The notes under the pieces are model-generated. The model had not been told where the DNA came from, searched no databases, and saw only the letters and a program-made list of their open reading frames with translations. A DNA stretch of 61,635 bases, counting the filler, from Basidiobolus ranarum (lineage: Eukaryota): the NCBI GenBank assembly GCA_040143965.1. It is 10 parts of 10 records of this genome, joined end to end, with 100 filler letters (N's around TTAATTAATTAA, not from the genome) between each part and the next. Parts side by side here need not be neighbours in the genome. Positions count along the whole stretch, not along the records: positions 49,417 to 55,476 come from JASJQH010001422.1; 9 more parts are not named here. One strand, given 5' to 3'. This document shows, piece after piece, positions 1 to 61,635 of the stretch. Within the stretch, counting starts at the first letter, position 1; every line of letters begins with the position of its first letter. Made by a program: the position numbers and the translations under genes.

Positions 1-2
1 CC

Positions 3-1283
3 GAGGAAGTAGAAGAGCCAGTTGTCTTCACAGATGACGACTTGTCAATTATCCTTGAACATTGCAAAGGCTTAGAATATCTCTGTATTGGATATGGTCC
101 TGAATTCATCGGTTCCGGTGCTCTATTAAACATGTCTACCCCCGAGACTAACCATTCTCCTCTTCGTGGTCCTGCTTTCTTGAGCGATTCTATTTTAGAG
201 CGCATCACCGAACTTAAAGACCTTAAAGTATTAAATTTATATGGTTGTGACAATCTCAGTCATGATACTGTAGCCGCCATTGGTCGTAGCTGTATCAATC
301 TTAGAGAGCTCTGTATTGACGGTGATGAAGAGGAAGAAGAAGAAGAGGATGAGGAAGAAGGTCAAGCTGCCGAGAAAGAGGAAACTGTTGAAGAGAGTGA
401 AGACAGAGAGTGGACCAAGGAAGATTGGGAATCATTCCAAAACCTTGAAACACTTTGCGCTGATGGAGTTGATTTCTCCCTTATCTGTGAACTTCCCAAA
501 CTCAACAGAGTTCAAGTAAACCCCTTCGGTGACTCCGAAGACTTGAAGACTTTCATCCAGTCACACAAGGATAACCTTCGTTACCTCAATGTATTCGAGG
601 AATGTGCCCCTCTTGGTGATGATGAATCTGGCCCTAGCCAGAGATTGCCTTTGGATATTCTCTTGTGTCCTAAGCTTGAGTCATTCAACATGAACTTGTT
701 CGACCAGGAACAAGTCCACTCATCTGGTTTCTTAACCAAATTGGCAGAGTCACTTCCTAACCTTAAGCACCTCGAAGTCGCATACGATTTGCCTATTGAG
801 GAGATCGCTCAATCTCTTGCCTCCAAGTTCAGCAACCTCGAGAGTCTCGTTTGGGAGTCTGATGAAATCACTGATGATGTAGTAAGCACAATTGCCGTTT
901 CCTGTAAACAATTACGCAACCTTCATCTCTCATTTGGTCATCAAATCACTGAGGCTGGTGTTGTTTCCATCGCTGAGAATCTCAAGTCTTTGGAGCAATT
1001 GACTCTTCAAGAGCTGACCCCCACTGGTCTCAAAGCTTTGAAGGCCAATTGTCATCAGATGCGTGAGCTCGGTGTCCTTCAGTGTAACGATGTAGGTCCC
1101 GAGGATGTTATTGATCTTTTGGAAGGCTTCCCCTCAATGCAAAATCTTTGCATTACTGGTGAAATTGGTGAAGGTATCTTGAAGATCATTATGGATCAAG
1201 TCCCTGAAGTCCACTACCATGTTCCTGACGATCATGAGCACGGACATGAACACGAGCACGGAGATTGCGGCTGCGAGCATTAG
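3..1283 (+). CDS. RNI-like leucine-rich-repeat protein (F-box/LRR-type), 5' truncated by contig start
   Basis: Frame open from nt 3 to TAG at 1281-1283. Repeated LxxLxL..C..I(T/S)D motifs (LKVLNLYGCDNLS, CKQLRNLHLSFGHQITEAGV), acidic run, His/Cys-rich tail. Confidence 0.75.
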   Translation, partial: EEVEEPVVFTDDDLSIILEHCKGLEYLCIGYGPEFIGSGALLNMSTPETNHSPLRGPAFLSDSILERITELKDLKVLNLYGCDNLSHDTVAAIGRSCINLRELCIDGDEEEEEEEDEEEGQAAEKEETVEESEDREWTKEDWESFQNLETLCADGVDFSLICELPKLNRVQVNPFGDSEDLKTFIQSHKDNLRYLNVFEECAPLGDDESGPSQRLPLDILLCPKLESFNMNLFDQEQVHSSGFLTKLAESLPNLKHLEVAYDLPIEEIAQSLASKFSNLESLVWESDEITDDVVSTIAVSCKQLRNLHLSFGHQITEAGVVSIAENLKSLEQLTLQELTPTGLKALKANCHQMRELGVLQCNDVGPEDVIDLLEGFPSMQNLCITGEIGEGILKIIMDQVPEVHYHVPDDHEHGHEHEHGDCGCEH

Positions 1284-1540
1284 GATTGTTGCAATCTATG
1301 TCACTCTAAAAAGTAACACCCGGGTTCACTCGAAATGTACATTATTTTTTATTTATGTTCCCAGTTTGATGTCAAGGGCTAGGTCCAGGGAACAATAGCT
1401 ACTTAATGTTATCGACAGTCAACAAATAAACTTGCTGATAGAATATTGTATATAGTGTCATGGACTACGTATTGAAGTATCATTTATTAGTCTAAAAAGA
1501 TGGCCAATATCGGTTACATTCTATTTTCTATTGAAACCCA

Positions 1541-2973
1541 TTATTTCTCAACTAAACTGTACAAAAGCTCTATTTCCTGGGCATATCCAGCATCCCCACT
1601 AAAGGGAGTTTCTAAAACCATGGGAATTCCGTCCAATCGAACATCATTCATAATGAATTTGAAGGCATCCAAGCCAATGTATCCTTTTCCGATTAGCTCG
1701 TGACGATCCTTTTTAGAACCCAATTCGGTTTTGGAGTCATTTAGATGAAGGCCTCGTAGGTACTTGAAGCCAACAACCTTTTCAAACTCATCCATGACTT
1801 GTTTGTACGTCTCTTTAGTCCTCAGATCGTATCCAGCGGCAAATGCGTGGCATGTGTCAAGACAAACACCAACACGAGCTTTATCCTTCACCAGATCGAT
1901 AATCGATCGAAGCTCTTCAAATTTCGACCCAATGACATTTCCACTTCCCGCCTATTGAATAGTATTAATGGCACAGCCCGAAGGTTGAAAATAATGCACA
2001 CATACCATGTTTTCAAGCACACAGACCACTGACTTCGTTTCCTGATGCGCCTTATTAATTCCATCGGCAATGAAATGAATGGACTCTGCGCTTGTACACT
2101 TCCCGATTGTGGAACCAGGGCTAGATATCCATCAAAAGCTGAATATTTGCTGTAAACCATAGTCTTTATATGATCACTACTTACTGGAAATTGTACAACT
2201 TTAAGCCTAGCTGTTCGCATCTTTTTAAGTCGTCCAAAAATGCCTTATAAGAAAGGTCGCGTTTGTCGCCATCGGGGTTTCCCAAATTGACTAGATAGCT
2301 TCCATGAGGTAGTATTTGATTGGAGGAATACGTAAAATTCTTTAAAGCTTTATGAAAAGTTGATATCTGCTCTTCTGTATATTCGGGTGAATTCCATTTG
2401 CGCTGAGACTTTAAAAATAACGCAAATGCCTGGCCACTGCATAAATAGTTAATTTAGTGAAGTAGTGAAGATATATGAAGTAGATTACCCTATTTGGTGT
2501 GCGTTATAAATCGAATTATATACACCCTTGGCGGCACTTACATGAGCTCCAACGAGTTTTTTCGCCGTAAAGTTTCGAAGGAGAAGTGGTGTAACACTTT
2601 CAAGTGACTTAATGGAAGGCATGGTTTTGTGTGAAACTTCGGGAGAAGATTAAAAGCTTGTTCAAAGTAAAGTTGCTAAAAAGTAAGCTTTACCTTTTTT
2701 ATCTTTTTCTGGAGGCAGCAGTAGATTTTTGTTCTCTTGCTTAGGTTGAGCAGAATTGTTGGATAGTTTGTCTTCTTCCTCGACACTTTCTGAAATGAGA
2801 TCAGTTTTTTTGACTCTTGCTTTTTTTATATTCTGTCTTGAAACGTTAGACTTTGTCGTTCTTTTCGTTACTTTCTGACTGTATGTTTTTTCTTCTTGAG
2901 ACTCTGATTCCTCCAACTGGATTTGGATTCTTTCTTTATTTGATAGACGTTGAGAACGTCTGACGGAGAACAT
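1541..2973 (-). CDS. APN1: AP endonuclease 1 (endonuclease IV family), multi-exon
   Basis: Spliced exons give [89 protein letters not shown]. Basic N-terminal extension; GT-AG introns. Confidence 0.93.
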
Positions 2974-3446
2974 TGATTATAATTGAAGCTCATGCATGAT
3001 TTTCTATCTGTATTTCATGATTCCTTGCTGCTTTCCGAGACTGTGAAGTGAGATTTCAAAAAAAAAGGTAGATTCATTGATCCAACTGTGACAATATAAC
3101 TAGGCAATCAAATACGCAGCAGTTTGATCTACAATGATAATAGTCATGAAATTGAAACCGCATCAATAGATAATATCTACTTTACATTTTCAATCCTACA
3201 AGAAATTACCGAATTTGTGGCATATTTTAATACTATTGAGGGATTGGATGAATTGGAAGGCTTAGAGACGGACTAGTAATATCCCTAGGAACACAAGTCA
3301 CTATATGCTTATGAGTTGAATGAATTCTTCCTTTCTTCTACAAGTCAACACTACTATTTAATTTATTTTTCAATTTTCTTGATTTTACTTTCTCACTTGA
3401 CCTTTGTGCTGGATACAATATTTTCGTTCAGAAGTTAATATTAAAA

Positions 3447-4486
3447 ATGCTACAAACAGATCGCGACAATTGGCTTTGGAGTTTGCGCATCGTTTCAGTT
3501 GCCCTCGCTTGTAGCTCTTGGGCTAAAGGTATTTATTCAAAGGGGCTTCACAACAATGATTTATTAATACTTATTTACCTCTAATACGATTTTTGAAGCA
3601 TCGGTTCTTCAACACCATGGGTATTTTTTTAGACGTCAATTATTAACTGAAGACGAAAAACGGATTTTTACTTTCTATCATTTAACGGTATGTTTATTTT
3701 ACTTTGAGAGTATTATTTCCAATATTAATCTTCTCAAAAAATCACTCTTAGCTTGCTTATGGTGTCTTACGTTGGATGCGCCATAAAGTAAGTCCAATAA
3801 TATATAAATTATTCGATATATCCTAAATATTCTACCTTCCCCAACTTTTACTCTTAAAATCGCTATTATAGTTACGAAAACTCCCGAAACCACCGTTGAG
3901 TTTAATTCGACAAGGAAAAATATCCCATACGATGATTCCATCGCTGACTGCTTTAACATGTTCAGCTGTGGTATTTGATGAGTTAATCCATTTACTCCTC
4001 TTGAACACTATCTGTCGACGCCGGTCAAAGATCACATTAATCGGAAGACCAGCCCCACCAGGTACCACCGATGCTGACTGTTGTATATGTTATGGTGCTG
4101 GAATAAGGGACCAACGTAACGCTTGGGAACCAACTTCAGAAACCGAAAATTCAGTCATCAGTAGTGATGATACTTCATTTGTATCAAATGAATTATACAA
4201 CTTTTGTAAAGTAGCCCAACACGTAGCACATCGCCCGTGTATTAAAGTATGGTGGGAATCTGGGCCTGGAGATAGAACATGTCCGTATTGTAGGCAACCG
4301 CTAATGGTAGAGATAGTGGAGAGCAATTATAGAGAAAGTAATTGGAATGTCATTGTATCAAGATGGGTTGACGAAATGTGGTATCTTTGGGATTGGCGGT
4401 CAATGATTTTTAGAGGACTACTTACTGCTGGCTGTGTTGTTTCTCTCTGTGGCGCTTCAGGATTGCAAGCTTTCATATCTGGTTAA
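3447..4486 (+). CDS. Membrane-associated RING-H2-like zinc-finger protein (putative E3 ligase), 4 exons
   Basis: ATG at 3447 and three GT-AG introns that keep frame into the 3896 ORF. CICY...C-x4-H-x2-H-x2-C...CPYC motif flanked by hydrophobic segments. Confidence 0.7.
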
Positions 4487-5437
4487 CAGTCTTGTCAATT
4501 TAGTATATATCCGGTAGCATCGACTTTCATCAGGCTTATAATGAGATATACTTGTCAATATCTAAATTCTGTTCAAAAAAATAACAGTCGTTAATATGCG
4601 TAAGAGTGATAAGTAATATATCGTTTCGTTAGTATTAGTATTACCTTCAATGTTCATAAAATAAAACAATCTAACTTGTTTGTACATTTAATATTCGTAA
4701 GATAGAGCTTCAATATTGATCATATTGAGAATGAAGTCGAGATACTATCACTCGTTATTAAAACACAGTCATCTCAATGCCAAACGATCGAGTCTGTATT
4801 ATATATAGGAAAAATGGTTATATTTAGATACCTAATTGCTGATATTAACATACCTGAGTGATAGTCTTCGCATATATATATGTAAATAGATAACCTTTTA
4901 CTGGTCAGTGGTAGTTCATTGTGTAAATACATGAACTCTACCAATGTACAAGCTATCCTCTCTAAGATCAGACTAAAGGTGCTACATAGCTTAGCACTAA
5001 AATAAATTATTTATTCTGCTCATCAGGAATTTGGAAGCTTTTACAGGTTTAATTTATTGTATGTCCATTCTTGTACAAATAACAAACGTGGTTCACTTCG
5101 TGATAGAGAACATAAAAGTGTTTTTTTTAAAAACCTTTCTATTCATTGTGAATGTAAACTGGTTGAAATAGCATACACTAGGCTATACTGATTAGTAAAG
5201 AGCAGTATCTTGCCGGTATCGTTTATGGATAGGATTTCTTAACAGTTTTATGATTTCTCAATACTTATTGAAAATTGGTTAATTATGCTATAGAGTATAT
5301 CAAAGTAAATAGTTGATTAAATAGCGTTTTATTTATGGTAACGTGAACTGCAAGATACACTATTCATAAATATCTACGCAGACAAGGAAATACAGTATCA
5401 TAAGCGTGGTTAGAGTTTGATCGCGAAACTAAGCTTT

Positions 5438-6085
5438 TTAAATACTTCTACGACCGTGCCTGCTGCCATATCCACCATATTCACCATTTTGCTCATATGG
5501 ACTACGTCCGTTATAGCCGGTTGGTGGGCTGCTGGGAGGATTAGATGGGTAGCCAGGTGGATTAGAAGGCTGACATGTGGTACAGGGAGGCTTCTGGGTT
5601 GATGGAGGTTGGTATGAGGGTATCTCGGGTGTTGCAGGATAGCCTGGGGGTTTGACGTTACCTGGAGGTCTGTTGTAACCAGGAGGTCTATTATAACCCG
5701 GGGGTCTGTTGTAACCAGGTGGTCTATTGTAACCCGGGGGTCTGTTGTATCCTGGGGGTCTGTTGTATCCTGGAGGTCTATTGTATCCTGGAGGTCTGTT
5801 ATAATTAGGTGGTCTGTTGTATCCTGGGGGTCTGTTGTAACCAGGAGGTTTGTTACCGCCCGGAGGCTTATCACCACCAGGAGGTTTGCCATAGCCAGGA
5901 GGTCTGTCGCCACCGGGGGGTTTGCCGTCACCAGGAGGTTTGTCACCACCAGGAGGTTTGTCGCAGCCAGGAGGTTTGCCACTACCGGGAGGTTTATCAC
6001 TACCAGGAGGTTTGTCGCCACCGGGAGGCTTACCACCACCAGGGGGTTTGTCGCCACTAGGAGGTTTGCCATAGCCAGGGGGTTT
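5438..6085 (-). CDS. Pro/Gly-rich hexapeptide-repeat protein, C-terminal part (5' end lost at contig edge)
   Basis: Stop-free frame missed by the ORF track: about 25 x 18-bp repeats encoding (K/R)PPG(G/Y/S)(D/N/G), then ...KPPCTTCQP...YGGYGSRHGRRSI-TAA (5438-5440). Confidence 0.8.
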   Translation of the reverse strand, partial: KPPGYGKPPSGDKPPGGGKPPGGDKPPGSDKPPGSGKPPGCDKPPGGDKPPGDGKPPGGDRPPGYGKPPGGDKPPGGNKPPGYNRPPGYNRPPNYNRPPGYNRPPGYNRPPGYNRPPGYNRPPGYNRPPGYNRPPGYNRPPGNVKPPGYPATPEIPSYQPPSTQKPPCTTCQPSNPPGYPSNPPSSPPTGYNGRSPYEQNGEYGGYGSRHGRRSI

Positions 6086-6185
6086 NNNNNNNNNNNNNNN
6101 NNNNNNNNNNNNNNNNNNNNNNNNNNNNNTTAATTAATTAANNNNNNNNNNNNNNNNNNNNNNNNNNNNNNNNNNNNNNNNNNNN
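6086..6185. other. Artificial contig spacer (44N-TTAATTAATTAA-44N); same at 12268-12367, 18448-18547, 24625-24724, 30801-30900, 36975-37074, 43147-43246, 49317-49416, 55477-55576
   Basis: Identical 100-nt linker with six-frame stops. Segment lengths fall monotonically (6085, 6082, 6080, 6077, 6076, 6074, 6072, 6070, 6060, 6059). Confidence 0.99.
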
Positions 6186-6560
6186 GAGGTTCTGGCCTAT
6201 CTTTGACAATATATCAATGTATTCATTGCGAGTCTCTGATGACTCATTAGCATCCAACCACTGCTGAGATGGGTTACATAGCGAAGGGAGATGCGCGGAT
6301 GACAGTTAAGAACCCAAGAGGAAATTTGTTCACTTATTTGCTCAGGCCTGGAGATATTTATTTTATTCCTTGTGCATACTCACACCTTATTGAAATTATT
6401 GGTGATCAGGACATCCCCTTTCTTATGTTCTTTGACCAGAACACTTATTACCCCAAGAGACTAACATCCGCGGATTTCATTGATGGATTCAGTAATAAAC
6501 ACGAGTTGACTTGGGGGTACAGGGTTAGGTTCAAAATCTGCGCATAAACGAATTGATGCT
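6186..6560 (+). pseudogene. Oxalate-decarboxylase-like cupin pseudogene (C-terminal cupin domain)
   Basis: WPIFDNISMYSLRV...H*HPTTAEMGYIAKGDARMTV...GDIYFIPCAYSHLIE. The HWHP motif Trp is TAG (6248-6250), the MREP segment is deleted, and the 3' end is degenerate. Confidence 0.75.
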
Positions 6561-7131
6561 ATGAACATTGTTTGGTCTTTAAAAATGATTACTCATATCT
6601 GTGTTTTCCTCGAGATGGCCACCTTTTTAATTAAAGGGGGTAGAGAGAAATCTCAACATCCATTCCAGGTGAAGCTCTCTTCACTTACTGATAGCCAATT
6701 GGTGATATTATTGGTTACACCATCCATCAAAGATCCTACTTCTGTGCATCAATAGTCAATTCTTCGAGCATTACTCTTAACAATGATGGCGGTTTACGAC
6801 TGATATACTTATGTTACATGTTGATTTACGCTTTCTGTTGTTATCCTTATAATAACAAATATATGTATCAAAATGAGCTCTATTCAAGGGAATATCTCTG
6901 GCAGCTTGACCAATTGAGTACATGGTGATAAATTGAAATCAGGCAGTACCAAAATCTTTCAAATTGCACTAAAAGTTGGTAGAACCAAAATTTCAGACAC
7001 ACATCTGTGGTCTATTACATTGAATGGAGCGCGCTTTGTTGTATACACTACTACTTATTATTTGAGAAATAGCATGTCTCTTTCAACTTTTATTTCTGAT
7101 CACATCATTTTCCCCCTAATATCTAATGAAT

Positions 7132-7950
7132 TATGAAAATGTTAGAAGAAAATATTACTTCAGGAGTCACTTTCAAAGCATTGATTGCAGAGAAATAGCA
7201 TTTTCTGGCATCCGATTTAACAATCCAATGACTCGGGTTCTACTTGTCGGCTTTGTATGATTTTGCTTTCCTGGTATGTTCAATGTCATCAATGGTATAG
7301 GCGGTGGTGGTCTAAAGAATGCTACTATTGCCAAGAATGGTCATGTTGCTCTTTACACTACTTTTGCTATCTTCGGTGTCTTTGGTGGTGGCTTTTATAA
7401 CACTCCGGGTGGTGGTATGTCTTCTACTTGGTGGTTGCAGTTATGCACTCTATGCCGGTTCATTACTTTACTGCAATCATCACGTAAATCAAATTGAGGC
7501 AGGGATTTAGTAGAGCTCTTTACGGCTTATATGGTGTCTTCATTATTATCACAGCTGTTTGGGGTGGTGGCTTGGCTCTTCAACCTCAATATACTCGTGA
7601 ATCTCTGACAGGTAAGCCTACAATCGATTTCATCGAGAACCCTGGGGCTTTCTGGACCAAATAGGCGCTGCTTCCTGTACGGATTACTTGATGCTGCCAC
7701 TTAAACATATGCCTAGTGGTTGATAGGTAGCTTGACCAATGGTTCTACTGTACTTGCTCGCTATTCCGGTTATTAAAGGGAATTCAATCAGCTGGTGTTG
7801 CCATTGCATGGAGAATTGAACACCCTACATGGTTGAATTTATCATTTGTTGGGCTCTTTTAGCTGCATGCTTCCCATCACTTAGTTTGTTGCTCGTAATG
7901 TGACGGAAACATCAAAGCGTGATATTGAGAAGCAAGACGCCATGTAGCCG
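7132..7950 (+). pseudogene. UNC-93-like (DUF895) MFS transporter pseudogene
   Basis: LVGFV*FCFPGMFNVINGIGGGG..ALYTTFAIFG..GIQSAGVAIAWRI with in-frame stops (e.g. TGA 7258-7260), frameshifts and deletions. Confidence 0.75.
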
Positions 7951-8099
7951 GGGGTTTCGCTCTAATACACATAGACTGAAGTTTCACCCTATGATAGATA
8001 TATACTGTATAATATTTACTAGATTCCATTATAACATTTAGTAGTAGTCACAATAATTCATATTCGTGTATAATAAATCACAAAAAAAACAGACTTTGA

Positions 8100-8420
8100 A
8101 AGTTTTATGGCCCACGATATCGAAGATACGAGAAATTCCTAGCGGAATTAGCCTCCATATGTTGTAAGGTATCGCTGATTTGTTGATAAACAGGTATATT
8201 ACTAGAGAGAATAAATTTACACCGCTTCTGTATTGCTCAAGTATTAAACTCGGTTACGGCTAAAATATCTCCAATTTGAAGTTGTACGTACTGCTTGACC
8301 TTCTTCCAAAATTAGAGACATTTGATGCTCTTACTCACCCGAGTAAACGCAGCATATATGATATCATGAAATCTCGGCATTTTGCTCATATCCAGTTTTA
8401 CTTTTCGGAACAGTAGAACA
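8100..8420 (+). pseudogene. Possible DnaJ-domain gene remnant
   Basis: LETFDALTHPSKRSIYDI resembles J-domain helix III/IV; no intact HPD or open frame. Confidence 0.35.
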
Positions 8421-9454
8421 CCTCAACAGAAACATGATTTCTCAAAAAATAAGACAATTTGGCAACTATAACCGAGCATTATCAAGAAGTCAACTATTTC
8501 ACGCTTATTTCGAGGGGTTGCTGCTCTCGGCAACGGAGGGTTAAAGAGTAAGGTGAGCTTATATAAGAGTATGGTGAGCTACATTGCCAATAAAGGGAGA
8601 CATAACGTCCACGTTTTGTTGACGAATTGCACTATTATGAGGTATAATTATTGCGTTGCATATAAAGGTGTTTAAATGTAGTTTTGTATCAAATTCTAAT
8701 ATTGGGTTACCGCTATTTGAATTTTTAAATTCTTTTTAGTTGCGCTTCTTTATTATAAGCATCATTTTACTCGGGTACTTCACTCTACAGCAACACCATA
8801 TAATCATATCAAACTTAGTCTTGTCTACAAAAAGAATTACCTAAAAGCTGTTGCTTCAATAAAGCTTAATATCAAGTCCTTACTTGTACAGATACCATTT
8901 TAAAACCACGATCGAACAGGTAGGCAAAATGAAATTGATGTGTCCAAAATAAGTATCTCACCCTTGAATAGTATGCAGGGTTTAATAAACTAATTTTCGG
9001 CCTCCAGTGCGTGTTGCAGTATGTGACACCGAGATATCGAAATCTCTTTTACCACAGAGTAACTCATCACAATGAATTACTATGGTTTTAACGACTGACA
9101 TGTGAATTGAAAATTTAACTACTGCTATGGGGTCTAAAATATTAGTTTGTACACTACTAGAAACTTTTTCCTTTTCTTGAGTATCAGTGTGAGCGTTACT
9201 AAGTTCCTATCTCTATATACAGTAAATCTAGGGGGTTGAACGTGCTATGAAAACTCTGTTCAACTCGGGTGTACTACTTGGTTGTAACACAAAATTTATT
9301 AAATCTTTTTTTCATTAATCCCGTTCGTAAGCTAAGGATTGTAGAACCGAGAATTGAGAATGTAAAGCCGAGAATTGAAAATGTATAAAAGTGGGCCATA
9401 TAAAACTTCAGTAGTACAATAAACTCCCATTCTCTAACCAACCCACTGAAAGAA

Positions 9455-9881
9455 ACGAAAAGCTGGACTATTCTCGTTGGTTTGACCTTTTTGCTCTTAC
9501 AAGTGATACTGGCTATTGTTGGTCAGGACGCTAACTATGTACAGTGTACTAGTAGACCACAAAACAAAGTGAAGCCCTCTTGTAAAACCGGTGAATGTGA
9601 AGCCCGCAAAAGTGGTATCTGATAATGATGACCTTCAAAAAATGTTTGCTCTTGTCAATCAGCAGCGTCAACAAAATGCCATTAAACCACTTGAACTCAA
9701 CAGCCGCTTGGTGCAAGCAGCTCAGAGACATACCGATTATCAAGCCCGTGTCAGCCAAATGACTCACGATGGACCCGGGAGACCATTGAGTACTCGTGTT
9801 TCTGAAACTGGATTCAATTGGAGAGCCATCGGAGAAAATGTGGCAATGGGCTACACTAATATCGATACAGAAACACCTTAG
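9455..9881 (+). pseudogene. Secreted CAP/SCP-domain protein pseudogene
   Basis: Signal peptide starts at ACG (9455) instead of ATG. Frameshift near 9580. CAP motifs LVNQQR..LNSRLVQAAQRH..MTHDG..AIGENVAMG, then a stop before the WMNSPGH motif. TATAAAA near 9384. Confidence 0.7.
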
Positions 9882-11479
9882 CTCAAAAGCGTTGCAATAA
9901 ACTGAGTTATCATAAAAACGGAAGAGTAGTCAAGATCGCATTGATTTCTTTTAAGCAATAATTTGGCTGCAAAGGGCGTAGGTTTCAGGGTAGGAATCTT
10001 TTTCTAGCCATCTTATGTTCATATTTAGATGTCACTTGTCTACTCCAAATGCGACAACACAATACACCAACCAGATAAAGCAGGTGAGCATTCAATGAAT
10101 GTTTCAGTAAATAGTAAAAATAGGATTTCTCTTACTTACCGTTAGGATTCTATATAACGATGTAGCCTAACCTACAGCCACAGCTTTGTATGCAATCTCA
10201 AAATTTCAAACAGCAAGCAAATCCGTCACTCATATATATCTCGCTTCAGGGCTAGTATTGACCATGAAGATAGTCTCTACATGGAGTTGTGCCCTTCCTG
10301 TATGCATATTTCGAGTAATATATTTGAATAAACGAAACACGAGTCATTTTGATCTGACATTTTTATTATCACCATTAGATTAGTACTCAGACTTATTCCT
10401 CGCATAAGTCTTACTTACTAAGATTCTCTAATCAGAACAATAAACAGTCTGCAAGCATTGAGACTCAACCGAGTCAGTTCCATTACTCAAGCAAGTTTTT
10501 ACTACCGATATCAGAAAGTATGATAATCTGAATGCTACAATTATTCACGGTCAAAGAAATTCTAGCCTCAGGTATCAATCCAGTCCTAGCCTTGAGGTTG
10601 AAAGTAGCAGTTAAAGATCTGACCGAAGCTTTGAAATGGAGAGTAATGCTACAAATTCCGACCGGGGAGATGTTTCAGAATCCAGGTCCAATGAAGATAG
10701 TATTACACTTAGGGACTAATATTTTACCTACGCCCGATTAAATACCCCAAGCAGATTAGAATCCTGACCAAGTTCTAAAATACCAATTACTTTTCACAGT
10801 TAAAGCCCAGTCACGTAGCTTTGATAATGCATATAGGTTATTGTATGTTTTAATTTGATAACGAGCTGTCAGAATGTGTGAACTGTCCTCGTCTGGTTTT
10901 TGGAATAATCAACTGGAAATACTCAAAGGCTCTTAAGAACCAAACGAGTTAATTCCACACTTTGTTTACGGACAGCGTACTATTCCTCATCCACTAGCTT
11001 GGTATTACTACTTTTGATAATAAGTCCAGAATACCTGATACATATGCCATTTAGATGAAAATAATAATATCTATGTGGCCTTACACTAGCCGCCCAATTG
11101 TGAGAAGGATATGAGCTTTGCATTGTTTGCTCGATTCTGTTCCATAGTAGCTTTAAATCGCAGTTAAAACTGCTAGTAATTCCCAGAACACATTGCACAT
11201 CAAATACATCACTTCATTTTTGTATATACCAAGCCCATAGTTGCGATTTGTCATAAAGGAACTAAACACAGGAGATCCGAAAATATACGCCAAAAACCTG
11301 CAAAAATATCCCACACAACAGATATACTTAAATTGCTATTACAATTTATCAGTAAACCTGGTCCTGAAAGTGTACTCAGCTCTGAATCAAAATTTGGCGT
11401 TCCTACTGCTTATATAGATTACTGATTAATCTACTCTTAGACGATCTTCTACCTCGTTATCTCCCGGTTAAGCTCTTGA

Positions 11480-12267
11480 TACAAGTCCCTGGCGATTAGG
11501 TCACAAAAGGCTGGATCAAGAAGATTCCTTTATTGATAGTTATAGACATTTGTATTTACACAAACCGGTTGTGCTACAAGAAGGTGTCATAGAACGTTTG
11601 TTCGGCTATAATAGGTTGATTGTCAGGTTTGTACGAACCTGGGCAATGTCTTACTTACTAGTTATTACTTGTTGGCACAGATGCCACAGACAAAGGATCG
11701 CAGTTACTACCAGCTAAAGCGTTAGCTTCAATAGCGGATCCTTCAATTTCATTTCAATTGGTTAACATCGAAGCTTTGAACATAACGACGATGGTTTTGA
11801 AAGTTCGTCAAACGATAGTACAAGAAAGCTGGAAGTTCGACATCTTTCGGAATATCGAACCGAAGGCGACATTGTGAAATCATCTCGTTGTTGGGGTTCG
11901 CTCCAGTAGGAGGACCTTGTTCTGCACGACATTGCGGTATGGCGATTTTACTATAATCAGTGAAAGAAGCGGAGAAGTTGGATTTGGGCACGCTTTGAAA
12001 TTGAGCGCTGACATTGGCGCAAGTAGTATAATCTATTACTAATTTGTTAACCTGTTAAAGAAAAACAAGGTCAAAAATGGCAAATGTACACAGATGAGAC
12101 TATGAATACCGACATTATCACTAGCACCACCGATGAGAGTGAAAATAATTCCCACAATAAATAAAGTAAGAACAGTTTTGGGTGTTAGAATAAGTTGCCA
12201 TGCCTTTAATCTCTGTTGCTTAAAAGCGGTGTCTATTGAAATAGAATACAGTAAATAATATGTAGAA
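11480..12267 (-). pseudogene. CDC50: CDC50/LEM3 flippase beta-subunit pseudogene
   Basis: TAFKQQRLKAWQLILTPKTV, IDYTTC, FLYYRLTNF-QNHRRYVQSFD (Tyr deleted), then a stop and frameshift after NQLK, and CDPL in another frame. Confidence 0.8.
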
Positions 12268-12367
12268 NNNNNNNNNNNNNNNNNNNNNNNNNNNNNNNNN
12301 NNNNNNNNNNNTTAATTAATTAANNNNNNNNNNNNNNNNNNNNNNNNNNNNNNNNNNNNNNNNNNNN

Positions 12368-12730
12368 AATGCTGGTGGTGTGTGCGTGTCCTACTTCGAG
12401 TGGCTCAAGAATGTTTCCCATGTCCGCTTCGGACGTATGAACAAGAAGTGGGAAGAGCAAGGCAAAGAACGCCTTCTCGCCCTTGTTGAGGAGCAAGCTG
12501 GTCGCAAACTCTCTGACTCTGAGCGCCAACAAGTTATCCATGGTGCTGAAGAGCATGAGCTTGTCTACTCTGGATTGGAGGATACCATGATCAAGGCATG
12601 TGAAGAGACTCGTTTGACTGCTGAAGAGTTTGAAAGCAATGATTACCGTACTGCAGCTATTGCCAATGCCATCCGTAAGATTGCTTCTTGTTTAGAGGGT
12701 ACTGGCATCATGTTCTCTAGCCGCGGATAA
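12368..12730 (+). CDS. Glutamate dehydrogenase (GLUD-type), C-terminal part
   Basis: NAGGVCVSYFEWLKNVSHVRFGRM...VYSGLEDTM...YRTAAIANAIRKI. Confidence 0.9.
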   Translation, partial: NAGGVCVSYFEWLKNVSHVRFGRMNKKWEEQGKERLLALVEEQAGRKLSDSERQQVIHGAEEHELVYSGLEDTMIKACEETRLTAEEFESNDYRTAAIANAIRKIASCLEGTGIMFSSRG

Positions 12731-12999
12731 GCAACCGTGTTGATACACTTTCATGATTAGTAAATACCCGTTAAACTTGTAATTATAAACACTGAGGAAT
12801 AAACGTAACTCGATTACTATACCATATTGATAATATGAACATTTGTGTACACATTCTTAACGACGGTATTCCATGATTCTTACATCAAAAAATGATGATG
12901 TCACAAAGCCGAGTCACGAGTATATGCATATTTATGGTTACTAAAAATTATTTATTATTAGTGCTTGTAAACACGGTTCAAACTTCATTCCCTACACAG

Positions 13000-13504
13000 T
13001 TAAACTAATTTCGGAGGTCAAAAAAGATAAAGAAATAGTAAGTACATAACGGAATACATACCTTCTAGGAAATCAGCAGCCATCAGAAGTTCTAAAGCGA
13101 TCTCAGGCTCGATTCGTGAGCCGAAATCCGGCATTTCCGTGGTAGAATTAGTATATTTTAACTTGTAATAAAGATATTGGCAAACTTTCTCCAAGATCAC
13201 CGCTCTAATAAATATCCAAAACAACTTATAAGTTTAAATGTGTCCATTATGCCAATCTATTCTATATACCTGATCTCACGAAAATGGATCTCGTTTTCCA
13301 AAGATTCTGTGAATGGTCCTTTGTAGAAAAAAAATATCATTAGTTCGCTATTCTACACTTAGTTACTAATAATTATCTACCATTTGAACTGAGCATGTTC
13401 CGAATTGTTCCAGAACCCATGGCTGCCTTTTTACTCAAAATAAAGTCGAAACCATCAGAGCTTGTAAGTGTTACGAATGTGGAATCTACGTTTTCCTCAG
13501 TCAT
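13000..13504 (-). CDS. ELC1: Elongin C, 4 exons
   Basis: [35 protein letters not shown] / GPFTES..EIHFREI / [33 protein letters not shown] / V-stop; GT-AG introns. Confidence 0.93.
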
Positions 13505-14275
13505 TTGAGTGATAGGAAGATATCCTTAGTTTCTGGCTCCTTGTCAGTGATATTTAATGGTTGGACACGTGATATGTCGCAGCCCATATCAAAATTGGCC
13601 GTGATGTCAATATTTTTGATGGACTAATTATTGACACAAGTCTAATAGAGTTGTCGAGTGATTTTTAAGGTAATCAGGCAGATCAAGTGTCACTTTGTAT
13701 ACTCTACTTGGAGCTATTAGTTTTCTCTCTAAGAGCTATCCAGAACTGGTACCATCAAGATCAATTGTACTGACTATTGTTTGATTTAAGAACACACTAT
13801 TCCTCCACTTATATAGCCAGCAATTAGTATTCCTGAGCAGATAGTAAATATATTTTACATATCAAGTTTAAGTTCTTTACTTTTTAAATCACAGTTGATT
13901 GCACTACTACTGTAAGCATGCCAGAAATATATATTACTTTGACTACACTCTTTAATGGGGTTAATCATTGGTGTTTGTAGTGGAGATCGGTAAAAGGAGC
14001 TGTAAATATGTGTGCTAAGGATTCCCATAATATCACACAAAGCATTGACATTTGGCCAAGTATGGAAGTTTATGCATTTTGGATCATTTACAAGCTAAGA
14101 TCAAAAAGAAGACAAAACATGGACTTACAATAGATTCTTTTGGTGGACTATACACAGGTAAAGGCTTCCATATGTATAGAAGCTGATAAAGACTTTACTC
14201 TTCAACCACAGTAAACTTATTCCACTAATCCATATTTTTGGGCTACTTCCATAGTTAGCTCAATGGTGACCACTG

Positions 14276-14750
14276 TGTCAAAGTATTTAGGAGCCTGTTG
14301 GAAGTGGTTTGGACAATTGGAGAAACTCTTAGTTTTTACTTGCTGATTTATTGAGTAGAAAGTGGACATATACAGTTTTGCCAAGAGATAAACAAACAGA
14401 CATGTAGAATGTGCTAAGGTAGGTGCCAAAAACATGTGTGCAACATTTGGGACTTCTTGCATAAGCATGAAATATTCATATTTTTCAGAACTTCTCATCT
14501 GGTAAGTATAATCCAAGTAAATTCCAATTGAGAATAATTAGTGATATCTAAATGAAATATAGGATAACAAAATACTAAGCTTTGTTTGACTATATTGGTG
14601 CTTGGCAATGCTAAATTCATCACTTCCCCTTGAGTAAATAGTCAAACAAGCTAATCCTATGGCAGTTCAAAATTTAAAAGATCTCTGCCTTGCTACTGAT
14701 TTAGTTAACACATTAACAATCATGTTTTCTGTAGTATGATAAGTGAAGTC
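14276..14750 (-). mobile_element. 3' end of a Ty1/copia element: RNase H tail + polypurine tract + ~347-bp LTR (family A)
   Basis: Minus strand TENMIVNVLTKSVARQR..IGL, PPT AAGGGGAAG (14623-14631), then TG...CA LTR (14622-14276) homologous to 20410-20696 and 49864-50212. Confidence 0.7.
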
Positions 14751-14759
14751 AACAAACTT

Positions 14760-17700
14760 ATTTTCCCTAGTTCCCCTAATAAAAGATATGTAATATCCAA
14801 ATGATTCCTTTCAGTATGATATAAGGGATTCTTAGATATTTTGATGAAATTTTATTTTAATATCAATAAACTAACTATCAAGTTATGCATTTCTATATAC
14901 CTTATTTGAATATTCCCACTTAACTAATTATTTTGTATTTCTCTAAAACCTAATTTTTATCTTAATAATTCAATTGTGCTTTAGCTAAAGGTTTGGTTAA
15001 GATGTTAGCAATCATTCCTTCAGTAGGGCAATAGACATGTTCAATTATATCATTCTCTATTGCTTCTCTAACAAAATGATGCCCAATATCCATATGTTCT
15101 GCTCTGGCATGAACTAAAGGGTTTTTAGCTAAGGAAATACAACTTTGATTATCTTCAAATACCATAATAGCACACTTTTGCATGTATCTTAAGTCTATAA
15201 ATAACCTCCTTAACTGCATAGCTTGTTGTGTAGTAGCAGAGGCTGATGTATACTCTGCTTCTGTAGTGGAAAGCTCTATGGTTGGTTGATTCTTATTATT
15301 CCATATAATGGATCCATTACCATAAAGAAAAGTGTACTCAGTTGTTGATCTTCAATCATCAAGGTTTTTCCCCAGTCTTCATCACTGTAGCTTTCAATTT
15401 TTTGTGCATCAGGAGTGGCAGAGTATTTTAGAAGTAGATCTACTCTTCCTCCTAAATACCTGCATATTGATATTACTGCAGTTTTGTGTCCAGATCCTGG
15501 ATTGTTGAGATATTGGCTGACAGTCCCTGCTGCAACAGCTGTGTCTGGACATGCTCCAATCATTGTGTTCATTGAACTACCCACCATAGATAGATAAGGG
15601 TACTCCTGGCTTTGATTTGAGTCATTTTAGGCCTAATCTGATGATATTTTAATTAATTTCACATTGGGATCCATTGGTGTTGCTGCAGGCTTGCTACTCT
15701 CCATGATGAAGTGTCTTAGGATGTATAAGGTGTATCTAGACTTATTCAGCATGTTTTTTGGATTGGATTTATCTCTCTTGATTTGGATTCCATGAAAATT
15801 ACTTAATTCACCCATATCAGTCATCTGAAATTTGTTTGATAAGCTGCTTTTTGTTTGATTCAGTGCTTTTAGATCATTTGTGGCTAGAATCAAGTCATCC
15901 ACATATAGTGCCAAGATCAGGATGCTATTTCCGGCTGTTTTGAAGTAAATACTGTGATCTGCTGTGCATTTTCAGAACTTCAATGAGTCCAAATAGGTAT
16001 TGATTTTGTTGTACCATGCCCTCGGTGCTTGCTTGAGCTCATATAACAATTTTTGCTGTTTACAGACCATATCAGGATGTTTTGGGTAACAAATCCATCT
16101 GGTTGCTCCATAAAGAACTCTTATTCTAGATTCCCATTCACAAAGGATGTTTCACATCCATATAATGTAAAGCAAGGTTATGGATTGCTGAGAGTGCCAG
16201 GATTGATCTACTGGAGCTAAACTTAGCTATTGGAGCAGGAGTTTCATTAAAATCAAACCCTGGAGTCTAAGATCAACCTTTGGCAACTAATATTGCTTTG
16301 TACCTCTCTGTGGTTCCATTAGCTGGGTTTTTGACCTTACAGATCCATTTGTAAGTTATTGGCTTTCTCCCTGATGGTAGAGGAATTTAAAGTCCTTGTT
16401 ATATTGTCCTGAAGTAAGGAGAACTCCTCAGACATTGCTTTTTCCCAAAATTTTGCTTCTGGACACTCTTGAGCTTTATCTAGAGTCTGTGGCTTGTTAC
16501 AGAATGCTGCATAAGCATATACATCATCATTAGAAGTGTTCCATGGGTTTCTTGGCTTATTTTTCCTTCTGGATTATTTTCTGGGTCCTGAATCATCCTC
16601 CTGTGTAATTGCAGCTGGAATTTTGAAAGACACTTCCTGAAAAGTGCTGATTGTGTTTTCTAAATCAAGAACTATGATTTGAGACAAAAAATATGCTTTT
16701 TCAACAAAAATCACATCTCTGCACTTATTTAACTTCTGATTTTTGTATCAAACAGTCTGTAGGACTTTGATCCATTATACTAACAAAGCTCCATTCATTT
16801 TCTGCTTATGGGTTCCAATTTAGAGCATGTTTGAGCTGGAATTAGGCAACATGCTGTGCAACCAAAGATTCACACCAGGTTTTGAACCATCTAGGGCTTC
16901 AAAAGGAGTAAAGTTTAGTAGCAATCTTCTTGGACATGTGTCTCTGATATATGCTGCAGTGGAGACAGATTCAACACAATAGTGGTAAAATAACTTTTGA
17001 TCATGTAACACAGATCTTGCTATCTCCACCATGTTCCTATAAGCACATTCTGCAACTCCATTTTGCTGTGGAGTATGGGGAACAGTAGTTTGTTTCTTAT
17101 TTTCATCTTTAGAACAAAAATTAGCAAAGTCTTTAGAACAGTATTCTTCAACATTGTTACCCCTTAGTACCCTTATTTTTTGTGCCAGTTCTTTCTCTAC
17201 CATTGCTTTGTATTACTTGAACACAGCTAAGGCTTCAAATTTTGATTTGAGAAAGGATTTACAAGTATATCTTATTTTGTCATCAATAGAGGTCATTAAG
17301 TTTCCTTTTCCACCTAGTGAGACGTTTTTCATGGGCCCACATGGATCAGAATGAATCAGGGCAAATTCTGAGTGGATTGAATCTCTCCAGAGCTTGAAAA
17401 TGGCTGTTTGTGAAGTTTTCCATATATGCAAGCTTCACACAGATCCAATTTAGTGATATCATCCTTTTCTAAGCCTGAAACAAGCTGATATTGGATCATT
17501 AGAGTCAGTGTTTGTTCGCCAATGTGGCCTAATCTTCTATGCCACATTTGACAACTTATTTTACCATTTTTGGCCAAGTTTGCACACTGAGAATGCAATT
17601 TGTTGATTGCTAGCTTGCATAAGTTTTGAAAATATGCTCCTAGTAGCTAATTTGGCATAGATGCAATCTTTGCACCAATCAACTTTAGTGATATTTTCAA

Positions 17701-18080
17701 TTTCTAAGCCTGAAATAAGCAGAATTCAGATCATTTGAGTCAATGTTTGTCCCCCACTGTGGCCTAATCTTCTATACCATGTTTGACAGCTTCTTTGACC
17801 GGTTTTGACCAAGTTTGCATGCACAGAATGCAAAGCTTGTATAAGTTTTGAGGTTTTGATCCCAGTATCTAATTTGGTACTATTCTGATCTGTGATAGTG
17901 CATCCAGCCTTGCTGAACATGAAATTTACTTCTAGAGCTGTTGCTCAGCCTTCTGGGAGTAGATTCTTGCTTACATTTGGTATGGAATAAATCATCAAAT
18001 TTTGATGATGTGTTGCTGAAATTTGGTTGAAATAGAGCACAAGCATGCCCTGCTCTACTGCATCTAGTGCAGAGTCATCA
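14760..18080 (-). mobile_element. Degenerate Ty1/copia retrotransposon (GAG-pre-integrase, integrase, RT, RNase H)
   Basis: WHRRLGH, CEACIYGKLHK, IHSDPCGP, VPHTPQQNGVAE, ALYVDDLIL, EDNQSCI..HARAEHMDI..HFVRE, MIANILTKPL in integrase-RT-RNaseH order; many stops and frameshifts. Confidence 0.92.
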
Positions 18081-18081
18081 C

Positions 18082-18447
18082 CCCCAACAAAAATAAAACT
18101 GATTTAATCTGGACCGGATCCACCCTCCAAAAGAGCAAAACTGTCAGAGAACTCTCAAAATATTGGTGGCTTGCATTCTGCCAGGGATTTTGATGGTGTG
18201 ACGGCAGTTTCTTGATGGTATTTTGATGGTATTCATACATGTTAAAATACTGATCCTCAAATTTGGCATGCGTTATTCAATATCTGGCAATTTTTTACAA
18301 AAATTTAATATCTAAATGGCAAATTACTGGGCTTATTGCTGTAGGAATTTGAATTAATATGCATGCCTTTATTTAGATATTTCAGGCTTTGTATTCCAGC
18401 CATAATGAGAATCAAAAAATACAAGAATCTTGTTGTGTTTAGTCTCT
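18082..18447 (+). repeat. Left end of a CCCTAACA-terminated dispersed element (also 53541-54030) adjoining the copia element
   Basis: Clear alignment of 18168-18447 with about 53744-54023; ATTTTGATGGT-like motifs. Confidence 0.7.
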
Positions 18448-18547
18448 NNNNNNNNNNNNNNNNNNNNNNNNNNNNNNNNNNNNNNNNNNNNTTAATTAAT
18501 TAANNNNNNNNNNNNNNNNNNNNNNNNNNNNNNNNNNNNNNNNNNNN

Positions 18548-18695
18548 TAATACGAATGTCAACTTTGCGAACTAATTTCTCCTCCTCCTCTGCAGCCCAG
18601 GTGATATCTGGGTCATAGTTCTCAACGTGACTGAATCTCTCATGTTCAGCAGATAATACCTCTTGATGGAAGACTTGCTTTTTTTCCGAGCTCAT
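18548..18695 (-). CDS. MFS transporter N-terminus (allantoate/anion:cation symporter-like), truncated by contig edge
   Basis: YDPDITWAAEEEEKLVRKVDIRI matches the fungal W..EEE..LVRK.D.RI motif. Confidence 0.65.
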
Positions 18696-19514
18696 TTATG
18701 CTACGCTTCTCAGGAAGGAGATGAAGTTGAATAAGGCGAGGATTCTCTTTTAAACGCCCAGAGTTCAGAGATTTCGGGCCGCGAATAGTCCGGCTCTATC
18801 CACACTCAACGGAAGTTATTACCTCCAAGTAGGTTACAGGTCTAGAATGCCACAACCAAACGCAACTCAAGCGAACTCTAGCGTCAGTTCCAAGTAATCT
18901 TACCTAATAAGCAATATATTCACCTATCTATTATATTACCAAGAAAAGATGTATTGCTCATGTGCTTGACTTTAAGATGTCCCAAACCCGGTTTAGCTGA
19001 GATACCGGAATAGTATTTTATTATCACACTTATTACCACGCACGTTGGATTGATTGGTGGTGAGTTGAGTTGTCACTAGAGCAAAATCAACTCTTTCGCA
19101 TCAAAAATTGCACCATTCGATGTAAAAACCGGGTATGACCTAGATTGTATAAGGTTTAGCATTGTCGTTAAGACTTATTATATATTTCTATTGGGATACA
19201 CTCTAGACATGTTTACATATATCGCATTAGTATTGATCTGGGGGAATGGTGCGGAAATTGTGTCATTATTTCGCAAGATGTAGTGCTTTTCTGGTCTGAT
19301 ACAAACCGGAAGAGGGTTAGCGATTAAGAATATCGTACCAGAGAGTAGCTGCTGTACTAGAGATACATGATTAAAGTCACTTAAAAGGAAGTATATATGA
19401 CTTCTGCATCTCACCTAGTAATAGGGTTAGAAGTAATAAGCTTCAGCAATGCTGGTATAGTTAAAGTCAGTCAATTAAATTTATTAGTCATCGCATCTTT
19501 ATAATGCATAATTA

Positions 19515-19582
19515 GACTGTTACTTATAATGCTATGGTATAGTTGGACTGTTACTTATAATGCTATGGTATAATTGGACTGT
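19515..19582. repeat. 31-bp tandem duplication spanning the stop codon of the upstream small gene
   Basis: GACTGTTACTTATAATGCTATGGTATA(g/a)TTG twice, plus a partial third copy. Confidence 0.9.
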
Positions 19583-19941
19583 GAGCACGTTACCACCCCA
19601 TTACCAAGGGGGCATTTGAACGTGGTCACCTTGAGGTCTGAGTATTTTTTACCGCGATAAGTAATCTCCGGTTTGACCTGAGAAAGGTCAAGAATATACA
19701 ATCCATTTTTACTGGTGTATTTAGTAGCATCACAGCTGCCACGAGAATAATAGTCGACACAGAAAAAAGAATCTTGATCGGACGTATTATTCTTACACTC
19801 CAGAGAGACATAGCGCGAAATATGAAAATCAATTGCTCCCCCAGATGCTATTGAATACGTTTTGAAGTTACAACCCAACTCCGCAAAGATCGAGCTAACC
19901 AGATAAAGTGAAATGGAGATAGAAGTAATATCGGCACGCAT
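19555..19941 (-). CDS. Small secreted cysteine-containing protein (128 aa), unknown family
   Basis: Hydrophobic N-terminus, 6 Cys, intronless, TATAAATA about 50 nt upstream. Confidence 0.65.
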   Translation of the reverse strand: MRADITSISISLYLVSSIFAELGCNFKTYSIASGGAIDFHISRYVSLECKNNTSDQDSFFCVDYYSRGSCDATKYTSKNGLYILDLSQVKPEITYRGKKYSDLKVTTFKCPLGNGVVTCSQSNYTIAL

Positions 19942-20409
19942 TATGAGCTATACTGTGCAGTATTAATAGTAAGTAGTAATAGTGGCGGGTATTTATAGTG
20001 AGCTTTTTACTATCAGTGGCAAGAATTGGTTGTACTACTAACGACGCACTCCACTTACAAAACAACAACATCAGTTATAGCAAGAGGACTTGTGCCACAG
20101 TATCAGGATAGTCGGCAGAGTTGCCTTTATCACCCAGATGGTGAATGCCAAGGTTGACAACAGTGCTCTCATGACTCAAAATACCTATGCAGTGATAATC
20201 ATTACTATAATAATTCTCTATCTGTGGGATTTTGCAGATCGTTTCGCTTAGTATTATAATTGCATGAGCTACTTGGGAATAGGTAATATAATATTAGTAT
20301 ATATAATATATATAATGGACCTGCTCTTGACTTTGCCTAAGAAACTATTCTATGCCAACACATAAATATATATCATAGTACCTGAATAGCTTGATCTTTA
20401 CCTAATAAC

Positions 20410-20696
20410 GGCTGAAATGAGCATAGCCTAAAACCTATATATTGAACTAAGATATCACCTCGAGAGGAATTTACTTAGAAGTTCTCAGATATATAGATTT
20501 TGATAACTTGTGCTAGAAGCCCCAAACTTTGTACACATGTTCCTGGGACCTTCCTCAACATATTATACATGTTAGTTTGTTTACATCTTGACACAAGTAT
20601 AAATGTAAACTTTCTACTCAATAAATCAATAATGAAAAACCACCAATTTCTCTAATTCTCCAAACCACTTCCAACAGGCTCCCAAATACTTTAACA
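20410..20696 (+). mobile_element. Solo LTR, family A (internally deleted)
   Basis: Aligns with 49864-50212; ends TTTAACA; flanks ATAAC/ATATC (4/5 match, degenerate TSD). Confidence 0.7.
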
Positions 20697-20985
20697 ATAT
20701 CATGGTTAGCTAAGATCCAAGTAATGAGCAAGTTTCCAATAGATGTCAGTGATGGAAGCCGATTTAGAGATAGTGCAGATAATGGTAGTGCTGGTGTTTA
20801 TGACGCGGGACAGAGTATTCAATTCCTAAACTACACCAAGTAGCTTTACCAAACATGCACTAACTCTACGTTAAATATATATTCATACAGTTACCTTCAA
20901 ACACAGCAAATGAAATAATAAAAATGGATATTTATTCAATCTGTAGCTCATAATCACCTGGGTATTCTTGAAGTTCGATCTATTT

Positions 20986-21540
20986 TTAGTATTTGTCGTA
21001 ACCTTTGTTTTCTCCATAGCCGTTACCATGTCTTTTACCATTACCCTCATAATCATCTCCGTCGTATTTATCGCCACTACCACCACCACCACCACCATAT
21101 TTCTTTCCCCTTCCTCCACCACGATGATAGTCATCATTGCCGTCATATTCCTCATCATAATCACCATCACCTCTTCCACCACCGTATTTCTTTCCTCCTC
21201 CATCGCCGTGTCCATCATATTCATCATTATCATAGTCATCACTATGGCCTCCTCCACCACCACCTCCGTATTTCTTACCTCGTCCATGGCCGTATTTTCC
21301 TCCATTACCGTCACCATCATACTCGTCGTCATAGTCATCACCACCACCACCATGACCGCCGCCATATTTACCATCACCATCAAAGTCATCACCACCGCCA
21401 TATTTATGTGCTCTCCCGCCACCACCTCCACCAGGACCTACTCCCTTATAACTTGGATCGTACGAGCGCTCAAGCACGCTGGCATTGATAGCAAAGGTTG
21501 TGGAGAGAACAAGTAAGAGTTGAGCGACTGCGTACTTCAT
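20986..21540 (-). CDS. Secreted Gly/Asp/Tyr-rich low-complexity protein
   Basis: Signal peptide MKYAVAQLLLVLSTTFAINA; alternating GRGKKYGGGGG and DDYDDEYDG modules. Confidence 0.85.
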   Translation of the reverse strand: MKYAVAQLLLVLSTTFAINASVLERSYDPSYKGVGPGGGGGGRAHKYGGGDDFDGDGKYGGGHGGGGDDYDDEYDGDGNGGKYGHGRGKKYGGGGGGGHSDDYDNDEYDGHGDGGGKKYGGGRGDGDYDEEYDGNDDYHRGGGRGKKYGGGGGGSGDKYDGDDYEGNGKRHGNGYGENKGYDKY

Positions 21541-21877
21541 TGTTGAGATGATTAATAAATATACAGAGAAAGAAGAGTATTATATACTCGACCGAAATAG
21601 TGTTCAAATGTAGATACATACTGATCGATGTACTGTTATGAAGTATATTTAAGTTAAGCACAAACAGCATGTACGATACAGAATACTAAACGTGGTGATA
21701 TGTATTATTTGTTAAAATGTCTAACAAATCAATCCCACAACGGCCGTACAGACATGCTCTACGTATGGTATGGTGTACATCAATCTACACTTATTTGAAA
21801 TAGGTATTTGATTAAAAGCCTTTTCATGTGATAGTTAGTTGTGTCCCATAAGTTTGATTAGCAGTATTATTTGGAGA

Positions 21878-21883
21878 TATATA
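21878..21883 (+). promoter_or_regulatory. TATA element of the U6 gene
   Basis: TATATA 29 nt upstream of the inferred +1 G at 21907. Confidence 0.6.
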
Positions 21884-21906
21884 CTGCAGATTGACTCATT
21901 AACATT

Positions 21907-21937
21907 GTCAAGTTCCTCGGAACCTCTGACACTTGAA

Positions 21938-21968
<31 letters not shown>

Positions 21969-22029
21969 GGCCCCTGCACAAGGATGACACGTAAATCTTG
22001 AGTGGACACCTCTTCGGAGGACATTTTTT
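21907..22029 (+). ncRNA. U6: U6 spliceosomal snRNA
   Basis: Core AAAATTGGAACGATACAGAGAAGATTAGCATGGCCCCTGCACAAGGATGACAC (ACAGAGA box 21952-21958, AGC triad, ISL), 5' stem-loop, T6 terminator 22024-22029. Confidence 0.97.
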
Positions 22030-23449
22030 CATTATACCATGGGATATATTCCTCGTAATGGTAGAAATTATTTTATTCCATCACAAGTTTGGATTGAGTC
22101 GAACGACTTTGTCATAGCTGGAATTGGTATCGGTTCCGTGGTTGGAGTTGTAATCGGGATTTTTTTCTTCCACAAAAATCGAGCTAACGGAAATGCTAAT
22201 ACATACCTTTGTATATTGAAAATAGTCAGATAACACCAATTAGAGAAAATAGAATAACTCTCTCGCACAACAAGTTATCTGAATGGTAAGTACTAGCAAA
22301 GGAGAAATCAGCTTGATATTGAATAAAATAAAGATTGTCGCATATAACATGGGTACCAACATATAATAGCTTAATTGAGCAATATGTGAAGCACTGTATA
22401 TACTTAGTTTGATGAGATAAATACTGAAGCTTTTACCGTTTATCTGAATTTACATCTTTAATCTATATCTTATACATTAGCTTGGAATGGTCTCTAGTAT
22501 TCTCAATATGATTTAATGGTTTGCAACTACACTGATAGGGCTACTACACTGCTAGGGTTACTAATAGGATTAGTCTTAGCCCAAACCTTCTTTTCATTTA
22601 CTACAATTTTATTGGGTGACAATCACTTCCTTGATCTAAACATCAATGATCGTTCAGTTACTGAAGTGTTTATATGAAACAAATGCCAACTATAAATGCC
22701 TCTATGTCTTGAGATTCCACTCAACCATCACCAATCCCTACAACTATCAACAACAATCACCACATGTATGATACATCCAAGTGCTTCAGCTTAATTAGAT
22801 TTAACTTCAGTTTTCACCAAAATGTAGAGCTAGTAATGGATATCGTGAAGTTTATGCAAAACTAGTAGCCTATTTAAAGTGCATAAATAAACACACAAAG
22901 ATGGTCTTTTCACAGAAAAGTTCATGCTTCTAAGGAATATTGAAGCATAAAAGCCGATTCTAATCAATACTGTTAAGTTCATACGATCAAATGTTGTAAA
23001 AATAGTGCTAATATTAGCACACGATTCATATCTAGATTTGAACACGATGGGTATCTAATGAGTAACCAGTTGATAATGTTTGGCGATGGCTGAGACTTGA
23101 TGCGATTAAACGTTGCATGTATTGCTTGTATAACCTGCAAACAAATCACTCCAATTGACCTGAAACGTAACAGATTTTTAGTACGTCCTTTAGCAATAAT
23201 GCTAATATTTTTACATGCTCAATATCTACGGATTCTATTTGTGCCCAGTACAGCATTTCTGGGAACTACTGGAGTACATGTGCGCGTGTAACCCATGCCT
23301 TCTAAGATTGCTCCATTTGACGTGGGATGTTGCTATATCTTGAGTTGTTCTGGATTCTCTGGTTACAGTGGGAAAAAACCAATGAGAGTTACTGCGTATT
23401 TCCATTATCAAAATACAGGCAGTGAACGTTTGAATACCCTGAATCGTCA

Positions 23450-23970
23450 TCTTTTGAGTTTTTCGACATCATCATTGAGTGCGGTCAAAACTGCACGTTC
23501 CATTAACAACTCTGGAAGCAGTCGTGTCGTATCAATGGTGGGGTATATGACTTCGAAGCGCTGGCTCCTGGTGGGATAAATCTCATTGGGGTCAGCAGGC
23601 TCTGTACCATTTTATACATCAAGATGATAGGTCGCAAAATCCTCAGCCTGAGTCTGCCTGCATAACCCACGCAGCACAACCCGGAGGACCTGATGAAAGT
23701 CCTCACCAAGAACAACAACTAGGATTGAAGTGTTTCATCCACGCCTGGAGCAGGCTCATTGGCAGCAGCAAGAGCAGAATCGTTGACAGGATTGATGTCC
23801 ACGTTGACCCGGTCATGGTTCTTGTAGACATACTTGTACAAATGCCCCACTGTGGACATGGATGTGCAGACTTTGACGTTGATGTGAGAATTGTACTTGA
23901 TGCTTAAGTACAGTTTGTGTAGGACTACCCAGCAGTTGTTGATGTTCACATAACGATTGCCATGCACATC
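23450..23970 (-). mobile_element. Internally deleted Helitron Rep/Pif1-helicase relic
   Basis: NNCWVVLHKLYLSIKYNSHINVKVC..HLYKYVYKNHDR..DE (Rep-adjacent motif), followed directly by VVLGEDFHQVLRVVLRG, EDFATYHLDV and ERAVLTALNDDVEKL (Pif1-like motifs). Confidence 0.8.
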
Positions 23971-26900
23971 ACAGTTTAGGTTTTGAAATTAACGATACAG
24001 AATTTAATTTCCAATATCTTCTTAACCTTGGCAATGTTTAGCCAACCATTGTGGTTTCCACTCTGGGCAACCGAATATTGTAAAAAATGTAACGTCATTT
24101 GATTATTTAGATTGATCACACAGATACGCTGGGAAAGCTCAGATTATACTTATGATTGGAGAGTTCCCGATATTCACACAAATCATAGTATCTATACGAA
24201 AGCTTAATCATTTAATAAACCATGAATAATAATTAAACAAGAGTATATTATAGCTTCTGGGGAATAGTAACTGAGAAAGTGACAATGTTGTTGCCAATAC
24301 TATTTTACATACACATCAGTCGTATGGTAACACAACATTGATACTTACTACCAAGGTGCTGGATTTGCAGGTAACTGTTGCTGATGTATTTCCTGGTTCT
24401 ACCATTTCCAGTTGAAATACTAGTATGACTGAAGTGGAATTTTGGCCGTTGTGTGCTTGGGAAATACGATGCTACAACTACCCCTAACCCTACTCACTTG
24501 AATCGTTTGTATAAAAGTTGCTCAATGGAAACACTATCCAACTCATCTTTTCTCGGCTTCTTACTGTCAAACAATGAAATTCTCAGTTGCCGCTCTGCTT
24601 CTAACCGCCTTTGCAATGCCTTCCNNNNNNNNNNNNNNNNNNNNNNNNNNNNNNNNNNNNNNNNNNNNTTAATTAATTAANNNNNNNNNNNNNNNNNNNN
24701 NNNNNNNNNNNNNNNNNNNNNNNNAAGGAGTTGCGGCGCAGCATATCTAGAGCTGTCTACTCTATAGCATATGAAAGTGTTGATCATAATCCAAGCAAAA
24801 TCCATCGCAACCACGTTAGTATTTCGACTGTTTGCTAGACTGTAGAGATAATGTCTACAGCTAGCGGACACGCCATTGTAGTGAGCTCAAGCACTTCGAC
24901 TCGAGGCCGTTTCACCGATTCAAAGGAAGGGGCATCCAATTATGGAGTTACGATCAACACTCGATGAGCTTATCATATCAAGCTGCATGAGTTGCTGTTT
25001 TTCATTGGGTATATACACCATGACAAAATATCAAATACCAATTTAGTCAGATCATTGATAGTAATCGCTATCTGCCCACCTCTTCCCCATAACCTCTTTA
25101 CATAAAGCTCCCGTCATGTTTTCTTAAAGCTTAGATTTCAATTAACCCAATTTCCTGTCAATATATTCCAGGAAAGTCTAATCTTGACTTGGCAATACGT
25201 TTTGGTCCTTGCAAAAGCGGACATGTGCCATTGATATCTCAATAAAGTAATCTAGATTCAGACCGGCACAATAGACATGCCGCGGATACTCTCAACAACC
25301 GTAGCTACAACTCAGCTTTGATATAAAAACCAAAGCTCGCGAACTTAAGTCTAATCTTTAGGTCGAGCATGATTATTGCGCGTATCTGCCATCGAACATA
25401 CTTTTTGAGTCAAGAAGGCTTTAATGTTCTTAATATCGTAAAGGGTAGAATCCACCATGAAGATGACGTATTCCCCCGGAGTTTGTTGGCTACTGGAAAG
25501 AAAGTTGGAGCTTTGTCTGATGAACACGGAGCTTGTTGTGTCACTAACCATGGAGTGTTGGAGTTGAACCTTTTATAGAAAGTTATAACCAGTAGGGCCC
25601 ATACTAATCCACATCCGGTTACTAGAAATGAACATCAAATTTCCTATAAAAGACCAAGAATTCTTATGTAGAAGTCTTGATCGAAAAGAGAATATTAACC
25701 TTGAATTTGACATAATGTGACATAAAAAAGGGTACGTGATGGGTTGAAGGTTTAGGATAGTGTGTTCATTTTAATGTCTACATTACACAATAAGGCAATA
25801 AATTTATCAAACAATCATATTCTGTAAATGGTGAAACCGGCCCTAAAATCATGGTTATTCCACCAGTATTGAACTGAAGCCTAATGACCTTCAAGATCAG
25901 CATATATCTAACCTGTTTGGAGTAGTATTGTGATAATCTGTATTTACAGTGTTATGGGAAAATGGCATTACTTCAATATGCATGGTGCTAATACTTGGAC
26001 TGCTCTAGGGATTGGGAGCAGGTTTCTTTGCGGGTTTCTACCATAATATGGATCTGCATCAACGTTGTACCGCTTGTGTGTAGCAATACTATATATGTCG
26101 GGTATGCGAGTTTAGTATAGATAGATAGTGCTGTTAGTCGGTTCAGTTACTAGTGAGAATAGGAGAATAGACCCATGTATCAAGCCACTAGAAAGAGCTG
26201 CGAGATAAAATCATCCGATTGGAGATATCGCACTGGACCGTACAACTTAATTTTGGTATGTGTAAATCCACTTACGGTTAATCGAAGAGAGTGAGGTAAT
26301 GTAAATGCAGAAATAGTCTTACATTTTCTTTCTAGTACTCATATGTAGATATAGTTCAGGTTCTTTAGAGTGAAGATAATCAATGGCGAGTTTCTTCCGA
26401 TGGTCACTCGAAGAGATTTAGTAAAAAACCCGTTGCAGTTAAAACATCATAATAAATTTACAATTGAAATTTACTTTCAAAAATCAGTAAAATATGACAG
26501 GAAGAGGAGAAAGTGCAACTTTTAAAATTTCTTGTAGAATATATCCACAAGTGCTCTTTGAGGAAACTGTATGAAATAAACCACTATACTTCCCTGAGAA
26601 TCGTTAAGATACAGCCTTTTAGTTCGCTAAAGTAAATATAGAAATGGACCTCAGAAGGCAAGAGTTGAACTGAGTTCACTGATGCTGGCAATGCGCTTTC
26701 TATTCCACTCACTTCCTTCCCGTTGGCTACTTCTGGCCATCATCATACCTACAGAACCACATTTTTGGTCACTCTAGCGACCGGTTGAAGCGAACCATGG
26801 TTGCTAGTCGGTTTGCTACACTTAGGAATTCGTGTTCCTAATTCATCGAAAAACTAGAGACAATTGGCATAGAATAATTTAGAGGACAATATGATATGAT

Positions 26901-27077
26901 AGCTTTGGCAAGCTCAAAAGAATCGAGTTCATATCTGCAATACTGTATTCATAGTTCACAAATTTATTAACACATTTTCTGAGACTCAATTGATGTCTGA
27001 CAGAAGCTATATTGTCAACCATATGTTGCCGAATATGTATAGGAGTTAGATCGCCGTCTGATTTTGTAGATACTAAT

Positions 27078-28817
27078 TTAACAAGGTCGAGCGAAAGTGC
27101 TTTGTTCATTGTTGAATTGCATTTTTTGGTTACTGTCGTCGGGTTTGGCTCCGATACCTTCCGCATACGCTTCAGATTCAACTCGTGAGCTGGATTCCAA
27201 AACTTCCATAGTATGGATGATGTCATTGACCAAGCGATCCACCATTTCTTCAGTCAAACTTTCGCGTACGACCACACGAATGATTTCTTCATCATCACAT
27301 TTGGGTGGGAGTTTGTATGAAGGCAACATCCAATAACGCATTTGAAGCAATCCAGATACGGCCTTTTGACGTACATGTGGATTCGTTTTTTTGAAACTGT
27401 CGGATAGTTTGAATGCTACTAACGGAAGGCCTTCGTGGAAGTCTTCACTTCTCTTCACTTCTTTACCTTCTTCCTTCTTGATATGTATATTCGAAACTAC
27501 ATCGAAGTATCCCGATTTTTCCAGGGAAACGGAAAGCAATCTGGCATTTTGTAAGCACGTTTCCATAATCTCGGTGTATCCTTCGATGCCAAGTCGTAAG
27601 AAATTGTAATATTGTGAGATTACAAAGCAAGCTGGCCTAGAGAAATTCAGTGTGAAGGTTTTTTCAGTACCACCTAGGTAATCCATCTCGAAAATCAAAT
27701 CCTTGGGAAGATATTCCTCACCACGCCACAAAACCCAACCAACCCCCTGTCAAAGCCTATCATTAGTTCAAGTCAAAGGAGGACTAGAGTTCGCTCAGTA
27801 GCTTACCGGGTAACTGAGTCCAAATTTGTGACCACTAGCATTGATGCTAACAACTTTAGGTATGTCAAATGACCACTTTAAATTTGGAAAGGCGAAGGGG
27901 GCGATGAAAGCTCCAGATGCGCCATCCACATGAATTGGTATATAGTTACCAGTTTTCTTTTCGTATTCATCTAGCAGCCCGGCAAGGCGTTCAATGGGTT
28001 CGAAATGGCCAGTGAATGTTGATCCCAAAATCGCCTTAGTAATAGGAAATATCAGTATCTGTTTGTGAAAGGTGGGTTGGAACTAGGATGACTCACATAT
28101 ACACCTATGGTATTTTCATCACATAATTTCACTACTTCTTCGGGATCAGAGACATAGTTGGATTGTTCACTGATATTTACAATTCTTGGTTCAACATCGA
28201 AATACCTAGCAAACTTCTCCAAAGCAATTTGTGCATTCGCTCCAAAAACAATGTTAGGCTTTGAGGTATCTTTTCCGTCCTTTTCACGACGCTCCTTCCA
28301 CTTCCATTTCATTGCTAGTCCACCCAGCATGACACCTTCGGAAGAGCCTACTGTAGCGGTTCCAATGGCTTGATGATCTTTAGGGATATTCCAAAGGTGG
28401 GACAGAATAGATATACATCTTTCATGAATCATCTGGGTTCCAGTAAGCTCCTCTTGATTGACGAAGTTTTTTGATAAAGCATCCATGATTAGTTTGTCTG
28501 CTTCAGGGTCCATCCAAGTAGTAAGAAAAGTAGCGCAATTCATCAAGGGTCTTCCATCAAGCTCCATATCATCCCGACAAATACGATATACTACGCTGGC
28601 TGAGGTGGATTTTTCCGGCATTTTGAACTAAAATCAGAATGGTCAGTATTCAGAACGAAGGGGGTGAATAAAGGGGAGAAGAAACCTTGGGAATCCCTTC
28701 CGAAGCGTATCTAGTCCCGTATGCGAAGGAATGCATATGAGGCTCCTCACGGACCACAACACCTTTCCGTGCTTCTTCCACCAGTTTTTCTGGGTCGATG
28801 TGTTTTGCTAAAGACAT
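27078..28817 (-). CDS. GAD1: Glutamate decarboxylase, 4 exons
   Basis: [76 protein letters not shown] (PLP Lys); FTLNFSRP. Confidence 0.95.
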
Positions 28818-30723
28818 GGTATTATTTTGCTGTTGCTCCTACCATGCAGTACTCTTATAAAGCTCTCACACCATTCAAAACCATCCAACGTCACCATATT
28901 ACGAGTATCCCAAATAAGTTAACTTACAAGGTTGTTCTATACGTAACCATAGCTCCGCATCGGTCAGAGCCAAAAAGGGATAGCATGAAAAATGAATCCC
29001 GATATTAATTATACATGAGCACAGCTGACGTTGCAAATCCGATTTAATCGAACTATATAAATAACTGTATACTTGAAAGCAAGGATCGCACACTAACCAG
29101 TCACTTAACTCTTTAATGCACAAGTTAATTGGATATCAAGAGCAAGTAGGAATTGTGCAGCTCTGATGTAAGAACGTCAGCACAGCATGCTGAAAATACT
29201 TACCATTCAAGGGGCCAAGCCTGTAGATGATTGCTCATGCTATTTACCATTTGGGCTTAGGAGACTCAATTTAGAATCAGTCAATAAATCTACCCCACGA
29301 TTTGCATAGCTTTTCAATTTCATCAATGACGTTTGCCGATGCTTTAGTGGTAAACTTTCACTTCGATTCCATAGCTACGATCTGAGGAATATAGGAGAGC
29401 CCCATTGTTAAGAGCCTAAAACAGAAAGAAGCAATATTTGGGACCAGTAATATCGAACTAAAGCAGTTGGAACCATGTTAATGACAGGTCTTTATTCACT
29501 CCAACCAGTTGCCTGTTTAAATGAATACACGATTCAATTCTTGTACAAACCCATGTCCTAGGATCATATAGTAGACTTAGCTGTTATGCCCCTTGCAAAT
29601 GTACCAGTAAGAGATACCAGGAAGAATGTATGTTCTCCGTTATTACGGTTGTATAGGGATGCAGAAAGGGTCTATTATTACTATTAAGCTGCCTATACGC
29701 TGGATTGCCTCTTTTGAGGATTGCTGAATTTCAAGTTGTCCGTACAGTATCCCGAGAAGATGTGCTCTACATGCCAGCAGAGATACAGAATCGTCAACTG
29801 ATAACAAGTCTATTGTATTTCTCCGGGATAACCCAAAGAACATAGAGTGCATTCTACAAAGCAGTTACTGGCATTTCTATATTGCTATATGGAGTGCTAA
29901 TACATATGCTAGCGCTCATATCTGACTTCTAATTTCAGGTTGACGTTTCTAAAGTAGCCTATGACTAGATTTGTGGGCCTAGCAGTCGCATTGCTATTTT
30001 TATGATCAAAGTCTAACACTAGCTGCTTGGTCAGTCATTTCACTATCAGCTGCAATCAGAATTAAAATTTTTGAATTTATTATTCCCTATTATGTTTGTG
30101 GTGCCTGGTTGAAGCTTGTTGTGGCCTTTATCAAGTTTGTTATCCCTATCTTTATATACGGAACTATTCCCGATATCACATCTAAGTTAGTTAACATCAT
30201 TTCATTGAATATGACATCTGAGAATTGGAACAAGTCTTTAGTGTATATGTGAATTGACTATGAATCTGCAATGTTATACTTGAAATTTCAAAGCAGTCTA
30301 AATCAACCCCAAATTATCTCATTTAGCCTGCACTGATGTTCTTAACAGAACTCCTTTGTTTCTTTTCTGTATCTCAACTCAAAGGTATAGTTACTAATTA
30401 ATTACAACGCTATATTTCCAGCATGCTCCCAAATTACTTTAATAGCTAGATACAAGGTAGGTGTTTCTGATGTGAGATGTGGGGCAAATATTTGAAGCGG
30501 TTTGGAGAACTACAGAAATGGGGGGGGGTTTTCATTTATTGACAAACATTTAGAATGTGTTGAGAAAAGTTCAATAAGTAACCCAGCAATATTCAGCAAA
30601 CCAGTACGCTGTCCAAACTCAGAGCAGATAGCTACTACATATAAAATTCATCATTAAGTAGTGATCTCGAAATTGTTGAAATTAGTATTGAGAAACTTGA
30701 ACTATATCTATTCCAGCACTTGT

Positions 30724-30800
30724 TGTTGAAATTAGCATTGCCTAAACACCTATATAGTCATATATAGCTTAGTACTTAGTTATCTTATAATTCACTAAGA
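30724..30800 (+). mobile_element. 5' end of a family-A LTR at contig end
   Basis: TGTTGAAATTAGCATTGCCTAAACACC...TTCACTAAGA, nearly identical to 49864-49940. Confidence 0.8.
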
Positions 30801-31143
30801 NNNNNNNNNNNNNNNNNNNNNNNNNNNNNNNNNNNNNNNNNNNNTTAATTAATTAANNNNNNNNNNNNNNNNNNNNNNNNNNNNNNNNNNNNNNNNNNNN
30901 GAGTGAACCAGCTGTCTTGAGTTGCTTGCTGATCATGGCCTTTGGCAACAACCAACTTCAAGCGCCTATGGATAATAGTGGGTTGATAATAGTGTTGATA
31001 ATAGTGTTGATTCTTTCAAAGATTGAGGGTAATTCTAAATTGGAATACCTTTATTAGGAAACTCCGAATTATTACATGATCAGCTGGTTTTTTTAGAATA
31101 TATCATTAAGAGTTTTAGTTCTGGGAGAATCGGTGCGATTATC

Positions 31144-33427
31144 ATGTCAACCATATCCAGGCTCTTGTTGCGTTCGCGAAGAAACCCAGTTTTTGTGTCG
31201 CATTCAATATCTATAGTTCACAAAAATGTACCTGGTCCAGGAATATTGTTTTCTAGGGCATATTCCTCTAATAAACCGGACACAGAACCTTTTACAACTG
31301 ACGAAAATGAAGGAAGAACTGGTGTTCTAGGGTCGATACTCACTGGCTTGTCGGATAAAATTGGAGTTGGAGATAATCAGGTATTTCTCTTTAATTTGAA
31401 AAGTGTTTATTCTTGCTACTAACCATCGTCTCCAATTGAAGTTTGCTTCTGGAGGCTTTCAATTAGCACTTCTCGGTGGGGTGGTAGCGTAAGTGTAGCA
31501 AGCAACCTTTCAATTAGTGGACGTTGTTTAATACAAAATGGAATGTTATTCTTAGTGGAGCAAAAGTGCTGGGGGCATACGCATATGAATATCTTAAGCG
31601 CAACTATATCACTACTGCTGGTAATATGATTATTAGTCACTTTTGTTGAGCCTTTCTAACAAAATTTTATCAAAGAATTTGACAGTCGAGACGAATCTTA
31701 CAGTTGGATATTGGTGGGTATTTATTATTGGCTAGTTAGTTGCGATCAACGTGACTCAACCCATTTCAACTTTAGAACTGGCTGAACGACCATCCATATA
31801 GCAAACAAGCGACAAGGTTTTCAGTGGCGACAACAATCTCACGAACAGGCCAGAAGATTACTGGGCAAGTGAAATAAATTATGCTCTCCGAACATAGGAT
31901 GTTGATTGATTTTCTAATCCTCTTGTTTTTAGTGAGGGTGAGGACTCGGTTCCTGTCTATTTGCTCCCATCACCGGGAATGCATTTTTTTACCTATAAAG
32001 GGCAATTATTGTGGTTGTCTCGTGAACGGATCAAGCCTTCCGCTGTAGTATCCAATATCACTGCCGGTAATCATATTGAAAGCATCAGTATTTCTGCCTT
32101 GGGTCGTTGTCGTGGGGTGCTTCAAGAATTGGTGCTTGAAGCGAAAGATAAATTTATAGAACGCGACACTTCTCGTACTGTTGTATTTGCTGCTGATCAA
32201 TACGGGTATTTACCAATTCTTCTTCTAGCCATATACTAGCTTTCACTAAGTTGTCCGTATTTGTATTGATATAGTACCTGGAGAAGAACTCGCTCACGGC
32301 CTCGCAGGTACAGCTAAAGTATACTTTATCTATATAGTCCACTTCAAACGCTAAATTATTGAAGACCACTCGATTCAATTGTCTTGGAGAGTGGGCTCAA
32401 ATCTTTCCTTGTTCAAGATGCTGGAGAGTTTCTTAGTAGCGAAACTTGGTATTCAGATCGAGGCATTCCCTACAGGTTCGATTACAATTGTATTACTTGT
32501 AATTCAATAGATTTAACCATATGCAAATAGACGCGGCTACTTACTTTATGGTACACCCGGGAGTGGTAAAACATCGTTTATTCACGCCTTAGCCGGTGAG
32601 CTTGGCTTAAACATATATGTTGTCAACCTTGCCAACAAGTCCCTTACGGATGACACCCTGACCGAGCTAGTTACTGATACCCCCACCAGGTACTGATCTC
32701 CCTGCTAGTTATTTGTGCCACTTGTTTTGTTCTCATCAAAACCTATAGATGTATTTTGCTTATTGAGGATGTAGATGCAGCTTTTGTTCATCGCGACAAA
32801 AACTCTGGCCAAAATAACATCACTTTCTCCGGTATGTATATTTGCTGAAATTCAGAGTAAATGCATTGGTAATTAAATTGCTCCAACTAGGTTTACTGAA
32901 CGCAATAGACGGAGTGGCGGCTCAGGTTGGTATTTCAAGGACTCCTTAAATATTCTTTCCCTTGATTCTGACCTATCGTTATAAATTCTTTAGGAAGGTC
33001 GCTTGCTTTGTATGACCACCAAGTAAGTACTATATCTGCTATATCTCGAGAGCGTTGGTTAACTGAGCTGTATCTCAGTCATATAGATCACTTGGACCCA
33101 GCATTGATTAGACCTGGGCGTATTGACGTTCGCGCCTATTTCGGTACCGCAACAAGTGAACAAGCTCGTGAGCTATTCGAAAGGTTCTACCCTATTGATT
33201 CAGTAAATCCGGATTTGAATCGTGAGCAGCAACAAGGACTAGCTCAGAAATTTTCAGAGATCATTCCCAATCGAGCCTTCTCAATGGCTCAACTTCAAGG
33301 TTTTCTGATGAGCTATAAGAAGCGACCAAACGCAGCCATCGAGAATGCGGTAAACTTTGTTCAAAGAGGAGGAAAGGGCTTAAGTGAAAGTGATTTCGGC
33401 GATGAAGAACAGCAGTCTAAGGAATGA
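31144..33427 (+). CDS. BCS1: Mitochondrial chaperone BCS1 (AAA ATPase), multi-exon
   Basis: Arg/Ser-rich presequence, [83 protein letters not shown]. Confidence 0.93.
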
Positions 33428-33731
33428 AGTACTGCAATTGTGGATGCATATTTGCAAACATCAACGTTTTTTCAGGAATCTCGTCATATTTCTTAATTTC
33501 AATTTCAACTAGAATCATTCCGTAGAACACATACATACACATACAGTGCCATCGAACCTTTCCAATAAAGGAAATATTTACACCCTTTGTACACAGTCAA
33601 GCATCACCAGTTTATTAGATATACACCATGTCAGGAAGAAAAATTAAATCTTATTTAAGTGAGAAGCGGTATAGATTATGGTGGTATTTTATCAAGTAAA
33701 AGTTTGGAGCGTAGAGCACCATTTTGTTTAG

Positions 33732-35338
33732 CTAATAATAGGCACCAGAAAGTAGATATTCTCCTGAGGGTTCACCAGAATCTGTGGTATTAAACGAGTG
33801 TTTTGGTATATGAAAAGGTTTTGCATCCAAGACACTACGACCTCCTGGTATGAGGGTGGTTAATTCGGCTTTTGATGGTACAGGCTGGTAGGCAACCTAA
33901 ACAATGTTCAGTGTTATGAAACCCAATCGTGACTAAAACAGTACATTTTGGAAATACATACTGTATCATTGATTCTCTTGTACAAGGAATACAATTCTTT
34001 AACACTCTCCAACTCTCTTTCGGCGTGAAGGGCTACAGCATCACTTTTTGAATGCTTACTAAGGTTTCCCAAAGATTCTTTAGCCTCTTTGATAAAGCCT
34101 ACAGAATGACCAACCTTCCTATAGTGTAATGGACTCTTAGAAAAAGAATTCAAGTACAATGGGATAAATTTACAACTTACTGGCTGTCATAAGCGTCAAT
34201 GGCCAAGTATTTTTTGGCAATTGCCTGAGTAAAGAGATTTACTATTGAGCGTATTAGAAAATAACCAACATCGAATGTATGTCTAACCTGGTGATAGATG
34301 ATTCCATCTGCAACATATTTCTTAAATACACTACATATGACATGTTTAGGAAGACTGTTGATTAATCCCATTGAAAATTCGTAATTGTTTGCTACCCCGA
34401 TGGTAAGTTTGGCAAGTAAACTATGGGAACTTTTGCGCTGTAGTGCACGACGAATTGCAATACTTTGAGCATCTGCTAATGTTACTCTAAACGAAAGTAT
34501 TAATAGGGCTGAGAATGTCTTAGCATTGACTGTATATATGAATCCCAAACCTAGCTAAGGCAGTAATGGCTTCTCGGGTGCAATCGATAGGTTTCTCAGG
34601 ACTATTCCACTTGGGGCAAATATTCTCAGAGATATAGTTAAAAACTCCCGAAGCTTTGCAAAGAAGTTCAGCAGCCTTTATATTGGTTCCATATAAATGG
34701 TTAGTTGGATAACAGAAATAGCTCTATACTGTATACACCATACCGTATTTAACTTTGTTTCGTCTTGGTTGAGTTTGACTTCATTTTGAAATATATAAGT
34801 TGCCCAGTTGGAGAGAACGAATCCGTACGTTAAGAGGGTATAAGCTAATTCGTAGTAGATCGACTGACAAGTAACTTTGGGTTTCTTCATATTTTTGAAG
34901 TTTTGCATCATGGGTGGCCTCACATCATACGTTAATATGCAACGCCAAGTGAACTCTAATTGTGCATAAAGGAGTTAACCAAATAAAGAGGATGTTAAAT
35001 ATACATAATCCTTACCAAGGTTTCCGCTGACCTCAATGTTTTGTTCTTCTATTGCCCACACTAAACCTAGCACAGAGGGTAAATAATCCTCAATCGCCTA
35101 TAGATAGATTATCATATTAGTAAAAAAGTGGGGAGAAAGATTCAATAGCTCCTATCACTTGTAGTAATTTTGGGTAGTCAACAACGGTGGATTTTCGTGC
35201 GGCTTTTAATAATCCACGTAATCGTTCACGAAGTCCTGTGGCTTCATTAATGTGACTAGCATACGGTGAGTTATCTGCTTTAATGAAGCTGGTAAACGAA
35301 AGTGAGGACAAAGAAGGAAAATCAAAAGGGAAGCTCAT
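33732..35338 (-). CDS. PalC-like Bro1-domain pH-response protein, multi-exon
   Basis: MSFPFDFPSLSSLSF start, EDYLP, FTWR, IYYELAYTLLTYG, KRINDTVAYQ..IPGGRSV, C-terminal GAYY-stop; layout resembles fungal PalC. Confidence 0.7.
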
Positions 35339-35870
35339 TTGCCTCGGTCTGTACTGACAGACAAAACAAGGTTTGTTAAAGTTGGTGTCTTGAAAGGTCA
35401 GGATAATAATAGTTGCATAATCAGCAACTAGACATGCCCTCATTTAGAATACATCCAGTGAATTTACATAAATAGCATTAGATGATGGGTTGTTTGTATT
35501 ATGTTCATTTCCTATAAGTTTGCTTAAACAATTGCATATTGAGATTCCCTGCAATTTGATTAATAATTCTGGATCTCTTGCAACCGGAAATACTGCTGGT
35601 AATACTTGTAGACATTCCATTAATAATGCTAGTGACTACTGTGACGGTTAAATGTAAGAAGCTTCAATGACTCATAAAATGATTAATCACAGTGTATATT
35701 TCTGCGAGTATCAAGAGCGTTTCTTTGGCTAATTACAATAGAAGCTGTTAATCTTTATTAATTGAAATCCATTTTTAGAACAGTATCAACCGCAACCGCA
35801 ACCGCAATCGAGTTCTACGTGTCTAACAGCATAAAACCACCTGGTGGGTTCATACGGATTTTCTTGAACT

Positions 35871-36974
35871 TCAATTACAAGTTGAACCAAAGTAACTACT
35901 ACCTACTAATAGAATTACGTGTAGCGCAATAAGCTTGAGATTTGGAGATGAACTCGTCCTGTGGAAAATCATTAGTAGTAGTCACGCTGAAGATTGAAGC
36001 GAAACATGCCACTTACAAGTAGAAATCGGATAGAGTGCAAAGGAGAATTGGATAGAAGATAAACGGATTTGGTGAGAATGGATGGCAAATTACCATTGAG
36101 CTAGCCACCTACGGAACCATTGAACCATTTAGTAATCAGCTCTCTTAGTTGGCATTTGAAATCATACCTTGGCAATAGCTATGAACATCTTGGCATTCGT
36201 CAGTATTTTAATGAAATTCAAAATCATAGAAAGGGTTGTTTCTCGAACAGGGGGAAGGAGAAGCTTTGTTCTACAGCTGTCATCACTGTCAGACTGAGGA
36301 TTATGAGTTGTCAGCCTATTAAAACGCAGCTATTCATTACTACTTACTTCTGTATCATCTGACGCATTGGCTCTAATGTCATCGAATCTATACTTCTCGG
36401 ACCTAGCATTGTGCCAAGCGTTTAAGTACGAATCTCTAGCATTTTGTACTTGAACAGGCTACGCTTACCTTCTCTTTCGTTGATCTAATTTTCTGGACAT
36501 GGTTTGAGCAATGTCAACATCGGAAGGAATTTTGGTGATTTGGGGCTTCTTTGGTGTATTTTGACTATCAGTTCCCTGTCAAGTACAATAACATCATTAA
36601 AGTGTTTACTAACTGTCTCTTGCTTTCGCAGATCGGATCGAGGGGTACCGGTCTAATACACAACATCAATAAACGGTCCACACGAAACGATATACTGTAC
36701 TAACCTCGCTTGGGTTTAGTGATGCCTTGAAAGACCCATGAAGTGACCATTGATCCAGGATATCATCGATTGAGGGTCTACGCCGGGGATTTAGGGATAG
36801 TAATTGCCGAATCAAGTCATGCAATTCATGAGGTATATCATCACGCACAAAATCAGGGTATTTGTTGGGAAACTCAATCCTACAAAAGTTGTTAGTAAAT
36901 TCACATACAAATGCCCTTGGTAGCCGATTGCTCCATAATATTGCACTCTGCTCTTACTTTTGTAGCCCCAAAAC
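35871..36974 (-). CDS. Ser/Thr protein kinase C-terminus, IKS1-like, with C-terminal hydrophobic segments
   Basis: ELHDLIRQLLSLNPRRRPSIDDIL (subdomain XI); later exon CHPFSPNPFIFYPILLCTLSD; spliced stop at 35871-35873. Confidence 0.6.
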
Positions 36975-37748
36975 NNNNNNNNNNNNNNNNNNNNNNNNNN
37001 NNNNNNNNNNNNNNNNNNTTAATTAATTAANNNNNNNNNNNNNNNNNNNNNNNNNNNNNNNNNNNNNNNNNNNNATTGGGCTTTGCTAGTGATTGATCGG
37101 TTTTGTGGTTTTCTTGGAATCCGCTGCCTCTCAATTCCGTATAAGAAGCATCATGATTAGGGGATAGTGGATTTGATGTAGCATTCGTAACCTCATTCTC
37201 TCTTTGTATTCTCTTTAACTAAGATAACTCTTTCATTGTATTTTCTCATATTGCAACTCTTGTAACTTTTTTATTTGAAAAGTGCCGCCTTTGGTTCACC
37301 AGTCTTTATGAATATATCTTAACAATCATTCACTGATCGCTTGCATATATCTCTTATCACTCTAATAAAGTACCATCTTTACTGATACATCTGTTGGTGG
37401 CTTAGTTTCCCTATTTTCTGCGAATGTCCACTATCATATGCAAGGATTATCCGTCATACATAGGGTTCACATAGCTCCATATTTATCCGACCGTCACGTG
37501 AAATATCGGAACAAATCATAATGACGGGAAATTGACATGTAGATTGAATTAACCCCAAACCACATAGACACTGTAATTGGGGAAAAAGGAATTTTTGGGA
37601 TGATCATTCGCTGGGGAAGGTGGGGGGAGGTAGATTTGGTAGGGTATTGTAACTTCAGAAATTTATTGTAATAACGATCTTTGAACCTTGACCTGGTCTT
37701 GTATAGAAAACTCGAACCTTTCTTTAACACTTGCAAAAAAAATTCAAG

Positions 37749-38074
37749 ATGAGCTTCTTCGGTCTTCGTGCATGGTCTACTCCAGTTTTCCGTCCTATGT
37801 TCCCTTTCTTCGCTGGAGGTGTTATCACTTTCTTCTTGGTAGCTAAACTTCAGAACGCTATGATTCAAGGTATTTTTTTCTTTTTCGAATGAGCACCATT
37901 TCAATGAGAGTTGAAAAGTTGAATATTAATTACTCGGATTATTTCATTAGCTCCTGAATATGCCAACGACCCTCGTAACCCTTTGGGTAAGTGTTGTTTT
38001 TGAAAATGGTTGGGTCAATTTCAACTAATTTCTCCTTTTCTTTTCTAGCCAAAGCTAAGCAAAGCGCTCATTAA
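37749..38074 (+). CDS. ATP18: ATP synthase subunit i/j, 3 exons (37749-37869, 37951-37986, 38049-38074)
   Basis: Spliced: MSFFGLRAWSTPVFRPMFPFFAGGVITFFLVAKLQNAMIQAPEYANDPRNPLAKAKQSAH. PFF and NDPRNP motifs; absent from the ORF track. Confidence 0.92.
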
Positions 38075-38413
38075 AAACTGAGAGATTATAATTTACAGCA
38101 TTAGTTCAGTAACTTAGCATATGTTTAGGAAATTAAAATAACATGTTTTCTTTTCGACCTACATCACTACAATAAATTTATGAAAAATAAGAGAACAGTG
38201 TGCATCAAAGGGATTACTTTTATTCCAAGACACGAAACATACGTTCATATAGAAGTAAAGTTTATCCTTAAAAGAGTTCGCTGTAACTGTAGTTCGTTAA
38301 ATCATATGGAAAGTGATAAATATTGAATCTTACTCAATATTACTCTTTTTGAAAATAACATTTAGTGTAATTTATTCTATGGAATTTTTAGGTTATCTCT
38401 TTTTTCAATAATT

Positions 38414-38935
38414 ATGTCAAAAAAACTAAAGCTTCTTTATGAACAATCGTCATAATATAGAAATTGGAGGTTTAGTGAGAAATAGTTACAGGAGATAAGA
38501 CAACAAAGTAACCAAGCCTCTATTGAACGAGTAAAAACCAATCTGGAAGAAGTGGTAGATTCACTTCATTTTATGTTCAACCAACTTGGAGCCAGTTTTA
38601 ACCTCTAACTTAATATGAGGGGGTATTCTTCGTCTTTGAAACAATTAGGAGATAATCCACAAAGTAATAGTGAACAAATGAAATATTTCAACGTTCATGA
38701 TGAGTTGGCGTTAGTGGGTTTTTATGAAACCAAAGTAAGGGACTTGTGTAAAGCTTTTCAATTTCCAAACGAAGTGAAAATAACTTCCCAAGAAATTTCC
38801 CCTCCAAAATAGTGACCAAAAACTCACGAAAGGATTTCTTTATATTATTCGTAAGGCTACTGCAATCACTTATATGAAACGTTTCTTTCCGTATAATACG
38901 GTGATGGATTTCCATCCAAAGACCATCATGTATTT
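38414..38935 (+). pseudogene. Cyclin H (Ccl1/Mcs2) pseudogene, 3' truncated
   Basis: LYEQSS*YRNWRFSEK*L (stops 38453, 38483), DELALVGFYETKV, KATAITYMKRFF.YNTVMDFHPKTIM. Confidence 0.82.
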
Positions 38936-40067
38936 TCCTTTTGAATACCACCTTTATCGCCCACGACTACAGCACAGTCTATATTAGATTTAGAATTCAT
39001 CATATCTCCAAGTTCAAAATTCGAATTCACTATAAATCATCAGCAATGCATGGATTATATTTGGACATGCAAGTGATCAAATTTCATTTTTCATTTTCAA
39101 CCTTCACCTTCTCTCCTACCCTTCAACTATTAGTCGCATATTCAAGACTTGGCCATCTTGACTACCACTTAAGAAAAAGCGGCTGATTGGGTTGATAAAT
39201 CACTTTATACATATTGGATCTTAAGAGAAATCGATCGTAGACTTATATCTTGTCATAATCCCGGAAAGAATCCTAATAATCTTTTGTAAGTTGTGATCTT
39301 GGATAGAACTTCCTTATTTCTTTCTTCATAACTTACTTTTTGGATACTCGATAGATTGAAGAGGAAGAAGGTGTTGGAAGAAGAAGAGGTAAATCTTAGG
39401 AAACAAAAGAAACTTGAAACTTTTGAAAGTCCATTGTACCTGGGGTTCCGTCTCTTTTTCTCTGGTTCAATTCATTTACAATAAAGTTGAAGTTGCTGGT
39501 TGAATCAAGTTCTTGAGTTATAGTGTTCCAACCCCAGGTTAGCTATATATGTTTATCATTACGTTTTCTAATGGATACGAGAAAGTGGTATAAATGGGAA
39601 TTGTATGGGAATCTGTGATGAAATACGTAGAATCAGGAATCAAAGTGGAATTCAAGTAAGGGGAGGGGCAATAAACCATTATCTGGAAATACATTATAAC
39701 ATCTCAACCGACTATTGAGAAGCGGTAGGGTGTGGGTGGAGGAGAGGGGGAGGGGAGGGATCCATGAAAAGAAAGATTGTATTATAAGATAAATGGTAAT
39801 TTAAAAAACAAATGCGATGTATAACAAAAAGAATTCATGGAATCCCTAGGCTCGTTCTTTCCCCTAGTAAGTTCGATAAAAAAGAGTGAAATGAAACGAA
39901 GAAAAAAGAACTACGCCATGCGCAAATGTGAAGAGAATCGTGGAATGTTAATTAATTACGATGCTTCGGAAGGCAAAATGTTTGCTAAATGGAACAGATT
40001 TACATGAAAAATTGGGGAAGGGAAGGGAAGGTGAAAGGCTGAGAAGTACGTATGTGATGTTAGCGAA

Positions 40068-42715
<2,648 letters not shown>

Positions 42716-43838
42716 TGGAAAGGGGGTCGTGAAATACTGAAAGCCTAGACTTTATATTGTGACTAAGCAAATATAGGTATTCTTTACTAAAGAAAGTAAA
42801 AAAGAGTTAAAAAGAAGGAATTTGGGAGAGGATAGATTCTAAATGATATAATATATATCTATATAACCAGAGTCCTAATGAGATAGTGGTAAAACCCTAC
42901 GTACTCTGATGAGAGGCAGTATAATAAATTGTCAAATATACTCTATCTGCGCCGGGCTTATTTGCAATACACAGTAGGCAAACGATAATGATAGATAGCA
43001 CTCTTGCTGAAAAGGATTCGACAGGCCAAGAGGATGAGTAGCAAGAGGAAACAAGGATGAAAGTGAATAAAGATAACGAGTGTGAAAAAGGGGTGAGGCT
43101 AGGGATTTGATAATAAAGTTTTAAAGAATATCTGCTAGATAATTAGNNNNNNNNNNNNNNNNNNNNNNNNNNNNNNNNNNNNNNNNNNNNTTAATTAATT
43201 AANNNNNNNNNNNNNNNNNNNNNNNNNNNNNNNNNNNNNNNNNNNNGTTAAATATTTGAGGCAACTGAAGTGCAATCTAAGATGATGCGAAATACCATAC
43301 AGGAGTGTTGAATACCTCGACTGGATTGGATAACTGTAACCTTTGACCGTACCCTAACCCTGATCGTATACCTAATTTTTAGTTAATAAATGTCATCATA
43401 GTGTTGATCTTTGCCACGAATTCCTTCCTAGTCAGCTCAGAATAGAACACCAGAAAGCGGTATTATGTAAGGAAGATTCTCTTCGCAGCACAAGATCCCC
43501 AACACCAAGTCCAAAGTGACATCATGTGCTCTTCTCGGAGGTGCCTGCCGTATACACACACTGATCCAAAGAATTGGTAAGAGATACTTTGGAATAACAC
43601 AGTACCAGGTCGATTATGTCAGATTTTCACTAGTTATATCTACCAAAATGAATGATTGGTTAAGTTTTACGTTAAAGCTTTCTATTACATCTCCATCGCA
43701 CATTATTAGTAACCCGGGTATTTATATTCCAAGGCTTGACCAGGGCATATAATATCATTCCCCATTTGGAAGTCTCATCTCTTGACAGTATAAAAACCTT
43801 GGTTGGCCGAGGAGCTGTCTACACAACAAATCCTTAGA

Positions 43839-44729
43839 ATGCCTGGAGAACAATTTGTAATCAAACCTGCCACCTTGGAGGAATCCAAGCTCATTCATGA
43901 GTGGGGCGACCGTGAAGGTTGGAACTCTGGTGTTCACGACTGGAAAACCATGTTCTACGCCAACTCTGACGGATATTTGGTTGGTCATTTGGGTAACAAA
44001 CCAATCTGCTGTATAGCCATCTTCCGATATGACAACCAGGTTGCATTCATAGGCTGGTACTATGTACTGAAGGAGCATAGAGGTAAAGGCTACGGACTGA
44101 CCATATTCAATTATGCTATGAAACTCCTCGAGGGCTACAACATTGGACTTGATGGTGTTAAAGCTCAACAAGGGAACTATGCCAAGCTTGGTTTCTCCAA
44201 ATCCTACGATAACGATGTATACGAAGGGAAGGTTCCGGATGAACTAAGCCATACACATAATCTACAAGGCTTACAATTTGTGCCCTTAAATCAGATCGGA
44301 GCAGACGAAGTGTCGCGCTTCGAGTACGAGCATACCGGTCTCCTACGTCTAAAATGGTGGAAAGCTTGGTTGAATCAACCCGATTTGAACTCTCTTGCCC
44401 TTGTTGATGAGAATCAAAGAATTCTAGCCATATCGACCGCGCGTCTTACCTATAATAAGTCCTACAGTATCTCACCTCTCTATGCAACCGACATCGTCTA
44501 TGCGGAAGCCACCCTAACAGAGATGCTTAAAATGATCAAGGCCAGCTCGGATGACTCGGACATCAACTTCAGTATGATGTTGAATAGTCATAATGACCAA
44601 AGTAAACAGTTCATCGAAAAATTCCAATTGAAATTCACCATAAGTTTTGGAAGAATGTGGACTCGAGGCCTTCCTCCCAATACTGAAGTTGTAAATATTT
44701 ACGCAGCTGGTTCACCTGAAAGCGGTTAA
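43839..44729 (+). CDS. Intronless two-domain GNAT N-acetyltransferase (YitH/HolE-like)
   Basis: EGWNSG..D, FIGWYYVLKEHRGKGYG (AcCoA motif), IGLDGV.AQQ.NY.KLGF, ISPLYA, RMW; TATAAAA near 43789. Confidence 0.85.
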   Translation: MPGEQFVIKPATLEESKLIHEWGDREGWNSGVHDWKTMFYANSDGYLVGHLGNKPICCIAIFRYDNQVAFIGWYYVLKEHRGKGYGLTIFNYAMKLLEGYNIGLDGVKAQQGNYAKLGFSKSYDNDVYEGKVPDELSHTHNLQGLQFVPLNQIGADEVSRFEYEHTGLLRLKWWKAWLNQPDLNSLALVDENQRILAISTARLTYNKSYSISPLYATDIVYAEATLTEMLKMIKASSDDSDINFSMMLNSHNDQSKQFIEKFQLKFTISFGRMWTRGLPPNTEVVNIYAAGSPESG

Positions 44730-46082
44730 TCAAATAAAATTAGTATAGAATATTCAAGTAATTAATATATTTGGAAACATCATATCTGAGAATCAGTGGG
44801 AATCGGGACCAGATACTATCTATTGATTATTTTGCGTCCACAAAATAGTCCCAATTAGGTTTAGATATGGAGGTGCAATTATGCTGGCCTCTCGCCATTT
44901 GATTACTGCAATACGTAAACGTGTCAAGACCAATGAGTCAGAAATAAAATACAAATGGAAACAACAGTGTATAGTTTTAAAATTGAATTTATTATATGTA
45001 CATGGAATCCCTGTAAAAGAAATGACATTTAGAAAATGGAAATTCAAGTAAAAATAATAAGCAAGTAAGGAGATCATTAATATAGATCGTTTCTCAACAC
45101 TGATTATTTCAGGGGATTGACAGATTGTAGATACTAGATATAATCACTTCTCCTTACGAGCTTGAATTAACCTGAAGAAATACCAACCTTATAATCGGAA
45201 AACCGAGTTCAAGCGACATACCGAAAAGACCCTAATAACTGAAAAGTTGATTAATATTTGGTAATAGAATGGATTCATGGATGTTGCAAGAAGAACGTCA
45301 GAACTTCTTAGAGATTTGGTATTTCATCAACCTTGATAAGGTCTACCGTGTAAAATGTTTTCCTCATTCGAGGGTGAATTCAGTGGAATTAAAATTGATA
45401 ATTACCTTAGATATCCTAGTGGTAGGAAGAAGAAGTATGGATCCGTCGTATTCGCGAACTCAATTTATGTGCATGCTAGGTTATTTTTTTTTCATCCACA
45501 CTAAATTCCAGGGGCATAGAGATCATAGCCTGGTTTATGAGGAGATCATTAACCATGGTCTACCCTGGGCTTTGATCAATACGCGATATGAAGCTAAGCT
45601 ATTGGTTAACTAAGCCTAAAAATACAACTCGGCTTAATTTACTAGATTTTGGTTTTTAGGAAGTTGCTAGAGTTCATAAAAATAACTTAATTATGCAAAC
45701 CTAATTTACTCATTAGACCGATGACAACATATCCTAGTTACCAACATCCACAAAGACCGTATTTATAGGCTACAATCTTAAGAGTGTAAATAAATACAAA
45801 CTCATCCAAGAGCGATTGGTCTTGACTAAGTGTAGGAATTAAGAATCTCTACGCTTACTTGACATGACAAAAGTCACTTCTATAATTAGGACGAATAGAA
45901 CTAATAACACAAAGTGTTGAACGAATTAGAATAGAATTGTGTAATGTTCAGATGGTTTATTCCCATGGACTTTGGAAATATAAAACCTTCAGCCTACTCT
46001 ACATCACAAATATCAAATTCAGCCATTATTTGAATATTTATCACTATATCTTCTACCTGTATTCCGACAAGACAATCCAGAC

Positions 46083-46631
46083 ATGAAATTCTTTAACGCA
46101 GTCCTTCTTGTTTCCTCTTTGGCGAGCTTAGGTTTCGCTCAAAACTCCAGCGATTTGGCTGGATGTGTTAGTAAATGCGATGCTAACGATGTATCATGTA
46201 AAGCTCAATGCTTGGGTATCACCTTTCCTTCTGGAGATGCTGCTCCTGCTGTTCAACGATGTGTTAGTCAATGTGATAACAACAACCCAAACCTTCCAGC
46301 ATGTCTGAAGAGTTGTGTTTCCAGTAGCGGCGCGTCTCCCGGAACTGATGGTGTGAAGGGCGAGGACAGTTCTCCAACTCCAGGAGCTACAGACGCCGTC
46401 ATAAGTTCAACTCTTGGGGCTACAGGAGCTGGTCCTGTTGCCACTAATCCAGTAGCTTCTGCCTCCTCTGCACTTGGTAGTATTGCAAGTTCTGGCGCTC
46501 AAGCTGCTTCCAGTGTTATTTCATCTGCTACTGCTAGAGCAACCGAAGTAAGATCATCTGGTAACCACGTCAACTCCAATCCAATGATTTATGGAATGAT
46601 TGGTGTTCTGGTATACAAACTTCAAAATTAA
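46083..46631 (+). CDS. Secreted Cys-rich + Ser/Thr/Ala-rich surface protein, probably GPI-anchored
   Basis: Signal peptide, two CxxxC...CxxxC modules, S/T/A stalk, SSG site plus hydrophobic C-terminus; TATAAAA near 45979. Confidence 0.8.
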   Translation: MKFFNAVLLVSSLASLGFAQNSSDLAGCVSKCDANDVSCKAQCLGITFPSGDAAPAVQRCVSQCDNNNPNLPACLKSCVSSSGASPGTDGVKGEDSSPTPGATDAVISSTLGATGAGPVATNPVASASSALGSIASSGAQAASSVISSATARATEVRSSGNHVNSNPMIYGMIGVLVYKLQN

Positions 46632-46939
46632 CCACCACTTCACCCAAACCAATCATCGATTACAAGTAGCCAAATGTGACCAAAAAGTCCACAATAAAAG
46701 TAGTTTTCTAAACCAAACGCACTAGTATTCAATGAAGAGATTTAATGGCTTGTCAAGTTATTAGTGATCAAGCAATATATGACTGATGAATGGAAACCCA
46801 ACCATATGTAATGGAATTCAATCAACAAAAACCAAATGAAGGGGCGTGAATATGACAAAAAAAGGAGATCATTAATGATTTTAAAATGGTGAAAATAATC
46901 GAAACATATATACACAAAGTACTATTAAAAAGTAACCAG

Positions 46940-48580
46940 TTAATTAACACTATGCGTGGTAAGTGCATTCATTACTTCTTCTGCTGGACACCCGGCCGGT
47001 GCGAAATGTGCGACGAAGTTTCCAGCAACATACTCATCAGGGAATGTATTGAATACATTAGCGTCTCCAAATATATGAGCACCTTCAGCCCATTCGGGGT
47101 CACGTGCTACATTCCACATAGCTTTCTGTTCATAATACAAGGTATTAAAACTGTCTTGCCTATGCTGAACTTCTCGAAGGAAATTAAATGACCACTGAGA
47201 ATTCCTCAGAAGGAAAACACCAGCATTGAACATAGGATCTTTCCTGGGTTTGGTGATAAATAGGCTCTTCTTTGAGAATTCCTCATCTCCCAACTCTTGT
47301 TGGAAATGTTCCATGATATCTTCTACACGAATCTCATCGTTCATGATCACCGCATCCATATCAAGCCAAAGCAACCAGTCGTATTCTGGTAAGACCTTTT
47401 CAATAGCATCGATTTTCCCCCAAACAATACGACGACCACGATATACTTGTTGAGCAAATTCGGTAGAGCGAGCGATGAAGTAATAGTCATGTTTCTTAGC
47501 GTAATCCCGTTTGTTAGTTGCACTCAACAGACCAGCGTCTATCATGCAGTTATCTTTATAGATAAAGCTACTGGTGATGACGCCAATCTTAGTTTGAGGA
47601 CGTTCGTAGGTACATAGTGGAGGCTGAACTGTTTTAAAGTGAGAAGCAATTTGAGCAAATTCATCAGCTTGATAAACCATCGAAACAGCCAGTGTATTTT
47701 TAGGTAAAACATAAGGGTTATTGGGCCATTCAGTGAACCGCTTATCATTGATGATAGAAATAGCAGCAACAAGATCATCCGACCTGTTATCCAAGATATG
47801 AGAGATGATTGAGCTTGGAGCACCAGCAGGTGGGAGCAAATCAGGGATGTTCAAAAGATCCTCTGTTAGACTTGCGCTCATGATGATCGCTTGAGTCTGG
47901 TTTCTTTCGAGTAAAAGGTTTCCCCATAGGATTGGCTGATTCTTCTCTTCCTCGGTGGCTTCCTTGATCATGTAATCCAATTCAGATAAGACTTGGTCGA
48001 ATCTCACGAACGTATGCGAGTCCAATAGCATTACATGACGAAACTCCGTAGGTCCTTCTACAGAATTGGCCTGCAAGAGAAATGCTTAGTTTAATATTTT
48101 ATGAAAGTCAGTCTTGGTACTTACCCATTTAAGCATTGCATGTTCTTTCCCCCAGGTAGGTGCTTGGGGAAGAATGACCACGTCGTTATACTCCATGATT
48201 TCAGATCTTAATTGGCGCATTTTCTCGTTACGAATGTTCCCCTCAGTCACGAAAAACTTGTAGTAGATACGGCCATTGTAGTTCAAGCACGGAGTCAAAT
48301 TGTTTGGCAAGCTGAATAACTCTTTGCGGAGAAGTTGTCGATTTTCAACTTCGGTGATCTTGGAATTAATTAGAATCACTAGGTCGTAACCAACGCTGGC
48401 ATAACCTGATATTTCCAGAGAGGCATCATCCAGGTGCCCTGGAACATACCCAGCCTGGTTCTCTGGTTCATGTCCTTGTAGAGAATCATTATTTACAAAC
48501 CCATTTAGATAAACAAAGTTGAGGAAGAAGCATAGGGTGACAAGGAATAGGGCGACTAGAGTTATATGAGCTCTCCGCAT
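46940..48580 (-). CDS. Type II membrane glycosyltransferase: GT31-like N-terminal domain + GT34 (Mnn10/Gma12-like) C-terminal domain, 2 exons
   Basis: N-terminal TM; R..LR.E..EYNDVVIL and MLLDSHTFV (GT31-like); NKRDYAKKHDY, WGKI, WLLWLDMDAVIMN, FNAGVFLLRNSQWS, EQKAM, FVAHFA (GT34). One intron about 48073-48125. Confidence 0.8.
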
Positions 48581-49863
48581 CTTGTTAGTGAGAGGGGTTA
48601 AGAAGTAAGCGGTAACCTTAGGGAAGGATGGATTATATAGATTTTAAGGAAATTCCTGTATCACTAACACATCAACTTAATCGTTAACACAGTTGAACTT
48701 CCAGTAGTTTGCGAAACCTGATTATTAGCGAGGTGTCATATGAATTTCCTTTTTTCCAGATTCACAAGGAGAATGCAAGTAACCAACCGAATTTATTACC
48801 TGAAAAATCCATTTAAAACCATGTGTAACTACTGGACACGTTCTTTTTGCCTTTTGGCGGGTTTTGCTTTTAGATAGAGTATGTTGTTATGGGCAAAGGA
48901 TGGGTGTAGAAGACAATATCCCGCAACCCATTCATTTGATATGTTTTAATTTCTCTTCAAGGCGGACTTGGTAGCGTATCATAAGCATAACCTAGCATAC
49001 AATCTCAGCCAACCTTTCATTTAAATTTTGTGCATGTATAATATAGGAAATCCAATCAACTCTCTGATGAGGCATAGCAACGGTGGAAGATTTTCACAGT
49101 CGGACATCACCAAATCACTTTCTAGATGAATGTTACACAAAATCAAGAAGCGTGCATATTTTCGCGCCAACACCGGTGGTGGAGTCAAATATGATTAATA
49201 TCTAGTAACAATCCAATTTAGCTGTATACGTGAGATAGAGAAACCTGTACAAACCTGGCAAAAGAGTATAAGGTCAAACTCAATCGGAAAGTAACTTTTC
49301 AGTTTTCTTGAGTGAANNNNNNNNNNNNNNNNNNNNNNNNNNNNNNNNNNNNNNNNNNNNTTAATTAATTAANNNNNNNNNNNNNNNNNNNNNNNNNNNN
49401 NNNNNNNNNNNNNNNNGAACTCTATAAAAATATTCAGGAGAATATATCAAAGAGACTAGGGATTTCAAAGGTGACAAATTAGCGTTCAAGTGGTAATTGT
49501 GTAAAATTTGAGTTACGTTTTTTGCACATGTGTTGATCCATAGTTCTCTGAGATTTTAGTCAATCATTTGCAACTATTTTGCAAGATCTTGAAATTTCAC
49601 TCCTGAAACTGAACAAATTGATTAAAATCAAATCTAACTTGACGATTTTATGATGGTAAGTAAATGGTCAATCCCAAATGGATTAAAATTGTGATGGTTT
49701 TCCTATGATAACAATCCTCAAATTTCTGTTAGGGTATAAAGCTAAGCAGCATTCAAATATTGTCAACAGAATTTATCAAAAAATATACCCTACCAAATCA
49801 GATGACATCCTTGGGCCAGGTTGGAGAAGATCCAAATTAAGGAGCAGCAAGTCTCCTAATCAG

Positions 49864-50212
49864 TGTTAAAATTAGCATTGCTTAAACACCTATATAGTCA
49901 TATATAGCTTAGTACTTAGTTATCTTATAATTCACTAAGATATTATCCATTATTCTCAATTGGAATTTACTTAGAATATTTTTACCAACTTAGAAGTTCC
50001 CAGATATATAGATTTTTCAAACTTGTGCTAGAAGCCCTAAACTTTGCGCACATGTTCCTGGGACCTTCCTTAACACATACTACATGTTAGTTTGTTTACA
50101 TCTTGACAAAAACTATAAATGCCAACTTTCTACTCAATCAATCAATAAGTGAAAACCACCAATTCCTCTAATTCTCCTACCCACTTCCAACAGGCTCCCA
50201 AATACTTTAACA
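49864..50212 (+). mobile_element. Solo LTR, family A (349 bp), with a degenerate partial copy following to about 50420 and an inverted one near 51050-51230
   Basis: Terminal inverted repeat TGTTAAA...TTTAACA; homologous to copies in three other contigs. Confidence 0.8.
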
Positions 50213-50617
50213 TATTGATATCAACTTGGAAGTTTTTAGCTTAATGGACATTTCAATCTTATGCTAGAAGCCACAAACCTTTTGCACATGTTCATAGGAC
50301 CTTCCTAAAGACATTCTACATGTTCATTTGTTTATATTTTGGCAACAATAGAAATGTGAACTTTGTATTGACCATATTCATTAGTGACAAACATCATTTC
50401 ATCTAGTTCTCCAAGCTTTTGAGGCATTTTGGAAGTCTGTTGGAAGTAATTTGGAGAATTAGAGAGATTGGTGGCTTGCACTTATTGATTTTTTGGAATG
50501 AATGTGTTAGTCAACTTTAGTTTCAATACATATATCAGAGACAGAATGCAATGTATCTATAGCCTCTATACTCTAAATAGGAATATCTCTATATATATAT
50601 AACAAGTATGTCCTATT

Positions 50618-50899
50618 TGTTAAGAGTCTGGTGACTTATGGTACAAGCAGTAATTCCCAAAGAGGAAAATATGGAGTATGGTGACTGCATCCAAACACAA
50701 AGTCTAAGGCCATTCAGTTGCTTGTATAGCTGAAATGCCAAAGTATCATACATTGACAGACTAGGTTAGGATTCCCTAGCAATATAGGCATAGCATACAA
50801 GGACTGGAAGCTCAGTGGTTAGAGCACCTTGCTAGAGTGAAGGAGGTCCCAGGTTCAAATCCTGGCCAGACCAATATTTCTCCTTAAATAATTTCAACA
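50618..50899 (+). mobile_element. Solo LTR (282 bp) containing a tRNA-like sequence
   Basis: TGTTAAGA...TTTCAACA ends, perfect 5-bp TSD CTATT (50613-50617 and 50900-50904); uninterrupted homologue of the target site at about 61441-61490. Confidence 0.85.
50801..50873 (+). tRNA. tRNA-like cloverleaf (73 nt, nominal anticodon AGA, short variable loop), probably not a translational tRNA
   Basis: GGACTGG-AA-GCTC-AGTGGTTA-GAGC-A-CCTTG-CTAGAGT-GAAGG-AGGTC-CCAGG-TTCAAAT-CCTGG-CCAGACC-A. A- and B-box-like sequences present; one mismatch each in the acceptor and anticodon stems; U8 replaced by A. Confidence 0.75.
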
Positions 50900-52129
50900 C
50901 TATTACCCCTACTTATCTATTATATGCTATTATGTAAACACATGAATAACTCAAACAATTGATTTACTTCTCTACTATACATCTCATCATATTCTATTTC
51001 AAATAAAGTAACTAAAACACTATCATAAGTTGCCTCTAATACACAAAGTCATCCCCCATTTTTGTGAAGATCCTCCCACAAAATTAACTTTTATAGCTTT
51101 GTCAATATGTACATAACTCTATGTGTAGAAAGTCTTGACAAAGGTCCTAACAACATGTGTGCTAAGTTTGGCACTTCTAGCATAAGATTGTTAATATATA
51201 TATCTCACAAATTCTAAGTAAGTTCCAACTCAGAAGAGCAGTATCTCTTAGTTAAAACCAGAAAAACTAAATACCAAGCCATATATGATAAGAAAACATT
51301 TTGGCAATGCTAACTTCCAAACAAGCCACCTCCAACAAGCTTCCAAAATGCTTCAACAAGTGCAAGGGTGTAATATGACCAGCAATAATGCAGTAATATT
51401 CAGCCAGATTTTTGATGGCAAGACAGCAGCTTCTTGCTGGTATTATAATGGTAAAAAAAAACCAGCAAGAACAGAGGATGTAATTATGAGTATTCTGGTG
51501 ATGCACTATTCATATTGGAAGGCATTAACATGCCAGGAACTTACTTAAGTAATGATGAAGCATTAATCAATTTACTAGCTGTGTTCCTTTTTAGCAATAA
51601 TGCAAGTGAAGAGATTACATACCCCCATTTACATAGTAAATGAATAGTTAAGCAAAGTTCAACAGAAACACCATCAAGACCATCAACTTCCAAAATGCCT
51701 ACTTTACCAACTATTCAACACCCCTCCATATACAATATGAATAGATTTATTGCTACAATGGAATTGAAGGCAGAGCACCATAATGGCTTGTATGGAATCA
51801 TAAGTAAAAACTACCAAGTTGCTCTACAGGCCATGACAAGCACTAATGCCACTATATTCAATTAATGCAGCATTATGAAGCATCTAGTCATCAGTTAGAG
51901 AGTCACTCAACCATGACACAAGACCTTCAGAATGCTCTACTTGAGCTACAGTAACTTGCTGCTTCCTCCATCCATTTTCATCTTGGATTTTAAGCAATCC
52001 CACACCACACATATGAATGTCACCATAACAATCTAGCAGAGCAGAATATATGTTGGAACATTAAGCCTACACACCTACCCCAATTGCTTGGGCATATGAA
52101 AGTAGAAATCTCATAGGAAAACCAGCAAA

Positions 52130-55100
52130 CCAAAGGACTCTGAGTGTCAGAGCTGCTGTCACTTGCTCTGATGAATAATACTTTAACATTTCAAAACTGT
52201 GCATAATCCTGCCCAAGCTCACCTTGATTTGAGCAAATCATGGAAATAACAAGAACCAGGTGTAACTATGAAAGTTCTTAACTTATTTCATGTGGCTTAT
52301 CCTGGGTTTGTGCAAGAAAAAGGCAATTGGGCTAGCATAGGCCTATTCATGAAACATCTCAAAAATGTACACAACTATTGACTTGAAAAAGAAAGAAAAG
52401 CAGCTAAAGAAGTATGCCACAAGCAGGAAGTATGTAAACCCAAGGGAAAAGCAAAGGAGCCAGTAAAGTTAGGCTGTACTGTCCCAGTTACCAAATTCTT
52501 CACACCATTACAAAGATCTGCATTTCTAGAGTCAGATGTAACAGCAGATATACAGGGAAAGAGGCTTAATTCTGTCATGGAACCAAATACACCAGTCAGA
52601 GGAGTGCCAAAGTAGAAAGTTTGTCCAGCAACTGGCACCTCTCAACAAGGCAATAAACAAGCCAATAAAACTCATGGCTCTCCAACCTCAACTGGTACTT
52701 TTCAGAGTGTGAAAATCAGCCCCAAACCTAAAGGCAAGCAAAAGCCATGCAAAAACTGCTAAGCACCCTCAGAAGTGTAACATCACAAGGACATATAAAA
52801 AGAGTGAAAGTGCCCCAGGAGTATTTTTAAAAGTATGAAGGAAAAAATGAAGTGCAAGTATGCAGAAAGTGGAACATTCATCTTGACATTCAGTCTGGTG
52901 TTGACTGTGCAGATATCTGCAAAGAAGTTAATACAGAGTGGCACAGTATTGCAGGGTATCCACCAGATAGCTGGAAGAATGTTGTTTCATCAACATTAAT
53001 ACAATGGTGGGCTTTGATGGAGATATTTTTACAAACTTGCATCTGATATGTGCTAAACCTTGGGTATGAAGTGTTAAAGTTTTTAGAAGACTGTTGAAAG
53101 TGGTTTGTGTTGGGAATATATGGGCTGATTGGAGGAACTTTAGAAAAGTGGAGTTGTGAGTAGCTTTGTGAGATATTTATTTATTGTTCAGAAATAAAGC
53201 ATTTATACATTTTGGTGGAAATGCAGAAAACTAACACTGGGGTTTTGTTCAGAACATCTGTGGGAGTAAATGAGCTATCTTTGGGGCAATTTGGACAAGT
53301 TTAAAATTTCCAATATGGAATTGCTAATTCTCACATTATTCACACATATATATAATATATGTTCCAATTTTCAGTTAAGCAATATTTGACTAAGTAATGT
53401 TAACTAACTTATATGTGCTATATGAAGTATTTAGGTGTATAAAGATAGAGATAACCAATATGATAAAGACAATAAACTTCAACAAGAATAACCTATCAAG
53501 GATATGACTGAACTACTCCTGGGAGTAAGAAGATTTGTATCCCTAACAAAAACAAAATCAATTTGATCTGGATAGGATTCACCCTTCTGGAGCACACAAT
53601 TTGCCAGATATCTTAACAGTGAGATTGTGGCTTCCAAATGGTATTATGAAGGTAATTGCCAAACAAAAGTAAAATTTATTTCATCCAGATTAGAACCACC
53701 CTTCTGGATTGCAAAACAATCAGAGGACTGTCACATATCTGGCAGCTTGCATTTTGCCAGGGATTTTGATGGTGAGATGGAGGCTTCTTGTCAGTATTTT
53801 GATGGTAATCATATATGATAAAATATTGATCCTCATATTTGGCATGTGTTTTGTATTTTCCAACAATTTTTGCAAAAAAAATAATTTTTCAATGGCATTT
53901 TACTGGGCTAACTGCTTTAGGAATTTAAGATAATATGCATGTATTGATTTAGATATTTTAGGCTTTGTATTCCAGCCATAATGAGAATCAAAAAACACAA
54001 GAATCTCATTGTGCTAAGTCTCTGCATATGCACAAACTTGATTGATCAGACATAACTCAGCAACATCAACCCCTAACAGAAATATGAGGTTGCTTACCAT
54101 AAGAAAACCATCACAATTTTAATCCATTTTTGATTGACTTTTACTTACCATCATAAAATTGTCAAGTTAGATTTGATTTTAATCATTTTTTTCAGTTTCT
54201 GGAGTGAAATTTCAAATTCTTGCAGAATAGCTGCACATGATTGGCTATAATCTCAGAAAACTATAGATCAACACATGTGCAAAATACATGACTTGAATTT
54301 TACACATTTACCACTGGAAGTATAATTTGTCACCATCAAAATACCTAGTTTCTTTGATGTATTCCCCAGAGTATTTTTTTAGAGTTCTTCATACCCAAGG
54401 TTTGGCTCACATCCAACACAAGTTTGAGTCAATTTCTCCATTGAAGCACACCATGTTATTAATGTTGCTGAATCAACATTCTTCCAGCTATATGGTGGAT
54501 ACCCCACTAAATTGTGCCACTCTGTATTAACTTCTTCCCAGATATCTGCATGATCAACACCAGACTGAATATGAAGTTGAATATTGCTCTTCTGAAACCA
54601 CTTTCTGCATATTTTCACTGCGTTTTCACTTCTTAAGCACTTTACTATTTTTATATGTCCTTTTAGTGTAACATTACTGAAGGTGCTTTGCAGTGTTTGT
54701 GTGGCTTTATGCTTGCCTTTAAGTTAGGGCCTGATTTTGACACTTTGAACAGAGCCACTAGAGGTTCAAGAGCCATGAGTCTTATTTGCTGGTATTTTGG
54801 CTTGTTGAGAGATGTCAGGTATTGGATAAACTTCCAAATGTAGCAATCTTCCAGCTGGTGTACTTGGTGCCATGGTAAAATTAAGCCTTTTTGCCAGTAA
54901 ATCTGCCATAGTATTTGACTCTGGTAATACAGATCTTTGTATGATGTGAAGAATTTGGTATGGGGGAGAGTAGAGCCTAAACTCACTGGCTCCTTTGTTT
55001 TTCTTGTGGGTTTACTAACTTTGTGCTCCTTAAATACTTCTTTAGCTACTTTCCTTTTGATTCCTAGTTGATAGTTGCATACATTTTTGAGATGTTTCAT

Positions 55101-55335
55101 GAATAGGACTATACTGTCTCAACTGCCATTTGCTTGCAAAAATCCAGGATAAGCCACACAAGATAGATCAAGAACCTTCAGAGTAATGCCTGGTTTTTGG
55201 TTTTTCACAATTGGTGCAAATCAAGGTTATTTTGGGCAAGATTTGCAATAGTTTCCAAAATGTTAAACCATTCATCATCAGAGCAAGTAATGGCAGCTCT
55301 GACATTCCAAGTCTTTTGGTTTGCTAGTTTTTATT
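52130..55335. repeat. Large inverted pair of a dispersed element (about 52130-53075 + versus 54385-55335 -); 49417-49734 matches 54071-54390 inverted
   Basis: Alignable blocks such as ATGAAACATCTCAAAAATGTA and paralogous translations IQSGVD.ADI..EVNTEWH...GYPP.SWKNV. Confidence 0.85.
53113..53252 (+). repeat. ~140-bp direct repeat with 55337-55476
   Basis: GGAGGAACTTTAGAAAAGTGGAGTTGTGA...AAACTAACACTGGGGTT.TGTTCAG in both copies. Confidence 0.9.
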
Positions 55336-55576
55336 GGGAAAATATGGGCTGTTTGGAGGAACTTTAGAAAAGTGGAGTTGTGAATAGCTTTGTGAGATAA
55401 TTGTATATTGTCCAGAAATAAAGCATTTATACTTTTTGGTGGAAATACAGAAAACTAACACTGGGGTTGTGTTCAGNNNNNNNNNNNNNNNNNNNNNNNN
55501 NNNNNNNNNNNNNNNNNNNNTTAATTAATTAANNNNNNNNNNNNNNNNNNNNNNNNNNNNNNNNNNNNNNNNNNNN

Positions 55577-55771
55577 TGGGCCAGCTTTGTATCCTTTGCA
55601 TGGGAAAACTCCCAAAGGACCATTCATATCATAGTCGATATCGTGGATGGACTGGTAGTATTTACTGAAAGTAGATTTACGAGGTGCGGGTGATTGAATT
55701 TCCATATGTCCAGATACAGAGCCAAACAAGTAAAGAGATGCGGAAACCAGGAAGCAAGATAGATTTTTCAT
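55577..55771 (-). CDS. AA11 LPMO paralogue, N-terminus only (truncated by contig edge)
   Basis: Signal peptide + HMEIQSPAPR...FPCKG, identical in the mature part to 56790-57701. Confidence 0.85.
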
Positions 55772-55896
55772 GATTCAAGTATCTCGTTGGAGGGACTTTA
55801 CGAATTAATTGTTATCATGTTAATCCTGAAAGTTCACATTTTATATCCTTCAACTTGAGTATGATAGCGAAGGCTTGGGAAATTTGATAATCAAGT

Positions 55897-55923
55897 ATTA
55901 TATATATATATATATATATATAA
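55897..55923. repeat. (TA)n microsatellite
   Basis: About 12 TA units. Confidence 0.9.
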
Positions 55924-56789
55924 CATACTAAAGTAGCACTTATATTAATATTTCCTAATTAAGGTAATTCAATTTTCTGTAGAAATGTAGTCGTACCACA
56001 TCGACATTCACAAAGAATTTATATGTGAACTGTAGGAATTGAACTCAGACTTGAGTGAGTTTTAATACATATTATTAGTATTATCATCGAATATTGAAGT
56101 TATCTCACGAGCCGCACAAGTTAAAAGACTCTATATAACTCTTAGACGCGATTTTAGCTAGAAAAGACCTACTTTACTTGGTAGTACATATCCTTTACAC
56201 ACTTGTATTTCACCGCCTCTCTCCTCGAAAAGGATATGATCTCCTGTGGCAATGAGATCATTATTAAAATATGGAGCAGGTTTATTAAATGAACTCTGTT
56301 CCTCGACAATTAGAGCATTTAATTAGACCAAGAGTGGTTTAGAAACATTTGGAACCCTCTTCACTGTACTATTTACATTGGTCTTGTCTTCATAGTAATC
56401 CACCAGGCTTGTATGACCGACGGTGGGTAGGACACAACAATATTTCGCGATTAATACTACTAATTAAAACTTATATAGCTGTCCCATTGATTTTTTAACT
56501 CCTCTCATGTTAGATTAAAACACGGTATAGGAAGTTCCAGCCAGTCCTTGATGAACATGGCGAAAGAAATATAAACTACTCCGCTCATCTTCACATTTGT
56601 GGAGTAATTTAAATATTACACAAGTTGCCTCTATTTGGAATATTAGTAATGCATTAAAAGATACAAAGTAGACACGATTTTTTGTAGACGATAAAAACTA
56701 TCAAGTTATGACAATAAAAAATACTCGTTAAATTTATTTTCCTTAATGGAATAATACCGGTATACAATCTGGGTTTAGTTAAACATTTA

Positions 56790-57701
56790 CTAACAAGCCC
56801 CCAAATCGGTCCACACGCCTTGTTGGCTCGGAGTTTCATTCTGAGTCCACCATTTTGCTTGCCAAAGATGTCCATTATAGGTTACCTTTTGGGCCCCATT
56901 ATAAGCAGTACTTCCATTCCAGGCGGCGACTCCAGCACAGGATCCGGTTCCTGGATCGTTTGTTGCGGTTGGCTTAGTTGAAGTGGTGGTAGTGGATGAA
57001 GGTTTGGCTGTGGTAGTCACAGGAGGCTTGGTGGTAGAAGTAGTAGTAGTGGTAGGGTCTGGGTTCGAACCACCTCCTGAGGCTCCAACAGTAATGATTG
57101 GCCGTTTGTCAAGCAACTCATGGCCATCCCCTTCACCAATGTCCATCTCCGGGATGGTAGGATAGCCAGGAAGGTTAGCAACCATAAGCTTAGGACCGGT
57201 AATTGTCCCACCAGGGGTTCCACCGTTAATGGTAATATCGACACAGTTCATGTAGTACTCTCGATTACCTTCTGCGTTAACCCAAGTCCATGCCAAAGTA
57301 GCCCGTTTGCTAGGAGGTGCAGTGGCCGGGATTGGAACATCGAATGTGAGTCCACTCTTGAAGCAGTTACGAACCACAGTCTTTAAAACGACGAAAGTCT
57401 GATCGTTGTCATAAGAAAGAGCAAATTGGCAATGGCCACCATTGTGGGTGTTTCCTGGAGCAAACTGGACTTTAACGGTGTCGCCTGCATTGTAGGTGTA
57501 CTCAACTGGGCCAGCTTTGTATCCTTTGCATGGGAAAACTCCCAAAGGACCATTCATATCATAGTCGATATCGTGGATGGACTGGTAGTATTTACTGAAA
57601 GTAGATTTACGAGGTGCAGGTGATTGAATTTCCATATGTCCAGATACAGAGCCAAACAAGCAAAGAGATGCGGCGACCAGTAGGCAAGACAAACCTCTCA
57701 T
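56790..57701 (-). CDS. AA11-like lytic polysaccharide monooxygenase with Thr/Pro linker and CBM5/12 chitin-binding module
   Basis: His1 after signal peptide, FPCK, THNGGHCQFALSYD, AWTWVN..GNREYYMNCVDI; C-terminal AWNGSTAY...VTYNGHLWQAKWWTQ.ETP....W..LG.C. Confidence 0.88.
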   Translation of the reverse strand: MRGLSCLLVAASLCLFGSVSGHMEIQSPAPRKSTFSKYYQSIHDIDYDMNGPLGVFPCKGYKAGPVEYTYNAGDTVKVQFAPGNTHNGGHCQFALSYDNDQTFVVLKTVVRNCFKSGLTFDVPIPATAPPSKRATLAWTWVNAEGNREYYMNCVDITINGGTPGGTITGPKLMVANLPGYPTIPEMDIGEGDGHELLDKRPIITVGASGGGSNPDPTTTTTSTTKPPVTTTAKPSSTTTTSTKPTATNDPGTGSCAGVAAWNGSTAYNGAQKVTYNGHLWQAKWWTQNETPSQQGVWTDLGAC

Positions 57702-58079
57702 ATTTTCAGTACTAGATGGCAGAATTGTTGGAACTGGTGTTGAACCTTTCTCTTTATATACTTCAATGTTCTCGTGTTAGTGCACTGCTCTTGTGAAGAT
57801 ATTTGCCGATAGCACTTGGTTTATTTCACAAACGAGTTCGACTTCTTGTTCGAGTAACTAGCTACTATATGTGTGCTCCCAAAATACAACAATTTTTACC
57901 TGATGGGAGATATTTGCATAATATTAACAGGTAAAAGTGGTGTGAGAAGGAAGGCATGTTCAATAAGTACATGTATGGTAATAGAGAACTTGTAATACCG
58001 AGAGAAATACCGGAAAGGAACATTCAACTCATTTTCTAATGAACAATAAGAATTTATTTTATGAGATAAACGTAGATCT

Positions 58080-58780
58080 CAGGTTAAACTATATGTGGGA
58101 GTAAATATTTTAAGAACGTCCTTAGAAATTCTTATCTATACCAGCGCTTACTACACTCTCAGTTTCCTTCGGTTGTTAAATTTTCTTTACGCCAATCTTA
58201 CCCTTTATGGTTGTAGCATCCAATACTTCCTGAAGTTCTTCGAGATGCGCTTCGTCTCTACGTTGATCGATGACACCACTCATATCACGAAGGTGAACCA
58301 ACATATCAATATTGGTTCGAAAATACTCTTAGGTGAAGACAGCTAAAACTCCTTGATCTTGTCTTCCAAATGCGAAGGAGTTACGAAAATCATCATCAAA
58401 AATTCTCGTGTTTTTCCTATAGGTACCCCTCGATTTGTTCCATTTTGTACGACTGAGTTGTTACAAGAGCTTCACCCAGACCAACCTACACTTACCATAT
58501 CAACGGTTTACTGACACTTCTGACTGAAGGTCAGAAGATTGGTCTAGGCACTGATGTTGCGGCAGGTTATGGTGCATCTATCGTCAACATCATTTGTACT
58601 GGCTATTTTTGAGCCTTTGATTGTAGCCTTGACCACTCAGATGAGAAATATCAAAAGTTAGCGGACATTTTCTACATTGTTATGCTTAGTGTACTTGGCA
58701 TGACAAATACAGTTGGAGACTCAACGGTTGAATAACAATCTGACGTATTAATTGTTGATCTTCTGGCTCACAAATCCTAA
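58080..58780 (+). pseudogene. Guanine deaminase (amidohydrolase) pseudogene
   Basis: TPRFVPFCTTELL, KIGLGTDVAAGYGASI, LADIFYI..VLGMTNTVGD...DVLIVD with large deletions and stops. Confidence 0.72.
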
Positions 58781-59149
58781 CCCCACTAAATATTAGATTG
58801 TTGTCATAACTGTCACTCTATATAGATTAGTAATCAAGCTAAATAAGGTTTATAACATATGGTACTTTTCTTCCCCACTATTAATATATCTCTAAAATGC
58901 ATGATTATGGACAAATTTTCCTTTCTTTACTCTCTCTCTTGAAAATGCTTCCCACCCTCCTCATCTTCTCTTTTTGTTGCTCTTCTTCTACTATAACACT
59001 ATCTGTGACAACCTGGGGTCAAACTAAAGACACCTTTCTAACTTGTCCCTATCTGTTTTTCCTCTCTTAGACCTAGCTACTTGGAACACTCTACCTGGCT
59101 CCACATAATCTATAAATGGGTTTAGCAATGTATAGATTTAGTGTTAGTT

Positions 59150-59500
59150 TAGATGTATTGTGCTCTACTTTGGTGATATTATGCTTATGCAAATTTACTA
59201 ATCAGATATCCACTCTATACAATTATTTTTAGTAATCAGTGTAAAAATATCAAAGCAACATCTTACCCCTGCAGCTCATTGTAGCACTCCAACTGGCTCT
59301 GATTTTGGTTTATTATGTAATCATCTCTAAAAGAGAGATGCGTGTAAGATTCATGATTTCTTGCATCCTTGGTACTGACTCAAAGATGGCCAATGGTCTA
59401 AGACCATGGACCAGACTTCTGATGTAGTAGACAGACTCATGCTTATTGGGGATGAATTTGTAGCCAATGTCAATATGGCCTTGCTCAGTAAGGTATATAT
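59150..59500 (+). mobile_element. Possible MULE/SWIM-like transposase remnant
   Basis: CSTPTGSDFGLLCNHL...HDFLHPWY weakly resembles SWIM C..CxH + HPRW; CpG-depleted. Confidence 0.3.
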
Positions 59501-60099
59501 AAATAATGTTTAATTTCTAATTTATTGATTTTTATAATGAATTCTGCTATTACTTTATTTTTTGCTCATTAGTCTTATCTTTGACTGCAGCTAGTTTAAA
59601 TAGTATTAATTACTCAGACTGCTATAGGTCAGGTAATGATCAAGTCTTCAAGAAATGCTGGGGCAGTGCTGCTGGCAAATTTATCATTGTTTGGCATTCA
59701 GGGTAAGTTAATTGCTGTCATGGGAGTGTGCATGAAGGTAGTGTTTATCAATAAATAAATATTGTGGGGTATAAAGAGTCCAAGAATATCAAAAGATTGT
59801 GGATAGATACTGAAATAAATTTAGTCAAACAAGCTTGTCAGATTGAGTATTGCATTTGTGAGATATTTTGCATAACTGCTAGATTTCTGCAAAGTTTCTA
59901 TAGGTGAAAAAGCAAGTAGGCTTGGTCAGATATGGAAAAAGTACCTTTGGAAAATGTGGAAATAGGGCAGTTAAGTCAAAGCTACTCTACTGTGGTTGAT
60001 AGGTCAAGCAGGGTAGGAAGGCTTGCAAAAGCTCATCTGGAACTTATTTGGAGTATTTTGATCAACTTTGTAGTTCTTTGATATATAGACTTCTTAGAC

Positions 60100-61250
60100 T
60101 TGTCCTATATTTTATATGCTTCTCCCTCTAATACTCACTACAGTTAAGTTTTGGTATAATTAATACCACTTGAACCATGTGCATTTTACAAATAAAAGTC
60201 TCTTCTCATGTACACCTATTATGATTAACTTATTTATGTGGGCAAAGATATGCTGAAAGCTTGCCGAGAACTTCCTTTTGCAAACTAAAATACATCTGCA
60301 AGGCCAATATTTTGTACCAATATTGCAGTATTTAATATTATGTATAAAATTATACAATCAAAATCCATCCAAGGAAAACCAGATATATATTGATCTTATT
60401 ACTCTAGAGCCAAAGTAGTGTTAGATTTTGCAAAAAAATCATAACTCATAGTAAGCCCAAGTGGCACTCATTTTTCATGGGATTATGAAAGATCTCTATA
60501 CATTGCTCTGCACACATGCTAGTCTATGAGCACAACCAAATGCACCAGTTTTTACATTACAGTGTTGTGTATCTTTTGTTTTGGACTGAATTGTGTCTAT
60601 GATGGATGTGGCTGTAACAATCTTGATTAGCATGGCATATGAAGCACAAAAGATTTGGCTTTATGTAGTACTTCTTCACCTATGCATTCAGAAGGAAACT
60701 CCTCCAAAGTAAAGTGTGGTCCCATAACCTCCAAACACTGTAATAAATGTAGGAAAGAGAGAAGTTAATATTGGCAGAGTTTGATTTGTTCCCTATGATG
60801 CCTATAAAACAATCTCTCAAAATCTCTCACAAACTCCTCACAAAGTTGTGGTATAAATTTAGGTGATAGAAAATTTTTATCAATATGATGAGCTTAAATT
60901 CAAAAGTAGTATTGTATTTTAGAGCCACTTGATGTTAAATAGATGCTTGAATGCTGAAAAGAGACTATTAGCCTTTGTGCAATCATTGAAAACATACACT
61001 CTACCAGTACTAACACCAACACTACCTTCCTCCAGGCCAAAGACATCAAAAAGAGATCATCTTATATGGATAATAGAGAAGTCTCTGGTACATTACTGAA
61101 TTTCACAAACTCACACATACATGCTATAAAATCAATCATGTTCCTGCACCTCTAATGCTGCCATAGGCAGATGCACTCCAGTTAATATTGACAAAAAAAA
61201 TAATGAGATTGTGTCATGTGCCAGAATTCATGTGAATATAGCAGTACAGG
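60100..61250 (-). mobile_element. Degenerate CACTA/CMC (En/Spm-like) transposase remnant
   Basis: EEFVRDFERLF..NINFSFLHLLQCLEVMGPHFTLEEFPSECIG resembles the H.LLHL..CI...GP......FP.ER..G motif; downstream FQHIFAH..LFVKCTWFK. Confidence 0.45.
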
Positions 61251-61635
61251 CAATACACAATAGTATCAGAGTAACAGAGAAAGGAGTAGAAACTATAGAT
61301 GCCTGTGTCACAGATATTGTAACCAATATTTGAGAATTTGTTGGATAATTAATCTGTATTCAACATCTTAGGTTACATTAGTTTTGAGACATTTGTAAGA
61401 GACAGGAAGTAATGTATATATAGTCCTTGTATATTAATCAGGAATATGTCTATATCTATATAACAAGTATGTTTTGTTACCCTTGTTAATTTACATAGAT
61501 TTAACCTCTTTTAGTCAAACCATTGAAATACCATCATAAAATTGGCAAGCCAAATTTAGTTTAATATATGTTGCTTACTTGACAAACTGAAATATTCAGA
61601 TCTCACAAAGTGGTTTCTTATTTTTGGCTACAATA

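Follow-up and report, generated by a model that had tools for sequence, protein, structure and literature searches.

A solo LTR with a tRNA-derived sequence in Basidiobolus ranarum, most likely from a Helenus/TRIMp3-type element

Small LTR elements with Pol III-type sequences

Helenus (TRIMp3) elements are small non-autonomous LTR retrotransposons (TRIMs) that carry a tRNA-like sequence within their LTRs and have been described from rust fungi and some animals (Kojima, 2024, Biology 13:119; PMC10886601). The fungal set, as given in that article, consists of 113 families in Pucciniales together with elements from Agaricus, Coprinopsis, and Amylostereum. Their LTRs measure 120-323 bp and share the conserved motifs TRGCY/YGG (box A) and GGTTC (box B) (PMC10886601). 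Fungal Helenus elements are flanked by target site duplications (TSDs) of 5 bp and are often present as solo LTRs, and of some families nothing but fragments and solo LTRs is left; they are likely mobilised by elements of the Copia superfamily, which also produce 5-bp duplications (PMC10886601). The families were proposed to arise through the insertion of a SINE2 into an LTR, and the article describes transcription of Helenus by Pol III as not validated (PMC10886601).

The tRNA-like sequences of Helenus LTRs also leave a trace in genome annotation. Disagreement between the anticodon and the isotype model is widespread among them, and spurious predictions of tRNA-Thr-AGT, Ser-AGA, Ala-AGC, and Sup-CTA genes, amounting to hundreds per rust genome, were traced to Helenus LTRs; many spurious tRNA-Ser-AGA predictions are reported for Puccinia, Uromyces, and Cronartium (PMC10886601).

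An earlier note on the DNA described here had cited the Cassandra TRIMs of plants as the precedent for a Pol III gene inside an LTR. They are not the only one, as Helenus/TRIMp3 elements, fungal families included, are already described (PMC10886601). The terms "Basidiobol", "Zoopagomycota", "Mucoromycota", and "Entomophthor" are absent from the text of that article, of which Table S1 may list more taxa than Table 1. We found no report of LTR, TRIM, or tRNA-like elements in Basidiobolus, nor of Helenus being extended to early-diverging fungi, in the literature as far as it was accessible to us; one further article (PMC13570524) merely cites the Helenus concept in the portion available.

Borders and insertion of the element

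The window analysed here is a 61.6-kb stretch of Basidiobolus ranarum DNA made of ten contigs, from 6085 down to 6059 bp in length, which are joined by N44-TTAATTAATTAA-N44 linkers at 6086-6185, 12268-12367, 18448-18547, 24625-24724, 30801-30900, 36975-37074, 43147-43246, 49317-49416, and 55477-55576, so that distance and synteny across the linkers are meaningless. The element lies in the ninth contig, termed piece 9 (49417-55476), and a paralogue of its empty site is located where piece 10 ends.

The pentamer CTATT at 50613-50617 is followed by a unit of 282 bp (50618-50899), which runs from TGTTAAGAGT to AATTTCAACA, and then by a second CTATT at 50900-50904. The unit has TG..CA ends, beginning with TGTTAA and finishing with TTCAACA, and its termini form imperfect inverted repeats with seven of ten positions matching (TGTTAAGAGT versus TGTTGAAATT). 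Its G+C content is 41.5%, compared with 37.3% for the whole window. TGTT...AACA ends are common among Ty1/Copia LTRs, and we counted them in favour of an LTR. The orientation of the unit is assumed to be the plus strand, following that of the tRNA-like module inside it.

To examine the insertion, we deleted the element together with one of the CTATT copies, joined the flanks, and used them as a query against the window. The joined flanks matched 61375-61482 across the junction (76.9% over 108 nt, E 7.5e-18), where the local alignment reads ATATAACAAGTATGTCCTATTACCCCT in the joined flanks and ATATAACAAGTATGTTTTGTTACCCTT in the paralogue. The paralogue holds a single TTGTT in place of the two CTATT copies that bracket the element. 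The host repeat hit by the LTR extends over 50492-51077, with approximate borders, as judged by its local alignment to 61340-61635, and is interrupted at 50617/50905. Since the joined flanks align across the empty site, the entire 282 bp, including the tRNA-like part, was inserted as one unit. Insertion in one piece with a 5-bp target duplication is the signature of an integrase-mediated insertion of an LTR element, followed by LTR-LTR recombination. The earlier note had described these ends and the perfect CTATT duplication, all of which were borne out by the sequence and the empty site. It had also placed an uninterrupted copy of the host repeat at about 61441-61490; such a copy does exist, and the flanks align with it over the longer interval given above, but it belongs to a separate, unlinked contig.

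We found no terminal direct repeats within the 282 bp. The unit is therefore not a complete miniature element, and that reading was dropped in favour of a solo LTR. Its TG..CA ends and 5-bp TSD are those of Helenus/TRIMp3 elements, for which TSDs of 4-6 bp, and of 5 bp in fungi, are the mark, and its solo state and its length, which falls within 120-323 bp, also resemble those of Helenus LTRs.

Could the unit be something other than an LTR? Ginger-type DNA transposons produce 4-5-bp duplications and have TGT..ACA ends, and the unit could be a non-autonomous DNA transposon with duplications and ends of this kind or, alternatively, an atypical SINE-like retroposon. The short, imperfectly inverted termini would suit the former, and a single copy was seen, to which a class was assigned by end motifs and TSD length alone. 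However, the inverted termini are just about 4-6 bp long, much shorter than the terminal inverted repeats of DNA transposons. Upstream of the tRNA-like head, 183 bp are enclosed by the TSD, an arrangement inexplicable by a Pol III-transcribed SINE. A tail is also absent. We consider both of these origins very unlikely.

The comparison with SINE2 elements, which are tRNA-derived SINEs, leads in the same direction. Like the Basidiobolus LTR, a SINE2 holds a decayed tRNA head with A and B boxes, and SINE2 is the proposed source of the Helenus module (PMC10886601). A SINE2 would be expected to have its tRNA head at the 5' end, a LINE-type tail, and a TSD of variable length, whereas the module in Basidiobolus lies 183 bp inside the unit and near its 3' end, and the unit, bounded by TG..CA and a 5-bp TSD, ends in ...TTTCAACA without a tail. 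From the position of the module, the ends, the TSD, and the missing tail, we infer that the unit was mobilised by the machinery of LTR elements and not by that of a LINE.

The tRNA-like module

A single tRNA was predicted by ARAGORN in the whole window, a tRNA-Ser(aga) at 50801-50873 on the plus strand. The Rfam tRNA model (RF00005) matched the same interval with 54.9 bits, where the gathering score is 29, and covered 71 of 71 model positions, with an E-value of 2.7e-10 in a 4-kb search and of 4.2e-9 over the whole window. The only Rfam match at the site was to tRNA, with none to 5S rRNA. The cloverleaf of this pseudo-tRNA comprises 73 nt, with the anticodon AGA and a variable loop of 5 nt. 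It starts at position 184 of the 282-bp unit, and its 3' end lies 26 nt before the end of the LTR. The canonical length, the box-like sequences, and the distance to the LTR end had all been noticed earlier, as had the conflict between the Ser anticodon and the short variable arm, and our predictions agree on each point.

The A-box-like sequence AAGCTCAGTGGT occupies 50808-50819 (plus strand, tRNA positions 8-19), and the B-box-like sequence GGTTCAAATCC occupies 50852-50862 (plus strand, tRNA positions 52-62). Compared with the Helenus motifs TRGCY...YGG and GGTTC (PMC10886601), the module reads AAGCT..TGG and GGTTC. RGCY, YGG, and GGTTC are thus all present, and the one departure is the first base of box A, which is A instead of T. 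The combination of a tRNA-derived sequence inside the LTR with both a box A and a box B is itself the Helenus design, and a Ser-AGA prediction at odds with a class-I variable loop matches the isotype disagreement reported for Helenus (PMC10886601).

The folding energy of the cloverleaf is unexceptional. A minimum free energy of -23.2 kcal/mol (z = -0.43) was calculated for it, and folds as good were obtained from 62 of 200 shuffled sequences; we thus rejected thermodynamic stability as evidence for the cloverleaf, which is recognised through homology rather than stability. At minimum energy, the module folds into a cloverleaf whose anticodon arm has slipped to a 12-nt loop.

U8 is near-invariant in tRNAs, and eukaryotic tRNA-Ser carries a long variable arm. 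At position 8, the module has an A, and Rfam marked two non-standard stem pairs, A3·A70 in the acceptor stem and G·G in the anticodon stem. Because of the A8, these two pairs, and the short variable arm with a Ser anticodon, 50801-50873 reads as a decayed copy of a tRNA and not as a working tRNA. A functional gene for tRNA-Ser(AGA) or another isotype, located by chance in a mobile element, would agree with the full-length call by both ARAGORN and Rfam. Against it stand the A8 in place of U8, the two mismatches in stems that should be intact, the missing long variable arm, the slipped anticodon arm of the minimum-energy fold, and the lack of a nearby Pol III terminator, which together make a functional gene extremely improbable.

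The longest T-run within the LTR is of three residues, with no TTTT in 50618-50899, and the first TTTT 3' of the module is found at 51059, 186 nt past the end of the module. The earlier note had given this same position, which stands. The lack of T-runs is statistically unremarkable: TTTT was lacking from 203 of 1160 sampled windows of 282 bp, and 20% of the sampled positions were at least 258 nt away from the next TTTT. The idea that T-runs are depleted because selection favours read-through by Pol III was accordingly rejected as not significant. No Pol III terminator that would define an R region is visible in the LTR.

In this respect, the Basidiobolus LTR differs from Cassandra, whose LTRs hold a conserved terminator for Pol III that defines an R of 18 bp (PMC10886601). 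Both place a promoter module derived from a Pol III gene in an LTR, that of a miniature LTR element in Cassandra and probably also in Basidiobolus. The module of Cassandra is derived from 5S rRNA, whereas that of Basidiobolus is derived from tRNA, and neither a 5S module nor a Pol III terminator occurs in the Basidiobolus LTR. The Ajax TRIMs of nemerteans, which are assigned to the same proposed TRIMp3 class and also have 5-bp TSDs (PMC10886601), differ in having a partial 5S promoter fragment only and in their animal host.

We also weighed a one-off capture, in which an ordinary Pol II-type LTR gained a tRNA pseudogene or a fragment of a tRNA-derived SINE in this copy or in a small sub-lineage, so that the module would not be a conserved functional part of a family. 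The origin proposed for Helenus by Kojima, insertion of a SINE2 into an LTR, implies that such intermediates should exist (PMC10886601). A 6-bp direct repeat, CAATAT, flanks 50786-50871, and the module is decayed, its conservation not being visible in a single copy. However, by a rough estimate made without a control, about 0.3 chance 6-mer repeats are expected in flanks of this size. Neither an A-rich nor a simple-repeat tail follows the module, and CCA is not encoded in it, so that an origin by retro-copying of a mature tRNA is excluded. We regard a one-off capture as unlikely, though the least so among the alternatives to a Helenus/TRIMp3-type solo LTR.

Parent element, copies, and host lineage

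The remaining alternative concerns the size of the parent. The LTR might belong to an autonomous or a large non-autonomous (LARD-type) LTR retrotransposon rather than to a TRIM, with the tRNA-derived stretch having no Pol III role. "Not a few" LTRs in Repbase contain tRNA-like parts, and only some of these are TRIMs (PMC10886601), and the size of the parent is not readable from a solo LTR. The near-complete cloverleaf with both boxes, matching every position of the tRNA model, is instead the pattern of TRIMp3, and the ORFs scanned in the window showed neither a reverse transcriptase (RT) nor an integrase, which is weak evidence. On balance, a larger parent appears quite unlikely.

All four alternatives thus rank below a solo LTR of an LTR retroelement with a tRNA-derived sequence in its LTR, most probably a small TRIM, non-autonomous and of the Helenus/TRIMp3 type, which we favour with reasonable, though far from complete, confidence. 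The proposal of the earlier note, a solo LTR bearing a tRNA-derived Pol III-type module, fits the TG..CA ends, the 5-bp TSD, the empty site, the A- and B-box-like motifs, and the conflict of the Ser anticodon with the variable arm. Every feature that can be tested on the element fits the published description of fungal Helenus, with which the comparison was made. What sets it apart, besides the first base of box A, is the host, as B. ranarum belongs to Basidiobolomycota, unlike Pucciniales and the three genera of Agaricomycetes listed for Helenus (PMC10886601).

According to the proposed mechanism, recombination between two LTRs would have left 50618-50899 behind as a solo LTR. In a full-length element, by analogy with Helenus and Cassandra, the tRNA-derived A and B boxes would recruit TFIIIC, TFIIIB, and Pol III, and transcription would begin at about the +1 position of the tRNA in the 5' LTR. 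The transcript would then cover the final ~100 nt of that LTR, the primer binding site (PBS), a short internal region, and the polypurine tract (PPT) and extend into the 3' LTR. Again by analogy, an autonomous element, probably of the Copia type, would act in trans to package this RNA, reverse-transcribe it, and integrate the product. The solo copy in the window would be at most an orphan Pol III/TFIIIC site. An intact cloverleaf would invite cutting of the genomic RNA by RNase P/Z, which, more speculatively, the defects in the stems might lessen. The earlier note had also considered the tRNA-like sequence as the element's own primer. In Helenus, the tRNA-like sequence of the LTR is not complementary to the PBS (PMC10886601), which by analogy argues against such a role.

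For a TRIM, we looked for two LTRs flanking a PBS and a PPT, in an element below about 1-1.3 kb overall and without coding capacity. In the 61.6-kb window, whose ten unlinked contigs make up a very small fraction of the genome, we found a single solo LTR, with no second copy of the 282-bp unit, no paired-LTR copy, and no PBS or PPT. A scan of 30 of the window's 33 ORFs of at least 120 aa, and of 10 of the 15 ORFs of at least 70 aa on the contig of the element, revealed no RT, integrase, or gag domains.

Searches in other collections carry no weight on copy number in Basidiobolus. When metagenomes were scanned for a 20-nt D-arm motif that includes A8, six loci were returned. Compared with them by BLAST, the whole element aligned over just 21-33 nt in the D-arm region, and ARAGORN predicted no tRNA at the sites, although one unrelated tRNA-Arg lay elsewhere in one of the loci; these loci were rejected as relatives. 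A 21-nt T-arm/acceptor motif gave no matches in either viral or prokaryote genome collections, as expected for fungal DNA. A minus-strand open frame of 49 aa in the 5' part of the LTR, used in a protein search to find copies miscalled as ORFs, likewise gave no matches.

That Basidiobolus hosts a multi-copy TRIMp3 (Helenus-type) family whose LTRs retain a Pol III-type tRNA module is a tentative proposal, which we hold at somewhat below even chances. Such a family may have been born independently, or its class-I "Ser-AGA" pseudo-tRNA may be homologous with that of rust Helenus, in which case deep ancestry or horizontal transfer would be implied. If the family is confirmed, the known fungal range of LTR elements bearing Pol III promoters would extend from Dikarya (rusts and a few Agaricomycetes) to an early-diverging phylum, and a further case would be added to the question of whether this design arises repeatedly. 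The design is not new in kind, being essentially the published Helenus/TRIMp3 concept, and it opens no new mechanism; the novelty probably lies in the host lineage and rests on a single solo LTR. In practical terms, elements of this kind inflate tRNA gene counts, and in the annotation of Basidiobolus genomes, a tRNA-Ser-AGA call with a short variable arm should be expected to represent an LTR-borne pseudo-tRNA.

Contig context and other observations

Piece 9 is rich in old repeats that are also present on other pieces. It contains an inverted pair of 960 bp (52118-53071 versus 55331-54387, 78%), another inverted repeat (49417-49734 versus 54387-54071, 86%), and the repeat 53103-53252 versus 55327-55476 (92%), while a piece-9 repeat of ~220-350 bp recurs on other contigs at 14276-14624 and 20473-20696. 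No recognisable coding domain was found on piece 9 in 10 of its 15 ORFs of at least 70 aa and in a 151-aa ORF. The sole ORF of this piece above 120 aa (54663-55118) has one relative in the database, a hypothetical protein of B. ranarum (67% identity, E 5.6e-18, with 46% of the query aligned). On piece 8, an ORF for a GT34 glycosyltransferase shows 99% identity along its entire length to a B. ranarum protein, and the next best match is from B. meristosporus (69%). These two matches, along with the repeats common to several pieces, assign the element to B. ranarum.

Tandem or internally repetitive stretches with units 68-76% identical to each other are located at or near contig ends (5640-6085, 17421-17877, and 21075-21351). 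Long ORFs overlapping on both strands at 5410-6133 and 20883-21579 had no Pfam match. Piece 10 carries a direct repeat of 183 bp (55577-55759 and 57507-57689, 96.7%), the copies being 1.7 kb apart; the second copy overlaps an ORF containing CBM5/12 (56790-57776). Either a recent segmental duplication or an artefact of the assembly could account for the repeat.

Two other non-coding RNA matches were observed in the window. A weak C/D-box snoRNA-like match to snoU61 at 45294-45372 on the minus strand (E 5e-4; 34.7 bits, short of the 55 set as gathering score) adjoins the ORF of a GNAT acetyltransferase at 43794-44729. A U6 snRNA gene is located at 21907-22028 on the plus strand (78.5 bits); it ends in TTTTT, has no apparent intron, and differs from the model by a longer 5' stem-loop (12 versus 5 loop positions) and a 9-nt insert near the 3' end.
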